DNA of 64,000 bases from Planctomycetota bacterium (GTDB taxonomy: Bacteria > Planctomycetota > B15-G4 > JADJEK01), in NCBI GenBank assembly GCA_044225365.1, contig JBGAIQ010000013.1:64001-128000 (forward strand), in the 5' to 3' direction. Shown here in pieces: positions 1 to 64,000 of this stretch (the first letter of the stretch is position 1; each line of letters starts with the position of its first letter). The notes beneath the pieces were generated by a model. That model worked only from the letters and a program-made list of their open reading frames with translations, was not told where the DNA came from and did no database searches. Both the position numbers and the translations under genes were made by a program.

Positions 1-244
1 GCCTCAGATGAATGGCAAGGAGCTGCATGAGCGGCTCTGCGTCCGACTTCCCGACCTCGCCGTGCTCTTCATGTCGGGTTACACGGGCGACGTCATCGCG
101 CGCCACGGCGTCGCCGACGCCAGCACGCCGCTCCTCATGAAGCCGTTCACCAACGACGAACTCCTACGCCGCGTCGCGGAGTGCATCGCGAAGTCGAACA
201 CGACCGACGGCACCCCCGAACTGATGCGAGGAGGCAAGCCGTGA
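1..244 (+). CDS. C-terminal receiver (REC) domain of a response regulator or hybrid histidine kinase; 5' partial
   Basis: PQMNGKEL...VLFMSGY...LLMKPFT are receiver-domain beta4/beta5 motifs; the frame is open at the window start. Confidence 0.85.
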   Translation, partial: PQMNGKELHERLCVRLPDLAVLFMSGYTGDVIARHGVADASTPLLMKPFTNDELLRRVAECIAKSNTTDGTPELMRGGKP

Positions 245-753
245 CGTACGAAAAGAACGAGTTCGTCAAGCTCACCGCGTTCGCTACCGAGGTCGATGCG
301 TCCGTCGCGAAGTCCGATCTCGACGAGGCCGGAATCCCCGCCGTCCTGGTGACGGCGGGGCCCGCTGATGCGTACGGCGCTCCCGTCGCCGGCAGCGTCG
401 AACTCGCCGTGGCGCGCAGCGACGTGGCCCGCGCCCGCGAGATCCTCGCCGCGCGGATTCCCGAGTCTCCCGCTCCGTCCGATATCCGTCGCGCGACTCG
501 TCGCGAGCGCGACGTCGAGTTCGCCTGGCGCGCAGCCCTCGCCAGCGTGTTCCTGTTCTGGCCCACCTTCATCGCCCACTTCCTCCTCGACCGAGCCGAA
601 CGCTCGACCGAGTTCATGGACGATCATCACGCCGCCCTCGCTCGACGCGCCCGTTCGCTCGCGACGAAGACGGCCTGGGTGCTCGCGATCCTGCTCACCG
701 CGGCGATCGTGTCCGCGTTCGCCTTGTACAGGTACCGCGCGCACGGCCGGTGA
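241..753 (+). CDS. DUF2007-like putative signal-transducing membrane protein
   Basis: FATEVDASVAKSDLDEAGIPA...VELAVARSDVARAREIL pattern plus two C-terminal hydrophobic segments; GTG start overlaps the upstream TGA. Confidence 0.65.
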   Translation: MTYEKNEFVKLTAFATEVDASVAKSDLDEAGIPAVLVTAGPADAYGAPVAGSVELAVARSDVARAREILAARIPESPAPSDIRRATRRERDVEFAWRAALASVFLFWPTFIAHFLLDRAERSTEFMDDHHAALARRARSLATKTAWVLAILLTAAIVSAFALYRYRAHGR

Positions 754-793
754 ACGCGCCTTCGTAGCTCTCCGCCGCGGGCGCCCCTCCCAA

Positions 794-816
794 GGACCGC
801 CGCGCTCTAGCGCGGC
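794..816 (+). repeat. GGACC-type REP-like palindrome, single copy
   Basis: GGACC-GCCGCGCT-CT-AGCGCGGC, the same architecture as the clusters at 29.1 kb and 58.5 kb. Confidence 0.6.
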
Positions 817-948
817 TCCGTTCTTCTCTTCGCCAGGCCCGGCCGAATCGTGAACGGTCATTGAGCCCGCTGGATCTTCCTCCCGCTCGCGCGCGACCAG
901 ATCGTTCGGCGTCGGATCGACCCGCTCGTCGAGTTCGAGTCGCGCCGA

Positions 949-2216
949 TCAGACCAGCGCGGCGGTGAACTCCGTGAGATGACCAGAAGTCGCGGCTCGG
1001 ACGAGCAGGTCGTTCAGGCGACCGAGGTCGTCGATGCCTCGAATGCTGTCGAGCTGTCGAGCACTGGAGGATCCGCTCGAGTCGGAACGTCTGCGGGCCT
1101 CGCCTCGCTTCGCCTCGGGCCTCGCCTCGGGCTTCGCCTCGCTTCCTCGCCGAACGCGCCTGGAGGATCCGCTCGATGGCGTCGTTCGGCTTGCTCGTCG
1201 AGTTCGAGCGCGCCTCGCCTTCGTGAGATGACCTCGCGGCTCGGACGAGCCGTTCGGCGACCGAGGTCGTCGATGCCCCGAATGCTGTCGAGCACTGAAG
1301 TCGGAACGTCTGCGAAACGCGCCTGGAGGATCCGCTCGATGGCGTCGCGCTTGGTAAGCAGGCTCGCCTTCGCTTCGCCTCGGGCCTCGCCTCGGGCTTC
1401 GCCTCGGGCCTCGCCTCGGGCTTCGCCTCGAGCCTCGCCGATGGCGATGCCCCTCTCTTCCGCTTCTTTCTCGTAGATCGTGACGAATGGCATGTGAAAC
1501 TCCTGCTCCACTCTCAGAACTTCGTCGTGGAACTCGCGGTCGCGCGACCGGGAGACCATGATCCCTTGGATCAAGAACCGAGTCAATGTGCGCTGGGTCG
1601 ATGATCCACGCATGATCGTGACGAGCTTGCGGAGCAGGCGCACCTTTTCGCGGTAGCGCGCGTCCAGATCGCCGATCGTCAGCTCGATCAGTTTGATCGC
1701 GACCAGGATTTGCGCCGGATCGCCCGATTCGACCAGCTCGTCCTCGCGGCCAGCGAAGTCGAGGAGCTTCACGGAGCGGAAGCGCACGCGCACCTCGTTG
1801 CCGAAGATCTCCTCGGAGAATTCGCTCGGGCAATACTTCGGGTCCGCATCGAGGAGCAGTGCGAGCGTGAAGATCCGCTCGCGGTGCTTCACGAACAGTC
1901 GCATGCGGTAGATCGCGACTCGCAGCGGGAAGTCGTGCTTCCTACCGGCTTCGAATTCGAAGTGCAGGAGGAGCACGGCGCGCTCGCCGCCGTGGAGCCA
2001 GACGCGATACACGCGATCGGGATATTTCGTACCGGTCTTCGATTCGAGAGCGTCGGGCGCGAGACCGTGCGGCTCGGGTACGAAGCCACGCGACCAGTCG
2101 ATTGCCTCCGCGACGTCGGGCGCGAGGAATCGCAGGAGCTCGGGGAGGAATTGGTCGAAGGCGTCCTTCCAGTACTCGTCGTGTTGGGAGGCGCTCCGGA
2201 GTTCGTCGTTTTCCAT
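949..2216 (-). CDS. Rpn/YhgA-like recombination-promoting nuclease (PD-(D/E)xK putative transposase family); 3' end interrupted and frameshifted
   Basis: HDEYWKDAF...FLAPDVAEAIDWSRG...PDRVY...HFEFE motifs and GEAR repeats. The natural-looking C-terminus (DDLGRLNDLLVRAATSGHLTEFTAALV*) lies in another frame at 949-1052; the ORF as written stops at 1014. Confidence 0.8.
1368..1439 (-). repeat. 6 x 12-bp coding tandem repeat (GEAR)
   Basis: GEARGEARGEARGEARGEARGEAK, typical of Rpn C-terminal regions. Confidence 0.9.
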
Positions 2217-2466
2217 GCCGCTGAATCGCGGCCGCGACGACGCGGTGACGAACGATGGCGTGAAAAATCGTGCCTTGCGCGCCAAGAGCGATCTGCGCGC
2301 CGAATCGTTGAACCAAAGATGCCCGGTTGGCCATGGCGCGCCCGTGCGAACGTGCGCAATCGCGTCCATTGGGATCCAACGCGTGCGGAGTTCATCGGCG
2401 ACGGGATGGCGAAGGGCATCCGCGGGGGCGTTCGAAGTCGTCGCATCGGTGCGTGTCCGATTCGAC

Positions 2467-2493
2467 GACGGGCAGTCAGCCGTCTGCCCCTAC
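2467..2493 (-). repeat. GTAG-type REP-like palindrome
   Basis: Minus strand reads GTAGGGGCAGACGGCTGACTGCCCGTC; near-identical copy at 11187-11213. Confidence 0.7.
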
Positions 2494-2548
2494 AAGAGCC
2501 GCGATGCCGCGAATGCCCGCGGTTGTGCACCCGCAATCGGGGTCGTGG

Positions 2549-5500
2549 CTAACCGAGCGCGCGCGCGAGCAGGTACTCCTGCTCCGCGTTGTGGCGCTTG
2601 TACGAGCCCGTCGCCGGGCTCGACGACATCGGCCTTCCGGCGTATGCGGGATGGAAGCCCATCTCGACGAGTCGCTCGTGCATGTAGCTCCAGGGGCCCA
2701 TGTTCTTCGGCTCCTCCTGGCACCAGACGATGACGGCTCCCGGATGCCGGGCGGCCTCGGCGAGCATCGCGGTGCGCGGAAGCGGATAGAGCTGCTCGAC
2801 GCGGACGATGGCGACGTTGTCGCGCTTCGCCTTCTCGCGCGCTTCGACGAGATCGAAGTACACCTTGCCCGAGCAGAAGACGACCCGCTTCGCGTTCGTC
2901 ACGCTCGGATCGCCGAGCACTTCACGGAAATGGCCTTCCACGAACTCCGTGACGGGGCTCGCCGCGCGCGGGTCGCGCAGGAGGCTCTTCGGCGTGAACA
3001 CGACGATCGGTCGCTTCGGCTTCTTCAAGGCCTGACGACGCAGGAGATGGAAGTACTGCGACGCGCTCGTGCAGTTCGCGACGGCGATGTTGCCGTGGGC
3101 GCAGAGCGTGAGGAAGCGCTCGATCCGACCGCTGCTGTGCTCCGGACCCTGGCCGTCGTAGCCGTGAGGCAGGAGCATCACGATGCCGGAGAGCTGGCGC
3201 CACTTCGCCTCGCTCGACGTGATGAACTGGTCGATGGGGATCTGCGCGCCGTTCGCGAAGTCGCCGAATTGCGCCTCCCACAGGCACAGCGTCTCCGGCT
3301 TCGCGACGCTGTAGCCGTACTCGAACGCGAGCGCGGCTTCCTCGGAGAGCAGCGAGTCGTAGACCTCGAAGCGGGCCTTCACGTCCGGCAGGTTCGAGAG
3401 CGGGACGTAGTCCTTCTCCGTTGTCTGGTCGCGGATCACGGCGTGACGCTGCGAGAAGGTGCCGCGTCCGCAATCCTGACCGTTCAGGCGGATCGCGACG
3501 TTCTCTCGCAGGATCGAGCCGAAGGCGAGCGTCTCGGCGCAGCCCCAATCGATGTCCTGTTCACCGCGCACCATCGCCTCACGACGGCGCAATTGCCGCA
3601 ACAGATTCGGGTGCACGACGACGTCCGGCGCGATCTCGTTGGTCTTGTCGACGAGCCATACGAGGGTCTCGCTCGGCACGTTCGTCGCGACGACGACGGA
3701 ATCCGAGTAGTCCTTCGGATCGTCGTCGGTGACGTCGACGATCTCCTCGATCGGAAGGTGCGGCGTCTCCTCGGCGTGCTCGCGGAAGTTCGAGAGAGCG
3801 TCGCGCAGCTCATCGTTGAAGCGGTTGCCGATCTCGTCGGCCTCCTCGCGGGTGAGTTGCTTGCGGCGCATCAACAGCGCGGTGTAGTTCTCGGTCGGCG
3901 TCGGGTGATTGCGGATCTTGCGGTACAGCGCGGGCTGCGTGTAGGCCGGCTCGTCGCCTTCGTTGTGTCCCCAGCGGCGATAGCACACGAGGTCGATGAC
4001 GGAGTCGCGATGGAAGTGCTGCTGGTAGTCGACCGCGACGCCGACCGCTTTCAAGACGGCTTCGGGATAGTCGCCGTTCGCGTGGAGGATGGGGGCTTCG
4101 ATGCCCTTCGCCATGTCGGTGCAGTAGTACGTCGACTTCAGATCGCGCGGACTCGCGGTGAATCCGATCTGATTGTTGACGACGATGTGGATCGTGCCGC
4201 CGCAATCGTTCGCGCGCAGATTCGACATCTGCAGCGTCTCGTAGACGACGCCCTGGCCGGAGAACGCCGCATCGCCGTGGATGAGCACCGCGAGCACCTT
4301 CTCGCGCGTCGTGTCCTCGACGAGATCCTGATACCCGCGCGTCATGCCGCACACGACGGGATCGACGGCCTCGAGGTGACTCGGATTCGCGGAGAGGATG
4401 ACGTCGATCTTCTTGCCGGTCTGCGTCGTGAACACGCCGCTCTGGCCGAGGTGGTACTTGACGTCGCCCGAGCCTTCCGACGACAGCGGCAGGAGCACTC
4501 CTTCGAACTCGCGAAAGATCGTCTCGTAGCTCTTGTTCAGGATGTTCGCGAGAACGTTGAGCCGTCCGCGATGCGCCATGCCGATCACGACCTTCTCGAC
4601 GCCATTCGCCGCGGCGCGCTCGATCACTTCGGCGAGCGCGGGGATGAGCGCGTCGGCGCCTTCGAGCGAGAATCGCTTGTTCCCGACGTAGCGCGTGTGG
4701 AGGAAGCGTTCGAAGTTCTCCGCACGATAGAGCAGTTCGAGGATTCGCTTGCGTGCGGCGAGATCGAACGGCGACTCGTTGCGCTTCAACTCCACGCGAT
4801 CGCGTAGCCAATACTGGCGGAGGCGATTCGCGATGTGCATGTACTCGATCGTCCAGCGCCGGCAGTACGTCTCGGCCAGCACGCCGAGGATGTCGCGCAG
4901 GGGCATCCTCTCCTTGCCGTCGAGACCACCGCAGTAGAACTCGCGATCGAGATCCCACACCGTGAAGCCGTAGAACGCGGGATCGAGCGACGGCAGAAGG
5001 TCCGGCTTGTATTCGAGCGGATCGAGGTCGGCGATGCGGCAGCCGCGCGTTCGATACGCGTTGATGAGCTCCCACAGCTTCGCCTGCTTCTCGCCGACGT
5101 CGTCGCGGCGGCGCGTGGCTGCATCGTTCGAGCTGCGCACGGGCAGCCACGGCAGTCTCAACTCGGAGAAGATCGTGTCGTAGAAGTTCGATTCGCCCTG
5201 CAGCAGATGGTCGACGCGCTGCAGCATGAGCCCCGACTCGGCGCCTTGGATCACTCGGTGATCGTAGGTCGACGTCACCGTCATGACCGGCCCGATCGCG
5301 AGTTCGGCGAGGTTCGCTGCGGCCATGTGCTGCGCTTCGGTCGGGATGCCGATCGCGCCGGTCGCCACGATGAGGCCCTGGCCCTTCATGAGTCGCGGCA
5401 CGGAGAGGTGGGTTCCCAGGCCGCCTGGATTGGAGAGCGTCACGTTCGTGCCTTGGAAGTCCTCGGCCGTGAGCTTGTTGATTCGGGCGCGCGCGACGAG

Positions 5501-6130
5501 ATCCTCGTAGACCGAGTGGAACTGCTTGAAGCCGAGCGTGTCCGCGGCCTTGATCGATGGCACGAAGAGCGTGCGGCCCTTCGGCGTTTCGACGTCGATC
5601 GCGATGCCGAGGTTCACGTGCTTCGGGGTCACCTTGTATGGCACACCGTCGCGTTCCTCGTAGGTTGCGATCATGTGCATGTTTTCGGCGATGGCGCGAA
5701 CTAGTGCGAACGCGATGAGATGCGTGTAGCTCGCCTTGCCGAGCACGCGCACCTTCATGTGCGAGTTGAGGAGCGTCCTGTTCTCGTGGAGCACCTTGAC
5801 CGGGATCGTGCGCACCGAGGTGGCCGTCGGGATCTCGAGGCTCGCCATCATGTTCTCGGCGATCCGCGTCGCGACGCCCTTCAAGCGGTCGGCGCTGCGG
5901 GCGTCATCTTCGACGTGGTCCGGAGCGGGGGAGCGCGAAGGCGCGACTTCCAACGCCGCCGTCGCCGACTCGGCGCGACCGTTGGCGGGCGCCGTTCCAT
6001 TCGCCGCGACCTGCTCGAACCAGGTCCGCCAGGCGGGTTCGACGCCGGCGGGGTCGCTACGCCACTTCTCGAAGAGGGCCTCGACGTATCCGGCATTCAC
6101 GCCGAACTCGGTTTCGAAATCGATCGCCAT
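2549..6130 (-). CDS. kgd: Multifunctional 2-oxoglutarate dehydrogenase/decarboxylase (E2-acyltransferase domain fused to E1; Kgd/OdhA type)
   Basis: N-terminal FGVNAGYVEALFEKW; E2 motif TYDHRVIQGAESG; E1 motifs GMAHRGRLNVL, HGDAAFSGQG (ThDP binding), LWEAQFGDFANGAQ, GPEHSSGRIERFL. Confidence 0.95.
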   Translation of the reverse strand: MAIDFETEFGVNAGYVEALFEKWRSDPAGVEPAWRTWFEQVAANGTAPANGRAESATAALEVAPSRSPAPDHVEDDARSADRLKGVATRIAENMMASLEIPTATSVRTIPVKVLHENRTLLNSHMKVRVLGKASYTHLIAFALVRAIAENMHMIATYEERDGVPYKVTPKHVNLGIAIDVETPKGRTLFVPSIKAADTLGFKQFHSVYEDLVARARINKLTAEDFQGTNVTLSNPGGLGTHLSVPRLMKGQGLIVATGAIGIPTEAQHMAAANLAELAIGPVMTVTSTYDHRVIQGAESGLMLQRVDHLLQGESNFYDTIFSELRLPWLPVRSSNDAATRRRDDVGEKQAKLWELINAYRTRGCRIADLDPLEYKPDLLPSLDPAFYGFTVWDLDREFYCGGLDGKERMPLRDILGVLAETYCRRWTIEYMHIANRLRQYWLRDRVELKRNESPFDLAARKRILELLYRAENFERFLHTRYVGNKRFSLEGADALIPALAEVIERAAANGVEKVVIGMAHRGRLNVLANILNKSYETIFREFEGVLLPLSSEGSGDVKYHLGQSGVFTTQTGKKIDVILSANPSHLEAVDPVVCGMTRGYQDLVEDTTREKVLAVLIHGDAAFSGQGVVYETLQMSNLRANDCGGTIHIVVNNQIGFTASPRDLKSTYYCTDMAKGIEAPILHANGDYPEAVLKAVGVAVDYQQHFHRDSVIDLVCYRRWGHNEGDEPAYTQPALYRKIRNHPTPTENYTALLMRRKQLTREEADEIGNRFNDELRDALSNFREHAEETPHLPIEEIVDVTDDDPKDYSDSVVVATNVPSETLVWLVDKTNEIAPDVVVHPNLLRQLRRREAMVRGEQDIDWGCAETLAFGSILRENVAIRLNGQDCGRGTFSQRHAVIRDQTTEKDYVPLSNLPDVKARFEVYDSLLSEEAALAFEYGYSVAKPETLCLWEAQFGDFANGAQIPIDQFITSSEAKWRQLSGIVMLLPHGYDGQGPEHSSGRIERFLTLCAHGNIAVANCTSASQYFHLLRRQALKKPKRPIVVFTPKSLLRDPRAASPVTEFVEGHFREVLGDPSVTNAKRVVFCSGKVYFDLVEAREKAKRDNVAIVRVEQLYPLPRTAMLAEAARHPGAVIVWCQEEPKNMGPWSYMHERLVEMGFHPAYAGRPMSSSPATGSYKRHNAEQEYLLARALG

Positions 6131-6434
6131 CGCTCTGGTCCGCCTGCTGTGATTCTTCGGTGAAACGGGTGAATGAAACAGATTACCGCAGAATCCGATC
6201 GTTCCGAAGTTGCAGACCACACCGAACTACGGGAGGCGAGCCGGCTGATTGGACGCGCCCGCCCGAATTCTGTCGAGCGGGACGATTCGGCGCAAAAGTA
6301 GGGGTACCTCGTTGACGACAGATTCCCAGCAGGAGGAACTGCCGCCTCGATGGCCGCGTGACGGATGCGCTCGTGAGGAGCCGCCGGCACGAATTTGAAC
6401 ACCGTTCCGAATCCAATTCCCATGGATCGGCATC

Positions 6435-6947
6435 ATGAGACTTCTCCCTACTCAGGGGCGGCCAACGCGCCCCGCACGCCAGACAGGCGGATTCTCACTC
6501 GTGGAGGTCATGATTGCCTCCACGATCCTCGTGTTCGGATTGATGGCACTCGCTGGTGCTACGACCTCGACACAACTTCTTCGAAAGCGAGCCCTCGACG
6601 AGGACCAGGTATTTCGCGGTCTCGTGTCGCAACTCGAGCGTGCCCGCAGTGATCTCTTCTCGAACACGGCGTTCTACACGGCCGTGAAGGCTGCGATCGC
6701 GGCTGGGGGCAAATTCCAGCAAGGCTACATCCTCGATGGAAACGGGGATGGAATCCAAGACGTCAGCTCTGCGCCCGGCAACAAGAACACACCGGTCCTC
6801 ACGGTGGACATCACCGTGCCACCCTCTCCGGGCGACGCGACGAAGGTCCTGTTCGTTCAGGTGACAGCGAAATGGTACGGCGCCGGAGCGCAACGCACCC
6901 GGACCGTGAGTGAGACCGTGGCCAATCGTTCCGGATACGGGGGATGA
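6435..6947 (+). CDS. Type IV minor pilin/pseudopilin (PilV-like)
   Basis: Class III signal GG|FSLVEVMIAS followed by a hydrophobic helix. Confidence 0.85.
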   Translation: MRLLPTQGRPTRPARQTGGFSLVEVMIASTILVFGLMALAGATTSTQLLRKRALDEDQVFRGLVSQLERARSDLFSNTAFYTAVKAAIAAGGKFQQGYILDGNGDGIQDVSSAPGNKNTPVLTVDITVPPSPGDATKVLFVQVTAKWYGAGAQRTRTVSETVANRSGYGG

Positions 6948-7552
6948 CGATGAGCTGCGAGAACGAACGTGGCTTGTCGCTCCTCGAGGTCCTGATCAGC
7001 GGCGTTATCACGTCGATCATCGCCCTTGCCGCAGTGAACATGCGAGTCCCGATGCAGCAAGCATTGGGTTCGGACACGATCCGCATGGAGGCTCGCAGCC
7101 GCGCCTCACGCGCACTCGAACGAGTGACCCATGATCTGAGGGGGGCGAGCTTCGCGACGTTGAAGACCCTGCCTGTCGGATTCAAGACGTGGCAGACCGC
7201 GACCCCCAACAACGACATGGACGACCTGCAGTATCAGTCGTACACCTTCGACCCCGATACAGCGGATGAGCTCCCAACTCTCAGTGGCGCGCGAATCCTC
7301 CAGCTCGTCGATTCTCCAGAGGATCCAGGGGACGGCAAGGACAACGATGGAGACGGTGTGACCGATGAGAAGACGCTCACGCTCGAACTCCCAGGCCAGC
7401 AACCCGACGAATTGATCGACAACGTGACGTCATGCGCCCTCCGGATATCAGGGCGCACGCTCGAGATCCAAATCAGGGTCACTTTGAGGTCGCCGAAAGG
7501 CGATCTACTTTCCGAATCGGTTTCCGATTCCGTGGAGATCCGCAATGACTAG
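6944..7552 (+). CDS. Type IV minor pilin/pseudopilin (PilW-like)
   Basis: ERG|LSLLEVLIS prepilin motif; ATGA overlap with the upstream gene; DGKDNDGDGVTDE loop. Confidence 0.8.
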   Translation: MTMSCENERGLSLLEVLISGVITSIIALAAVNMRVPMQQALGSDTIRMEARSRASRALERVTHDLRGASFATLKTLPVGFKTWQTATPNNDMDDLQYQSYTFDPDTADELPTLSGARILQLVDSPEDPGDGKDNDGDGVTDEKTLTLELPGQQPDELIDNVTSCALRISGRTLEIQIRVTLRSPKGDLLSESVSDSVEIRND

Positions 7553-8690
7553 TCGCCGAGAACGAGGTAACGCCCTCGTCATCGTCCTCATCCTCATGAT
7601 CCCGCTGGCGGCGATCGCTGCTGCTGCTCTCTCGTTCGGATCCCGCGAGAGCGGGGAGCTCGGTTCGCAGCGAGGACGCCAAGTGGCGTTGCTCAATGCG
7701 GAATCCGGACTCGACACCGGCTTCGCACAATTGCTCGACGACCCGAAGGACACCGCTCCCATCGAGATGTCGGAACCCAATGGTGAAGGCATGAAGTATC
7801 GGGTCGAGTTCACGGAGCTCGGGGTCGACGGAATCGACAACGATGGGGACGGTGCCGTGGACGAGTCTGACGAGAATCGAATGGTGCGAATCACGTCGAT
7901 GGGAACGTTGAACGTCGATTCCTTCACCGAAGGCGGAGAGCCGGTAGCGAAGCAAGGCGTCGAGGAGTACGTGAAAACAGTGCGTGCCGTCGGGACGCGC
8001 AGTGCCGATCTTCCAGGATTTCCGTACGCGGTCTATCTCGGGGATCCGAAGGCCGAGTTGAACATGAACGGCAATGCGTTCGCGATCAATGGGTCGGACT
8101 TCACGGGTGCGTTGAAGGCCGGAACCGCTCCCGCGGTACCTGGAATCGCAACGACGGGGAAGACGGCAGACATCATCACGCAGTTGTCGAAACAGCAGTA
8201 CGACAACGTATTGGGCAAGGGGGGCTATCCGAGCGTCTACAACACCGCGAAAGTGGACATTCAGAGTCTGATCAATACCTACAAGAGCGCCGCCGACATC
8301 AAATTCGTGAATCCCTCGAGTCCGTACACGGGGAATCTCGGAAGCTACTCGAAGCACGACTTCAAGATCACCCACGTGGTGGGGAATCTGAAGATCTCGG
8401 GAGGGGGAGAAGGCGCTGGACTCCTACTCGTCGAGGGGAACGTCGAGATCACCGGAGGTTGGGAGTATCGCGGAGTCGTGCTCGTTACCGGTCAGGTGGT
8501 CTTCAAGGGCGGTGGAGGCGGCAAGCGAGTCGTCGGGTCGGTGCTCGTTGGCGGTGACCTGATCAACGGTGCTTCGTCGACCGACCTCGAAATGGCCGGG
8601 ACGGTGGACGTGCTCTACTCGTCCTCCATCCAAAGTGAGGTGAGCGCCGCGATCGGCAAGTTCACGCTGGGGACGTGGCAGGAGTTGTGA
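7545..8690 (+). CDS. PilX/GspK-like minor pilin with C-terminal beta-rich domain
   Basis: ERG|NALVIVLILM lacks E5, as in PilX; ALLNAESGL; DGIDNDGDGAVDE loop; Gly-rich beta-helix-like C-terminus. Confidence 0.75.
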   Translation: MTSRRERGNALVIVLILMIPLAAIAAAALSFGSRESGELGSQRGRQVALLNAESGLDTGFAQLLDDPKDTAPIEMSEPNGEGMKYRVEFTELGVDGIDNDGDGAVDESDENRMVRITSMGTLNVDSFTEGGEPVAKQGVEEYVKTVRAVGTRSADLPGFPYAVYLGDPKAELNMNGNAFAINGSDFTGALKAGTAPAVPGIATTGKTADIITQLSKQQYDNVLGKGGYPSVYNTAKVDIQSLINTYKSAADIKFVNPSSPYTGNLGSYSKHDFKITHVVGNLKISGGGEGAGLLLVEGNVEITGGWEYRGVVLVTGQVVFKGGGGGKRVVGSVLVGGDLINGASSTDLEMAGTVDVLYSSSIQSEVSAAIGKFTLGTWQEL

Positions 8691-8691
8691 A

Positions 8692-9468
8692 ATGACTGCT
8701 TTACACATTCTCCTCTTGTGCGGAGCCGTGGTCACGCCTCAGGGTGGTACGGATCTTCCCAAGGCGAAAACTCCCGGAGCGATCCAGCCGCACACGCCGC
8801 CTTCCTCGAAGTCACTCCCTGATTTCGATCGACTCGCCGCAGCGCTCCAGTCCGACGACGAGTCGACGCGCGACTCCGCCGTGGAGTCGCTGACCCAGTT
8901 GTCGGTTGCGGATGTTGCTCCGATCGCGCAGACGGCGATGAACAGCGCCAACAGCGAGGTCCGACTCGCCGCCCTCAAGATCTTGCGTCATGTCCCACGG
9001 ACGGGTCCCGTCGATATGAAGCTCACGAGGTCGGTATGTCGGGATCTCGCGCGAGTACTCGGGACGGATCGTGTCGATGAGAATCGACGTGAAGCGTGCC
9101 ATGTCCTCGCCGAATGGTCGCCCGACGGCGCCGTGGTCGTATTGTGCAAGTCGGCGACCAACGATTCCGCGGACACGGTGAAACGAGCGGCGATCAACGA
9201 TCTCGGAAGGCTCGCGTCGGTCGACTCCGCGTCGGCCCTCGTGGATGTTCTTCAATTCATGATCGAGCAGAAGGATGAATATCTGATCGGGCAAACGACT
9301 CTCGCGCTCACGCTCGCCACGGGAAAGACCCTCGGCGAGAACGTCGAAGGTTGGCGACATCTCGTCGCGGACTTGCGCAAAGCGGAGGACGAGAAGAAGG
9401 CCGAGAAGGGACCCGAAGTCAAACGTCCCGATCCACCGAGCGAGGAGCCGGCGAACGGAGGTGGCTGA
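8692..9468 (+). CDS. Exported HEAT-repeat protein
   Basis: N-terminal hydrophobic stretch; repeats such as STRDSAVESL, EVRLAALKIL, NRREACHVL, VKRAAINDL. Confidence 0.7.
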   Translation: MTALHILLLCGAVVTPQGGTDLPKAKTPGAIQPHTPPSSKSLPDFDRLAAALQSDDESTRDSAVESLTQLSVADVAPIAQTAMNSANSEVRLAALKILRHVPRTGPVDMKLTRSVCRDLARVLGTDRVDENRREACHVLAEWSPDGAVVVLCKSATNDSADTVKRAAINDLGRLASVDSASALVDVLQFMIEQKDEYLIGQTTLALTLATGKTLGENVEGWRHLVADLRKAEDEKKAEKGPEVKRPDPPSEEPANGGG

Positions 9469-9660
9469 CTTCCGCAGCCGAGCGCGCGAACGCTTGCGGT
9501 TCTGCTCGGGCTCGGTACCGCTGCGAAGGGAAGCGGGTCGAATCGCGATTTGATCTTGCAAAGTCGCCTCGGCGAATTGCGGTACTGGCCCACTCACTCC
9601 CTGAGCCGGGAACTCACGAAGACTGCGAAGCTCTAACCAGGCCACCGATCCATGCGAAGT

Positions 9661-9701
9661 CGGGTGGATGCCTCGGCTCTTCGCGATCACCCGTTTTTTT
9701 T
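9661..9701 (+). terminator. Putative intrinsic terminator
   Basis: CGGGTG...CACCCG stem followed by T8. Confidence 0.55.
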
Positions 9702-9719
9702 CGAATAGACGCTAGGTCA

Positions 9720-9755
9720 TCGAGGTATCTGTGTGATATCACATTGGTACCTCGA
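9720..9755. promoter_or_regulatory. Palindromic operator upstream of the SPFH-RHH operon
   Basis: TCGAGGTA-tctg-TGTGATATCACA-ttgg-TACCTCGA dyad, about 50 bp before the SPFH start. Confidence 0.65.
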
Positions 9756-9804
9756 CGATTTCTCGTCATTTCGGCGTCGTCGGGGTCGCTTAGGAGACAG
9801 ATCG

Positions 9805-10686
9805 ATGGAATCGATGGAACGCAAGGTCACTCCGCTCTCGGGCTTCTTGGGGCTTCTGCTCTTCTTCGGATTGATCGCCGGGGCGATCACGAGTTTCTTC
9901 AAGGCCGGCGATACTGGGGTTCCGCGCCAGGTCGACGGGCAGTTCATCGTGCTCGGACTCGGATGCGTCCTCGGCGCGATCCTGACCCTCCCGGGGTTCT
10001 TCGTCGTCGCTCCGAACGTCTCGCGTGTCCTCACATTGTTCGGCAAGTACGTGGGCACGGTGAAGGAGAACGGCTTCTACTGGACGAACCCGTTCACATC
10101 GAAGCAGGCGGTCTCGCTGCGCGCCCGCACGCTCAACGGCGCGACCCTGAAAGTGAACGACAAGTCGGGCAATCCCGTCGAGATCGCTGCGATCGTCGTG
10201 TGGCAGGTGAAGGACACCTATCGCGCGAAATTCGATGTCGACTCCTTCGAGCAATTCGTTGGGTCACAGAGCGAGACCGCGGTGCGCAAACTCGCCGCGC
10301 ATTTCCAATACGACGGCGGTGAGCACGAGATCACGCTTCGCGGCTCGACGCAGGAGGTGAGCGATCAGCTCGCGCACGAGCTGACGGAGCGGCTGCATCG
10401 CGCGGGCGTCGAGGTGCTCGAGGCACGCATCAGCCACCTGGCGTATGCTCCCGAGATCGCGCACGCGATGCTCCAACGACAACAGGCGCAGGCGGTGATC
10501 GCCGCCCGTAGCACGATCGTCGAAGGCGCAGTCGGGATGGTCGAGATGGCCCTCAATCACCTGAAGGAGAAGAACGTCGTCGACCTCGACGGCGAGCGTC
10601 GCGCCGCGATGGTGAGCAATCTGATGGTCGTCTTGTGCTCGGACCGCACCACACCCGTCATCAACGCGGGCAGTCTGTACACCTGA
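9805..10686 (+). CDS. SPFH/band 7 domain membrane protein
   Basis: Two TM helices, then [56 protein letters not shown]; SD AGGAG upstream. Confidence 0.92.
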
Positions 10687-10718
10687 CGAGAACCAAGCCT
10701 CCTGCGAGCGGAGTGAGC

Positions 10719-10886
10719 GTGGGCAATCGCAAGGAATTCCTGCTTCGGATCGACCAGCAGCTCCACGACGAACTGCGGCGATGGGCCGACGACGACCTGC
10801 GCAGTCTGAATGCGCAGGTCGAGTGGATCCTGCGTCGTGCGATCGATCAGCGCCGCCGCGAGAAGACCGACAAGAAACAAGGATGA
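10719..10886 (+). CDS. Arc/ribbon-helix-helix DNA-binding protein
   Basis: RKEFLLRIDQQLHDELRRWADDDLRSLNAQVEWILR, the RHH protein that commonly follows SPFH genes. Confidence 0.85.
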   Translation: MGNRKEFLLRIDQQLHDELRRWADDDLRSLNAQVEWILRRAIDQRRREKTDKKQG

Positions 10887-10890
10887 ATCC

Positions 10891-11088
10891 ATGCAGACGA
10901 GATGGAAGTACATGGTGGTGAAGTTCACGACCTTCGGTTTCCTCGGCGGTCGGGTCGACGAGGTCGCGATGGGCGAGAGACTCGATCAGTTGGGTGCGGA
11001 GGGGTGGGAGGTCGTGTCGTGCGTGGGGAGCGCGCAGTCCCACGGCCGAACGCGGGAAATCGTCGCGGTTCTGAAGCGACCTGTGTGA
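10891..11088 (+). CDS. DUF4177 family small protein
   Basis: RWKYMVV...LDQLGAEGWEVVS...LKRP. Confidence 0.85.
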   Translation: MQTRWKYMVVKFTTFGFLGGRVDEVAMGERLDQLGAEGWEVVSCVGSAQSHGRTREIVAVLKRPV

Positions 11089-11136
11089 TGGAGGATGGAG
11101 AAGAGGGTAAGAGCCGCGCTGGAGCGCGGCGGTCCG

Positions 11137-11213
11137 GTAGGGCGCACGGCTGAGCGCCCGGGCCCAGCGGTGAACGGTGGATACCCGACGGGCAGACAGC
11201 CGTCTGCCCCTAC
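11137..11213. repeat. Inverted pair of GTAG-type REP-like palindromes (REPIN-like)
   Basis: GTAGGGCGCACGGCTGAGCGCCCG (+) and GACGGGCAGACAGCCGTCTGCCCCTAC (-) between convergent genes. Confidence 0.7.
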
Positions 11214-11926
11214 AGCGAGGCGGTGTCGACGAGGAACGTCACGCCGCCGTCGCGCGGATTCACTTGCGCGGAGGGGAAACCCGAGGCCGGGCCCTCCTTC
11301 AAGATGCGGGAGAGCACGGGTCGCTTCGCCGCACCGGAAACGAGGAACGCGATGGCCCGTGCAGCGTTCAGCGCGGCGTAGGTGAGCGTGAGGCGCTTCT
11401 GCGGCTTCCCCTCGGGAGCGACCGCGACCACGAGCTCCGGACCGCGGCAGCGTTCGACGACGTCGGGAAAGATCGAAGCCGTGTGTCCGTCGTCGCCGAT
11501 ACCGAGGAGAACGAGATCGAAGCGCGGCGTGCCGCTCTTCTCGCTTGCGACGCTGCTGCGGATCATCGCTTCGTATTCCGCCGCGACGGCTGCGAGATCG
11601 TTCTTCTCGCCCGCCATACGGAACACGTTTGCGCTCGGCACGTTCACGCGCGAGAGCCAGGCTTCGCTCGCCATCTTGAAGTTGCTGTCGGGATGATCGG
11701 GCGGAACGCAGCGTTCGTCGCCGAAGAAGACCTTCCACCGCGCGAACTCGGCGTTCGCCGATTCGGCGGCGAGTAGGGCGTAGACGTCCTTCGGAGTCGA
11801 GCCTCCGGCGAGCGCGATCGAGAACTCGCCACGCTGTTCGATCGCGGCGCGCGCGAGATTCAGTACATAGTCCGTCGCGCCGCGCGCGAGAGCCACCTTG
11901 TCCGAGAAGACGGCGAGCGTCCGCAT
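11210..11926 (-). CDS. pgl: 6-phosphogluconolactonase
   Basis: ALAGGSTP, FFGDERCVPPDHPDSNF, LLGIGDDGHTASIFP; lies downstream of zwf-opcA. Confidence 0.95.
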   Translation of the reverse strand: MRTLAVFSDKVALARGATDYVLNLARAAIEQRGEFSIALAGGSTPKDVYALLAAESANAEFARWKVFFGDERCVPPDHPDSNFKMASEAWLSRVNVPSANVFRMAGEKNDLAAVAAEYEAMIRSSVASEKSGTPRFDLVLLGIGDDGHTASIFPDVVERCRGPELVVAVAPEGKPQKRLTLTYAALNAARAIAFLVSGAAKRPVLSRILKEGPASGFPSAQVNPRDGGVTFLVDTASL

Positions 11927-12984
11927 CACCGGCCCTTGCTGTACCGCGCGATCACGGCGCGCAGCGCCTGATCGTAGGCGATGTCGCGGATCGGGTCGGC
12001 GAGCACGTGGGTGAGCGCGGCGAACGGATGGAGCAACGGCCGCGGCAGCTCGGCGGCGGCGGTGCCATCCTCTTCGTCGCTCCGCAACCGCAGCACGTGA
12101 TTGCCGAACTGTTTGAAGTGGATGTCCGTGCGCTTGTCGTCGTCGTGCACTTCGAGATCGATCCCGCACACGGCGCCCTTTTGCGACGGGTCGTCGACCT
12201 GGCGCCGCATGCGGACGAACGGCCGCTGATCGCCTGCAAATCGCGATTCGAGCCAACCGAGCACGAGCGAGCCCTGCGCGTCGTTGTCGGCGCACGTCGC
12301 CTGCACGGCCGTCACGCGCGCGCCCGCGCCGGCGACCTCGTCGTACCCGGCCGCGATCACTTCGCGCCAGGTGCGCAGGCGTTCGAATGCAATGTCGCGA
12401 ACGATGAGATGCTCGATGTTCTCGAGTCGGGCGAGATACTGAAACGTGTCCGCGACATCCGCGCAGCCATCCGAATCGACGATCAGCACGTCGACGACTG
12501 GCACGAGCTGCGCGACGAGATCACTCCGCAGGAGCTTCGTGTCGGGAACGAAGAGCACGAGTGGCAGATCGGACACGGCGAGCGGAACGAGGATCGACGG
12601 GAGATCGCGCAGCGTCGAGTTCGACGCTTTCACGACGACCTGTTCCTGACAGAACTGCTTGCCACCGGACCCGCCGATCGTGCACGTCCCTCCGACCTGT
12701 GCCGTCACGCCATCGCAGCTTGCGATCTCGACGATGACGCTGCGCGCCGGCACGACCGCGATCGCCGCGTTCACGGCATTCGCCATCGTAGGGAATGTCG
12801 CACTCTCGCTGATCGCGATGAGAGTGAGGGCTCGCGAACGGACGATCGCGCTCTCGCCTTTCTCGGTCGAGATTCCGTCGGCGGCGCGCCACATCGACGA
12901 CAGCGCGCGGCCGATCTCGTCGATCGGTACCGTTCGCTGCGCGAAGACCGCTTCGAGGGAAGCGCCCGGTGTCGCGGTGCCCAT
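11926..12984 (-). CDS. opcA: Glucose-6-phosphate dehydrogenase assembly protein OpcA-like
   Basis: Sits between zwf and pgl; PLAVSDLPLVLF, LIVDS, RDIAFERLRTWRE motifs. Confidence 0.8.
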   Translation of the reverse strand: MGTATPGASLEAVFAQRTVPIDEIGRALSSMWRAADGISTEKGESAIVRSRALTLIAISESATFPTMANAVNAAIAVVPARSVIVEIASCDGVTAQVGGTCTIGGSGGKQFCQEQVVVKASNSTLRDLPSILVPLAVSDLPLVLFVPDTKLLRSDLVAQLVPVVDVLIVDSDGCADVADTFQYLARLENIEHLIVRDIAFERLRTWREVIAAGYDEVAGAGARVTAVQATCADNDAQGSLVLGWLESRFAGDQRPFVRMRRQVDDPSQKGAVCGIDLEVHDDDKRTDIHFKQFGNHVLRLRSDEEDGTAAAELPRPLLHPFAALTHVLADPIRDIAYDQALRAVIARYSKGR

Positions 12985-12986
12985 GA

Positions 12987-14534
12987 TCAGAGCCTCCGCC
13001 ACTCACGGCCATCGCGCTCGAGCAGGAGATCCGCGGCCCGCGGGCCGTACGTTCCGGCCTCGTAGTTCGGGAAGATCGTCGGTGGCCCGTCCTTCCAGGA
13101 ATCGAGGATCGGCATCACGAGCTTCCAGGCTTCTTCGGCGATGTCGCCGCGGATGAAGAGCGTCGGATCGCCAAGCATGCAGTCGAGCACGAGTCGCTCA
13201 TACGCATCCGGTTGCGCTTCGGCGAACGCAGTGCCGTATTGGAAGTCCATCTTCACCGGGCGGATCTTGATGTCGTAGCCCGGAACTTTGGAACCGAACT
13301 TCAGCGCGATGCCCTCGTCGGGTTGGATGCGCAGCGCAAGAACGTTGGTGTCGAAGGTCGGGCCGCCGCCACCTGCGAACAGGCGATGGGGCACTTCCTT
13401 GAACTGGATCGCCACTTCCGAGACCTTCTTCGGCAGGCGCTTTCCCGTCCGGAGGTAGAACGGGACGCCGGCCCAGCGCCAGTTGTCGACATTGAGTTTC
13501 ATCGCGCAGTACGTCTCGGTCTTCGAGTCGGGCTGCACGCTCTCTTCTTCGCGATAGCCGGGCACGCGCTTGCCGTTGATCGATCCCGCACCGTACTGAC
13601 CGCGGATCACGCGCTCGCCGATCTCACCGAGTTCGAAGGGCCGCAGACTGCGCAGCACCTTCTTGCGCTCATCGCGGATCGCTTCCGGATCGAGACTCGC
13701 GGGAGGCTCCATCGCGATGAGGCAGAGGAGCTGCAGCAGGTGATTCTGGATCATGTCCCGCAGCGCGCCCGACTCCTCGTAGTAGCCGCCACGCCCTTCG
13801 ACGCCGAGCGTCTCCGCGACGGAGATCTGTACGTTGTCGATGTAGCGGTTGTTCCACAGGGGCTCGAAGATTGCGTTCGCGAAGCGCAGAACGAGCATAT
13901 TCTGCACCGTCTCCTTCCCGAGGTAATGATCGATGCGATACACCTCGGATTCGTCGAAGGCGGTGAGGAGCTTCTTGTTGAGGGCAACGGCGCTGTCGTA
14001 GTCGCGTCCGAAAGGCTTCTCGACGATCACGCGGCGATCGCCGTTCGTGCCGGCGGCCCGCTCGAGGTCGCGAACTTCGGCGAGGCGATCGAGGATCGGG
14101 AAGAAGGCCGACGGGGGAGTCGAGAGATAGAACAGGCGATTACCGCCGGTGCCGTGTTCCTTGTCGATTTCGCGCAACCGCGCGTAGAGGTCCTTCGACG
14201 ACGACGGGTCGTCGTTGTCGACCTTCTGGTAGTGAAAGCTCTGGAGCATCGCTTTCACGACCTGCGCAGAGTCGGTGCCCGGCCGCTTCCCCGCCTCGAC
14301 GGACTTCTGCATGTCCTCGCGGAATGCGTCGTCACTCATGTCCTGGCGACCGACGCCGATGAGTGCGAACGATCGCGGCAAGAGTCCCGCGTGCGCAAGG
14401 CTCGACAACGCCGGCACGATCTTCCGCTTCGCGAGATCGCCACGGGCGCCGAAGAGAACGAAGACACACGGCTCCGGCGCGCGCGAGAGGCGCAGGCCGG
14501 AACGAAAGGGATTCTCTGCCGCCATTCGCGCCAT
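12987..14534 (-). CDS. zwf: Glucose-6-phosphate 1-dehydrogenase
   Basis: FGARGDLAKRK, RIDHYLGKETVQN, RWAGVPFYLRTGK. Confidence 0.97.
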   Translation of the reverse strand: MARMAAENPFRSGLRLSRAPEPCVFVLFGARGDLAKRKIVPALSSLAHAGLLPRSFALIGVGRQDMSDDAFREDMQKSVEAGKRPGTDSAQVVKAMLQSFHYQKVDNDDPSSSKDLYARLREIDKEHGTGGNRLFYLSTPPSAFFPILDRLAEVRDLERAAGTNGDRRVIVEKPFGRDYDSAVALNKKLLTAFDESEVYRIDHYLGKETVQNMLVLRFANAIFEPLWNNRYIDNVQISVAETLGVEGRGGYYEESGALRDMIQNHLLQLLCLIAMEPPASLDPEAIRDERKKVLRSLRPFELGEIGERVIRGQYGAGSINGKRVPGYREEESVQPDSKTETYCAMKLNVDNWRWAGVPFYLRTGKRLPKKVSEVAIQFKEVPHRLFAGGGGPTFDTNVLALRIQPDEGIALKFGSKVPGYDIKIRPVKMDFQYGTAFAEAQPDAYERLVLDCMLGDPTLFIRGDIAEEAWKLVMPILDSWKDGPPTIFPNYEAGTYGPRAADLLLERDGREWRRL

Positions 14535-14569
14535 GGTTTCCTCTGACGGTTGGGCACACGGGTCGGATT

Positions 14570-14646
14570 GTAGGGGCGCACGGCTGTGCGCCCGTCACGG
14601 CGTTTACGACAATTCCGCCGCAGGGCCGACCGCCGTCCGCTCCTAC
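14570..14646. repeat. Inverted pair of GTAG-type REP-like palindromes
   Basis: GTAGGGGCGCACGGCTGTGCGCCCGTC (+) and the reverse complement of GTAGGAGCGGACGGCGGTCGGCCC (-). Confidence 0.65.
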
Positions 14647-14680
14647 GAAATGATCGAGAGTTCGACGATCGAATCTGAAA

Positions 14681-16378
14681 TCAATGGTCGAGGGTCAAGG
14701 TGTCGACGGATTCGATCGGCTGCGGGCCGAACTTCGTCGTGGTCCCATCGGGCCACGTCACGTCGACCGTGTAGGTCTTGGTCCCGAGAGGCAGTCCGAA
14801 GTGGACCTGTGGCGGATTCGAACTCTGATAACCCCCGCTGGTATAGACCCAGCGCGTTTGCTTCACGCCGCCCGCGTCGACGACGATCTTGCTGCCGATT
14901 CCATGATGGTTCTTCACATCCGGCCTTCGGTCGAGGAGAGCGACGATCGTCCACGGTCCCTTCGCACCGTCGTTCTCGAGGACGCGGATCGGTTCGTTCA
15001 AACTGTTCACGATCATGTCGATGTCGCCGTCGAGGTCGAGGTCGTCGAAGACCGCACTGCGATCGCAACGGGCTTCCTTCAACCAGGGGCCGGCTTCCTC
15101 GGCGCTCACGAGCTCGAAACGCTTGCCGGCGGTGCGGCGGAAGAGCTGCGGCACCTGATCATGCATCCAGCCGCGCGGCTCGGTGATCTCCTTCGGGTAG
15201 ACATGACCATCGAACACGACGATGTCCTCGTCGCCGTCGTGATCGAAGTCGTAGAAGCCGGTCGCCCACTTCAAGTACGGCCGCGAGACGACGCCGAGGC
15301 CCCAGAGCGGGGTTTGATCCGAGAATTGCCGCTTCCCGACGTACACGTGGAGCGTGTTGGTGTCGTTCATGAAGTTCGTCGAGAACACGTCCGCGAGTTG
15401 ATCGCCGTTCACGTCGCCGATCGCGATGCCCATCGTGGCCTGCTCGATACCGTCGGAATTCGTCGCGATCCCGCTCGTGACGCCGAGGTCCTCGAACGAG
15501 CCGTCGGCCTTGCGCATGAACAGGTTGTTCTTGCCCGAGTCGTTGCCGACGAAGATGTCCTGCTTGCCGTCCCCGTCGAAGTCGAGGATCACCGCGCCGA
15601 GGCCGTAACCCGGCTCGACCTTGTCGAACCCGAGTCGTGACGTGGCGTCCTCGAACGTGCCATCGCCGCGATTCACGAACACGCGATCGGGTTGCGCCTT
15701 CAGGCCCATCGGTCCGCCGAACACGCGCGCGGTCATGAACGTGGTCTCGGGCGGCGGGTTCTTCGGGTCGAACTCGATGTAGTTGACGACGTAGAGGTCG
15801 AGGTCGCCGTCCTGGTCGATGTCGCCGCACGCGGTGGCCGTCGTCCAGTCGTTCGCACCCCCGGCGACACCGGCCTGCGCCGTCGCATCCTCGAACTTCC
15901 CGCCGAGATTGTGATACAGCGAATTCTCGCCGAAGGCGCTGACGTAGAGGTCGTCCTTGCCGTCTCCGTCGTAGTCGAGCGCGCACGATCCGAAACCCCA
16001 GCGATCGAACGCGATGCCCGTCCTCGAGGTGATGTCACGGAAGTGAATCGCGGGACGCTTGCCCATGTTGCTGATGTTCTCGTAGAAACGGCATCCCGGG
16101 CCCTTCTTCGGCGAATCGAGTGTGGCGCCGTTGGGGACGAAGAGGTCGTAGTCGCCGTCGCCGTCGAAGTCGAGGAGCGCGAGGCCGCCGCCCTTCACCT
16201 CGAGGATCTGCGTCGAAGGTGTCTTGCCCGATGTCGTCGTGAAGTCGATCCCACTGTTCTTCGTGATGTCGACGAAGTGGAGTCGGCCCATCGCCGGCTT
16301 CTCTGGCTCTGGATGCGAGCAACCGACGAGGGACGCGAGGACGACGAAGGCGAGTCGAACGGAGCGGGAAATGGTCAG
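14681..16378 (-). CDS. CRTAC1/ASPIC-UnbV family FG-GAP repeat lipoprotein
   Basis: Multiple DxDGDGxxDL repeats and C-terminal GGYQSSNPPQVHFGL (ASPIC/UnbV). A lipobox LVGC upstream of the first ATG (16291) implies a CTG start at 16378. Confidence 0.9.
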   Translation of the reverse strand: MTISRSVRLAFVVLASLVGCSHPEPEKPAMGRLHFVDITKNSGIDFTTTSGKTPSTQILEVKGGGLALLDFDGDGDYDLFVPNGATLDSPKKGPGCRFYENISNMGKRPAIHFRDITSRTGIAFDRWGFGSCALDYDGDGKDDLYVSAFGENSLYHNLGGKFEDATAQAGVAGGANDWTTATACGDIDQDGDLDLYVVNYIEFDPKNPPPETTFMTARVFGGPMGLKAQPDRVFVNRGDGTFEDATSRLGFDKVEPGYGLGAVILDFDGDGKQDIFVGNDSGKNNLFMRKADGSFEDLGVTSGIATNSDGIEQATMGIAIGDVNGDQLADVFSTNFMNDTNTLHVYVGKRQFSDQTPLWGLGVVSRPYLKWATGFYDFDHDGDEDIVVFDGHVYPKEITEPRGWMHDQVPQLFRRTAGKRFELVSAEEAGPWLKEARCDRSAVFDDLDLDGDIDMIVNSLNEPIRVLENDGAKGPWTIVALLDRRPDVKNHHGIGSKIVVDAGGVKQTRWVYTSGGYQSSNPPQVHFGLPLGTKTYTVDVTWPDGTTTKFGPQPIESVDTLTLDH

Positions 16379-17295
16379 TCTCCTTCGGGGCGATTACCGG
16401 ACATCGATGGAGCGCCGTGCTTCGCGCGGCCCTTCTTGATCTCTTCCAGCGCGGCCTTCTCGAGATCGAGTTCGCCAAGTCGGTGATACACGCGCGAAAG
16501 GTTGAACCAGCAGTCTTCGCTCCACGCGACGTACTTCGTCGCGTCCTCGAGGAGGATTCGCGCTTCCTTCAGGAGTGCGTCAGACTTCGAGGGATCGAGT
16601 TCGCTGCGCTGCAGCAGCAGCCCGCCGAGGCGCACCTCCGTCTTTCCGAAGTCGGTGCGGTCGGATTGGCGCGGTGCTTTGCCCTGCTTCGCGAGGTTCA
16701 CGAGCGCGTCCTTCGCGAGGCGATTCGAATCGCGCAGATGCTTCTCGGCTTCGTCGAGGTCGCCGCGCTCGAGCGCGATCAGGCCGAGACCGTACTGCGT
16801 ATCGGCTTCATCGAGGCCGAGCTTCGAAGCGGCCTGGAAGGCCGCGGCCGAGGTGTCGAGGTCCCCGAGGTAGTAGCACGTCCACGCGTAGTAGATGAAC
16901 GCGCCCTTCGCGTTGTCGAACACAGGCCCAGCGTCGATCACCCTCTCGAAATCTGGGCGCGCGGCGGCATAGAGCTTCTGCCGGTGATTCGAGAAAGCGC
17001 GGATGTACAGCGCGCGCGGGTTGTTCGGATCCTTCGCGAGGAACTCGTCGCACACCTCGCGGGCACGAGTCGAATTGCCGAGCACGAGCGCCGACATCGC
17101 TTGCTTCAGGACCGGGTCGTCGATCTTCGGCAACTCGCCCCTTTGCGCCGCAAAGCGTTCGAGTGCACTCTCGATGCGGAGGACGCCCGGCGACTTCGCG
17201 ACGTTCGAGTTCTTTGCGTCGCCCGGACGATCGCATGCGAGCGTCAGGCAGGCGACGAGGCACGTCGCAATCGTGGCGCGGAACGAGAGCATCAT
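16375..17295 (-). CDS. TPR-repeat lipoprotein
   Basis: Signal peptide with LTLAC lipobox; TPR motifs (DPNNPRALY, ADTQYGLGLIALERGDLDEAEKHL, WFNLSRVYHRLG). Confidence 0.8.
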   Translation of the reverse strand: MMLSFRATIATCLVACLTLACDRPGDAKNSNVAKSPGVLRIESALERFAAQRGELPKIDDPVLKQAMSALVLGNSTRAREVCDEFLAKDPNNPRALYIRAFSNHRQKLYAAARPDFERVIDAGPVFDNAKGAFIYYAWTCYYLGDLDTSAAAFQAASKLGLDEADTQYGLGLIALERGDLDEAEKHLRDSNRLAKDALVNLAKQGKAPRQSDRTDFGKTEVRLGGLLLQRSELDPSKSDALLKEARILLEDATKYVAWSEDCWFNLSRVYHRLGELDLEKAALEEIKKGRAKHGAPSMSGNRPEGD

Positions 17296-17347
17296 GCGCA
17301 GATCGTAGCGTGCAGGAAGTCGTCCCGGGGCGGCTGTTTTGGGGGCC

Positions 17348-17962
17348 TCAATCGAGGACGCGCGTCCACGCCGCAAGGCGCTCCGCGAGCGCGACGCGCC
17401 CGCGCTGGACTCGCTTGTACGCCGTTTCGACGTCGAGGGAGAGGTCGGTGGCGGCGTCCTTGATCGGCATCTCGCGCAGGTACACGCGCTCGAGGATCTC
17501 GCGTTGATCCTTCGGCAGCGTGGCGAGCGCGAGGCGAAGCGTCGTCGCTTCGGAGCCGCTCACGGCTTTCTCCTCCGGCGACGGAAGCGACGAAGCCACT
17601 TCCGGAGCGCCTTCGGCATCGCTGCTCGAGACTCCCGGGCGAGCGTTTCGTCGCTGCGCATGGCGAGACAGCAAGCGGAATGCGCAGCGCAGCAGATAGG
17701 CGCGAAACGCGATCGGATTCTCGAAGCTGGTGCGGCGCGCCACCTTCACGAATCCAGCGGCCGCGTCCTGAGCGACGTCGCTCGCGCTACGCGTGGGCGT
17801 GAGCATGTGCCCGTAACGGCGGCGGATTCGCTCTTTCAGCGTCGCGATCTCCACGCGGAGCAACTCGTCGAGCAACTGCGGCTCGCCGTTCTGCTGGAAG
17901 CGCGCGAGGAGGCTCGCGACCGGGTCTTCCGCGTTCGATCGTGAATTCGAGGACGATTCCAT
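17348..17962 (-). CDS. ECF sigma-70 factor
   Basis: sigma2 (SASDVAQDA, FRAYL) and sigma4 (LALATLPKDQREILERVYLREMPIKDAATDL...KRVQRGRVAL). Confidence 0.88.
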   Translation of the reverse strand: MESSSNSRSNAEDPVASLLARFQQNGEPQLLDELLRVEIATLKERIRRRYGHMLTPTRSASDVAQDAAAGFVKVARRTSFENPIAFRAYLLRCAFRLLSRHAQRRNARPGVSSSDAEGAPEVASSLPSPEEKAVSGSEATTLRLALATLPKDQREILERVYLREMPIKDAATDLSLDVETAYKRVQRGRVALAERLAAWTRVLD

Positions 17963-18015
17963 GGGTGCCGCAGAATCGGTGTCCAACCCGAGTGAGAGTA
18001 CACCTTCTGGGAGCT

Positions 18016-18258
18016 ATGGCGAACAACCAGAAAATCGCTGACGTCCCGAGCGACGACGATCCACTCGTCCGCTCGCTCCACGATTGGCTGGACCCCGCGA
18101 ACTTCCCTGCGATCGCGTCGAAGGTCGACGCGAAGCTCGACTATCTCGACACGGCGGATCGGGCGCGCTTCACGCGGCTCGTCGCCGAGACCTTGGAACG
18201 AGTCCGCGCAAGGAAAACGAAGGATCTTGGAAGATCCGAGTCCAGCGCCGCCGAGTGA
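18016..18258 (+). CDS. 80-aa protein homologous to the N-terminal pre-kinase domain of the neighbouring Ser/Thr kinases
   Basis: GGGAG SD; DVPSDDDPLVRSLHDWLDPANF...DRARFTRLVAET aligns with kinase DVPDDPLARAIFDWLDPERF...DKERWRRLISES. Confidence 0.75.
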   Translation: MANNQKIADVPSDDDPLVRSLHDWLDPANFPAIASKVDAKLDYLDTADRARFTRLVAETLERVRARKTKDLGRSESSAAE

Positions 18259-18339
18259 GCGCCTTTCTCTCTCCCGACCGGCGCGATTCCCGCGCTGGCC
18301 CGACACCTCGAATCCAACTCGATCAAAGAGAGAACGGTC

Positions 18340-19968
18340 ATGCGCTCCATTCGACTGAACGCCTTCCACATCGCGTCCTGCGGCCTCCTCCTCGGTCTTC
18401 CTGCTGCCCGCGCGGAGCAGTGTTTTGCTCAGTACTTCCCAGAGCCGCTCACTTCACCGTGGGTATCGCCCGCGTCTCACTACGGATCCGCGGTTGCGGC
18501 GTCGGGGACGATGTTCGCGGTCGGCGCGCCCGACGACAACCAAGCCATGGGATCGGTCGTGATCCACGAACTCGCGAATGGGTCGTTCGGCAGTTCGACC
18601 GTGATCCAGCCGCTCTTCGGCATGCCGGGCGACCGCTTCGGCGCGGCTGTCGCGCTCGACGGCGATCGGCTCGTCGTGGGTGCGCCGATGGATAACGCCG
18701 CGGGCGTCGGCACCGGCGCCGGTGCGATCTACGTCTACCATCGCATCGTGAATCAGGGCACGAGCGCATGGATCCAGGACGCCAAGTTCTACGCCCCGGA
18801 TGCCGCGCCGGGCGATCACTTCGGCGCCGTCGTCGCGGCCAGCGGCAACACGATCCTCATCGGCGCCCCCGATCGCGACGGGCTCGCCGTCGATCAGGGT
18901 CGGGCCTATGCGCTCGAGTATTCGGTCAACAGCCTCGTGTGGTCCACGTTCAACCAGACTACTCCGCAGACGAACGAGCACTACGGCAGCGCGCTCTCGA
19001 TCGATGGCAATCTGCTCGCGATCGGCAGCCCGCACTACATCAAGAAGACGCCCTCGACACCCGAGTTCGGACGCGTGACGGTGCTGAGCCGCAGCGCACC
19101 GGGATCCAATTGGCTGAAGGAATCGGAACTCGTCCCGGCAACCGGTGTGGCGGGTCTCCACTTCGGGATCTCGGTCTCCGTGAAGTCGGGTCGAATCCTC
19201 GTCGGTGCTCCCGGGTTCGTGGACTCGTCCGGTTTGGCATCGGGAGCCGGCCTGTTGTTCGAGAAGCAGAACGGCACCTGGACCCAAGTCACCGATCTGA
19301 GTTCGTACGACGCGCTGTTCAACGGCGAGACGCTTCTCGGCACGGCCGTGGTCCTCTTGGAACACGACGTAATCATTGCGAGTCCGACCCGATTGAGCAC
19401 TGGACACCAGGACATCTACGGGCAGTGGTGGGTGCCGACCGGGGTCTCCCTGCCGTTCGGCGACATGCAGGTGAACGACGGCACGACGATCAGCCCCATC
19501 ATCGCGGCCTCGGGATCGTTCGCGATCGCGGGTCGCCCGGCCGCGGCGCCGGGTGAGGTCGACAAGGCCTTCGCGCTCTCGCTCTGCGCCGGCAATTGGT
19601 CGAATCACCCGTGGGCGGCCTCCAAGGGCGTTGCCGGATATCCGCAGCTTCGTGGCGCGGGTCCTCTCGACGACAACCTCGCGCTCGAACTGCGCCTCGA
19701 GAAGGCGAAACCGAACACGTTCGGCATGCTCCTCGTCCACGTTGGCATCGAGGCCGCGCTGCCCTTCCACGGCGGCACCCTCGAGGCGTTCCCTGCCAAC
19801 CTCGCGCTCACGGTCCCGATCGACAATGCGGGCCGGTTCGCGGCGCCCGCGGTTCTTCCCGCGGGTCTCTCCAACGTCTCGTTCGTGATGCAGATGCTGA
19901 TCCCGGACGCGACGGCGAAGGGCGGAGTTGCGCTCTCGACGGGGCTGAAGGCGACGACCGCGCCCTGA
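18340..19968 (+). CDS. Secreted FG-GAP repeat beta-propeller protein with conserved C-terminal domain
   Basis: Signal peptide; repeats FGAAVALDGDRLVVGAP and FGAVVAASGNTILIGAP. Confidence 0.88.
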   Translation: MRSIRLNAFHIASCGLLLGLPAARAEQCFAQYFPEPLTSPWVSPASHYGSAVAASGTMFAVGAPDDNQAMGSVVIHELANGSFGSSTVIQPLFGMPGDRFGAAVALDGDRLVVGAPMDNAAGVGTGAGAIYVYHRIVNQGTSAWIQDAKFYAPDAAPGDHFGAVVAASGNTILIGAPDRDGLAVDQGRAYALEYSVNSLVWSTFNQTTPQTNEHYGSALSIDGNLLAIGSPHYIKKTPSTPEFGRVTVLSRSAPGSNWLKESELVPATGVAGLHFGISVSVKSGRILVGAPGFVDSSGLASGAGLLFEKQNGTWTQVTDLSSYDALFNGETLLGTAVVLLEHDVIIASPTRLSTGHQDIYGQWWVPTGVSLPFGDMQVNDGTTISPIIAASGSFAIAGRPAAAPGEVDKAFALSLCAGNWSNHPWAASKGVAGYPQLRGAGPLDDNLALELRLEKAKPNTFGMLLVHVGIEAALPFHGGTLEAFPANLALTVPIDNAGRFAAPAVLPAGLSNVSFVMQMLIPDATAKGGVALSTGLKATTAP

Positions 19969-19983
19969 TCGGAATTCCATCTT

Positions 19984-20016
19984 GCCCCCGCGCGGACGGC
20001 TGCGCGGGGGCTTCTT
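19984..20016 (+). terminator. Putative intrinsic terminator
   Basis: GCCCCCGCGC-8nt-GCGCGGGGGC stem followed by TTCTT. Confidence 0.6.
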
Positions 20017-20076
20017 CGCTTGCATCGGAGATCGCTACCTCGTGGGGAGGCTTCACGGCAGAATGGGAACGCCGCC

Positions 20077-23000
20077 ATGGAGAGAAACGAACCCGATCGC
20101 GATGTACCGGACGATCCGCTCGCGCGAGCGATCTTCGACTGGCTCGACCCCGAGCGATTCGGATCGATCGAGATCGAGAGAGCGCCCGACAGCCTGATCT
20201 CCGACGACAAGGAGCGTTGGCGTCGTCTCATCTCCGAATCGGGCAAGAGCACGATTCCGCCCATGCCCAAGGCCCCGCCGCCCCCCTACGAGCGAGTGGG
20301 GAACTATCGTCTGCGTGCGCCGATCGGCAGCGGCGGTTTCGGCCACGTCTATCTCGGTGAGGACGAACGCAACGGAAAGCGCGTCGCGGTGAAGTTGCTG
20401 CGTGCCGAGATCGCGATCGATCCGCGCGAGCGCGAGCGATTCCAACGCGAGGCCACCGCCGCACGGCGCGTGAACCATCCCAACTGCGTTCGCGTGCTCG
20501 AAACGGGAGAGATCGAGAACTCTCTCTACACGGTTCTCGAGATCATCGAAGGCGAAGGGCTCGACGAGCATCTGCGGCGCCTGCGCGCGATCGGCCAGAA
20601 GATGACGCAGGAGCGCGCGACCGAGATCGGCATCGAGATCTGCGACGCGCTCGCAGCCGTTCACGCCGAAGGACTCGTCCATCGCGACGTGAAGCCCGCG
20701 AACATAAGGCTCACCCGGGAGGGTCGGGCGGTCCTCGTCGACTTCGGACTCGCGACGGGCGAGGCGCTTGCGGTTCTCACGCGAACGGGCGAATTCATCG
20801 GCTCGCTCCCGTACGCACCGCCCGAGCAGATACGCGACGGAGTCCGCGAAGTCGACGCGCGCGCCGACCTCTATTCGCTGGCGGCTTCGCTCTACGAGTG
20901 CCTGACGGGGCAGACCGTCTTCACCGGCGCGTCGGCCGAGCAACTCGTGTTGTCGATCGTGCAGGACGAGCCGATCTCGCCGCAGCGACTCAATCCGCAG
21001 GTGAGCCGGGAAGCATCGCTCGTGCTCGGCAAGGCGCTCGAGAAGAATGCGGCGCGACGCTACGCAACGGCGAAGGATTTCCAGGCAGACCTCCTCGCTC
21101 TGAAGGCGAACGAGCAGGTGAGCGCGCGCCCACGCAGCCTGATGCGCGGACTCGAACTCACGATTCGCAAGCGTCCGGTCTTCAGCGTCTCCGTCGCACT
21201 CTTCCTCGTCGTCGGGATCGGACTTCCTCTCGCCTTGTTCATCCAGCAGAAGGCGTATGCCGCACGCCTCCGCGGCGAGCGCGACCGAGCGGACTCGCAG
21301 CGTCTCGCCGCGCTCTCGCAGATCGAGATCGATGTCGATCCCGCACGCGCGGGACTCCTGGCGCTCGCGTCGATCGACCGTTCGCCTTCGTTCGAGGGCC
21401 GCAACGCGCTCCTTCGCGCGCTGTCGCAGATGAACGAGAAGAAGACGATTCATGGCCCGTGGCAGCGATTGAACTACGCACTCGCAGTGGGAGACGGCAC
21501 TGCCGCGGTTGCACTCGAACGCAACGGGGATCTCTACTCGATCGATCTGAAGAGCGGCGCGGTGGTGCGTCGCGCCGGGCCCTTCGATCCCAACTGCATG
21601 CTCGCGACGACATCGAACGAAGCGCTCGTCGGCACGCCGACGGGCGTCGTCGAGCGATTCGCGCTCGACGACTTCCGCAAGCTCGAGCCGTGGACGGTGG
21701 GGAAGGCGCCGATCCTCGCGATCGCGGCGACGCACGACGGGCATCGTGCGGTCGTCGCTTGCGGTCGCGCGATCGTGTTCATCGAAGACGGCGTCCAGAA
21801 GACCACGCTCTCGCCGCACGCCAAGCGAATCGGCGACGTCGCGATCTCGCAGAACGGCGACAAGGGATTCAGCGTCGGAGCCGATGGAAAGCTGTTCGAA
21901 TTCGATACGGCGAGCGGCAAGTTCGAGGAACGACTCTCCTTCGGTGAGACCGAACCTCCTCGCCTTTGCCTCTCGCGCGATGATTCTCTGCTCGCTTGCG
22001 GAACCGATACCGACGTCGCGCTCTACGACGTGGCAAAGCATTCGTTGCGGCAGCGAATCGGCGGCCACTACGGACAGAGCACCGTTCTCACGTTTTCGCC
22101 GAAGGCGGACTACCTCGTCGCTTCCACGTCGCGCGAACTTCCCGCGCTGTATCGCGTTTCGGACGGCGAACGCATGATCGCGTATCGCGGCCACACCGAT
22201 CGAGTGAAGAGCATCTCGTTCCTGGGCGATTCGCTGCGCATCCTGACCTGCGGTAGCGAGCTCGATTCCACCCTTCGCATCTACTCGCCGCGTTCCGTAC
22301 TCGACGACGACGTCGTGCTGAATCTCGGCGGCGACGTCTTCTACCTCGAACCGGCAAGGGACTTCTCCGCCTTCATCGCTGGGGAGTATCAAGGGACGAA
22401 GGTGAAGCGAGTCGAACTCGACTCGGACCAGTTGGTCTGGGAATTCGGTGCAGGCGATCCCACGCTCGACCGGGTCCGCTCGATGCGACACGGCGATGTC
22501 TTCATCGTGGTGCGCAACTCCGGCGCGCTCGAGTTCCGACGGATCGCGGACGGGGCCATCGTCGAAACGGTGCAGGGCGTCGCCACGAACATCGAGCCGC
22601 ACTTCGACGAACGGCGCAATCGTCTCCTCGCGAGCATCGACGACAACCTCGTCGCGCTCGACGCGAAGTCTGGCGCAGTCCTCCGTAAGGCCGCGATGGC
22701 GGACGGTGCGAAGGAAAGGATCCACGGCTTCTCGATCGACGCCGATGTCCTCCTCGGCGCCACCGATAGCGGGCGAATCGTCCGGATCGACCCCGAGACG
22801 CTCACGATGGCTGCGATTGCGCAACTCGAGTCGGGCCTTCGCGTGCTCGGAATGGAGATCGATGCCCAGCACGACCGCTTCGTCGCGCAGGTCGTGAACA
22901 TGAACACGTTCGCGTTGCGTCTCGAGTGGTTCGCGATCCACTCCAGCGAATCGCTCGGGCGCACGCCCACTGTCACTTCGCACATCTGGCACACTCACGG

Positions 23001-23406
23001 ATTCGCTGCGGAGGGCAATGAATACGTCTACTCGATCGGCGGATCGCTACACCTGCTCTCGCTGATCGACGGCAGTGAGCGAACGATTGCGAATCCCGAT
23101 ACGGTCAACACTGCGGGGGTATCGGGAGACGATCGCCTCGTCGCCATCGGCACGACGTCGGGATCGATCCGAGTCGTCGATCACGCCACGCTGAAGGCGA
23201 TCGTCGACCTCCCGGCGCACGTTGCGAACGTGAACAAGCTCGTCTTCCACGGCGACGATCACATGCTCTACTCCGCGTCGAGCGATGGAACGGTTCGACG
23301 CTGGCGAATCGATCGCCTGGTCGAGAACGCCCGCGGAGTGTTCCCGAGGGAGCTGTCGCGAGAAGAACGCGAGCACTTCGAGATCGAGGATCACGAGGGC
23401 GAATGA
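20077..23406 (+). CDS. Hanks-type Ser/Thr protein kinase with TM helix and WD40 propellers (copy 1)
   Basis: IGSGGFGHVY, VAVK, HRDVKPANI, DFGLA, YAPPEQ; TM helix VFSVSVALFLVVGIGLPLALF; WD repeats (GHTDRVKSISF, AHVANVNKL...SSDGTVRRW). Confidence 0.95.
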   Translation: MERNEPDRDVPDDPLARAIFDWLDPERFGSIEIERAPDSLISDDKERWRRLISESGKSTIPPMPKAPPPPYERVGNYRLRAPIGSGGFGHVYLGEDERNGKRVAVKLLRAEIAIDPRERERFQREATAARRVNHPNCVRVLETGEIENSLYTVLEIIEGEGLDEHLRRLRAIGQKMTQERATEIGIEICDALAAVHAEGLVHRDVKPANIRLTREGRAVLVDFGLATGEALAVLTRTGEFIGSLPYAPPEQIRDGVREVDARADLYSLAASLYECLTGQTVFTGASAEQLVLSIVQDEPISPQRLNPQVSREASLVLGKALEKNAARRYATAKDFQADLLALKANEQVSARPRSLMRGLELTIRKRPVFSVSVALFLVVGIGLPLALFIQQKAYAARLRGERDRADSQRLAALSQIEIDVDPARAGLLALASIDRSPSFEGRNALLRALSQMNEKKTIHGPWQRLNYALAVGDGTAAVALERNGDLYSIDLKSGAVVRRAGPFDPNCMLATTSNEALVGTPTGVVERFALDDFRKLEPWTVGKAPILAIAATHDGHRAVVACGRAIVFIEDGVQKTTLSPHAKRIGDVAISQNGDKGFSVGADGKLFEFDTASGKFEERLSFGETEPPRLCLSRDDSLLACGTDTDVALYDVAKHSLRQRIGGHYGQSTVLTFSPKADYLVASTSRELPALYRVSDGERMIAYRGHTDRVKSISFLGDSLRILTCGSELDSTLRIYSPRSVLDDDVVLNLGGDVFYLEPARDFSAFIAGEYQGTKVKRVELDSDQLVWEFGAGDPTLDRVRSMRHGDVFIVVRNSGALEFRRIADGAIVETVQGVATNIEPHFDERRNRLLASIDDNLVALDAKSGAVLRKAAMADGAKERIHGFSIDADVLLGATDSGRIVRIDPETLTMAAIAQLESGLRVLGMEIDAQHDRFVAQVVNMNTFALRLEWFAIHSSESLGRTPTVTSHIWHTHGFAAEGNEYVYSIGGSLHLLSLIDGSERTIANPDTVNTAGVSGDDRLVAIGTTSGSIRVVDHATLKAIVDLPAHVANVNKLVFHGDDHMLYSASSDGTVRRWRIDRLVENARGVFPRELSREEREHFEIEDHEGE

Positions 23407-23425
23407 ACACGGCCAGGACGGACTC

Positions 23426-26400
23426 GTGACGCGAAACGAAGACCCGACTCCGGACGATCCGCTCGCACGCGCGATCTTCGACTGGCTCGATCCGGAGCGA
23501 TTCGGCTCGGGAGAGGTCGAGAAGGCACCCGAGTCGCTCGCCTCCGACGACAAGGAGCGGTGGCGTCGCCTGATCTCGGAGTCGGGGAAGAGCACGCTGC
23601 CGCCGCTTCCGAAGGCGAGTCCGCCCCCCTACGACCGTGTCGGTCCGTATCGACTGCTCGCGCCGATCGGGAGCGGAGGTTTTGGGCACGTCTATCTCGG
23701 CGAGGCCGAGGATGGGACGCGGGTCGCGGTGAAGTTGCTGCGGGCCGAGATCGCTCGCGATCCACGCGAGCGCGAGCGATTCCAACGCGAGGCGACGGCG
23801 GCGCGTCGCGTCGCCCATCCAAACTGCGTCCGCGTTCTCGAGACGGGTGAAATCGAGGACGCAAAGTACATCGTGTTCCAGGTGATCGAAGGCGAGAACC
23901 TCGACGAGTACCTGCGGCGCCTTCGCGCCGTCGGACAGAGGATGACGGAGGAACGAGCACTCGAGATCGGCATCGAGATCTGTGATGCGCTCGCCGCGGT
24001 GCACGCCGAAGGCCTCGTCCATCGCGACGTGAAACCGGGGAACATCCGCCTCACGAAGCAAGGACACGCGGTGCTCGTCGACTTCGGGCTCGCCACGGGT
24101 GAATCCCTCGCCGTGCTCACGCGGACGGGCGAGTTCATCGGCTCGTTGCCGTACGCACCGCCCGAGCAGATTCGCGATGGCGTCCGCGAGGTGGGGCCGC
24201 GGGCCGACATCTACTCGCTCGCCGCGACGCTCTACGAATGCCTCACCGGCCAGACCGTCTTCACGGGCGCTTCCGCCGAACAGCTCGTGCTCTCGATCGT
24301 CCAGGACGAACCGATCTCACCGCAGCGCTTGAACCCGGCCGTCTCACGCGAAACGGCGATCGTCTTGTCGAAGGCGCTCGAGAAGAGCGCGGCGCGTCGG
24401 TACGCAGTCGCAGGTGATTTCAAAGCAGACCTGGTCGCGTTGCGATCCGGCGCCCCGATCGTCGCTCGTCCGCGCAGCATCGTCCGCACGCTCGAACTGT
24501 CGATTCGCAAGCGACCGGTCTTCAGCCTCTGCGTCGCGCTGTTCGCCGTCGTGTGCGTCGGCTTGCCGCTCGCGCTGCTCGTTCAACAGCGGTCCTACAA
24601 CGCGAAGCTGCGCGAGGAGCGCGACATCGCGAATGCGCAGCGACTCGCCGCGCTCTCCCGGATCGAGGCTAGCGTCGACCCCGCGCGCTCCACCTTGCTC
24701 GCGCTCGAATCGATCGATCGCGCGCCGACGATGGAGGGGCGCACGGCGTTGTTCGAGGGCTTGTCGTGGCTCACCGAGGAGAAGACGTACTACGGCGACT
24801 GGGATCGTCTCGCGGGTGCGTGCGCGTTCGACGGGGACACCCGATTCGTGGCGCTCAATCGAAAAGGGGAACTGTTCGACATCGATCGCGCATCGGGCCG
24901 CGCGACCATCGTGGCAAGCGGGTTTCCGCCCTTCTCCGTACTCAGCGGTACGCCGAACGCAGTGCGGATCGGACTCCCGAACGGGACGATCCAGAGGTAC
25001 TCGTTGCCCGATCTCGCGAAGCAGGAGACGGTCGAGGTCGGTGCGTCGCCGGTGACGGCGATCGTCGCGATGCCGAGCTGCGAACGCGTTCTCGCGTTGT
25101 GTGGTCGCGAACTCGTCGTGATCGAGAACGGTGCAGTCGTGAGTCGCTTCAAGCCTCACAAGGGGCCGGTCGGTGGAATCGCGATCGCGAACGACGGCCG
25201 CACGCTCTACAGCGCGGGCGACGACGGAGCGATTCGCGCCATCGACGTCGAAACGCAGGCAATCCGCGATCTCGCGACGATCGAGAGCAGCATGCCGCCC
25301 AAGCTTGCGCTTTCTCCCGACGGCAGCCGTCTCGCGTGCGAGACGGAGACCGACGTGCTCGTGCTCGATCCGCACACGGGATCGGCGCTCTTCCGCTGCG
25401 ACGAGGATCATCGCCAGCTCAGCGTCCTCGCGTTCTCGCGCGATTCGGAACGCCTGCTCGCGGCGGAAGTGGTGGGTGTCGTCAACGTCATGCGCACGAG
25501 CGACGGCGCTCGCGTCGCCACGCATCGCGGTCATACGAATCCGGTGAAGAGCGCGGCCTTCCTCTCCGACTCCCACGACGTGTTCACTTGCGGCAGCGAG
25601 ACCGATTCGACTTTGCGCATCTTCGCCGAACGGACCGTGGTCGAGGACATGACGATCGGACGGAGCGGAAAGGACGCCGTTCGCGTCGACGAACTTCCGA
25701 ACGGAGCGGCTCTCCTCGTACCGAGCGAGTCGGACCGCAGGCTCGATCGCATCGCAATCGACGGATCGGGAATCGACTGGAAACTCGAGTTCGCGGCGGA
25801 TTCGACGATCGACGCCATCGCGCTCCGCGAAGGGTGCGAGATCTTCCTCCTGACCCACGATTCCGGAGACTTCGATTCGAGGAGCGCGATCGACGGCCAC
25901 CTCGTTCGGTCGCTACCCAAGATTCCGAAGCTTCTGAAGCCCAGCTTCGATGCGACGGGCCGCGGGATCGTCACCATCGTCGACGGGGCGATCACGATCC
26001 TCGATTCGATCGACGGCTCCGTTCTCGCTCGCGATCGCCTCGAGTCGGCGTCTCCCGGATGCCGCGTGTTCGCCGCCGCAGCGGGCACGATCCTCGCCGG
26101 GACCGAGGACGGGCGAATCCTCCTCCTCGATCCAAAGACGCTCGAGATCGCCCACTCCATCGCGCTCGGTCAAAAGGCAGTGTGCGCCGCGTTCTACGTC
26201 GATCCGAAGCAGGACCGGTTTGCTGCGCGAATCCTCAGCACGACCGGCGTCGGTGTGCGCTACGAGTGGTACTCGTCGAAGGACGGATCACTCCTCGGTC
26301 GCGTTCCCGAAGTGACGAGTCATTACACGACGCCGTTCGGGCTCGCCCGCCAGGGCTCGCTCTTTCTCTACTCCGTCGGCGACACGCTCCACGTCGTGGA

Positions 26401-26761
26401 GCTCGCGACCGGCAACGACCGCACGATCGTCGGCCAGGTCCGGATCACGGCTGCGACGGTCTCGAACGACGGGCGCTTCGCCGCCATCGGCGATATCGAC
26501 GGCGCGATTCGAGTCGTGGAGTTCGAGTCGGGCGAGGGATTCCTCGACATTCCCTCGCGGGACTTTCGCGTCGAGCACCTCGTGTTCGACACGCACGATC
26601 GCAGCGTGGCCCCGTCGAACTCGTTGGTCGTCGTCTATGACGACGGGATCGTGCGGCGGATCGATCTGCTCGCGTTGAAGGAACTCGCCCGCGATCGAAC
26701 GCCGCGAGTCCTCACCTCCGGCGAACGCGACCGATTCCGGGTCGACGCTTCGCGCAATTGA
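23426..26761 (+). CDS. Hanks-type Ser/Thr protein kinase with TM helix and WD40 propellers (copy 2)
   Basis: Same motifs (HRDVKPGNI, DFGLA); GTG start aligns with the copy 1 N-terminus; divergent WD40 region. Confidence 0.93.
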   Translation: MTRNEDPTPDDPLARAIFDWLDPERFGSGEVEKAPESLASDDKERWRRLISESGKSTLPPLPKASPPPYDRVGPYRLLAPIGSGGFGHVYLGEAEDGTRVAVKLLRAEIARDPRERERFQREATAARRVAHPNCVRVLETGEIEDAKYIVFQVIEGENLDEYLRRLRAVGQRMTEERALEIGIEICDALAAVHAEGLVHRDVKPGNIRLTKQGHAVLVDFGLATGESLAVLTRTGEFIGSLPYAPPEQIRDGVREVGPRADIYSLAATLYECLTGQTVFTGASAEQLVLSIVQDEPISPQRLNPAVSRETAIVLSKALEKSAARRYAVAGDFKADLVALRSGAPIVARPRSIVRTLELSIRKRPVFSLCVALFAVVCVGLPLALLVQQRSYNAKLREERDIANAQRLAALSRIEASVDPARSTLLALESIDRAPTMEGRTALFEGLSWLTEEKTYYGDWDRLAGACAFDGDTRFVALNRKGELFDIDRASGRATIVASGFPPFSVLSGTPNAVRIGLPNGTIQRYSLPDLAKQETVEVGASPVTAIVAMPSCERVLALCGRELVVIENGAVVSRFKPHKGPVGGIAIANDGRTLYSAGDDGAIRAIDVETQAIRDLATIESSMPPKLALSPDGSRLACETETDVLVLDPHTGSALFRCDEDHRQLSVLAFSRDSERLLAAEVVGVVNVMRTSDGARVATHRGHTNPVKSAAFLSDSHDVFTCGSETDSTLRIFAERTVVEDMTIGRSGKDAVRVDELPNGAALLVPSESDRRLDRIAIDGSGIDWKLEFAADSTIDAIALREGCEIFLLTHDSGDFDSRSAIDGHLVRSLPKIPKLLKPSFDATGRGIVTIVDGAITILDSIDGSVLARDRLESASPGCRVFAAAAGTILAGTEDGRILLLDPKTLEIAHSIALGQKAVCAAFYVDPKQDRFAARILSTTGVGVRYEWYSSKDGSLLGRVPEVTSHYTTPFGLARQGSLFLYSVGDTLHVVELATGNDRTIVGQVRITAATVSNDGRFAAIGDIDGAIRVVEFESGEGFLDIPSRDFRVEHLVFDTHDRSVAPSNSLVVVYDDGIVRRIDLLALKELARDRTPRVLTSGERDRFRVDASRN

Positions 26762-26915
26762 CGGTCCGCTGACGACATCTCGCGTCGAATCCTCTTCCGA
26801 TTCGACGATCGCTTCCCTTCTGCGACCGCGGAGTCGGTGTGGAGCCGGAATCGCGGATCTCGGACCTGCGATTCTCCCGAGAGTTTCGCGCCGCGCTCCA
26901 CTACATTCCAAGGCG

Positions 26916-27863
26916 ATGACCCACGTCCTCGTCACCGGCGGATCCGGATTCCTCGGCAGCGCGATCGTTCGCGAGCTGCGGGCCCAAGGCCACACGGTCT
27001 TCGCGACCTTCCAGACGCACGAGGATCGGCTGCGAAGTGAGTTCCCCGGCAAGGAGCCCGGTCTCGAATTCGTGGCGATGGACCTCACGAGCGACGAGTC
27101 GATCGAAGCGGCCTTTCGCCGCGCGTGGCCCGAGGCGGTCATCCACACGGCTGCGCTCTCCGAGTTGAAGCCGTGTGAAGTGGATCCGGATCTCGCGCAC
27201 CGCATCAACGTGCAAGCGTCGATCCAGCTCGCGAGAATGACGGCGGCGCTCGGCTCGCGCTTCGTGTTCCTCTCGACCGACCAAGTGTTCGATGGGTCCT
27301 CGACGGCGTACACCGAGGAGGCGCTCGCGAATCCGATCCACAATTACGGCAGGACGAAGCTCGAGGCGGAGCGCGAGATCCATCGCGCCTTGCCCTCGGC
27401 GACGGTCCTGCGCGTCGCGCTCGTCGTGGGCACGAGTCCGAGCGGCGATCGCTCGGCGTCGGAGAAGGTGGTGAACGACCTGCGCGCCGGCAAGCGGCCG
27501 AAGCTCTTCGTCGACGAGATTCGTACGCCGGTCCATGCTCGCGACGTCGCCAAGGCCGCCGTCCATGCGATCCCCGAGCGCGAATTGCCCCTCGTCCACG
27601 TCGCGGGACAAGAAGCGATGTCGCGCTACGATCTCGGACTTCGCGTCGCGCGGGCGTTTCGCCTCGACCCTTCGAGGATCGAGGCTGTCCGACTCGACGA
27701 GGTCGATATGATGCCGAAGCGTCCGCGCAACCTGGCCCTCGAGGCGCGGCGCATGCGTACGGTCCTACGATGCGGCGAGACATCGCTCGACGAGCGTCTC
27801 GCCGAGGACTTTGCGAGGCAGAGTGACAAGAGGGCGGCGGATTCATCCACGGGCAGTGAGTAG
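26916..27863 (+). CDS. RmlD-like (dTDP-4-dehydrorhamnose reductase family) SDR
   Basis: VTGGSGFLG, STDQVFDG, YGRTK. Confidence 0.85.
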   Translation: MTHVLVTGGSGFLGSAIVRELRAQGHTVFATFQTHEDRLRSEFPGKEPGLEFVAMDLTSDESIEAAFRRAWPEAVIHTAALSELKPCEVDPDLAHRINVQASIQLARMTAALGSRFVFLSTDQVFDGSSTAYTEEALANPIHNYGRTKLEAEREIHRALPSATVLRVALVVGTSPSGDRSASEKVVNDLRAGKRPKLFVDEIRTPVHARDVAKAAVHAIPERELPLVHVAGQEAMSRYDLGLRVARAFRLDPSRIEAVRLDEVDMMPKRPRNLALEARRMRTVLRCGETSLDERLAEDFARQSDKRAADSSTGSE

Positions 27864-27917
27864 GCAAGGATCGGTGAAGCCGACGCGTTCGACGCGTCGC
27901 GCCGCGCCGCGATCGAC

Positions 27918-29117
27918 ATGAAGTTCGTGATGGTGGTGCTGTCGGGAGTCGCCGATCTCCCGACTCCCTCGCTCGGCGGCAAGACTCCGCTCGCAACGGC
28001 GAAGAAGCCCGCGATGGACGCGCTCGCGGCCCGCGGCCGCGTGGGTTCGATCGCGCCCGATACGTCGCGTCCGACGGGCTCCGACGTCGCCCTGATGCAA
28101 CTCTTCGGCTACGACCCGCTGCGCTATCCGCTGCGACGCGGTCCGCTCGAGGCGATCGGCGCCGGCATCGAATTCGGCGACGACGACCTGGTCGTCCGCG
28201 GGAACTTCGTCTCCCTGTATCACGAAACGATCCAGGATCTCACGGGCGGACGGATCACGGATCGCGAGGCCGAGATCCTCCTCACCGCGCTCGCCGAGGC
28301 GACGACCGACCCGGAGCTGCGGTTCCACCCTCTGCGCGGCTACCGCTTCCTCGTCGTCGTGCGCGGCGGGGCGGCGTTCCGTGTCGCGTTCGTTCCCCCG
28401 CACGAAGTCGTCGGACGGCCGGTGCGCGAGCGGTATCCGCACGGCGCCGATGCGTTGCGATTCGAGCGCGTCCTCGATCAATCGCGCGTCGTCCTCGGGA
28501 ATCACGACATCAACAAGGTCCGCGTCGACCTCGGCGAGAATCCCGCGAACTTCGTGTGGCTGTGGGGCGCGGGATCGAAGGTCGAGCTGCCGTCGTTCCA
28601 GAGCGTGTTCGGCAAGAAGAGCGCCGCGATCGCGGGCTGCGCGCTCGCTCGCGGTCTCGGCGAGAGCCTCGGGATGACGGTGCCCACGGTGAAGGGCGCG
28701 ACGGGCGACCTCGAGACCGATCTCGACGCAAAGGCGAAGGCCGCGATCGCCGCGCTCGACCATCACGACGTCGTCTTCGTCCACGTCCAGGCCGCGAACG
28801 AAGCGTCGCACCTGCGCGATCCAAAGAAGAAGGTCTACTGCATTCAAGACGCCGACAAGCGGCTCATCGGGCCACTCGCCGATGAACTGCAGCGGCACCC
28901 GTCGTGGCGTCTGCTCGTCGCGAGCGATCACGTATCGGCGTCGGCGAAGGACGAACCGACGAGCGGCCGCGCGCCGTTCCTCATCGCCGGCTCCGACATC
29001 GCCGCCGTCCGCGCGTACCCCTTCGACGAAGAACACGCCGCGCAGAGCGACCTGCAAATCGACGTGCCGACGAACCTGATGGAGTACTTCCTGACGGTTC
29101 GCCCGACCTGGCCCTAG
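27918..29117 (+). CDS. ApgM-like cofactor-independent phosphoglycerate mutase family protein with degenerate metal ligands
   Basis: ADLPTPSLGGKTPL...MDALA, GSDVA, RGPLEAIG, PANFVWLWG; the DG and PDEAGH motifs are altered. Confidence 0.8.
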   Translation: MKFVMVVLSGVADLPTPSLGGKTPLATAKKPAMDALAARGRVGSIAPDTSRPTGSDVALMQLFGYDPLRYPLRRGPLEAIGAGIEFGDDDLVVRGNFVSLYHETIQDLTGGRITDREAEILLTALAEATTDPELRFHPLRGYRFLVVVRGGAAFRVAFVPPHEVVGRPVRERYPHGADALRFERVLDQSRVVLGNHDINKVRVDLGENPANFVWLWGAGSKVELPSFQSVFGKKSAAIAGCALARGLGESLGMTVPTVKGATGDLETDLDAKAKAAIAALDHHDVVFVHVQAANEASHLRDPKKKVYCIQDADKRLIGPLADELQRHPSWRLLVASDHVSASAKDEPTSGRAPFLIAGSDIAAVRAYPFDEEHAAQSDLQIDVPTNLMEYFLTVRPTWP

Positions 29118-29126
29118 CCACGGCCT

Positions 29127-29323
29127 GGACCGCCACGCTCCAGCGTGGCATATGGATTCCCAAGTCGTAGGAATGCCGGACTGGCCCGGCGGTTCGAGAA
29201 GGCAACGGGAGTTCCGTTCCATACGGATGCCGGGCAGAGCCCGGCGGTCCTGCAGATCGGATCGGATCGGACCGCCACGCTCCAGCGTGGCATATGGGGA
29301 CGCCGGGCATAGCCCGGCGGTCC
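29127..29323. repeat. Cluster of five GGACC-type REP-like palindromes (BIME/REPIN-like)
   Basis: GGACCGCCACGCTCCAGCGTGGCAT x2 (+) and GCCGGGCAGAGCCCGGCGGTCC-like x3 (-) between convergent genes. Confidence 0.8.
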
Positions 29324-29330
29324 GAGGCGA

Positions 29331-30284
29331 TCAGTGCGCCCACGCGCGTTCGAACACGTCGCGGAGGCCGCGATGGAGCGAGCTCGCGACGTCGAGCTTG
29401 ATGAGCGTCTCGGACGGCGAGCCGGGCACGATCAGTCGCAGGTGCAGCGCGTCGGGCAGGAAGATCATGCGGAAGCGCCAGAGCGGCGCATGTTTCGTGA
29501 GTCGCACTTCGAGTCGTGCGCGGGCGGGAGCGTCGAGCCCGCTGCGGATCTCCTCGAGATGCCGTAGCGACGCCTCGATGCGCGACGACATCGCGCCCCG
29601 CAGCGGGACGTCGTCCCTGACGGCCTTGTCGATCGCGGAGACTTCGGGACTCTTCGGGTCGAGGAGCAGGAACCGCACTCGCCCGTCCTTCTCCGTAGCG
29701 GCTCGCGCGACGAGTTCGCGAAACTCCGGGTTGCCGAGGAACGAGGAAAACGACGCCGCGTACACGTCGAGCCGCTTCGGTGCGATCTCCGTGATCAACT
29801 CGTACAGCTCGCGCGTGAGTCCACCGGCAGGTTCGTCCGAGGTCGCGAAGAAGCGCACGCCCGACGTCTTGCGCAGGCCGAAGAAGTCCTGGAGCGCCGC
29901 CATCGGGCGCTCCGTGTCGTCGCCGACGATCGCGATGCGGAACATCTCGGTCAGAAGGCGGATGTCCTTCTGCGCGAAGAAGTACGTCCCGAGCTTGTCG
30001 TTGACTGCGCGCAGGGCCTGATGGATCGTCTTGCGACGCGAAGGTGCATCCTCGCGCGCGGTGCGAAGCAGGTCGTTCTCTCGCAGATGCTGGAAGATCT
30101 CGTCGAAGAGGACGGGACGCACGCGATCGCGGAGGAAGCGCAGGATGGCGACCTGGCGACTCGGCTCGCCGCGGAACTTCCGCCCGGCCGGGCGGACGAT
30201 CGCCTCGTTCAGAACCCGTTCGAACGCGTCGCTCGGAATCGTGGGTTCACTCGAGGGAATCCGAGGTGACTTCTCATGCGACAT
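29331..30284 (-). CDS. Putative transcriptional regulator: N-terminal winged-HTH-like region plus DUF5919/TrmB-like C-terminal domain
   Basis: RQVAILRFL...TIHQALRAVNDKLGTYF; C-terminal RVRFLLLDPKS...LEVRL...FERAW pattern; divergent from the desaturase. Confidence 0.55.
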   Translation of the reverse strand: MSHEKSPRIPSSEPTIPSDAFERVLNEAIVRPAGRKFRGEPSRQVAILRFLRDRVRPVLFDEIFQHLRENDLLRTAREDAPSRRKTIHQALRAVNDKLGTYFFAQKDIRLLTEMFRIAIVGDDTERPMAALQDFFGLRKTSGVRFFATSDEPAGGLTRELYELITEIAPKRLDVYAASFSSFLGNPEFRELVARAATEKDGRVRFLLLDPKSPEVSAIDKAVRDDVPLRGAMSSRIEASLRHLEEIRSGLDAPARARLEVRLTKHAPLWRFRMIFLPDALHLRLIVPGSPSETLIKLDVASSLHRGLRDVFERAWAH

Positions 30285-30507
30285 CTGGCCCGTCCTTCGC
30301 AGCGTCGTTCAACCACGGTCGCGAGCGCGGTTTAGAGTGCTCATTGCTTCGCGCGGATGTCGCATCAACATACCACGGACAGACATCCGACATCTGGAAT
30401 ACGTGTGGCAAGCGTCATAGCCCATTGACATTCAAGTTCTTGCGCTTGACGCCCGATGATTCTTCGTCCATCTTGATGGCGAGTCATCGACCCCGGAAGG
30501 TCATCCC

Positions 30508-31515
30508 GTGAGCACCACCGCGCAAGCCCCGAATGTCCGCACGAACCTCGCGAAGAGCCAGTACTACATCAAGAGCGCCTCGACCCTCAAACAGGAGCTG
30601 GCGCGCGAGATCGACAAGGACGTGATCCGCGAGCTGCATCGCAAGCGCGCGTGGCTCCACTTCCTCGTGCTCTTCCGCCAGATCGCGTTCATGGCTCTCG
30701 GCACCTACGTGAGCTACACGCGCCCCGAGTGGTACTTCTGGATCCCGTCGGCGATCGTCGTCGGATTCACCGCATTCAACTTCACCGTGATGCTCCACGA
30801 GGTCGTGCACAAGGCCGTCTTCGAGAAGCCGAACGCGAAGTGGGAGCGCTTCCTCGGCATCCTGTACGCGTTCCCCTCGGGGATCAGCGCGACGCAGTTC
30901 ACGCGCTGGCACCTCGACCATCACGACAACCTCGGCTCGGCGACCGACGACCCGAAGCGGTTCAATCTCTCGCCGAAGAAGAACTCGCGCCTGCTGAAGC
31001 TCGCGTACTTCACGCCCGCGCTGTTCCCGATCTACTTCCGCGCGGCGAAGAACGAGACCGCGACGTACTCACCGGAGATGCAGGCGCTCGTCAAGAAGGA
31101 GCGCATCCTCACGATCGTCGGGCATCTCGGAATCCTCGCGACGCTGTGGATCACGCTCGGCTTCACGATGGCCGCGAAGCTGTACATGGTGCCCTACTTC
31201 CTGGTCTTCCCGATCGCGTTCGCGCTCAATCGTTCGGGACAGCACTACAACATCGATCCCGAGGATCCCGCCAAGTGGTCGACGCTCGTGAAGAGTTCAC
31301 CGTTCTGGAACTTCGCGTTCCTCTGGTCCAACTTCCATCTCGAGCACCACTACTACCCGAACGTCCCCTTCTACCACCTGAAGCGGACCCACTTCCTGCT
31401 GCAGGCGTTCTTCGCGCGGCGCAACATGGTGCCCGTCGGCTACGGCGAGTTGCTCTGGAACTGGATCGTGAGGAACGGCAAGCCGCACACCAAGTGGGGT
31501 TGTCGCGGATCCTGA
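30508..31515 (+). CDS. Membrane fatty acid desaturase family protein
   Basis: His boxes HEVVH, HLDHH, QH and HLEHH; TM segments. Confidence 0.92.
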   Translation: MSTTAQAPNVRTNLAKSQYYIKSASTLKQELAREIDKDVIRELHRKRAWLHFLVLFRQIAFMALGTYVSYTRPEWYFWIPSAIVVGFTAFNFTVMLHEVVHKAVFEKPNAKWERFLGILYAFPSGISATQFTRWHLDHHDNLGSATDDPKRFNLSPKKNSRLLKLAYFTPALFPIYFRAAKNETATYSPEMQALVKKERILTIVGHLGILATLWITLGFTMAAKLYMVPYFLVFPIAFALNRSGQHYNIDPEDPAKWSTLVKSSPFWNFAFLWSNFHLEHHYYPNVPFYHLKRTHFLLQAFFARRNMVPVGYGELLWNWIVRNGKPHTKWGCRGS

Positions 31516-31520
31516 CGCGC

Positions 31521-34331
31521 TCAGTGTTTCTCGACCGCGCGCAATGCGACCTCAGTCTCCTGATGCGCGGTGACGACGGCTTCGGCCTCGAGTTCGAGAT
31601 ACTTGCCGAGCACCTCGATCCCGGTGCGCACGACGTAGTTCCCGGGCTTCAGTCCCATCGCGCGATAGCCGCCGTTCTCGATTCGCTCCGCGATCCGTGA
31701 TTCGATCGTGTTCGCCCCGCCTTCGAGTGTGAGCGAGAGCCCTTCCATCGGCAAGGGCGCGTCGTCGAATCCGTCGGCGTCGATCGTGAGGAGCAACGAT
31801 CCGGCGGGCGCGACCGGGATCGTGAGCTCGAGGTCGCGGTCCTTCGACATCACGATGCCGCGTTCGACCCCGACGTACGTGTTCCCTTCACTCGGCTCGA
31901 ACCTGACGTCCCATTCTCCAGGCACGACGTCATCGAACTCGCAGCGGCCCTGCGCGCCGATCCGACGAACGCGCAGCATGCGCTGCGCGAAATCGTTGTC
32001 GCTCGGCGATGGCATCTCGAAGCGATCGATGGTCACGGTCCCATCGGTGAGAGCGAGACCGGTCTCGGCGTCGACGAACGTCGCCACGAAACGACGACAC
32101 GACACATCGATGTCGAACAATCGCGTGCTTCCCGGAGCCACGCTCACGAATCGACAGGCGACGATCTCGTTCGATCCCGACGGGTGGACGAGCAGCGCCC
32201 AGTCGCGCGCGTCGAGCAACGACGTCTTGAACTGGCCGTTCTGTCCTGTGCGACAGGTGATCGGTTGCGGCGAGCCGATGTAGCGACCGACGCATTCGAT
32301 CGTGAAGCCCCGCGCGGGCACGCCCTTCATGCGGAGTGTCCCCTCGATCGAGCCGAAGGGCGACGCCGCGATCGGAATGTCGATCGACTGCTCGGCTCCG
32401 GCCTCGAGCCGCACGACGAGCGGACTCGCCATGCGCGACGGCGCGATCGCGCCCGCGAGCGAGCCGACTCGTTCGCCGCCGTGCTCGGAGAGGAGTCCGA
32501 TCTCCCACGTTCCTGCGGAGAGTCGGTCGAGGTAGAACGCGCCCAGCGGATCGACTCGCGCGAACTGCGACTCCGCGGACTCGTTGACCGCGACGACGAA
32601 GAGTCCATCCATCGCTTTGTCGCTCGCACCGATCACCTTGCCACGGATGCGCGATGCGGGTGGAAGGGCGATCTCGCAGTGTGCAGGCTCGCCGGCCGAT
32701 TCGATGAGGACGTCGTGGAGCGTCGTCGCGACGTGACCGCCCGCGTGCGCCTCGACGCGCCAGCGATCCGTGACGAGGCCGGTCACGCGGAAGCGGCCAT
32801 CGGCATCCGTGATCGCGATCGCCCGCTTCACGGCGTCCTGCGGATCGTTGGAATCGTTCGCGAACGAATCGGCGAACAACTCGACCTCGGCGGCGACGAG
32901 CGGCTGCGAGGTGGATGCATCGCGCACATTGCCGAGCAAGGTTCCGCCTCGAGGAAGCGCGACATCCGCTTCGATCGGACCCTCGCCTTCGGGGATCGGA
33001 ATGGCCTCGACCGTTCGGGGGACGTAGCCGGGCGCGATCGCCGTCACGTCGAGGTACGCCCCGTCCGGCATCGCCGGCACGATCATGAAGAGTCGGATCG
33101 GGTCGCAACGGAAATCGCAGGACGGACTCTCGCGCTCGAACAACGAGATCGTGCTGGTGTGCGATTGCGCTGTGCCGTTCACGACGCAGCGAACTCGCAC
33201 GGGCTCGACTCGCTCCTTGGTCGCAGCGTCGGTCACGTGGACGCGGATCTCGCGAAGGCGCAGGAGCCGCAACGTGAGTTCGTCCTTCACTTCGTCGAAC
33301 TCGTGCGAATCCTCGAGGAAACCGAGCGCGTGGGCGTGCAGCCAGAAGGGTCCGCTGTCGGGGCACGCGATCTCGAACTTCCCATCGCTTCCGCTCGTCG
33401 CGGTACCACAGATCACGGATTCGCTGGCTTCGAACGCCGCGGAACGGGCCGAGGATTCGACGGAGCATTCGATCGCGACGCCAGCGACGGGCTCGTCCTT
33501 GTCGTCGACCGCGAGGCCTTCGACGACACGCGCCTTCTCGAGCGTCACCTCGAGGTTCTCACGCACCTCGCCTTCCTTCAGCGAGAAGAGCAGGCCCGGC
33601 GCGAGGCGTCCGATGAAGCCATCCTTCGAAGCGAGGATGGAGATCTCGCCCTCCGCGATCCCGCGCAGTTCGAACTCGCCGTCCGCGCCGGATTTCGTCG
33701 TCGCGTCGGAATGCGGGACGTAGACGCTCGCGCCCGCGACGCCGCCGTGCGAGTCGACGACCCGCCCGCGAACGACGGCTTCGTGCAGCAGCGTTGCCGT
33801 GCCGACGAAGACATCGAGGTCGGAGACGCCGCGAACCGGTTCGAGCGTCGCCTGGGCGAATCCGTCGGCCGCGATCGAGAGCTCGATGTCGGCGGAGAGC
33901 GGCGCATCGTCGACTCGAAACGACCCGTCGGCGGCGCTGATCGCGTGGCTCGGCAGCGGCGCCGCGGTGCGCGCCGAATCGAGGTCGGTCGGGTCGGCCC
34001 AGGTCACGCGTCGCGCTTCGATGCGCGCGCCGCCGATCGGGGCGCCGTCGGTGTCGAGCACGCGACCCACGAGTCCGTGACAGCGCGGCGAGAGGCTCGT
34101 CGAGTTCTCGCGAGTCGGCGGCTCGGATGGCGCGCTCGATTCGGCGGTCGTCTCGATGTCCGTGGCACGCACGTCCTCCGATTCGTGCTTCTCGTGCGAC
34201 GTTTGCTTCGGGGTCTCCGCGCCGTCGACTGCGTGCCGGCCGCTTCGAATCAGGAACGAGGCGAAGAGGAGCGCTGCGAGCGCGATCGCGAGCCCTACGA
34301 AGGGAGTGGTGGATGCGCGCCCGGATGCCAT
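31521..34331 (-). CDS. Carboxypeptidase-regulatory-like (transthyretin-like) repeat protein, membrane anchored
   Basis: N-terminal TM helix; repeats GRVLDTDGAPIGGARI, GRVVDSHGGVAGASV, TDADGRFRVTGL. Confidence 0.8.
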   Translation of the reverse strand: MASGRASTTPFVGLAIALAALLFASFLIRSGRHAVDGAETPKQTSHEKHESEDVRATDIETTAESSAPSEPPTRENSTSLSPRCHGLVGRVLDTDGAPIGGARIEARRVTWADPTDLDSARTAAPLPSHAISAADGSFRVDDAPLSADIELSIAADGFAQATLEPVRGVSDLDVFVGTATLLHEAVVRGRVVDSHGGVAGASVYVPHSDATTKSGADGEFELRGIAEGEISILASKDGFIGRLAPGLLFSLKEGEVRENLEVTLEKARVVEGLAVDDKDEPVAGVAIECSVESSARSAAFEASESVICGTATSGSDGKFEIACPDSGPFWLHAHALGFLEDSHEFDEVKDELTLRLLRLREIRVHVTDAATKERVEPVRVRCVVNGTAQSHTSTISLFERESPSCDFRCDPIRLFMIVPAMPDGAYLDVTAIAPGYVPRTVEAIPIPEGEGPIEADVALPRGGTLLGNVRDASTSQPLVAAEVELFADSFANDSNDPQDAVKRAIAITDADGRFRVTGLVTDRWRVEAHAGGHVATTLHDVLIESAGEPAHCEIALPPASRIRGKVIGASDKAMDGLFVVAVNESAESQFARVDPLGAFYLDRLSAGTWEIGLLSEHGGERVGSLAGAIAPSRMASPLVVRLEAGAEQSIDIPIAASPFGSIEGTLRMKGVPARGFTIECVGRYIGSPQPITCRTGQNGQFKTSLLDARDWALLVHPSGSNEIVACRFVSVAPGSTRLFDIDVSCRRFVATFVDAETGLALTDGTVTIDRFEMPSPSDNDFAQRMLRVRRIGAQGRCEFDDVVPGEWDVRFEPSEGNTYVGVERGIVMSKDRDLELTIPVAPAGSLLLTIDADGFDDAPLPMEGLSLTLEGGANTIESRIAERIENGGYRAMGLKPGNYVVRTGIEVLGKYLELEAEAVVTAHQETEVALRAVEKH

Positions 34332-34454
34332 GGACTGAAGCTACCCCGAGCGACCGATTCGCGAAACAGGGCGGTCAAGCCGAAACGACCGTGAAGACGA
34401 TGTAGGAAACGACGAGAGTGGCGCAATTCCTCCGCGCGAGATCGGGAGTCCGCG

Positions 34455-37079
34455 ATGTCGATGTTCCTCTGCTCGAGGCAGGGTCTGGTCCTTCTTCTGC
34501 TCGCAGTGGCCATGTCCGCTTGCGGCAAACGCGAGGACGCGAACGTGCCGGCCGCCGGTTCGCGAACGGCGGCGTCCGATCCGAAGGGCGGCGGCGACCG
34601 CGGTGCGGGGCAGGCCAAGTCGAACGAGTCCGGCAAGAACGTGGCGCTCGCCTCGCTCGCGCCCGATCATCGATCGACGGCCGAGAAGGCCACGCGGACC
34701 GCTCTGAAGCGCAATCGACGGCCGGCGACGGCGAGCGATCCGCAGGGCGTCTCCGATTTCCACGGTCGCGGGCTCTCGTTCATCACGAAAGACGCATGGT
34801 TCGCGATCGACGTACCTTCGGTACCGCACCTCGTCGAGTCGTTCGCGACGAGCGAGCTGCACTCGGCCCTCGAGCGATCCGGCCTGCTCGGGAACCTCGC
34901 AAGCCTCGATGCCGTGAAGGCGCTCGCGTACGACAAGTTCAACATCACCGTGCCGGAAGTGCGCCACATCGTCGACGAGATCGTGGGCGCCAAGGGTGAG
35001 ATGGTTCTCTCGCTGCTCGATCTCGATCCGTCGCGTCTCGAGCGCGGGGATGAAATGCCGTTCACCGCCGCGTTGTTCGTGGAACTCGGCGACCGCGCGT
35101 CGAAGGTCGCTGAGGAGCTGTCGGCGCTCCAAGACGACCCGACTCTGAGATCGGAGAGATCGGGGTTCTTCCAGAGCATGGCGCGGGTGTCCGACGACCT
35201 CTACCTGATCTCCGACGCCACTCTGCGGGTCGAGCTCATGGTGAAGGACAGTTGGGTCGCGATGTTGATCGGTCCTCCCGCGAAGTATGCGCCCGTGCTC
35301 GACGATCTGGCGATCCTCCCGCGAAAGGACTCCTTCCTCGCGAGCGCACTCCTCACGCATGCGCCACGGCCCATCGGCGAAGGAGCCTCCCCGAATCCGG
35401 TGCTCGAGTGTTATCTCAACTTCGCGAGCGTTCCTCAGATCCTCGACGCCTATGCCGGCCGGCAGGCGCGTGACGTTGCGATGATGCTCGGCGTCGACCA
35501 GATCGCGGGCCTGTCGATGATGACGGCATTCGATCACGGCCGCTTCAGCGAAGCGTTCGGACTGGTCTCTCCCGACCGCAAGGACGTCTTCACGAGCTTG
35601 TTCGACTCGAAGGCGCTCGACCCGACCTTTGCGCGCTACGCACTCCCCGGCGCCGAAGAGTCCTCGGTGCTCAGCTTCGATTTCTCCCGCGCGCTCACGA
35701 GCGTGCGAGAGCGGCTGCCCGATGCAGGCCGAGCCGCATTCGATTCCGGGATCGACGAACTGAACCGAACGATCGGGATGGACGTGCGACGTGAGCTGCT
35801 CGCGATGCTCGGCGCGAACTTCACGTGGTCGTCGAAGGGCGATCTCGCGAGCGCGTTCCATGTCACCGGCGGTGACGGCGGTGATGGCGCGAAGCCCTTC
35901 GAGCTCGCGCTTGCGGTGGAGCTGTCGAAGGCGGATCTCGCGAAGCGATTCGTCGCGAAACTGGTCGCCCAGAAGGCGCTGCCCGCGAAGGCGCGCAAGG
36001 CCGGAGATCACGAAGCATTCGTCGTCGAGTCGTCCCAACTCGGCGTCCCGGCGTCGGTCGAGGTCTCGTTCGCGATCACCGACGATGCTCTCGTGATCGC
36101 GTCCTCGTTCGAGGCCCTCACGCGGATCCTCGAGGCCGCTGATTCGTTCGACGATTCGACGCACACGTCCTTGATGAGTGCGATCGCGGCATCGCCGTCG
36201 GAGGCCTTCGCGATCTCGACGGCGTCGACGGCGGCCGAAGTTCGCGCGTTCGCGGGCTCGCTCCGCGCGGGCCTCGGCGAGATCTTCGCGAGCGACCCGT
36301 CGATCCTCTCGATGCTGCCGACGAGCGACGCGATCTCGAAGTTCGCGGACGGACTCGCCGACTCGCGTCGATTCTGCTCCGCCACGAAGGATGGAATCGT
36401 CGTCGACACCGAGTCGCCGATCGGCAATCCTTCGCTGCTCGCGCTGCCGATCGGCATCGCGGCTTCGGTCGCGCTGCCGAAGCTCATGGACACGCGGATC
36501 CAGGATCGACAATCCGCCGTCATGGCGCAGATGAGGATGCTCGCCGCCGCCGAAATGGAGTTCCGTGGGTCTGCCCACATCGACTCGGATCACGATGGCA
36601 TCGGCGAATTCGCAACGCTCGCCGAACTGTGTGGGCGGGTCGCGTTGCCCGGCGGTTCCAAGCTGGATCCGCCGCTGATCGAGCCGCCCTTCGGCGAGGT
36701 GGTGGACGGCCATGCCGACGTCCTCGGCTATCGCTTCGCCGTCTTCCTGCCCGGCGCGAACGGCAAGCCCGTCGCAGAGGTCCCGACGGGCGGTCGCGCG
36801 AAAGGCGTCGACGGCGATCTCTCCGAGCGGCAATTCGCGATCTACGCCTGGCCGATCGCTCCCGAAACGAGCGGTTCCGAAGCGTACTTCGTCGATTCGA
36901 CCGGCGTTCTCCATCGCGCCGCGCCGAACTCGGGCAAGAACTCGTACGCGAACGATCTCGCGCCGGAAGGCGACGCCGCCTTCGGTCTGCGCGGCAGCAT
37001 GATGAAGGCCGCTTCGATCGACAAGGGCACCGGATTCAAGAAGGGCGCTTCGGGAATGCTGTGGGCCGAAGTGCGGTGA
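34455..37079 (+). CDS. Lipoprotein with DUF3352-like region and C-terminal pilin-like domain
   Basis: Lipobox MSAC; internal pilin-like helix IGIAASVALPKLMDTR...AVMAQMRMLAAAE followed by DSDHDGIGEF and GYRF...FAIYAWP. Confidence 0.65.
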   Translation: MSMFLCSRQGLVLLLLAVAMSACGKREDANVPAAGSRTAASDPKGGGDRGAGQAKSNESGKNVALASLAPDHRSTAEKATRTALKRNRRPATASDPQGVSDFHGRGLSFITKDAWFAIDVPSVPHLVESFATSELHSALERSGLLGNLASLDAVKALAYDKFNITVPEVRHIVDEIVGAKGEMVLSLLDLDPSRLERGDEMPFTAALFVELGDRASKVAEELSALQDDPTLRSERSGFFQSMARVSDDLYLISDATLRVELMVKDSWVAMLIGPPAKYAPVLDDLAILPRKDSFLASALLTHAPRPIGEGASPNPVLECYLNFASVPQILDAYAGRQARDVAMMLGVDQIAGLSMMTAFDHGRFSEAFGLVSPDRKDVFTSLFDSKALDPTFARYALPGAEESSVLSFDFSRALTSVRERLPDAGRAAFDSGIDELNRTIGMDVRRELLAMLGANFTWSSKGDLASAFHVTGGDGGDGAKPFELALAVELSKADLAKRFVAKLVAQKALPAKARKAGDHEAFVVESSQLGVPASVEVSFAITDDALVIASSFEALTRILEAADSFDDSTHTSLMSAIAASPSEAFAISTASTAAEVRAFAGSLRAGLGEIFASDPSILSMLPTSDAISKFADGLADSRRFCSATKDGIVVDTESPIGNPSLLALPIGIAASVALPKLMDTRIQDRQSAVMAQMRMLAAAEMEFRGSAHIDSDHDGIGEFATLAELCGRVALPGGSKLDPPLIEPPFGEVVDGHADVLGYRFAVFLPGANGKPVAEVPTGGRAKGVDGDLSERQFAIYAWPIAPETSGSEAYFVDSTGVLHRAAPNSGKNSYANDLAPEGDAAFGLRGSMMKAASIDKGTGFKKGASGMLWAEVR

Positions 37080-37135
37080 CGTCTCGCCGGTCGCGCGACG
37101 AGTTTGCAAGCTCACTCGACTCGGCGGCCCCCTGC

Positions 37136-37443
37136 GTGAAACGATCGACTTCATCCGCACGGACAGCCGCGCGGCATGCTTCGGCATTCACGCGTGTACT
37201 TGCCGGGCTCGATCCGGAGTGTTCCCCGGAGGTTCACGGAGGTCAGAGGAGGCCCACAGAGGGCAGGAAGTATGAAAGGGGGCAGGGCTGGGCGGTCCTG
37301 ACGAATGCGGGCGCCAAGGAGATCGCGTCGCGTGCGGCGGACGGTCCCTTTTGAACTTCTGCTCTTCTCTGACCTCCGTGGTCCTCCGTGCGAAACGATC
37401 GACTTCGTCCTCGCGGACGGCCGCGCCGCGTGATTCGGCATTC
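37136..37443. repeat. Intergenic composite repeat: ~55-bp imperfect direct repeats plus a ~160-bp imperfect inverted-repeat element
   Basis: Direct repeats at 37136-37189 and 37388-37443; inverted arms GGAGGTTCACGGAGGTCAGAG...AAAGGG (37228-37280) and CCCTTT...CTCTGACCTCCGTGGTCCTCC (37346-37387). Confidence 0.65.
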
Positions 37444-37468
37444 CCTCGAGGGCGCTGCCCCGAGCGCC

Positions 37469-37511
37469 AAAAAACAACGCAGCCCGGCGATTTCATCGCG
37501 GGGCTGCGTTG
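37469..37511 (-). terminator. Intrinsic terminator of the 37529-38827 gene
   Basis: CAACGCAGCCC...GGGCTGCGTTG stem with A6 on the + strand (U-tract on the - strand). Confidence 0.75.
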
Positions 37512-37528
37512 CGGATCGCGACGAACGG

Positions 37529-38827
37529 TCAGGGAATCGTGACTTGGACGCCGTTGCTCGCCGACGCTCCGATGAAGAGCGCGCCGGGATCGATCACGAA
37601 CGCTTGCATCGTGAAGGACACGTTCGAGAGCGTGCCCGGAATGAAGGCGGGAATGGTGATCTGGCCGCCACCCGGTCCGCCGGCCGAGAGCGGAAGCGCG
37701 ACCGGTGAGCCGAGGATCGGGAAGATGCGCAGCAGGCAGCCGCCGCCGAGCGGGATCGCCGCCTGATTCAGGCCGAAGAAGAGCAGCGCGGTCGATCCGC
37801 CCAGACCCTTCGTGATCTCGAGCGTCACCGTGCCGTTCGGCTCGGGACAACCGTCGAGCGTGAGGTGCGGGATGAACAGCGCCGTGCCCTTGCAGCCCGT
37901 CCCGTACTCGACCGCCGAGCCGTTGCAGAACGGCCGCACGACATCGACGCTCGTCGCGAGGATGCCCTGGCCCGTCGCCTGACCGAAGAGAGTGGGGACG
38001 CCGCCGGCATTCGCGAGCCGGTACAACTTGTTCTGCCAGCCTCCGACGACGATGTCGCCGTTCTCGTCGACCGCGATCGAATTGCACGACTGGATCGAGT
38101 GTGCGACGCAGAGATCCGTGATCGCGCCGGTGGTGCGGTTCATCCGCACGATGCGGTCCGCCGTCAGGATGCTGACGAAGAGGTCGGTGGTGAACGGATC
38201 GAAGGTGATCCCCGTGCAGAACGCCGAGCCGCCCGACCAACCCGACGACAGCAGGGTGCCCACCGATTGGCCGTTCGGGATCCGATACAGCGAGTTGTTC
38301 GCGCCGACGAAAATGTCGCCCGTGTTGGGGTCGACCGCGCCGGCGTTGAGATCGGCGCCCCAGGGTTGCGCTCCGAGCGTCACCGCCGACTGCGCACCAT
38401 TCAGCGGGTTCACGCGCACGACCTGATCGCTCGTCGAGTCGATCACGACCAACAGGTGATTCGCGTCGAAGGAGAGCTGCGACACGATGCCGATCGAATT
38501 CGTGATGAGCGAATAGGTCGACGTGAACGGTCCCGTGATCGTGAGCCGCCCGATGAAGCCCTCACCGCCCAGGATGAACGTCGTGGGCTGCGTCGAGTCC
38601 CACAGGATCGAATTGACGTTCGTCGTCGACCCGAGGCCCGTGGTATTGACGAGCCCGTAGGGCGTCGTGTTGCCGGTGAGCGGATCGAACAATGTGATCT
38701 GATTCGGGTCGAGACTCGCCATGGCGATCGTGCCCGTCGCGAGCTGCGCCTGCGCGCTCTCGAGAGGCGCTACCGCGAGCGCAGCCAGGGTGGATACGGA
38801 AAGGGCGAGGACTCGGCGTGGACTCAT
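37529..38827 (-). CDS. Secreted beta-propeller (SMP-30/NHL-like) protein with conserved C-terminal domain
   Basis: Signal peptide ending AQA; repeats AVDPNTGDIFV, ITFDPFTTDLFV, IAVDENGDIVV; C-terminal YGTGCKG...SNGVQVTIP. Confidence 0.8.
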   Translation of the reverse strand: MSPRRVLALSVSTLAALAVAPLESAQAQLATGTIAMASLDPNQITLFDPLTGNTTPYGLVNTTGLGSTTNVNSILWDSTQPTTFILGGEGFIGRLTITGPFTSTYSLITNSIGIVSQLSFDANHLLVVIDSTSDQVVRVNPLNGAQSAVTLGAQPWGADLNAGAVDPNTGDIFVGANNSLYRIPNGQSVGTLLSSGWSGGSAFCTGITFDPFTTDLFVSILTADRIVRMNRTTGAITDLCVAHSIQSCNSIAVDENGDIVVGGWQNKLYRLANAGGVPTLFGQATGQGILATSVDVVRPFCNGSAVEYGTGCKGTALFIPHLTLDGCPEPNGTVTLEITKGLGGSTALLFFGLNQAAIPLGGGCLLRIFPILGSPVALPLSAGGPGGGQITIPAFIPGTLSNVSFTMQAFVIDPGALFIGASASNGVQVTIP

Positions 38828-39053
38828 GGGTGATTCCCGTTCGGCAGTGGGAGGCAGAGGCCAAGGATCGTAACCGAAGAGGAGGGGTTTGGCGAATGCA
38901 GCGATGAGCTCCTTCGAAAACGGGTCGCCGAGCACCTCGGACCACGAAACGAGCGACTTCGACCCCCGGCATTTCGTTCGTTATTAGGCCGCGAAAGACT
39001 CGACCCGGGCTTCGTTCCGACTTGGGCGTGTTCCTGGACTCGAGACGCCGGTC

Positions 39054-39080
39054 CTTGACACGACCAAGCTGCGTGTCAAG
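39054..39080. promoter_or_regulatory. Inverted-repeat operator candidate containing TTGACA
   Basis: CTTGACACG-N9-CGTGTCAAG between divergent genes for secreted proteins. Confidence 0.5.
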
Positions 39081-39250
39081 ATCCGGGTCGGCCTCGGGAA
39101 ACTCCGGTGCGCGAGATCATCGGAAACAACCGGCCGACCGGGTCTTCCTCGACCGAGACGACCTGCGCGACCGGAGGAAACCACCCCTACAACTTTGCGA
39201 TCTCTGACCACGGCAAGAAGATCATCGTCAAGTAGGTACGGAGCCGCGAG

Positions 39251-40942
39251 ATGCTTTGCCCTTCGATCATAATGAGCCTGGTCTTGTCGAATCCTGTGGG
39301 TGATACGAGCTTCGAACAAATCGTCCTGCCGGAGCCGATGAGCGTCGATTGGGCGGGATTTGGCGCGCGAGTTGCCCTTGGAGATACCGAAGGCGACGGT
39401 GACGTGGATCTTGCGGTTTCAATGCCCAACACTCTGGGTGTCGGCGGCGTGTGGATTCTCCACGGTCCTGACTACGCGGGTGCGACAAAGGTCGTCGTGC
39501 CCCCGGAGGTCGGTTATGGGGCTGGGTTCGGAATCTACTCCTTGCTGCTCGCCGACCTGAACCATGACGGCAAGTCAGATCTGATCACACACGATCTGGA
39601 CATTCTCGCCACCAAAGGCCGGAACTGGGTTCACTGGGCTCCAGCGTTCGCGACGTACGTGAAAGTGATGCCGCCGCACCAGTACGCGGGGATCGGCTTC
39701 GGCGAATTGGCGGCGGTTGGGGACGTCGACAACGACGGACTAACGGATCTCGTGATGGGCGCGAGCAACATTCCCCCGAACGGTGCATTGTACGTTTATC
39801 GGGCAACCACGGGATTCGACGCGCCTGCCAAGGTGCTCAAACCCGCGACCTCAGCGGCCTTTCAGGTCGAATGGGGTGAAGGTGTTTGTATCGGCGATTC
39901 GGATGGTGACGGGCTAGCGGATATTCTAACGAATCAGGTCACCGCCGGCTCACTCGATGAGCAGATGGCATGGATTCCGTCGCTGACACCGTCCAATGCC
40001 ACGATCCTTCACATTCCGGCAATGAATCCAGCGTGCCCGGTTTCGTATCACGCAAAGATGCTGTATCGCGACGTCAATAACGATGGCAAGAAGGACATCG
40101 TCGTGCGAGGCTTGTTCGCATACAATCCGGCGAACGGCCAGTTGATCAACGACGACGGCTCGATCCTCATCGACTACGGACCTAATTTCACGACGGGAAA
40201 GTGCATTCAGCAGGCGGTGCCCCAGAACGGTTCGGCGTTCGGAGTGAGCTTCGATCTCGGCGATGTCAACCGCGACGGATTCGTCGACATCGTCGGTGCC
40301 GCGCCTAGCTATCATTTGAGCGTTTTCGATCCTTACAGTACGACCTCGAAAGACGGCCGGGTGACGATCGTCTACGGCCCGGACTTCGTGACCAATCAAT
40401 CCTTCGACGCCGAGGTGCCGGGGGTGTACTTCGGTAACGACGTCGCGGTCGGAGATGCGGACAAAGATGGTTTCGACGACGTCTTCATCGGTGTGCCCGG
40501 CGCCGATGTCGTCGTTCTACTGCAGCACCGTTCGCTGCGAGCGCTGGGACCGTCGTCCGTCTCGGTCACGAGCGGGGGCAGCGTTTCGCTCAGCCTCGAG
40601 TGCGGGAAGCTCTCCGCGAACGAGAGCTACCTCGTGTTGTCGTCGTTCAGCGGATCGAGTCCCGGTCTCGACGTTCCCGCCGGCGGAAAGATGCTCCACG
40701 TTCCGCTCAACTTCGATGCGCTCACGCAGATCGGGCTGTCGTTCGCGAATACGCCCTACTTCGCGCAATTCCTCGGTCAGCTCGGCGTCGAGGGCAACGC
40801 CGTCTCCCAATTCACCATTCCGGCCGGCGCCCTCCCTCCGTCGCTGGTCGGTACGAAGTTCACCTTCGCAGGGCTCACCTTCGCCGGTGGCCAGCCGATC
40901 CGCTACGTCACGAACCCGGTCGACGTGGCCCTGACGCCCTGA
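39251..40942 (+). CDS. Secreted FG-GAP/VCBS (integrin-alpha-like) repeat protein
   Basis: GDxDxDGxxDL repeats (ADLNHDGKSDL, GDVDNDGLTDLVMGA, GDVNRDGFVDIVGAAP); start uncertain (39251 or 39272). Confidence 0.85.
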   Translation: MLCPSIIMSLVLSNPVGDTSFEQIVLPEPMSVDWAGFGARVALGDTEGDGDVDLAVSMPNTLGVGGVWILHGPDYAGATKVVVPPEVGYGAGFGIYSLLLADLNHDGKSDLITHDLDILATKGRNWVHWAPAFATYVKVMPPHQYAGIGFGELAAVGDVDNDGLTDLVMGASNIPPNGALYVYRATTGFDAPAKVLKPATSAAFQVEWGEGVCIGDSDGDGLADILTNQVTAGSLDEQMAWIPSLTPSNATILHIPAMNPACPVSYHAKMLYRDVNNDGKKDIVVRGLFAYNPANGQLINDDGSILIDYGPNFTTGKCIQQAVPQNGSAFGVSFDLGDVNRDGFVDIVGAAPSYHLSVFDPYSTTSKDGRVTIVYGPDFVTNQSFDAEVPGVYFGNDVAVGDADKDGFDDVFIGVPGADVVVLLQHRSLRALGPSSVSVTSGGSVSLSLECGKLSANESYLVLSSFSGSSPGLDVPAGGKMLHVPLNFDALTQIGLSFANTPYFAQFLGQLGVEGNAVSQFTIPAGALPPSLVGTKFTFAGLTFAGGQPIRYVTNPVDVALTP

Positions 40943-41165
40943 CACAGCGTCGAGTCTTCGCCGGCAGCAGTGCGACCCGCCATCCCCTGCCCCCAGCCGG
41001 TCGCAGGCTGTGGAAACGGGCCGCAATCGGATCGTACTCTCCCTCCGTCGCGAACGGCCGTCGCCTGTCGGTCTCCTCGATCGCCCTGTGTCCGAGTCGA
41101 CGCCGGTCCGCTACACTGGCCTGCCAAGGGCGCTCCGACCTGGAGGGCCGAAACCGCAGGACCGC

Positions 41166-42608
41166 TTGACGACCGAAACACCGACCCGCGTCTGCCTCGT
41201 CTCCCTCGGCTGTGCGAAGAACCTCGTCGATTCCGAGGTGATCGTCGGCCGCATCGCGAACGGTCCGTTCACGCTCCAGCGCGATCCGCTCGGCGCGGAC
41301 GTCGTGATCGTGAACACGTGCGGGTTCATCGACTCCGCGAAGGAAGAGTCGATCGACACGATCTGCGAGATGCTCGACATGAAGGCGCAGGGCGACGTGA
41401 AGGGCGTGGTCGTCGCGGGCTGCATGGTGCGTCGCTACGGCGGCGAGATGCAGCGCGAGCTGCCGGACGTGGACGCGTTCCTCGACATCTCCGACTACAG
41501 CGATGCGCCGCGGCTCCTGCGCGAGATTCGCGATCGCGCGTACGGCGACACCTCGCCCGCGCGGGCCGAAGCCGGATCCGAGTTGATTCGCCGCGACGAG
41601 ACGGGCGCGCCCATCCTCGGCGGCGGCAAGAAGACGGCGACGGTCGACCTCGGCCGCACGTTGCTCACGGCGCCGCACACGGCCTACCTCCGCGTGTCCG
41701 AAGGCTGCGATCGCAAGTGCGCCTTCTGCGCGATCCCACTCATTCGCGGGACACAGAAGAGCAAGCCGATCGACGTCCTGGTGGCGGAGGCGCGCGAGCT
41801 CGCGCGGCGGGGCGTAAAGGAGCTATCGCTCATCGGCGAGGAGACGACCGCCTACGGTTCCGACCTCGGGATGAAGTACGGCCTCGGCATCGTCGAACTC
41901 CTGCGCGCGCTGTCGACCGTGAAGGGCATTGCCTGGATTCGTCTGCAGTACGCGCATCCGGGATCGTTCCGTCCCGAGCTGATCGCCGAGATCCGCGACA
42001 ATCCCAAGGTCGCGAAGTACGTCGACATCCCGATCCAGCACGGCGACGAGGAGATCCTGAAGCGGATGAAGCGCGGAACGCCGCGCAAGAAGATCGAAGA
42101 GCTCTTCCTCGCTCTCCGCGAAGCGATGCCGGACATCGTGCTGCGGACGACGGTGCTCGTCGGCTTTCCCTACGAGACGGAGACTCGCTTCGAGAACCTG
42201 CTCGAGGTGCTACGCACGATTCGCTTCGATCGCCTCGGCTGCTTCACGTACTCGCGCGAGGAGGGCACGAGCAGTCATGAACTCGGATCGCGCGTTCCGT
42301 CGCGTGTCGCGGCCGAGCGGCGGCGCAAGGTGATGACGCTGCAGCGGAAGATCGCGCGCGAGCGCAATCAGCGGAAGGTCGGGCGCACCCTGCCCGTGCT
42401 CATCGATCTCGTCTCGGGCAAGGACGCCTACGGTCGCACCGAGGGCGACGCGCCGCAGGTCGACGGCGTGGTGCGCATTCGCGGCGCGGCCCACCTGAAG
42501 CCCGGTGAATTCGTCGACGTCACGATCGACAAGGTCGTCGGATACGACCTCGAGGGCGCGGTTGCGGAAGTGGCAGGAGCTTCCAAGATCCGAGGAGTCG
42601 GGCGTTGA
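41166..42608 (+). CDS. rimO: Ribosomal protein S12 methylthiotransferase
   Basis: SLGCAKNLVDSE, NTCGFIDSAKEES, radical SAM CDRKCAFC, TRAM domain; TTG start inferred. Confidence 0.95.
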   Translation: MTTETPTRVCLVSLGCAKNLVDSEVIVGRIANGPFTLQRDPLGADVVIVNTCGFIDSAKEESIDTICEMLDMKAQGDVKGVVVAGCMVRRYGGEMQRELPDVDAFLDISDYSDAPRLLREIRDRAYGDTSPARAEAGSELIRRDETGAPILGGGKKTATVDLGRTLLTAPHTAYLRVSEGCDRKCAFCAIPLIRGTQKSKPIDVLVAEARELARRGVKELSLIGEETTAYGSDLGMKYGLGIVELLRALSTVKGIAWIRLQYAHPGSFRPELIAEIRDNPKVAKYVDIPIQHGDEEILKRMKRGTPRKKIEELFLALREAMPDIVLRTTVLVGFPYETETRFENLLEVLRTIRFDRLGCFTYSREEGTSSHELGSRVPSRVAAERRRKVMTLQRKIARERNQRKVGRTLPVLIDLVSGKDAYGRTEGDAPQVDGVVRIRGAAHLKPGEFVDVTIDKVVGYDLEGAVAEVAGASKIRGVGR

Positions 42609-43204
42609 GTCTCGCGAACCGAATCACCGTCGGTCGCCTCTTCCTGTCGATCGGGCTCTTCGTACTTCTCGCGTATCTCGAAGTACCGGGACAGAAGGCG
42701 CTCCTGTGGCTCTCGGTCGCGATGATCACGTTCATCACGATCTGCGTCACCGACGCCCTCGATGGCTACTACGCGAGGAAGTACAACGAGACGTCGGACT
42801 TCGGCCGCGTCGCCGATCCCGCCGTCGACAAGGTTACCGTCGCCGGCACGCTGATCTTCCTCGCGGCGTCGGAGTGGGCGAGGCCCGTGCTCGCGCCGTG
42901 GATGGTGGTCGTCATCGTCGCGCGGGAGCTCACGATCAACAGCTTGCGCAGCTACGTCGAATCGCGCGGCATTCGCTTCGGCGCCGATTGGTCCGGGAAG
43001 TTCAAGATGATCCTGCAGAGCATCGCGATCCCTGCGGTGTTCTTCTTCAAGATCGTCGAGCTCGGATTGCCGAACCTCACGTGGGCGGTCGACGGCAGTC
43101 GGTGGTTCGGGATCGCGACGGTGTGGGCGGCGCTCCTGCTCACCGTGTATTCGGGCGCCGAATACATCCACAAGGCTTCGCGGCTGCTGAAGACGGTCGG
43201 ATGA
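42605..43204 (+). CDS. pgsA: CDP-diacylglycerol--glycerol-3-phosphate 3-phosphatidyltransferase
   Basis: ANRITVGR; CDP-alcohol motif TDALDGYYAR...SDFGRVADPAVDK. Confidence 0.9.
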   Translation: MSLANRITVGRLFLSIGLFVLLAYLEVPGQKALLWLSVAMITFITICVTDALDGYYARKYNETSDFGRVADPAVDKVTVAGTLIFLAASEWARPVLAPWMVVVIVARELTINSLRSYVESRGIRFGADWSGKFKMILQSIAIPAVFFFKIVELGLPNLTWAVDGSRWFGIATVWAALLLTVYSGAEYIHKASRLLKTVG

Positions 43205-43713
43205 CGGGCGACAAGAAGCTCGAGATCCGATCGCGCCGCGACGGGATCGCGGTGTTCCTCGCATCGGGCTTCGGTTCGGGGCTCCTCCCATCGGCGCCGG
43301 GGACGTGGGGGACGGTCGTCGCGCTCGCCATCGTTCACCTGTTGAGCCGAACGGCGCTGCCCGCGTTGCCGACGATCGCCGGACTCGTCGTCGTCTCGAC
43401 CGTCCTCTGCCTGCTGCTCGGGCGCACGATCGAGCGCGTGACGGGTGACAAGGACCCGCAGATCTTCGTCATGGACGAGTTCGCGGGCTTCTTCGTGGCC
43501 GTGCTCCTGCCGGGCAACGTGTGGCCCACCCCCCGAGAATTGCTTGTGGCGTTCCTGCTGTTCCGACTCTTCGATATCATCAAGCCACCTCCGGCTCGCC
43601 GATTGCAAGCGTTGCCGAGCGGGCTCGGAATCGTGATCGATGATCTGATCGCCGGATTCTATGCCTGGGTCGGGGTTGCCGTGGTTCACGACCTGCACCT
43701 GCATCCACTCTGA
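43201..43713 (+). CDS. pgpA: Phosphatidylglycerophosphatase A
   Basis: GFGSGLLPSAPGTWG, KDPQIFVMDEFAG, FRLFDIIKP, GIVIDDLIAG. Confidence 0.92.
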   Translation: MTGDKKLEIRSRRDGIAVFLASGFGSGLLPSAPGTWGTVVALAIVHLLSRTALPALPTIAGLVVVSTVLCLLLGRTIERVTGDKDPQIFVMDEFAGFFVAVLLPGNVWPTPRELLVAFLLFRLFDIIKPPPARRLQALPSGLGIVIDDLIAGFYAWVGVAVVHDLHLHPL

Positions 43714-43754
43714 TCGCGTCCGTAGTTCGAAACGCAAGTGAACGGACAGGAACG

Positions 43755-45551
43755 ATGAAAGAACCTGAGAAGCGACGCCCCGGGGATACGACGGTGATCG
43801 CGGGCCGCAACGACGCCAAGGCGCAGAAGACGTCGGCCACGCAGATCCTGTCGGCGGCGGAAGCGCGCGCGGCACGCCGCAGCGGCAAGCGGCAAGGCGA
43901 TTCGTCGGTGATGTTCACCGACGACCGCATCCGGCGTCAGGGTCTCGGCGTCTCGCTCAAGTTCGCGCTCGCCATCAGCGGTGTCATCGCGGTCTTCATG
44001 CTGCTCTTCATCTCGATCGTCAGCAGCGACATGCAGGACGCGATGAACGAGGAGATCGACATCGCCGGCGTCAACGCCGCGCGCGCTCTCGCCCTCCCGG
44101 ACTACATCACGTGGAGCCCGTACCATCGCGCCTACGGCGGAACGGACCTCGCTCGCTTCGAAGAAGAGTACATGAAGGGTGAGTCGAAACCGGCCGAGAG
44201 CAAACTCGGAAAGGCCGAGCAGGAGACGGCGCAGAAGCGCATCGCGGCCAACAAGAAGCGGCTCGAGCGCATCCTGTCGAAGAACCAGTCCGAATCGCTC
44301 ATCCTGAACGCGCTCATCTACAACGCCGATCGCACGAAGTACCAACTCCAGGCCGGAAGCGAGCAACTCCTCGAATTCGTCGGCACGACGCAGCCCGAGC
44401 GCGACGGCGTAAAGGTCGAGTACGGGCGCTTCCGCAAGATCGGCGGCGACGAGAATCGCGCCCGCCAGTACAGCGCGCCGATCGAGAACGAGAACGGGAT
44501 CATCGACGGGTGGGCGACGGTCATCCTTTCCGAGCAGTCGATCGAGAAGAAGATCTCCGAGCTGCGCACGCATCTCGCGGCGCTCGCACTCGGCTTCATC
44601 CTGCTCGGCATCGGCGTCGCGTTCTTCATGGGCAACATGATCACGAAGCCGATCATCGACCTCACTCGCGACGTCGAGATCATCGCGAAGGGCGATCTCG
44701 AGCATCATCCGAAGGTCACGACTCGCGACGAGATCGGCGTGCTCGGCCGCACGATCGAACGGATGGCGAAGAGCCTGCACGAAGCGCAGGGCCATCAGAT
44801 CGAGCATGCGAAGCAGAAGCACCAGTTGCAGGTCGCGCTCGAGATCCAGGCCAACCTGTTCCCGAAGAACCTCCCCGCGATCCCCGGCTACGACGTCGCA
44901 TCGCATTACCAGGCGGGGCCCGAAGTCGGCGGCGACTACTACGACGTCATCGTGTTGCCCGATGGGCGCTGGCTGATGATGGTGGCGTCGGCGTCCGGCA
45001 AGGGCATTCCCGCCGCGATGCTCACGACGATGGCGCGTTCGTTCATCACCGCGCTCGCCGAACGCGAGAAGTCGCCGCAGGAACTGCTGAAGGTCGTCAA
45101 TCGACTCCTCTCGCCGGACCTCCGGCGCGGCATGTACGTGACCGCTTTGCTCTGTCTCCTCGATCCGCGCACGGGCAAGCTGACGGTGGCGAATGCCGGA
45201 CACAATCCGCTCATCGTGTTCTCGGGAGAGAGCCGGAAGGCGAAGTCGATCCACAGCGACGGCATCGCTCTCGGTTTCGACAAGGGCCCGGTGTTCGAGC
45301 GGACGCTGCGCGAAGTCGAACTCGAACTGAAAGCGGGCGACCGGATCGTGCTGTGCACGCCCGGCCTCTTCGGCATCAAGGATTCGGGCGGGAACGAACT
45401 CGGCGAGCAGCGCTTCTATCAGCTCGTCGAACGCGAGGGCGCCAAGGACAGCGGCGCGTTCGTGAAGCTCGTCGCGCACACGCTCGAGCGTTTCGCCGAC
45501 AACGGATGGATGGAGACGGACGTCACGTTCGTCACCCTGCAGCGCACCTGA
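43755..45551 (+). CDS. Membrane HAMP-SpoIIE/RsbU (PP2C) domain protein, probably catalytically degenerate
   Basis: Two TM helices, HAMP (RDEIGVLGRTIERM), EVGGDYYD, NAGHNP; metal-binding Asp residues substituted. Confidence 0.85.
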   Translation: MKEPEKRRPGDTTVIAGRNDAKAQKTSATQILSAAEARAARRSGKRQGDSSVMFTDDRIRRQGLGVSLKFALAISGVIAVFMLLFISIVSSDMQDAMNEEIDIAGVNAARALALPDYITWSPYHRAYGGTDLARFEEEYMKGESKPAESKLGKAEQETAQKRIAANKKRLERILSKNQSESLILNALIYNADRTKYQLQAGSEQLLEFVGTTQPERDGVKVEYGRFRKIGGDENRARQYSAPIENENGIIDGWATVILSEQSIEKKISELRTHLAALALGFILLGIGVAFFMGNMITKPIIDLTRDVEIIAKGDLEHHPKVTTRDEIGVLGRTIERMAKSLHEAQGHQIEHAKQKHQLQVALEIQANLFPKNLPAIPGYDVASHYQAGPEVGGDYYDVIVLPDGRWLMMVASASGKGIPAAMLTTMARSFITALAEREKSPQELLKVVNRLLSPDLRRGMYVTALLCLLDPRTGKLTVANAGHNPLIVFSGESRKAKSIHSDGIALGFDKGPVFERTLREVELELKAGDRIVLCTPGLFGIKDSGGNELGEQRFYQLVEREGAKDSGAFVKLVAHTLERFADNGWMETDVTFVTLQRT

Positions 45552-45617
45552 CCTCCGGAAACCGGGGTCGACGACGCGCATCCGACGGACTCGCCCGATC
45601 CTCTTCGCGGGGTCTTC

Positions 45618-47600
45618 ATGAATCCGTCGCTCGCGTCGCAATCCACGTCGTCCATCGATCCGCTTCGTGAATGGCTCGAGGCCGACGGGCTCGGCGGGTT
45701 CGCTTCGGGAACGATGTCGCGACTTCGCACGCGTCGTTATCACGGACTGCTGCTCGTCGCGACGAAACCGCCCGCGGGTCGCGTGATGCTGGTGAACGAC
45801 GTCGAGGCCTGGATCGAGACGGCGAACGGAAGAACGGCGCTGTCGTCGTCGGCCTACCACCCGGATGTCGTGCATCCCGACGGTCGCGATCGCATCGTCG
45901 CATTCGATCCACAACCGTGGCCGACATGGAGCTTTCGCGTCGCGGACGGCGTCTTCGTGCGGCACGAGTTGTTCGCCGTGGCCGGCAGCGCGATCGTCGC
46001 GATGCGCTGGTCGCTCGTCGGCGAGGCGAAGGGCGCAAGGCTCATTGTGCGTCCCCTACTCTCGGGTCGCGACTTCCACGCAACGCATCACGAGAATCCG
46101 AACTTCGATTTCACGGCCACTGCGATCGACCACGGCGTAGCCGTGAGGCCGTATCGCGATCTGCCGGCGGTGAAGATGCGCGGGAACGGCGCGTATCGCC
46201 ACGCGCCCGAGTGGTATCGGAACTATCGCTACGACGTCGAGCGCGAGCGCGGTCTCGAGGATCGCGAGGACCTCGGCTCGCCGGGCGAGTTCGTGTTCGA
46301 GATCGACTCCGCGCCGGCGGTGATGATCCTCGAGGCGGCGAGCGACGGGATCGATCCGCGATCACCCGGGCTCGAGCCGCGGGGCCGATTCGCCCCGCTC
46401 GCACATTTCGCCCGACTCGAACGAATCGAGCGAGAGCGGCGGGAGCGGCTCGGTGGTCCGCTCGAGCGTGCGGCGGACGCGTACGTGGTGCGCAGGGGCG
46501 GGGGCCGGACGATCATCGCGGGATATCCGTGGTTCGGCGATTGGGGCCGCGACACCTTCATCGCGTTGCGCGGACTCTGCCTCGCGACGGGCCGCTTCGA
46601 CGAAGCGCGCGCGATGCTCGTCGAATGGGCGGGAGTCGTCTCGCAGGGGATGTTGCCAAATCGCTTCCCCGATGGCGGCGAGGCGCCCGAGTACAACTCG
46701 GTCGATGCATCCTTGTGGTACGTCGTCGCGGCCGGGCATTTCCTCGATCTCGCGGGCAAGACGTTGTCGAAGCCCGACCGTGCCCGAATCGGCGGCGCGA
46801 TCGAGTCGATCCTCGAGGGCTACGCGCGGGGGACGCGATTCGGAATTCGAATGGACGTGGACGGGCTGCTCGCCTGCGGCGAAGTCGGCGTCGATGGCAC
46901 GGCCACGACGCAGTTGACGTGGATGGATGCGAAGGTCGGCGATCACGTGATGACGCCGCGCGTCGGCAAGCCGGTCGAGATCCAGGCGCTATGGGTCAAC
47001 GCGTTGACGATCGGCGCGCGTTTCGACCAGAAGTTCGCCGCGACGGCGGAGCGCGCGACGGTGGCGTCCGCCGAACGGTTCTGGAACGAGAGCGCGGGCT
47101 GCCTCTACGACGTCGTCGACGTGGATCATCGGCCCGGCGCGGTCGATGCCTCGTTGCGTCCGAATCAATTGCTCGCGGTCGGCGGGCTTCCCGTCGCATG
47201 GCTCGTCGGCGAACGGGCGCGAAGGGTCGTCGACGTCGTACTCGAGCGATTGATGACGCCGCTCGGTCCTCGCTCGCTCGATGCGCGCGACCCCCGATAC
47301 GCCGGGCGTTACGAGGGCGGCCCCGCGCATCGGGATTCGATCTACCACCAAGGGCCCGTCTGGCCGTGGCTGCTCGGCGGATTCGTCGACGCCTTTGTGC
47401 GCGTCCGAGGCGGCGATCGCGCCGCGCGCGATGAAGCGCAGGCGCGATTCATCGGTCCGCTGCGCGATTGGATGCGAAAGCACGGCGCCTCGCATCTTCC
47501 CGAGATCACCGACGGCGACTCCCCGCACATCGCCCGGGGCTGCCCCTTCCAGGCCTGGTCGCTCGGCGAACTGCTGTGGGCGGAGCAACAGCTGCGCTGA
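45618..47600 (+). CDS. Glycogen debranching enzyme (amylo-alpha-1,6-glucosidase, GDE_N + GDE_C)
   Basis: EWLEADGLGGFASGT, RTRRYHGLL, IAGYPWFGDWGRDTFI, LTWMDAK, GCPFQAWS. Confidence 0.95.
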   Translation: MNPSLASQSTSSIDPLREWLEADGLGGFASGTMSRLRTRRYHGLLLVATKPPAGRVMLVNDVEAWIETANGRTALSSSAYHPDVVHPDGRDRIVAFDPQPWPTWSFRVADGVFVRHELFAVAGSAIVAMRWSLVGEAKGARLIVRPLLSGRDFHATHHENPNFDFTATAIDHGVAVRPYRDLPAVKMRGNGAYRHAPEWYRNYRYDVERERGLEDREDLGSPGEFVFEIDSAPAVMILEAASDGIDPRSPGLEPRGRFAPLAHFARLERIERERRERLGGPLERAADAYVVRRGGGRTIIAGYPWFGDWGRDTFIALRGLCLATGRFDEARAMLVEWAGVVSQGMLPNRFPDGGEAPEYNSVDASLWYVVAAGHFLDLAGKTLSKPDRARIGGAIESILEGYARGTRFGIRMDVDGLLACGEVGVDGTATTQLTWMDAKVGDHVMTPRVGKPVEIQALWVNALTIGARFDQKFAATAERATVASAERFWNESAGCLYDVVDVDHRPGAVDASLRPNQLLAVGGLPVAWLVGERARRVVDVVLERLMTPLGPRSLDARDPRYAGRYEGGPAHRDSIYHQGPVWPWLLGGFVDAFVRVRGGDRAARDEAQARFIGPLRDWMRKHGASHLPEITDGDSPHIARGCPFQAWSLGELLWAEQQLR

Positions 47601-47605
47601 CGGCC

Positions 47606-47809
47606 GGCGGAGACGGATCGCAGCCGCCGCCACCGCGGCGGAGACGGATCGCAGCCACCGCCGCCGCGGCGGATACGGATCGCAGCCGCCGCCGCCGCGG
47701 CGGAGACGGATCGGAGCCACCGCCGCCGCGGCGGATACGGATCGCAGCCACCGCCGCCGCGTCCGCCGCCGCCAAAACGGCGGGGACGGACCGCGTCCAC
47801 CGCCGCCGA
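47606..47809. repeat. Intergenic 31-bp tandem repeat (5 contiguous units plus 1 degenerate unit)
   Basis: GGCGGA(G/T)ACGGATCG(C/G)AGCC(G/A)CCGCC(G/A)CCGC x5 at 47606-47760; degenerate unit at 47779-47809. Confidence 0.9.
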
Positions 47810-47811
47810 CT

Positions 47812-47826
47812 TGGCACGACGGATGC
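47812..47826 (+). promoter_or_regulatory. Putative sigma54 -24/-12 promoter
   Basis: TGGCAC-GACGG-ATGC (GG-N10-GC spacing), about 150 bp upstream of the lmo0937-like gene. Confidence 0.45.
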
Positions 47827-47978
47827 CATGCAGTCCCACCGCAAGACGATGCGCCGGTCCAAGATCGGATCGAAAGCGTGCGGCTCGCACCGGTTATGGG
47901 GCTCGTTCGACGATCGAACGAGCCCTGGGCCAAGAACCAGGTCCGCAGGCAAACCGGACCCACGAGAGGAATGTAGAA

Positions 47979-48128
47979 ATGCTGTACACCATCGCCGTCG
48001 TCCTCATCATCCTTTGGCTGCTCGGTCTCGTGTCGTCGTACACGATCGGCGGGTTCATTCACATTCTGCTCGTCGTCGCACTCATCATGATCCTCCTGCG
48101 GTTCATCGATGGACGTCGCGCCGTCTGA
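47979..48128 (+). CDS. lmo0937 family (DUF5670) small membrane protein
   Basis: MLYTIAVVLIILWLLGLVSSYTIGGFIHILLVVA. Confidence 0.9.
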   Translation: MLYTIAVVLIILWLLGLVSSYTIGGFIHILLVVALIMILLRFIDGRRAV

Positions 48129-48188
48129 TCTTCTCGCGAAGCGCTTGCGTCGCGAAATACCCCTTCTCACTGGTTCGAGGAAAGCGTC

Positions 48189-48395
48189 ATGAATCGCGGA
48201 CTCTCCGTCGCCTTGTTGGTCGTTGGAATCATTCTGATCGTTTGGGGCATGCGGGCCACCGACTCCATCAGTTCCGACATCTCCCGCGTCTTCACGGGTT
48301 CGCCGACCGATCGCGCCGTATGGCTCCTCGGCGGCGGCATCATCGCGGCGATCGTAGGACTGTTCGGCACGTTCCGAACTGCGAACTCGAACTGA
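48189..48395 (+). CDS. DUF3185 family small membrane protein
   Basis: LLVVGIILIVWG...SDISRVFTGSPTDRAVWLLGGG. Confidence 0.88.
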   Translation: MNRGLSVALLVVGIILIVWGMRATDSISSDISRVFTGSPTDRAVWLLGGGIIAAIVGLFGTFRTANSN

Positions 48396-48734
48396 CGGGG
48401 AGACCCCGTTCCTTCCGACACTCCTCGAGGATCGCGGTATTTCCCAGCGTGCTTCGTGTCGCCGCTCTTCTGAAAGGACGCACGGAGTCGCGCGTGGAAG
48501 TGGCGTTTCGTCTCTTCGTCGATCGAGTCGCGGAACATCTCCACTCCCTCGATCCACCGATCCCACCGCATCGAAGTGAGGCTCTGTGAGTTCCGCAGAG
48601 CCCTTCGCCTTGTCGATGTTGGCGACGACCTGCGATGCGAGCACGCCATCGACGGCGAAGATGTCGACGGTCGACTCGCCGCCCAGATCAGAGGCGATGA
48701 GTTGCTCGAGCAAGATCGATGCCCGCGCCGCGGT

Positions 48735-50039
48735 TCACTTCGAGTGCGGCAGAGTCATCACGAAGAAGTTCTGCGAGTTCGTGCCCGGGGCCTCGAACTT
48801 CTCGGTGCGCGAAGTGAAGACGAGATGCTTGCCGTCGCCGCAGAGCGCGGAGAAGTCGAGCGAGTCTTTCTCGGTGACGGAGTCGATCAAGTCGAGACGA
48901 AGCACCTCGGTGCTCTTCGTCACGCGATCGAAGCAGCGGGCCGAGTTGTAGCTGCCACCGACCTGGTCGTCGATGTCCTCGATCGCCTGAACGGAGAGGT
49001 AGCGTCCATCTTCGCTGATCGACGTGCGTGAGAGCCCGAGGGAGTGCGCGCCCTCCTCGAACGCTTCGCAGCGCGAGAGCGTGTTCGTGACACGGTCGTA
49101 GAAGAATCCGTCGACTCGATCCCCGTCGTGGTCATCGTTCGTGAGGTTGTTCGCGTCGGAGACGAATCCGACGTAGCGCCCGTTCTTCGAGATCGCCGGG
49201 TTGCGGCTCGCACCGTTCGCCACCGCGCCATTCACGCCGAGCGAAACGAGCGACGTGACGTGGGACTTTCGGTCGTGGACGAACACGTCGCTGTACGCGA
49301 GCGGTTCGGGAGCTCCTGCGGCGAGGTTGTGCGCCTTCGTCGCGAAGGTGATCACGCTTCCGTCGCCCGAGAGCGCAAAGCTATCGATGTCGGCGTCCGC
49401 GCCGACTCCGGCCGCCGTTTCGCTGATGCGCTCCATGGACTTCGACTTGGTGTCGAACACGAAGATCTGCCGTTTGCCGTTCGAGACTCCGTTCGTGAGG
49501 TTCGACGCGAGAGAACGGAACGCCACGACTCGACCGTTGCCGGAGATGGCGACCAGATCGCAGTCGAGGTTGCCGCCGCCGCCCGTCTGGATGGGCGTGC
49601 ACCGAATCCGCTGCTTCGTCTTCACGTCGTCGAGGTACACCTGGCTGAAGCCGTTGAAGGTGAAGCCCGTGTTGGTCGCTCGCGTGACGAATGCGACGTA
49701 ACGGCCATTGCTCGAGATCGCCTGGTCGGTCACGTGATCGTCGAACTCGTCGCCATTCGGCCCGAGGCTGACGCAGACGATCGCGTTCTTCGCGGTGTCG
49801 GCGCGAAAGAGCTGCGCCTTGCCGTTGCCGACGGATGGAACGAGGTTGTTCGCCGTCGAGCGAAACGAGATGTAGCGACCCGATTTCGATGGATGGAGAT
49901 CGAGCGCGGACACCATCGTCGAGCCGATTCCGGTGAACGCGAGTTTGGCGCTCGGGGCCGATGGAATCACGATGTCGCAAAGAGCGACGGTCGAGATCGA
50001 AAGGGCGAGGACAGCGGCGAAGTTGCACTTGCGATTCAT
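48735..50039 (-). CDS. Secreted TolB-like/PD40 beta-propeller protein
   Basis: Repeats ISSNGRYVAF, ISGNGRVVAFRSLASNL, ISKNGRYVGFVSDANNL; signal peptide. Confidence 0.85.
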   Translation of the reverse strand: MNRKCNFAAVLALSISTVALCDIVIPSAPSAKLAFTGIGSTMVSALDLHPSKSGRYISFRSTANNLVPSVGNGKAQLFRADTAKNAIVCVSLGPNGDEFDDHVTDQAISSNGRYVAFVTRATNTGFTFNGFSQVYLDDVKTKQRIRCTPIQTGGGGNLDCDLVAISGNGRVVAFRSLASNLTNGVSNGKRQIFVFDTKSKSMERISETAAGVGADADIDSFALSGDGSVITFATKAHNLAAGAPEPLAYSDVFVHDRKSHVTSLVSLGVNGAVANGASRNPAISKNGRYVGFVSDANNLTNDDHDGDRVDGFFYDRVTNTLSRCEAFEEGAHSLGLSRTSISEDGRYLSVQAIEDIDDQVGGSYNSARCFDRVTKSTEVLRLDLIDSVTEKDSLDFSALCGDGKHLVFTSRTEKFEAPGTNSQNFFVMTLPHSK

Positions 50040-50123
50040 GGGAGTCCATCCGAGGGGTCGGCGTTGCGAACTCTCGATGGATCCAGGCGGCCCGCGCGAC
50101 CGGCCCACGAATTCTGGGGGGAA

Positions 50124-50978
50124 TCACGGATCGCGAAGCAGCGCGGCGTAACCCTCGCGATACGACGGATAGCGGAAGGCGTACCCGCTCGCGCAGAGCC
50201 GGCGATTCGAGCAGCGCTTGCCGCCGCCGCGTGATCCGTCCTGCGACGGCGTTGGAACCGGCAGCCCGATGCGGTCCGCGACGTAGCGCACGACCTCGAA
50301 GAGCGGCGCGGGCTCGTCGTCGACCCCGACGTAGACACTCTCGGGATCCGACGAACGAAGGAGATGGCGCACGGCGCCGGCGGCGTCATCGCGGTGGATT
50401 CGGTTCGTCCACTGCGGTGGATCGAGGCGATAGCGAATCGTTCCGTTTCGCACCGCCTCCACGAAACGCGTGCGTCCGGGTCCATAGATCCCGCCGAGAC
50501 GGACGACGATCGATCGGAACGGGAAGCTCTGCAGCAAGAGCTCGCCTTCGCGCACGCGATCGACGCGCCCCTCGACAGCGATGGGGGGAAGCGGCGTGTC
50601 CTCGTCCACGCGGCTTCCGTCGTCCTGCGGATACACACCCGTGCTCGACGTGAAGACGATGCGCTGCGGAGCCTGGTCCTGCTGCGTCAGCGCGACGAGG
50701 AGATGGCGCAGCCCGTCGACGTAGGCCGCGCGATACGCCGCGTCGGACGAATCGCCCGCTCCGACCGCGTACACGACGGCATCGAGAGCCTGCGGCAGAT
50801 TCACGAGACTCGCCGAGTTCGAGAGGTCCGCTGCGAAAGGGACGATGCCCGGTACGTCGGCGTGCAATCTCGACACGTCGCGCCGCAGGCCGATCACTTC
50901 GTCGCCGTCCTCGATCAGCATCGAAGCGAGCCTCGAGCCGACGTAGCCGCAGCCTGCGATGAGGACGCGGCGCGTCAT
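50124..50978 (-). CDS. Atypical SDR/NAD-dependent epimerase (YeeZ-like)
   Basis: LIAGCGYVG, FTSSTGVY, RLGGIYGPGR, TNRIHRDD, FRYPSYREG. Confidence 0.88.
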   Translation of the reverse strand: MTRRVLIAGCGYVGSRLASMLIEDGDEVIGLRRDVSRLHADVPGIVPFAADLSNSASLVNLPQALDAVVYAVGAGDSSDAAYRAAYVDGLRHLLVALTQQDQAPQRIVFTSSTGVYPQDDGSRVDEDTPLPPIAVEGRVDRVREGELLLQSFPFRSIVVRLGGIYGPGRTRFVEAVRNGTIRYRLDPPQWTNRIHRDDAAGAVRHLLRSSDPESVYVGVDDEPAPLFEVVRYVADRIGLPVPTPSQDGSRGGGKRCSNRRLCASGYAFRYPSYREGYAALLRDP

Positions 50979-53434
50979 TTCATGCGCGCCATCGTGAGGA
51001 TCGAGTAGCGGATGCCGTAGAGCGCCATCTTCGAGCCGTCGTCGAAGTCGCGCATCGTCTCGGAATCGATGCCAAAACCGTTGTGCCCGACGAGCAGGTC
51101 GTTGTTGTGCATCCCGTTCACGTCGCCCGAATCCCAACGGAAGGCGAAGATCGCGCCCTGATCGGACTTGGCGAAGGCGACCGGAACGCGCGACAACGTC
51201 CACACGTCGTACATCAGGTTCGTGAGCCAGCCGTGGTCGAGCGCGGTATTCCCGACTTGCATGGTCCGCCACATCGTCATGAGGCCGTCCTCGCCCGGCC
51301 AGCCCGTGTGGAAGATGCACAGTTGCGCGTCGTCCTTGAACGTCACCTGCGGACGCGTGGTGCAGTGGTTCGTCGCACCTTCGCCGTGCGTCCAGATCGT
51401 CTCGTCCTGGACGAGCGCGTCCTTCTTGCGGGTGAACCACGACACGCGCATGTTGAACCGGGCGCCTGCGCTGTTCGTCCACGACGTGACGACCGCAATG
51501 CGACCGTCGCGCGGATCGCGAGCGAGGCCCGCGGGCACCAGCGAGTTGAGTTCGAGCGACTGCCACTTGGTGAGCGTGGGCTTTCCGCCCGCCCAATCGA
51601 ACCAGGCGGCGCTCAGCGCGCCTTCGCCGTCGCGGTGGATCAGCAGGACCCGAGGATCCTTCGCCTCGAGCCGCGCGCACGAGAGATCGCCGTCGAACAC
51701 GTCGGGCAGATCGACGAACGCGTCGGAGGTCGCCGCGTCGAAGCGGGCGGCGCGCCACCCCGTGCGTTTCCTCACGAACACGAAGCCGTCCGTTTCGCCG
51801 CCGACCGCGATCGGTTCGTCCTCCGTGGCGCCATTCTTGATCTCACGCGGATCGGCCCACTTCTCGGCGCCTTGATACTCGCGCACGAGCAGCCTTCCGT
51901 GCTCCTGGCCGCTGTAGAGCATGTACGTCTTGCCCGCGACGACGGCGAGAACGGGACCCGAACCCGAGAGTCCGAGATTGCGGCGCGTGCCGCCGTGCGT
52001 CGAGCCGCCGTAGTTGATGTCCGCCGAAACGGGCTGCTCGTCGAACTTGCCGTTCTGGTTCCAGTCGATCGCCGTTCCCCCTTTGCCGTCGTCCTTCAGC
52101 AGGAAGCGAAACGGCCCGGCTTCGAGGTACTTCAGATCGGCGTAGGGAAACGGCAGGTGCTCTTCGAGGTGATTCTCGTCGAGGACGATCGAGCGAAATC
52201 GGCCGTCGGAGAATCGTACGGCGTTGCCGTCGCCCCCGAGCGAATAGCTGAACGCGTAGTTCATGAGCGACGGGTAGAGCGGACACCACGCGGCGGGCGA
52301 GTCGCCGGTGTGCGAGAGCGACAACTGATGACCGAACTCGTGAGCGAAGACGGCGAAGCCCGTTCCGCAGCCGCCCATGTCGCCCGTTTCCTGCGCCTGG
52401 CCGCCGCCCCAGGGCGTGACCTGCATCCAGTGCATCAGGCCGCGCTCCTCGGGCTTCACGTGCGCGTTGCCGCATTCGGGCCACGAGCCGCCGTGTTGGT
52501 CATCCTTCGTGATGATGGGATCGATGCGAACATGCAGCGCGATGCCGGGCTTGCCGTCCGGGTTGCTCGTCTTCAACGCCGCGAAGAGTTCGGCGGAGCG
52601 CGCGAGTTCCTTGGTCTCCCCCGCGACATCGATGCCCTCGTACGGGCCGATGATGCAGATCACGTCCTGATGGAGCGGCGAGAGCTGGGTGCCAGGGCCG
52701 GCGTTCGCGCCGCGCGGCAATCCCTTCACCTCGAACCCGTCGAGCAGGCCGTCGTTGTCGGTATCGTTGTCGAGCGGATCGGTGCCGAGCGCGGCTTCCT
52801 CGGCGTCGGTCAGGCCGTCGCCATCCTGGTCGGGGTTCGCTCCGTTCGGCGCGATCAAGAGCCGTACGGCGCGATAGGGATGGGGGAGCGTGCAGTCGAA
52901 GATCCCGAGGTAGTCGGCGACGCCGTCCTTCGAGAAGTCGGCGCTCGCGACGAACAGGAGTTTCGCGCCGGGATCGTATGGCGGCGGGGCGAGCGGGAAC
53001 GGCGATTCGACCGGCTTGATCGGTGTCGCCGGGAGGGCGTCCTTGAACCGCGTGAGCTTGCCGTCCTTGTAGGAGCCGTAGCGCACTACGCGATCGGCAT
53101 AGTGCACATCGACCGCGGGCTCGGCGCCGGGCACGAACTCCAGCGCGGTCGCGCCGTCGTCGACCGCCTCGGCGAGGACCTCCCATCCCGACGCCTTCCA
53201 GCCGTTCACGGAGTAGGCGACGCAGAGCTGCTTCGGGCCGTTGATCGTGAAGACGTCCGCGAAGCCGTCCAGATCGAGGTCGCCCGCCGCGAACAAAGCG
53301 CAGTCGGTGCCCGTGAGCGTCCAGTCGTTCGTCTTGGGAGTGCTCGCTGGCGGCGCGGTGGGCGCGGGAGCGGCGGGCGCCGGGGGATCGTCACGGAGAA
53401 GGAGACCAGCGAGGAGGAACAGCACGGCGGACAA
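50975..53434 (-). CDS. Secreted zinc metallopeptidase-like protein with Ca-binding DxDxDG repeats and C-terminal propeller
   Basis: DQDGDGLTDAEEAALGTDPLDNDTDNDGLLDGFE; HEFGHQLSLSH and SLMNY (Met-turn); start approximate (TTG 53434 or GTG 53425). Confidence 0.75.
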   Translation of the reverse strand: MSAVLFLLAGLLLRDDPPAPAAPAPTAPPASTPKTNDWTLTGTDCALFAAGDLDLDGFADVFTINGPKQLCVAYSVNGWKASGWEVLAEAVDDGATALEFVPGAEPAVDVHYADRVVRYGSYKDGKLTRFKDALPATPIKPVESPFPLAPPPYDPGAKLLFVASADFSKDGVADYLGIFDCTLPHPYRAVRLLIAPNGANPDQDGDGLTDAEEAALGTDPLDNDTDNDGLLDGFEVKGLPRGANAGPGTQLSPLHQDVICIIGPYEGIDVAGETKELARSAELFAALKTSNPDGKPGIALHVRIDPIITKDDQHGGSWPECGNAHVKPEERGLMHWMQVTPWGGGQAQETGDMGGCGTGFAVFAHEFGHQLSLSHTGDSPAAWCPLYPSLMNYAFSYSLGGDGNAVRFSDGRFRSIVLDENHLEEHLPFPYADLKYLEAGPFRFLLKDDGKGGTAIDWNQNGKFDEQPVSADINYGGSTHGGTRRNLGLSGSGPVLAVVAGKTYMLYSGQEHGRLLVREYQGAEKWADPREIKNGATEDEPIAVGGETDGFVFVRKRTGWRAARFDAATSDAFVDLPDVFDGDLSCARLEAKDPRVLLIHRDGEGALSAAWFDWAGGKPTLTKWQSLELNSLVPAGLARDPRDGRIAVVTSWTNSAGARFNMRVSWFTRKKDALVQDETIWTHGEGATNHCTTRPQVTFKDDAQLCIFHTGWPGEDGLMTMWRTMQVGNTALDHGWLTNLMYDVWTLSRVPVAFAKSDQGAIFAFRWDSGDVNGMHNNDLLVGHNGFGIDSETMRDFDDGSKMALYGIRYSILTMARMK

Positions 53435-53655
53435 GCGGGGACTCCGGCAGCAAGGAGCGCGACGAGAGAGCGACCGGGCATTGTAGTCCCGGTTCGCGAA
53501 TTCGTCTCTCCCATCGCGATGCCGGCGGGGAACATCCGTTCCGACTCGAGAAGACAGGCGCGATCCCATGCGGCAAGGCAAGTTCGGGCGCCTATGATGG
53601 CGGGTTTCCCCGACCCCTTTGCCCCCATTTCACGGGGGCACCCGGCCGCGAATCG

Positions 53656-56600
53656 ATGATCCTGCTGCACATTGGTCTCCTCGACGGAGAGCTCGTCCTC
53701 TTCGGCGAGGCGCCGCTCGAACGCGCACTGCGCGGTCGCGTGGCGAACTATCCGTTCGACGCCGGCGTGAAGGGCCTCGAGTTCGCGCTCGAGCAGCTCT
53801 CCGTCGCGCCGCGTCGTGGGGTGGCGGCGCACCTCGCGGGGCTCCTCTGGGTGCCGACGCAGGGGGAGCAGCCCATTCCGTCGAGCGCGCTCATCTCCGA
53901 CGCCGCCGTCCTGCGCGGCGACACCGAGCTGAAGCCGTGGCGGATCACGCTCCGTCCGCTCGACATGGCCGCGGCCGCCAAGCTGCTCTTCGCGTGCGCG
54001 GGCAAGCGCAGCGTCGCTCCGGGCGTCGTCGTCGGCGATGACGTCGGCTACTGGCTCGACGCGATCCGCTTCGCGGCGTCGCTGGTCGCGCGACAGCGCT
54101 ACCTGCCGGACGTCGGTCCGAACAAGAACGCGCGCTGGATCGCGGTGATTCGCGATCAGGACGGCGAGATCTTCGAACGCCTCGCGCGCGATCTGCCGAC
54201 GATCTCCCGCGCGCTGACGGTCCACAATGCGAGCACCGCGCCGCTGCGCTCGCGCGCCGCGATGCTCCGCGAATTCCTCGATCACAGTGTCGAGCAGCTC
54301 GTGCGGCACTCGATCCCGCTCGTGCCGGACGCCGACGAGCCGATCGTCTACGGAAGCGATGACGAGTTCGACGACGGCGGCGTCCACGACGCGTGGCTCG
54401 AGGCGCTCGAGGGTGACGAAAGCGCGATCCAGTCGGGCGACGGCGAGATCCGCGCGCTCGAAGCGCAGGTGTCGCAATGGCGTCGCCGACTGTCGACGGG
54501 CGTTGCCGCGACCGTGCGATTGTGCCTGCGGCTCGAGCCGCCCGAGGAGCATGCGGCCACGGCGGCCGCCACGGGCCGCGGTTGGTACGTGCGCTACCTG
54601 CTCCAGCCGCACGCCGATCAGAACCTGCTCATCCCGATCCAGGATGCGCTGAACACCGGCGCGCGGCGCGTGCTGAAGCTCCCAGGCAGCAGCGCGGAAT
54701 GGCGCGAATCGATCCTGGCGTGGCTCGGACAAGCGGCATCGATCGCTCCGGAGATCGCGGACAGCCTGAAGGAGAAGGAAGCTCCGGGCTGCTGGCTCGA
54801 CGACGTCGGCGCCCATCGGTTCCTCACGTTGCACGCGATGGCGCTCGAGCAGGCGGGCTTCGCCGTCCTGCTGCCGAGCTGGTGGACGACGGGGCCGAGT
54901 CGCCCACAGATCGAAGTGCGCGTTCGCGCGAAGAGCCCGCCGATGCACGGCAACGGCACGCTGTCGCTCAACCAGCTCGTTGAGTTCGACTGGGAGGTCG
55001 CGCTCGGCGACGATGTCCTGGAGAAGGCCGAGCTCGAAGAACTCGCGCAGAAGAACGCGCCGCTCGTGCGCCTTCGCGGCAAATGGGTCGAGATCGATCC
55101 GGAGCGCGTCGCCGCGGCGATCGAGTATCAGCGAAAGTCGGCAGGCGAGATGTCGCTGCGCGATCTCCTGCGCCTTGCGTGCTCCGATCACGTCGACGAC
55201 CGAAGGCTCGTGTTCGGCGGCGTGCGCGCGACGGGTTGGGTGCGCGATCTCCTCGATCGCCTGATGGACCACACCGTGCTCGAGATGCTCGAGACGCCGA
55301 AGGGCTTCCTCGGGACTCTGCGCCCGTATCAGTCGCGCGGTTACTCGTGGCTCGCATTCCTGCGCAAGTTCGGCCTCGGCGCGTGTCTCGCGGACGACAT
55401 GGGCCTCGGCAAGACGATCCAGGCGCTCGCGCTGATCCAACGCGAGCGCGAAGCGGGCGAGGTGCGTCCGGTTCTGCTGGTCTGCCCAACGTCCGTCGTC
55501 AACAACTGGAAGAAAGAGGCCGAGCGCTTCACGCCGACGCTCACCGTCCTCATCCATCACGGCGTCTCGCGCAATCGCGGCGAAGCGTTCATCGAGGCGG
55601 CGCAGAAGCACGCACTCGTGTTGTCGAGCTACTCGCTGTTGCAGCGGGACATCGAATTCCTCGAGCGAGTGAACTTCGCGGGAGTGATCCTCGACGAAGC
55701 GCAGAACATCAAGAACCCCGAGACGAAGCAAGCGCGCGCCGCCAAATCGCTGCGGGCGGACTATCGCTCGGCGCTCACGGGCACGCCCGTCGAGAACAAC
55801 GTCGGCGATCTGTGGTCGATCATGGACTTTTTGAACGGGGGCCTGCTCGGCACGCAGCCGGAGTTCCGCCGCAACTACTTCGTGCCGATCCAGCACGAGG
55901 GCAACGCCGAAGCGTCGGCACGCTTGCGCAAGGTCACGGGACCGTTCGTGCTGCGTCGCCTCAAGACCGATCGCAGCGTCATCACCGATCTGCCCGAGAA
56001 GCAGGAGATGAAGGTCTACTGCTCGCTGACGCGCGAGCAGGCTGCGCTCTACGAAGCGGTGCTTCGCGAGACCGAGGCTGCGCTCGAGTCGGCGACCGGA
56101 ATCGGAAGGCGCGGTCTCATCCTCGCGACGCTCACGCGCCTGAAGCAGATCTGCAATCATCCCGCGCACTATCTCGGCGAGACGACGCCGCCCTCGATCG
56201 ATCGTTCGGGCAAACTCGCGCGCCTCTCGGAGATGGTCGAAGAGATCATCGAAGTCGGCGATCGCGCGCTGGTGTTCAGTCAGTACGCCGCGATGGGGCA
56301 GCTCCTCAAGACGCATCTCGAAGAGCAATTCGGCCGCGAGACGCTCTTCCTCCACGGTTCGATCCCGAAGAAGAAGCGCGACGACATGGTCGACCGCTTC
56401 CAGGCGTCCGACGATGGCCCGCCGATCTTCATCCTGTCGCTGAAAGCCGGCGGCTTCGGTCTCAACCTCACGCGTGCGAATCACGTCTTCCACTTCGATC
56501 GCTGGTGGAACCCCGCAGTGGAGGAGCAGGCGACCGACCGTGCGTTCCGCATCGGTCAGTCGCGGAACGTGCAGGTGCACAAGCTCATCTGCGCCGGCAC

Positions 56601-56748
56601 GCTCGAGGAGAAGATCGACGAGCTCATCGAGAAGAAGCGCGAGATCGCGCAGACGATCGTGGGCGGCGGCGAACAGTGGCTCACCGAGCTGTCGAACGAC
56701 GAACTGCGCGACATCATCTCGCTGCGCGCGGATGCGATCGGGGAGTGA
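53656..56748 (+). CDS. SNF2-family (DEAQ) helicase/ATPase
   Basis: LRPYQ, LADDMGLGKT, LDEAQNIKN, ALTGTPVEN, DRWWNPAVEEQATDRAFRIGQ. Confidence 0.96.
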   Translation: MILLHIGLLDGELVLFGEAPLERALRGRVANYPFDAGVKGLEFALEQLSVAPRRGVAAHLAGLLWVPTQGEQPIPSSALISDAAVLRGDTELKPWRITLRPLDMAAAAKLLFACAGKRSVAPGVVVGDDVGYWLDAIRFAASLVARQRYLPDVGPNKNARWIAVIRDQDGEIFERLARDLPTISRALTVHNASTAPLRSRAAMLREFLDHSVEQLVRHSIPLVPDADEPIVYGSDDEFDDGGVHDAWLEALEGDESAIQSGDGEIRALEAQVSQWRRRLSTGVAATVRLCLRLEPPEEHAATAAATGRGWYVRYLLQPHADQNLLIPIQDALNTGARRVLKLPGSSAEWRESILAWLGQAASIAPEIADSLKEKEAPGCWLDDVGAHRFLTLHAMALEQAGFAVLLPSWWTTGPSRPQIEVRVRAKSPPMHGNGTLSLNQLVEFDWEVALGDDVLEKAELEELAQKNAPLVRLRGKWVEIDPERVAAAIEYQRKSAGEMSLRDLLRLACSDHVDDRRLVFGGVRATGWVRDLLDRLMDHTVLEMLETPKGFLGTLRPYQSRGYSWLAFLRKFGLGACLADDMGLGKTIQALALIQREREAGEVRPVLLVCPTSVVNNWKKEAERFTPTLTVLIHHGVSRNRGEAFIEAAQKHALVLSSYSLLQRDIEFLERVNFAGVILDEAQNIKNPETKQARAAKSLRADYRSALTGTPVENNVGDLWSIMDFLNGGLLGTQPEFRRNYFVPIQHEGNAEASARLRKVTGPFVLRRLKTDRSVITDLPEKQEMKVYCSLTREQAALYEAVLRETEAALESATGIGRRGLILATLTRLKQICNHPAHYLGETTPPSIDRSGKLARLSEMVEEIIEVGDRALVFSQYAAMGQLLKTHLEEQFGRETLFLHGSIPKKKRDDMVDRFQASDDGPPIFILSLKAGGFGLNLTRANHVFHFDRWWNPAVEEQATDRAFRIGQSRNVQVHKLICAGTLEEKIDELIEKKREIAQTIVGGGEQWLTELSNDELRDIISLRADAIGE

Positions 56749-56752
56749 ACGG

Positions 56753-57652
56753 ATGGCGATGCCGGATCCCAACGACGACGAAGAAGGCGTGAAGAACGGC
56801 GAGGTGGCCGCGAACGGCGATCCCGTGCTCGGGGAGCCGACGGCGGCGGCTGCGGAGTCTGCGACTTCATCGATCCCCGTCGAATCCATCGCGGACGCTC
56901 CGCCGCGACCGCGTGCCGAACTCTGGCTGCTCGCGCAGCTCGAGGCGTTCGGCCAGCCGGTCCGCGATCCGTCGAAGCGACCGAAGGTCGTATCGATCGA
57001 GGTGAAGCGCGGGCTCGTGAACGCGACGCTGAGAACTGCACGGCGGAGCATCGTCGGCGTGAGCATCGAGGTGCCGGCGTTGCCGGATTCGGCCTGGATG
57101 CTGATCTCGAGCATCTTCTCCGAGCACACACTGATGGTGGCTCGCCTGCTCGCAGGCGAACTGCCCGAGTCGTTCCTCGCCCTCCTGTCGGAGAAGGGCG
57201 TTGCGCTGCTGCCGGGCAAGGACGACGGCGTCGTCGCCCATTGCGAATGCGACGTCCTGCTCGAGCGCTGCGAGCATCGGACCGCGGTCTTCGAACTCCT
57301 CGCGAGCGAGCTCGATCGCGACTCGTTCCTGCTCTTCCTGCTGCGCGGTCGCGAACGCGCGGAGGTGCTGAAGCTCCTCGGCGACGACGAAGAACACGTG
57401 CTCGGAACGGGCGAGGACGAAGCGCCCGGCGAACTCGAAGCGCTGCCAACGGATCCCGAGGCGTTCTGGGCCGCGCCGGTCACGGAGCCGCTGCATCTCG
57501 GCGAGGTGAAGGAGCCCGAGGTGCCTGCGGTGCTGGTGCGTCGCCTCGGCGAGTTCCCGTTCTGGCGCGGCACGCGCGCGCTCGTTCCGGCGTTGGAGCG
57601 AGTGTATCGCCGCGCGTCGAAGGCCGCGATCGAGCTCCTGCGCGGCGGCTAG
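56753..57652 (+). CDS. SWIM zinc-finger protein (SNF2 partner)
   Basis: CECD...RCEH and ELDRDSFLLFLLRGR; immediately follows the SNF2 gene. Confidence 0.8.
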   Translation: MAMPDPNDDEEGVKNGEVAANGDPVLGEPTAAAAESATSSIPVESIADAPPRPRAELWLLAQLEAFGQPVRDPSKRPKVVSIEVKRGLVNATLRTARRSIVGVSIEVPALPDSAWMLISSIFSEHTLMVARLLAGELPESFLALLSEKGVALLPGKDDGVVAHCECDVLLERCEHRTAVFELLASELDRDSFLLFLLRGRERAEVLKLLGDDEEHVLGTGEDEAPGELEALPTDPEAFWAAPVTEPLHLGEVKEPEVPAVLVRRLGEFPFWRGTRALVPALERVYRRASKAAIELLRGG

Positions 57653-57664
57653 GCGGCGAGCGGC

Positions 57665-58537
57665 GTGGACACCCCGGGCCACTCGAGACGTCGATTCCTG
57701 GTCACGACGGCCGCCGTCCTAGGGAGCGCGTTCGTCGCACCGTCCGCGACGGCTTGGGGGCTGCTCGGGCACAGCCTCGTCGGCGCGATCGGCGATCTCG
57801 AGTCGAGCGAGAACACGCGGAAGTGGGTCCGCGAGCTGCTCGACGGCAAGAGCCTCGGCGACTCCGACATCGCGAATTGGGCCGACGTGATCAAGCTCGA
57901 CGAGACGAACACCAAGTCGTGGCACACGGTCGCGATCCCGCTCGGCGCGAAGAGGAGCGACGGCAAGCGCATCGAGAGCTACGCTCATCACGGCAACTGC
58001 GTCACGGTGAAGCTGCGCGAGATGCTCGCGATCGTGCAGGACGACGGCCGTGCGAAGGACGAGCGCGCCCGCGCGTTGAAGTTCGTCGTGCATTTCATGG
58101 GCGATCTGCATCAGCCATTGCATTGCGCGGAGCGTCTCACGACCGCGGGCAAGTACGACCACTTCGGTATGGACGTCTACGTGCGCTGGCCCGGTCGCAA
58201 CACGGCGCGCCCGCTGCATCGGGCATGGGACCGCGATGTGGTCGAGTTCGTCGTCGATTCGGTGAGCGGTCACGGCGCGAGCGCCGAGGCTTGCGCCAAG
58301 GCGCTCGTCGCGCAGGCGACGGCGGAGGACCGCAAAGCGGCGGCAGCGGGCTCGATCGACGATTGGGCCTGGGAGAGCCACGAGCTCGCCCGCACGATCG
58401 CCTACCCCGGCATCCCCATCACCGACCGAATCGTGCAGCTCGACCGCGAGTACAAGAAGCGCGCAATGGCCACCGTGAAGTCGCAGCTCCTTCGGGCGGG
58501 GCTGCGACTCGGGTACGCGCTGAACGCTCTCGGGTGA
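57665..58537 (+). CDS. S1/P1 nuclease with Tat signal peptide
   Basis: SRRRFL Tat motif; mature N-terminus WGLLGH; WAD, HFMGDLHQPLH, LHRAWD, AGLRL. Confidence 0.9.
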   Translation: MDTPGHSRRRFLVTTAAVLGSAFVAPSATAWGLLGHSLVGAIGDLESSENTRKWVRELLDGKSLGDSDIANWADVIKLDETNTKSWHTVAIPLGAKRSDGKRIESYAHHGNCVTVKLREMLAIVQDDGRAKDERARALKFVVHFMGDLHQPLHCAERLTTAGKYDHFGMDVYVRWPGRNTARPLHRAWDRDVVEFVVDSVSGHGASAEACAKALVAQATAEDRKAAAAGSIDDWAWESHELARTIAYPGIPITDRIVQLDREYKKRAMATVKSQLLRAGLRLGYALNALG

Positions 58538-58543
58538 TTCTCC

Positions 58544-58718
58544 GGACCGCCACGCTCCAGCGTGGCATCCAGACGCCATGCATGCGGACGGTCGGACCGC
58601 CACGCTCCAGCGTGGCATCCGATGGATGCCGGGCAGAGCCCGGCGGTCCGGGGAATTCACAAGGACCGCCACGCTCCAGCGTGGCATCCCATTGCTGCCG
58701 GGCGGAGCCCGGCGGTCC
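58544..58718. repeat. Cluster of five GGACC-type REP-like palindromes
   Basis: GGACCGCCACGCTCCAGCGTGGCATCC x3 (+) and GCCGGGC(A/G)GAGCCCGGCGGTCC x2 (-) between convergent genes. Confidence 0.85.
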
Positions 58719-58721
58719 AGC

Positions 58722-61700
58722 TCAGCGTCCCCGTAGGAACGTCGCCTTTTCCGTGAGCGGGGCGGTCGACAGCGAGATGGGGCGATGGAGGCCGCCGGCG
58801 CCGTACCAGTCGTAGACCCGGATCTCGAGGCGGTGCCGCGTGCCCGTGAGCGCGTCGGTGAGGCGATGGCTCGCCTTCTGATCGAAGGCCGTCTTCTTGT
58901 TCGGGATGTCGCCGCCCTGGCCCGCGAGCGCGCCGTCGAACTCCACCCAGTACGCGTCGTCGGCGCCGTCGATGTTCATGAAGAGCGGTTTGCCGACCCA
59001 ATCCGCGGGGAGATCGAGGTCGATCGCGTAGCGCGCGTAGCCGTCGAGCGTGGGATAGCCTTCGCCCTCCCACGCATGTCCGATGTGGATGGGGTTCCAA
59101 TCCCCGGGCTTCTCGCCCTCCGGCTCGATGCGGAACTGCCATTCCTTCGGCGTCAGGTCGAACGTGCTCGCGACGAGCTTGTCGCGCATCGCGGCGACGA
59201 GATCCGGGGGCAACTCGTGTTCGGGCGCGCGCTCGCGCAGCAGATCGCGAATCCTACTTCGCAGGTACTCGCCGGCCGCGTTGCCGGTGAGAGGTAACGA
59301 GCACACCGCGAGTCGACCCTTCCCGACCCGCGTCGTGAAGAGCATCGAGAAGTCGGTCGTCACGCCGGTGTCGTGTGAAGCGACGAACGAGACGATGGGA
59401 TCGATGGAGTCGAAGATCTCGTGAATCGGAATGAGTCCGGTGGGATGGAGGTCCTTCACGCAGAGGTCGACGAAGAACTCTCGTGTCATCTCGCCGACGA
59501 AGGGATCGTTCCCCATCCAGATCGTGCCGGTCAGCGTCCACTTCTTCTCGGCGACGAAGGAGCCCGGCCGCTCGGAGGTCGTGAGGAGGACGTGCGCGCC
59601 CTGCTCGAGCGAATCGAGGATCTTCGTGGAAAGAGCGTCGGCTACGATGAACGACGCATCGCCGTGATCGCTCGCCGTCGTGTGGAAGTCGCTGCCCGTC
59701 GATTCGAATCGCGGCGGCACGACGTAGAACGCCCAATGGTTGCTGCGTTCGTCTTGGCCCTTGCCGAGCGTGACTTCGAGCGTCACGGCGAACGGAGCGA
59801 CGACATCGGGCGGGTCGATGTCGATGGTGCCCACCGTGACGACGCTCCCCGGCGCGATCTCTTGGTGCTCGATCTCGCCCGCCGCTTCTTCGCCGAACGA
59901 CCAGCGAATCGTGCCTGCAGGAAGGGGCACCTTGCCGTGATGCGCGACGAGGAGCGGCAATGAGACGGCGTCGTGCGACGCGAGCGAGCGTGGAGTCCCA
60001 GGTTGGAGCAACAGCATCGTGTCGCCCTGGAAATCCCATTCGTCCGCGCGCCACTTCCAGCGATCGAACGCATCGCACAGGCCCATCGAGGCGAGTCGGA
60101 AGTCGCGGACGACGGAGACGACGTACCCGCCATCCGGCTGGAGCGCGCGGAACGCCTCGATCTGATCCTTGCGTTCGTTCAGGCAGTAGCGCAGCGAATC
60201 GATCGCGAGGCGAGGCACGAGTGACGCGCCGAAGCGCGCGGCGAAACGATCCTCCCACGCATCGAGCGCCGCGAGCGCCGTGGGACGGAATCGATCCTCG
60301 GCGTCGCGCACCGTCGGGCGATCGAGCCAGGTATCGGCCGCGATCGCTTCGCCCAGCAGCAGCGGCATCGGCTTTCGCGCCGAGGAGTCGGTGATGAATT
60401 GCTCGAAGCGCGCGAGCGTCCCCGGCCATTGATCGTTGTTGCCATAGGGATGATCGTCGTAGAAGTCGTGCACACGATTCCACTCGATCCACGACGAGTC
60501 GTCTTCGATGAATGCGTTCGGGATCTCCGCGTGCGCCTTGTCGTAGAGCGACTGCATGACCTCGAGCGGCGCGGAAGGACCCGTCTCGCACGTCAGACTG
60601 CGCACGATCACGGACGGATGCGAACGGTCGTGATGGAAGAACTCCTCGAACTCCGTGAACAGCTTCTCGCGCGTCGCTTCGGCGAACGACGGATGCCACG
60701 TCGGATACTCGATCCACGCGAGCATGCCGAGGCGATCCATCGCGTCGAGCAGTCGCTGCGGCGGGATCCACAGACAGAACTTGATGAGATTGAAGCCGCG
60801 AGCCTGCGCCTCACGGATCTCGCGCTCGAATTCCTCCACGCCGCGATTCGGCGCGCGCAACGGCGGGTAGTAGCCCCATTCGAGGATGCCGCGAACATTC
60901 AGCGGATGGCCGTTGAAGAGGATGCGACGGCCGTCGGCGCGCAGTGTGCGAAAGCCCACGTTGCGCTCGATGCGATCGATGACGCCGCCCTTGCGATCGA
61001 GGAGGCTCACCGAAACCGGGTACAGCACGGGAGCGAGCGGCTCCCACGCCTCGATCGATCCCGCCTCCGCTTCGTTCGAGAGGTCGATCTCGCTTCGCTC
61101 GGACGTGATCTTCCGCACGATGGGGACGCCGTGGAGCGCGATCGCGACTTCGATGTTCGGGCTCTTCGCGCCGCCGACGAGCGGAGCTTCGACGATCAGC
61201 TTCTTGCGTTCGAAGTCGCCGAACACGAGGACGCGCGCGTCGTCGAGCGACGGATTCGCCGTCGCGACGAGTCGAACCGACTGCCAGATGCCGCCGAAGT
61301 GCGGCTGCACGATCGGCAGGAAACCCTGCGTGTCGTGACCGACCTTCTCGTCGACCATCACCTGCAGTTGGTTGGCGCCGGGCTTCAGTACGTGAGTGAC
61401 GTCGCAGCGAAAAGGCGTCCAGCCTCCGAGGTGCTCGCCGATGAGTTGCCCGTTGAGGAAGACATGCGCCTCAGTCGCGACGGCGTCGAAGGCGAGATCG
61501 ATGCGTTCGCCCTTCAGGTCGGTCGGCGCGATGAAATCGAGGCGATAGGTGGCGATGCCGTCGAAGCCGTCGCCCAGCGCGCTCTCGAACGCCTCGGGAA
61601 CGACGATGTCCTTCCAGACCGTTTCCGCGCGCGATGGATCACCGGTCGTGATCCGCCAGACTCCGTCGAGGAGCCTCTCGTCATGCGGAGGAGATACGAG

Positions 61701-61730
61701 TGCGAGGAGGAGCGCAATGGATGAGAGCAT
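58722..61730 (-). CDS. Secreted glycoside hydrolase family 2 protein with C-terminal galactose-binding-like domain
   Basis: FDAVATEAHVFLNG...HLGGWTPF, GGIWQSV, VGFR, RSHPSVIV; C-terminal GADDAYWVEFDG...GAGGLHRP. Confidence 0.85.
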   Translation of the reverse strand: MLSSIALLLALVSPPHDERLLDGVWRITTGDPSRAETVWKDIVVPEAFESALGDGFDGIATYRLDFIAPTDLKGERIDLAFDAVATEAHVFLNGQLIGEHLGGWTPFRCDVTHVLKPGANQLQVMVDEKVGHDTQGFLPIVQPHFGGIWQSVRLVATANPSLDDARVLVFGDFERKKLIVEAPLVGGAKSPNIEVAIALHGVPIVRKITSERSEIDLSNEAEAGSIEAWEPLAPVLYPVSVSLLDRKGGVIDRIERNVGFRTLRADGRRILFNGHPLNVRGILEWGYYPPLRAPNRGVEEFEREIREAQARGFNLIKFCLWIPPQRLLDAMDRLGMLAWIEYPTWHPSFAEATREKLFTEFEEFFHHDRSHPSVIVRSLTCETGPSAPLEVMQSLYDKAHAEIPNAFIEDDSSWIEWNRVHDFYDDHPYGNNDQWPGTLARFEQFITDSSARKPMPLLLGEAIAADTWLDRPTVRDAEDRFRPTALAALDAWEDRFAARFGASLVPRLAIDSLRYCLNERKDQIEAFRALQPDGGYVVSVVRDFRLASMGLCDAFDRWKWRADEWDFQGDTMLLLQPGTPRSLASHDAVSLPLLVAHHGKVPLPAGTIRWSFGEEAAGEIEHQEIAPGSVVTVGTIDIDPPDVVAPFAVTLEVTLGKGQDERSNHWAFYVVPPRFESTGSDFHTTASDHGDASFIVADALSTKILDSLEQGAHVLLTTSERPGSFVAEKKWTLTGTIWMGNDPFVGEMTREFFVDLCVKDLHPTGLIPIHEIFDSIDPIVSFVASHDTGVTTDFSMLFTTRVGKGRLAVCSLPLTGNAAGEYLRSRIRDLLRERAPEHELPPDLVAAMRDKLVASTFDLTPKEWQFRIEPEGEKPGDWNPIHIGHAWEGEGYPTLDGYARYAIDLDLPADWVGKPLFMNIDGADDAYWVEFDGALAGQGGDIPNKKTAFDQKASHRLTDALTGTRHRLEIRVYDWYGAGGLHRPISLSTAPLTEKATFLRGR

Positions 61731-61840
61731 CCCTAGAGCCTATCGCTCGCTCCGCCTCGCGGGCAGGCGTTGCATGCGCTGCCGTCTCGAAGCGATATAC
61801 TCGCGACCCCCGCCAAGAACCGCCCAGCACGACGGCCCGC

Positions 61841-63619
61841 ATGCTCGAACTCGTCCTCTCCGCGATCCTCTTCTTGCAGCAGCCCACGCCCACAAAGGCC
61901 GAGGACGCGCAACTCCAATTGATCTTGCGCGACGCGCGATCGTCGCAGCAGGCAGTGCGGTCGGCGGCCTACGACGGACTCCTGAAGCGCGGCGAGGAAG
62001 GCAAGAAGCTGCTCGTCTCCCTGCTGCGCGAAGCGGAGGACAAGGCGGCGAAGGACGTCGCGGCTCTGCCGCGCTCGAGCGAGGCTCAGGCGTTTCGTAG
62101 TTGGCAGAAGAAGGAGATCGCGGCGGCCCGCGAAGCGGCGCTCGCGATCATTCGCGACCCGAAGCTCTATCCGGACGACGCGCACGGTGCGGTGGGCCAG
62201 CCGCTCGTGAACGAGAAAGTTGCTCGGCTGCGCGAGTTGTGGCTGCACCCGACCTTCCAATTCACCCAGCGCGTGTCGAGCGCGAACGCCTGCCTCGATC
62301 GCGTCGCCGAGATCGACGAATGGCTCACGCGGATCGGCGAACTACCGAAACGCTTCGCGACGCGTGAAGCTGCGATGCTCTCTCTCGATCCGGAGCTCGA
62401 CGGTTTCTCGCTGATGTACGACAAGGCGAAGCAGAGAGATCTCGACGACATCGAAGAAGAGAACGCGACCGGACCCTCGGCGGCGACCGACGAAGAGCGC
62501 CGGTTCGCGAAGATCCTGAACGACTATCGCGTGATGCTCGGCCTCCAGCCCGTGCGACTCATCGATCCGCTCGTGATCGCGGCACGCAAACACAGTCAGG
62601 AGATGCAGGATCTCGATTACTTCGCCCACGAGTCGCCCGTGACCGAGAACCGAACGCCTTCCGACCGCGCGCGGCGAGAGGGCCACACCGGACCCGTCCT
62701 CGAGAACTGTGCGGTCTCCGACGACGCCATGGACGCCTTCCGCGGGTGGTACACGAGCTCAGGACATCATCGCGGCCTGATCTCCGAGAGTGCGCAAGTG
62801 CTCGGAATCGGTCAGTCGATCGCAAAGGACGGGTCGGGCGGCCGCGACTGGACGATGATGGCGGGGCCGGGAAATGCGCCGAAGGCGAAGAACGCGAAGC
62901 CGAGTCCGCGCGAACTACTCGCATCGCGCAAGAAGAAGCTGAAACCGAAGGACGTCGACACGCGATTCGCGCTCGCCAAGTTCTGCCAGAAGAACGGCCT
63001 CGCGGACGATGCGAAGGTGCTGCTCGAAGAGATCGTCTCGATCGACCCCGACAACAAGACGGCGCACGCGATGCTCGGCCACATGAACGTCGGCGGCAAG
63101 TGGATGTCCGCCGAAGAGCGCCTCGAGGTCGAACTCGCGTCGCGACCCAAGGACGAAGTGATCGCGTCGGCGGGAAGTCTCCTGAACGACGACGATTCGT
63201 TCTCGCGCGTCGCGGCGCTGAAGGTGCTCGCGCGGACGAACGATCCGCGCGCGATCGTCGTCGTCGCCAAGGCGTTGAAGGACAAGGCGTCGGAGGTACG
63301 ACTCGCAGCGTGCAACGCGCTCGGTGCACTCACGGCCAAGGATCAGATTCCCGCGCTGAAGCTCCTCCTCGCCGACGCGAGCTTCTACGTGGCGCACGCC
63401 GCCGCCGTCGTGCTCTTCAATCTCGGAGATCACTCCGGAGTCGCGACCCTCTTCGCATCGCTCCGCAGTCCCGATCTCAATCACCGCATCGACGCGCACA
63501 AGCAAGCGCGCGCGTTGTTCGGACAGGACTTCGGTTATGCTTGGGACCTCCCCGAGACCGAGCGCGCGAAGGTCGTCGACCAGTGGGAGAATTGGGTGAA
63601 GGAACAGTTCGCGCACTGA
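61841..63619 (+). CDS. CAP (SCP) domain plus HEAT-repeat protein
   Basis: NDYRVMLGL...AARKHSQEM...YFAHESP...EN...WYTSSGHHRGL; C-terminal HEAT repeats. Confidence 0.85.
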   Translation: MLELVLSAILFLQQPTPTKAEDAQLQLILRDARSSQQAVRSAAYDGLLKRGEEGKKLLVSLLREAEDKAAKDVAALPRSSEAQAFRSWQKKEIAAAREAALAIIRDPKLYPDDAHGAVGQPLVNEKVARLRELWLHPTFQFTQRVSSANACLDRVAEIDEWLTRIGELPKRFATREAAMLSLDPELDGFSLMYDKAKQRDLDDIEEENATGPSAATDEERRFAKILNDYRVMLGLQPVRLIDPLVIAARKHSQEMQDLDYFAHESPVTENRTPSDRARREGHTGPVLENCAVSDDAMDAFRGWYTSSGHHRGLISESAQVLGIGQSIAKDGSGGRDWTMMAGPGNAPKAKNAKPSPRELLASRKKKLKPKDVDTRFALAKFCQKNGLADDAKVLLEEIVSIDPDNKTAHAMLGHMNVGGKWMSAEERLEVELASRPKDEVIASAGSLLNDDDSFSRVAALKVLARTNDPRAIVVVAKALKDKASEVRLAACNALGALTAKDQIPALKLLLADASFYVAHAAAVVLFNLGDHSGVATLFASLRSPDLNHRIDAHKQARALFGQDFGYAWDLPETERAKVVDQWENWVKEQFAH

Positions 63620-63644
63620 GACAGCAACCGAGCGGTATGGAGTC

Positions 63645-64000
63645 ATGGCGGAACGGAAGATCGAGATCGACCCCGACGTTCGGAAAGCGAGGACGCCTCC
63701 GCGCGAGCTCTACTTCGATCCACATTGGTTCGAGGTGCAGCGCGAGCGAGTCTTCCTGCGCTCCTGGCTCTTCGCGTCTCACGCACAGGGCCTCGAGGGG
63801 CCGGGCCGCGTCCGTCCGTTCACGCTGCTGAAGGGTTGCCTCGACGAGCCGCTGCTGCTCGCTCGCGATACGCACGGCACATTGCGCTGTCTCTCGAACG
63901 TCTGCACGCATCGGGGCAACATGATCGTCGAAGGCGAGTGGGAACTCGCGAACCTTCGCTGTCGATATCACGGCCGGCGATTCCATCTCGACGGGACATT
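63645..64000 (+). CDS. Rieske ring-hydroxylating oxygenase alpha subunit (choline monooxygenase-like); 3' partial
   Basis: Manual translation gives MAERKIEIDP...ERVFLRSW...NVCTHRG...CRYHGRRFHLDG (Rieske CxH...CxxH). Confidence 0.9.
   Translation, partial: MAERKIEIDPDVRKARTPPRELYFDPHWFEVQRERVFLRSWLFASHAQGLEGPGRVRPFTLLKGCLDEPLLLARDTHGTLRCLSNVCTHRGNMIVEGEWELANLRCRYHGRRFHLDGT

What the first reader, a model, noticed from the sequence alone, without database searches (positions are those of the whole stretch)
17348..26761. ECF sigma / stand-alone kinase-N-terminal-domain protein / FG-GAP protein / twin Ser-Thr kinase-WD40 module: candidate undescribed signalling system
Seen in sequence: the 80-aa ORF at 18016-18258 starts only ~53 bp from the divergent ECF sigma start. 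It is a free-standing copy of the ~55-aa segment that precedes the kinase domain in both downstream kinases (DVPSDDDPLVRSLHDWLDPANF...DYLDTADRARFTRLVAET vs DVPDDPLARAIFDWLDPERF...DSLISDDKERWRRLISES). No conventional anti-sigma gene is adjacent. Established: some ECF sigmas are activated by phosphorylation from a co-encoded Hanks kinase (Vibrio EcfP/PknT), and ECF-kinase pairs are abundant in planctomycetes. Inference: the N-terminal domain is the sigma-docking module, and the kinase-less copy acts as a decoy, soluble anti-sigma or adaptor that sets a threshold. The two kinases would feed two inputs into one sigma, and the secreted FG-GAP protein would be a ligand partner or output. I know of no description of this stand-alone domain.
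Basis: partly seen in the sequence, partly recalled or inferred. Interest (0 to 1): 0.85.

Follow-up and report, generated by a model that had tools for sequence, protein, structure and literature searches.

The report
Sigma-binding mini-domain shared with kinases
A small conserved protein encoded next to an alternative sigma factor is a free copy of the short segment at the front of two neighbouring membrane kinases; it probably grips the sigma factor, which suggests how such kinases hold and control their sigma factors.

Summary
The 80-aa ORF at 18016-18258 is 41% identical over 59 residues (E 3e-10) to the pre-kinase N-terminus of both tandem Hanks kinases. It starts 53 bp from the ATG of a divergent ECF sigma gene.

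It is a real gene, not debris. Three alleles exist, and they differ only in the first ~10 residues plus one D-to-E change. Two checked nucleotide differences in the core are synonymous.

The ~50-aa 'N-dom' is very rare. A scan of 1.84 billion representative proteins gave 8 hits, 7 of them credible. It was not found in 60 relatives, 400 genomes of the phylum, or the GTDB species genomes.

It occurs in three forms: a soluble 80-aa protein, a 107-111-aa tail-anchored protein, and the N-terminus of kinase-TM-WD40/TPR receptor kinases. Judged by identical source and contig length, 7 of 8 non-window stand-alone copies and 3 of 4 non-window kinases lie on a contig with an ortholog of this sigma.

A complex model places the small protein on sigma domain 4 (ipSAE 0.67, best control 0.00).

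Best reading: a new sigma-docking or anti-sigma-like module of a kinase-linked ECF system. The decoy role, the two-input idea and the FG-GAP role remain untested. I rate it a new variant of a known kind.

The parts
17348..17962 (-). ECF sigma factor, 204 aa. The sigma-2.2 motif is SASDVAQD instead of DAEDxxQE. Domain 4 (residues ~137-204) is the predicted contact surface for N-dom.
   Evidence: Pfam Sigma70_r4_2 and r2, NCBIfam TIGR02937. Orthologs at 57-97% identity; alignment A5. Interface.
17963..18015 (.). 53-bp divergent intergenic region between the sigma ATG and the small-ORF ATG. A GGGAG Shine-Dalgarno-like motif sits 4 nt before the small-ORF ATG.
   Evidence: Sequence read. No sigma-70-type promoter found.
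18016..18258 (+). Stand-alone N-dom protein, 80 aa, soluble, three predicted helices (16-25, 27-41, 46-74). Conserved motif: DPLxxxxxxWLDPxxF ... DxxR ... E.
   Evidence: homology to the kinase N-termini. (alleles P0002, P0012 and NCBI-annotated P0011). (synonymous differences at 18072 and 18201). (AF2, pLDDT 72.9). (complex model).
18340..19968 (+). Secreted FG-GAP_2 repeat protein, 542 aa, lying between the small gene and the kinases. Role unknown.
   Evidence: Pfam PF14312, E 1.4e-37. Synteny kept in a ~92-95% identical strain. Its C-terminal ~130 aa resemble a protein next to a sigma-kinase pair in relative L022.
20077..20241 (+). N-dom of kinase 1 (residues 1-55), followed by a Pro-rich linker.
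   Evidence: Low-confidence, unpacked segment in the AF2 model of residues 1-370.
20077..23406 (+). Receptor Hanks kinase 1, 1109 aa. Layout: N-dom, Pkinase (~20308-21072), TM helix (~21178-21243), periplasmic WD40 propellers.
   Evidence: Pfam, P0001, TM located.
23426..23584 (+). N-dom of kinase 2 (residues 1-53).
23426..26761 (+). Receptor Hanks kinase 2, 1111 aa, GTG start, tandem paralog of kinase 1. Identity to kinase 1: N-dom 83%, kinase domain 86%, periplasmic part 33%.
   Evidence: (P0036).
16375..17295 (-). TPR lipoprotein gene directly downstream of sigma on the minus strand. Its likely start is Met28 of the ORF, ahead of a lipobox LTLAC. It may be co-transcribed with sigma. It is not an anti-sigma by any family search.

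Best explanation
The ~50-residue N-dom is a sigma-binding module dedicated to one small clade of ECF sigma factors.

In the two receptor kinases it is a flexibly tethered N-terminal arm. It holds sigma domain 4 next to the cytoplasmic kinase domain. This recruits the sigma for phosphorylation, probably at the Ser-rich sigma-2.2 motif SASD that replaces the acidic DAED. While bound, the sigma is also kept at the membrane and off RNA polymerase.

The 80-aa protein encoded divergently from the sigma is the same module without a kinase. It binds the same sigma-4 surface and so acts as a soluble anti-sigma or competitor. It would buffer free sigma and set the threshold for kinase signalling.

In related uncultured organisms the free module carries a C-terminal membrane anchor, which is the architecture of a minimal membrane anti-sigma.

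Shown here: homology, conservation, rarity, three architectures, and contig co-location with the sigma clade.
Modelled: the contact with sigma domain 4.
Inferred: phosphorylation of the sigma, the negative sign of the small protein's effect, and competition between the free and kinase-borne copies.
For: - Homology: 41% identity over 59 aa, E 3e-10. Ten columns are invariant across 14 family members.
- Real gene: annotated in the NCBI record (P0011). Three alleles differ only in residues 1-10 plus one D>E. In a strain whose sigma-side flank (17300-18038) differs at 72 of 739 nt, the 70 core codons encode an identical protein, and the two listed differences (18072 C>T, 18201 A>G) are third-position synonymous (checked).
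- Architectures: soluble 79-80 aa; tail-anchored 107-111 aa with a basic stretch then a hydrophobic C-terminus; N-terminus of kinase-TM-WD40 (P0001, P0036, P0007, P0008, P0037) or kinase-TPR (P0006).
- Linkage: the sigma has 8 ortholog clusters at 57-97% identity, then a gap to 43% or less. By identical source and longest-contig length, 7 of 8 non-window stand-alone N-dom proteins and 3 of 4 non-window N-dom kinases share a contig with a sigma ortholog. One case was seen directly: a 2468-bp contig spans sigma, the small ORF and the FG-GAP start.
- Complex model of sigma plus small protein: ipSAE 0.70, 0.67 and 0.01, median 0.67, best of 3 controls 0.00. In the tool's calibration 58 of 80 solved complexes and 2 of 110 mismatched pairs reached the mark. 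Partner pLDDT is at least 42, and the runs agree in at least 3% of contacts. The interface covers sigma residues 137-204 and small-protein residues 12-63, including invariant D15, L17, L25, P27, R51 and E58.
- No solved homolog of N-dom exists by sequence (best E 0.11), so the pass is unlikely to be recall of a near-identical complex.
- N-dom is not packed on the kinase domain (pLDDT 30-43 for residues 1-64).
- Sigma-2.2 reads SASD, with Ser61 invariant in 13 of 13. Reviews state that loss of DAED and a phospho-Thr at this place activates EcfP (PMC8999054 and PMC13147305, passages read).
Against: - One of the three complex runs scored 0.01. The tool warns that the partner's fold is uncertain and that its calibration holds only roughly with user alignments.
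- Only 6 of 10 invariant N-dom residues fall in the 20-residue interface. About 4 would be expected by chance within residues 12-63, so this is not a significant enrichment (my count).
- Contig co-location rests on equal contig lengths, not on seen DNA, apart from the one contig. Gene order and orientation elsewhere are unknown.
- The sigma keeps D62 and D66 of the acidic motif, so it may not be strictly phospho-dependent.
- No expression data: no RNA run was listed.
- No contig-length match puts a stand-alone copy and an N-dom kinase together outside the window's lineage. The three-part arrangement may therefore be a local peculiarity.
- The sign of regulation is not addressed by any result.
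Confidence: 0.5

Rival explanations
1. Positive adaptor or chaperone. The small protein binds the sigma, but it stabilises it or presents it to the kinases, for example through a ternary complex. This would resemble NepR, which is proposed to be needed for PhyR phosphorylation. The small protein would then promote signalling rather than damp it.
For: The same binding evidence applies and the same linkage. The review passage on a NepR-PhyR ternary complex (PMC8999054) shows that small sigma-binding proteins can have positive roles.
Against: The tail-anchored relatives look like sequestering anti-sigmas. A free module identical in kind to the kinase-borne one should compete with it, not bridge to it.
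Confidence: 0.17
2. Kinase-directed module. N-dom mediates kinase dimerisation or autoregulation. The free copy pairs with the kinase N-dom or kinase domain to modulate kinase activity. On this reading the sigma contact in the model is spurious.
For: One of three complex runs failed (0.01). N-dom is poorly ordered on its own in the kinase model. Short helical modules often pair with themselves.
Against: Six tail-anchored N-dom proteins share contigs with sigma orthologs. Three of those contigs are 2428-2598 bp long, leaving too little room for a >3-kb kinase gene on the same contig. Controls with unrelated partners scored 0.00.
Confidence: 0.15
3. Non-functional remnant. The ORF is the leftover 5' end of a third kinase gene and is drifting neutrally.
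For: Tandem kinase duplication is evident at this locus. In a 65% GC genome, 80-codon ORFs arise easily.
Against: The core of 70 codons is unchanged in a strain whose flanking DNA differs by 5-10%, and the listed differences are synonymous. The ORF is about equally distant (27-35%) from its own kinases and from foreign family members, so it is not a recent copy. Stand-alone forms are an established architecture elsewhere. Only 81 nt separate its stop from the next gene, with no kinase-like remnant.
Confidence: 0.05

Closest known systems
ECF43-type sigma/Hanks kinase pairs (EcfP-PknT of Vibrio parahaemolyticus; EcfK-PknS of Xanthomonas citri)
   Same: An ECF sigma is encoded beside a transmembrane Hanks kinase. 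The acidic sigma-2.2 motif is partly replaced by Ser/Thr. PknS also has an N-terminal pre-kinase segment of 81 residues. That segment is predicted helical, was invisible in the crystal, and has no function assigned in the passages I read (PMC13147305; PMC8999054).
   Different: The motif here is SASD, not the QTTA/STTA of ECF43, and two acidic residues are kept. The kinase sensor is WD40. Above all, the pre-kinase segment also exists as a separate co-encoded protein. Casas-Pastor et al. state that kinase-linked ECF groups typically lack a co-encoded anti-sigma (PMC7826278).
Planctomycete kinase-linked ECF groups (ECF59, 61, 62, 217) and kinase-TM-WD40/TPR receptor kinases
   Same: The same overall gene pairing and kinase architecture (PMC8999054 table; PMC11032199). 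In 6 of 8 loci fetched around the sigma's best matches (7 in relatives, 1 a paralog in the window's own genome), a kinase sits next to the sigma and carries a ~60-aa or longer pre-kinase segment.
   Different: Those pre-kinase segments show no profile similarity to N-dom (hhalign probability 0.3%). I could not assign this sigma to a numbered ECF group. It scores below the cut-offs of TIGR02989 and TIGR02984.
Minimal anti-sigma factors: soluble NepR (with EcfG/PhyR) and membrane-anchored CnrY (with CnrH)
   Same: They are very short helical proteins, co-encoded with their ECF sigma, which they sequester. NepR is soluble like the window's protein (PMC8999054). As I recall, with no call made, CnrY is a ~95-aa protein with a short cytosolic N-terminal peptide and one TM helix, like the tail-anchored N-dom proteins.
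   Different: There is no sequence or fold match: Pfam none, PDB profile none, best structural Z 5.3 to unrelated helical hairpins. The modelled contact is with sigma domain 4 only. The module is also fused to kinases, which I have not seen described for NepR or CnrY.

Membership tests
ECF (group 4) sigma factor | [quoted passage not shown] | tested here: met
   PF04542, PF08281 and TIGR02937 at 58.8 bits against a cut-off of 42.9.
Kinase-activated ECF sigma (ECF43 type) | Hanks kinase encoded next to the sigma | tested here: met
   Two Pkinase genes lie within 2.2 kb. Orthologs share contigs with N-dom kinases.
Kinase-activated ECF sigma (ECF43 type) | Loss of the acidic DAED motif in sigma-2.2, with Ser/Thr at the phospho-site | tested here: inconclusive
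   SASD replaces DAED and Ser61 is invariant in 13 of 13. However D62 and D66 are kept.
Kinase-activated ECF sigma (ECF43 type) | ECF43 consensus QTTA/STTA | tested here: not met
   The motif here is [SGT][AVS]SD. I therefore do not file it as ECF43.
Kinase-activated ECF sigma (ECF43 type) | Direct phosphorylation of the sigma by the kinase | not testable with these tools
   Needs an in vitro kinase assay and mass spectrometry.
Anti-sigma factor (functional class) | Co-encoded with its sigma | tested here: met
   In the window it is divergent, 53 bp away. Seven of 8 non-window stand-alone copies share a contig with a sigma ortholog.
Anti-sigma factor (functional class) | Binds the sigma and blocks its use by RNA polymerase | tested here: inconclusive
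   The complex model passes (0.67 against 0.00), but this is a prediction. Inhibition was not addressed.
Anti-sigma factor (known sequence families: zf-HC2, RskA, NepR, FecR and others) | Match to a described anti-sigma domain family | tested here: not met
   No Pfam or NCBIfam hit for any of the 14 members, even at E up to 10. No PDB sequence match.
Hanks-type receptor Ser/Thr kinase | Pkinase domain with catalytic motifs, one TM helix and an extracytoplasmic sensor | tested here: met
   PF00069, E 4e-41 and 6e-40. VAVK, HRDVKP, DFG and APE-like motifs are visible in the sequence. TM helix and WD40 present.

The most novel reading that the evidence does not exclude
N-dom is the first recognisable member of a class of sigma-4-docking or anti-sigma domains that ECF-linked Hanks kinases carry at their N-termini.

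On this reading, the unexplained helical pre-kinase extensions of PknS-type and planctomycete ECF-linked kinases are, in general, the sites where the sigma is held before phosphorylation releases it. This would make these kinases fused 'anti-sigma plus activator' proteins.

Free or membrane-anchored copies of the domain would form a competing pool. That would give a partner-competition circuit not yet described for ECF sigmas.
Probability: 0.3. Interest if true: 0.75.

Novelty: new variant of a known kind. Interest (0 to 1): 0.62.

Why it matters
ECF sigmas paired with Hanks kinases are thought to need no anti-sigma and to be switched on simply by phosphorylation. How the kinase finds its sigma is unknown, and so is the role of the N-terminal extension of these kinases.

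Here nature has split that extension off as a separate protein. In one lineage it is soluble and in others membrane-anchored, and it stays on the same contig as the sigma in nearly every case. This gives a concrete, cheap test with an 80-residue protein and a 204-residue sigma. The test asks whether the pre-kinase segment is the sigma-docking site, and whether kinase-linked ECFs have a sequestration layer after all.

The family itself is tiny and confined to uncultured relatives of one lineage. Its direct reach is therefore narrow; its value lies in the principle.

Tried and rejected
- Pfam, NCBIfam, ESM Atlas, Foldseek/PDB, VIA-align wide and a PDB sequence profile gave no family or fold for the small protein. 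The best structural hit was Z 5.3 to NblA, a generic helical hairpin. A B. cereus 'ECF sigma negative effector' (3fgg) appeared at rank 33 with Z 3.8, which is not meaningful.
- hhalign found no similarity between N-dom and the pre-kinase N-termini of six other sigma-linked kinases (five in relatives, one the own-genome paralog in L026).
- P0003 (234 aa, four tandem repeats, E 5e-6) was dropped as a low-complexity repeat protein.
- The metagenome-contig scan returned two loci (L019, L020). Both are chance WLDP[ED]RF matches inside an ABC-type permease-like protein and a DUF-like membrane protein. They are not relatives.
- The genome-contig scan found no relative.
- No RNA holder was listed for the locus, so nothing can be said about expression.
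- A sigma-70 promoter and terminator scan was uninformative: 0 promoters, and terminators at the shuffle level.
- The bipartite motif CGATTCC-N21/22-TCCAAC occurs only twice in the genome, upstream of the small ORF and upstream of the FG-GAP gene. I do not claim it as the sigma's promoter. The pattern was derived from these two sites, and the TCCAAC part is altered at both sites in related strains (17986, 17987 and 18317).
- Supplements were closed. Supplementary Text S2 and Table S2 of PMC7826278 (per-group descriptions of ECF59-62 and ECF217) and the supplements of PMC13147305 (Fig. S3) might mention pre-kinase segments or small conserved neighbours. I could not see them.
- Iyer et al. 2020 was not read. 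It is cited only through the passages of the two papers above.
- The claim that N-dom is undescribed rests on searches and on the passages read only.

Full report
**1. What is there**

The region holds these genes on the minus strand:
- an ECF sigma gene at 17348-17962, 204 aa, matching Sigma70_r2, r4_2 and TIGR02937;
- downstream of it, a TPR lipoprotein gene at 16375-17295;
- then an ASPIC/UnbV FG-GAP gene at 14681-16291.

These lie divergently on the plus strand:
- an 80-aa ORF at 18016-18258;
- a secreted FG-GAP_2 protein at 18340-19968;
- two tandem receptor Hanks kinases at 20077-23406 (1109 aa) and 23426-26761 (1111 aa, GTG start).

Each kinase has a short N-terminal segment, a Pro-rich linker, a Pkinase domain with intact catalytic motifs, one TM helix and about 700 periplasmic residues of WD40 propellers. 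The gap between the sigma ATG and the small-ORF ATG is 53 bp. The ATG start of sigma agrees with the 204-205-aa orthologs.

**2.

The small ORF aligns to the kinase 1 N-terminus with 24 of 59 identities, E 3e-10. The three segments share 17 invariant columns out of 56.

The two kinases are 51% identical overall, but unevenly so. The N-terminal segment is 83% identical, the kinase domain 86% and the periplasmic part 33%. A six-frame HMM search of the 6.53-Mb genome finds only these three copies.

**3. The small ORF is a gene**

- It is annotated in the NCBI record (P0011).
- Two further alleles exist in other collections (P0002, P0012). They differ from the window's protein only in the first ~10 residues and one D>E change.
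- Contigs of three metagenome runs from three studies (X4, X5, X6), out of four laid (X7 gave only short pieces), carry a ~92-95% identical strain. That strain has the same order: sigma, small ORF, FG-GAP, kinase.
- One 2468-bp contig spans sigma, the small ORF and the start of the FG-GAP gene.
- On that contig the sigma side (17300-18038) differs at 72 of 739 nt. The 70 core codons of the small ORF nevertheless encode an identical protein (P0012).
- The two differences listed inside the core (18072 C>T, 18201 A>G) are third-position synonymous changes.
- The 81-nt spacer after the ORF has six substitutions and an indel.

A full dN/dS could not be computed, because 261 differences were not displayed.

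**4. The domain family**

I call the segment N-dom. Its motif is DPLxxxxxxWLDPxxF ... DxxR ... E.

A profile search of 1.84 billion representative proteins gave 8 hits. They are the window's kinase and small protein, two tail-anchored proteins of 107-109 aa, three kinases of 817-1133 aa, and one repeat protein that I discard. Word-based searches added P0009, P0010, P0036 and P0037. Cluster look-ups added P0012-P0014.

N-dom was not found in:
- 60 relatives;
- 400 genomes sampled across the phylum;
- the GTDB species genomes scanned by pattern.

No Pfam, NCBIfam, Atlas, PDB-sequence or fold match exists.

The family therefore has three architectures:
- soluble, 79-80 aa;
- tail-anchored, with N-dom, a basic stretch and a C-terminal hydrophobic helix, so N-dom faces the cytoplasm;
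- the N-terminus of kinase-TM-WD40 or kinase-TPR proteins.

The window's copy is about equally distant (27-35%) from all the others. It is not a recent copy of its own kinases.

**5. Linkage to one sigma clade**

The sigma has eight ortholog clusters at 57-97% identity, then a gap to 43% or less. The best matches in relatives' genomes are 39% or less.

I compared source and longest-contig length between members of the sigma clusters and N-dom proteins. The results:
- Seven of 8 non-window stand-alone N-dom proteins match a sigma ortholog. The contig lengths are 2468, 2598, 5813, 2428, 19840, 2554 and 10895 bp.
- Three of 4 non-window N-dom kinases match a sigma ortholog, on contigs of 41937, 47573 and 23214 bp.
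- The misses are P0002, on a 1005-bp contig, and P0006.
- Ten of 16 non-window sigma-cluster members are matched. Five of the six unmatched sit on contigs of 2503 bp or less.

This is inference from equal lengths. The exception is the 2468-bp contig, which was seen directly. Even so, ten exact coincidences are not plausible by chance. On contigs of about 2.5 kb, sharing a contig means the genes are next to each other or nearly so.

**6. Binding model**

A complex prediction of the sigma (13-row alignment) with the small protein (14-row alignment) scored ipSAE 0.70, 0.67 and 0.01. The median is 0.67 and the best of three controls is 0.00. In the tool's calibration, 58 of 80 solved complexes and 2 of 110 mismatched pairs reach this mark. 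Partner pLDDT is at least 42, and the runs agree in at least 3% of contacts.

The interface has two sides:
- on the sigma, domain 4: residues 137, 140-142, 160-161, 164, 166-167 and the C-terminal helix 185-204;
- on the small protein, residues 12-63, including invariant D15, L17, L25, P27, R51 and E58.

Six of ten invariant residues in the interface is only slightly above expectation.

Alone, the small protein is predicted as three helices (pLDDT 72.9). In the kinase 1 model (residues 1-370), N-dom is low-confidence (pLDDT 30-43) and does not pack on the kinase domain. This fits a tethered module that folds on a partner. It also echoes the invisible 81 N-terminal residues of PknS (PMC13147305).

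**7. The sigma looks phospho-regulated**

Where canonical ECFs have DAEDxxQE, this clade has [S/G/T][A/S/V]SDVAQ[D/E], and Ser61 is invariant in 13 of 13. The passages I read state that ECF43 members lack DAED. They also state that the Thr at the matching place is the activating phosphosite of EcfP (PMC8999054; PMC13147305). Two acidic residues remain here and the ECF43 consensus is not met. I therefore call it kinase-linked, but not ECF43.

**8. Context in relatives**

I fetched eight loci around the sigma's best matches: seven in relatives and one a paralog in the window's own genome. Six of them have an adjacent Hanks kinase with a helical pre-kinase segment of about 60 aa or more. Those segments show no profile similarity to N-dom. 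The gene pairing is therefore the known planctomycete-type ECF-kinase module. The only taxon name seen was on a 42%-identical paralog, labelled 'Planctomycetes bacterium'. What is new is the module shared by the kinase and a free protein.

**9. Mechanism**

My best reading (confidence 0.5) is as follows. N-dom docks sigma domain 4. On the kinases it recruits and holds the sigma for phosphorylation. As a free or anchored protein it sequesters the sigma or competes for it. The rivals are a positive adaptor, a kinase-directed regulator and a dead remnant; they are weighed in the Rival explanations section.

'Two inputs into one sigma' fits the conserved cytoplasmic halves and diverged sensor halves but is not shown. 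Nothing bears on the FG-GAP protein except two points:
- its synteny is kept in the close strain;
- a protein with a similar C-terminal ~130 aa follows a sigma-kinase pair in one relative.

**10. Novelty**

[quoted passage not shown] In four literature searches and the passages read, I found no description of a pre-kinase sigma-docking domain or of a free copy of one. Supplements were closed and may hold more.

I rate this a new variant of a known kind, with interest 0.62. It is narrow in distribution, but it gives a direct handle on an open point: how ECF-linked kinases engage their sigma.

Noticed in passing
window 17954-17987 and 18284-18318: The bipartite motif CGATTCC-N21/22-TCCAAC occurs exactly twice in the 6.53-Mb genome, counting both strands. 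One copy ends 28 nt before the small-ORF ATG and the other 21 nt before the FG-GAP ATG. It could be a shared promoter or operator. However, the TCCAAC part is changed at both sites in related strains (17986, 17987 and 18317).
   Followed up: partly
window 17954-17979: An inverted repeat, CGATTC-N13-GAATCG, is centred on the sigma start codon in the divergent intergenic region. It may be an operator or it may be chance.
   Followed up: no
L022 8801-10255 and 15757-16476; window 19552-19968: The C-terminal ~130 aa of the window's FG-GAP protein resemble (34-36% identity) the C-termini of two proteins in a relative. One of them lies directly downstream of a kinase-sigma pair. No Pfam family covers this C-terminal domain.
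   Followed up: no
window 14681-17295 (-): On its own strand the sigma gene is followed by a TPR lipoprotein gene and an ASPIC/UnbV FG-GAP/VCBS protein gene. Secreted FG-GAP-type proteins therefore flank the regulatory genes on both sides and may be the regulon.
   Followed up: no
L026 (G000:C75:70400-87000): The same genome has a second sigma-kinase pair. Its sigma is 30-32% identical to the window's. The kinase is 978 aa and lies directly downstream, with a different ~60-aa pre-kinase helical segment.
   Followed up: partly
window 18016-18045: The first ~10 codons of the small ORF are hypervariable between strains and include an indel, whereas the remaining 70 codons are identical. The N-terminal tail is predicted to be disordered.
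   Followed up: partly
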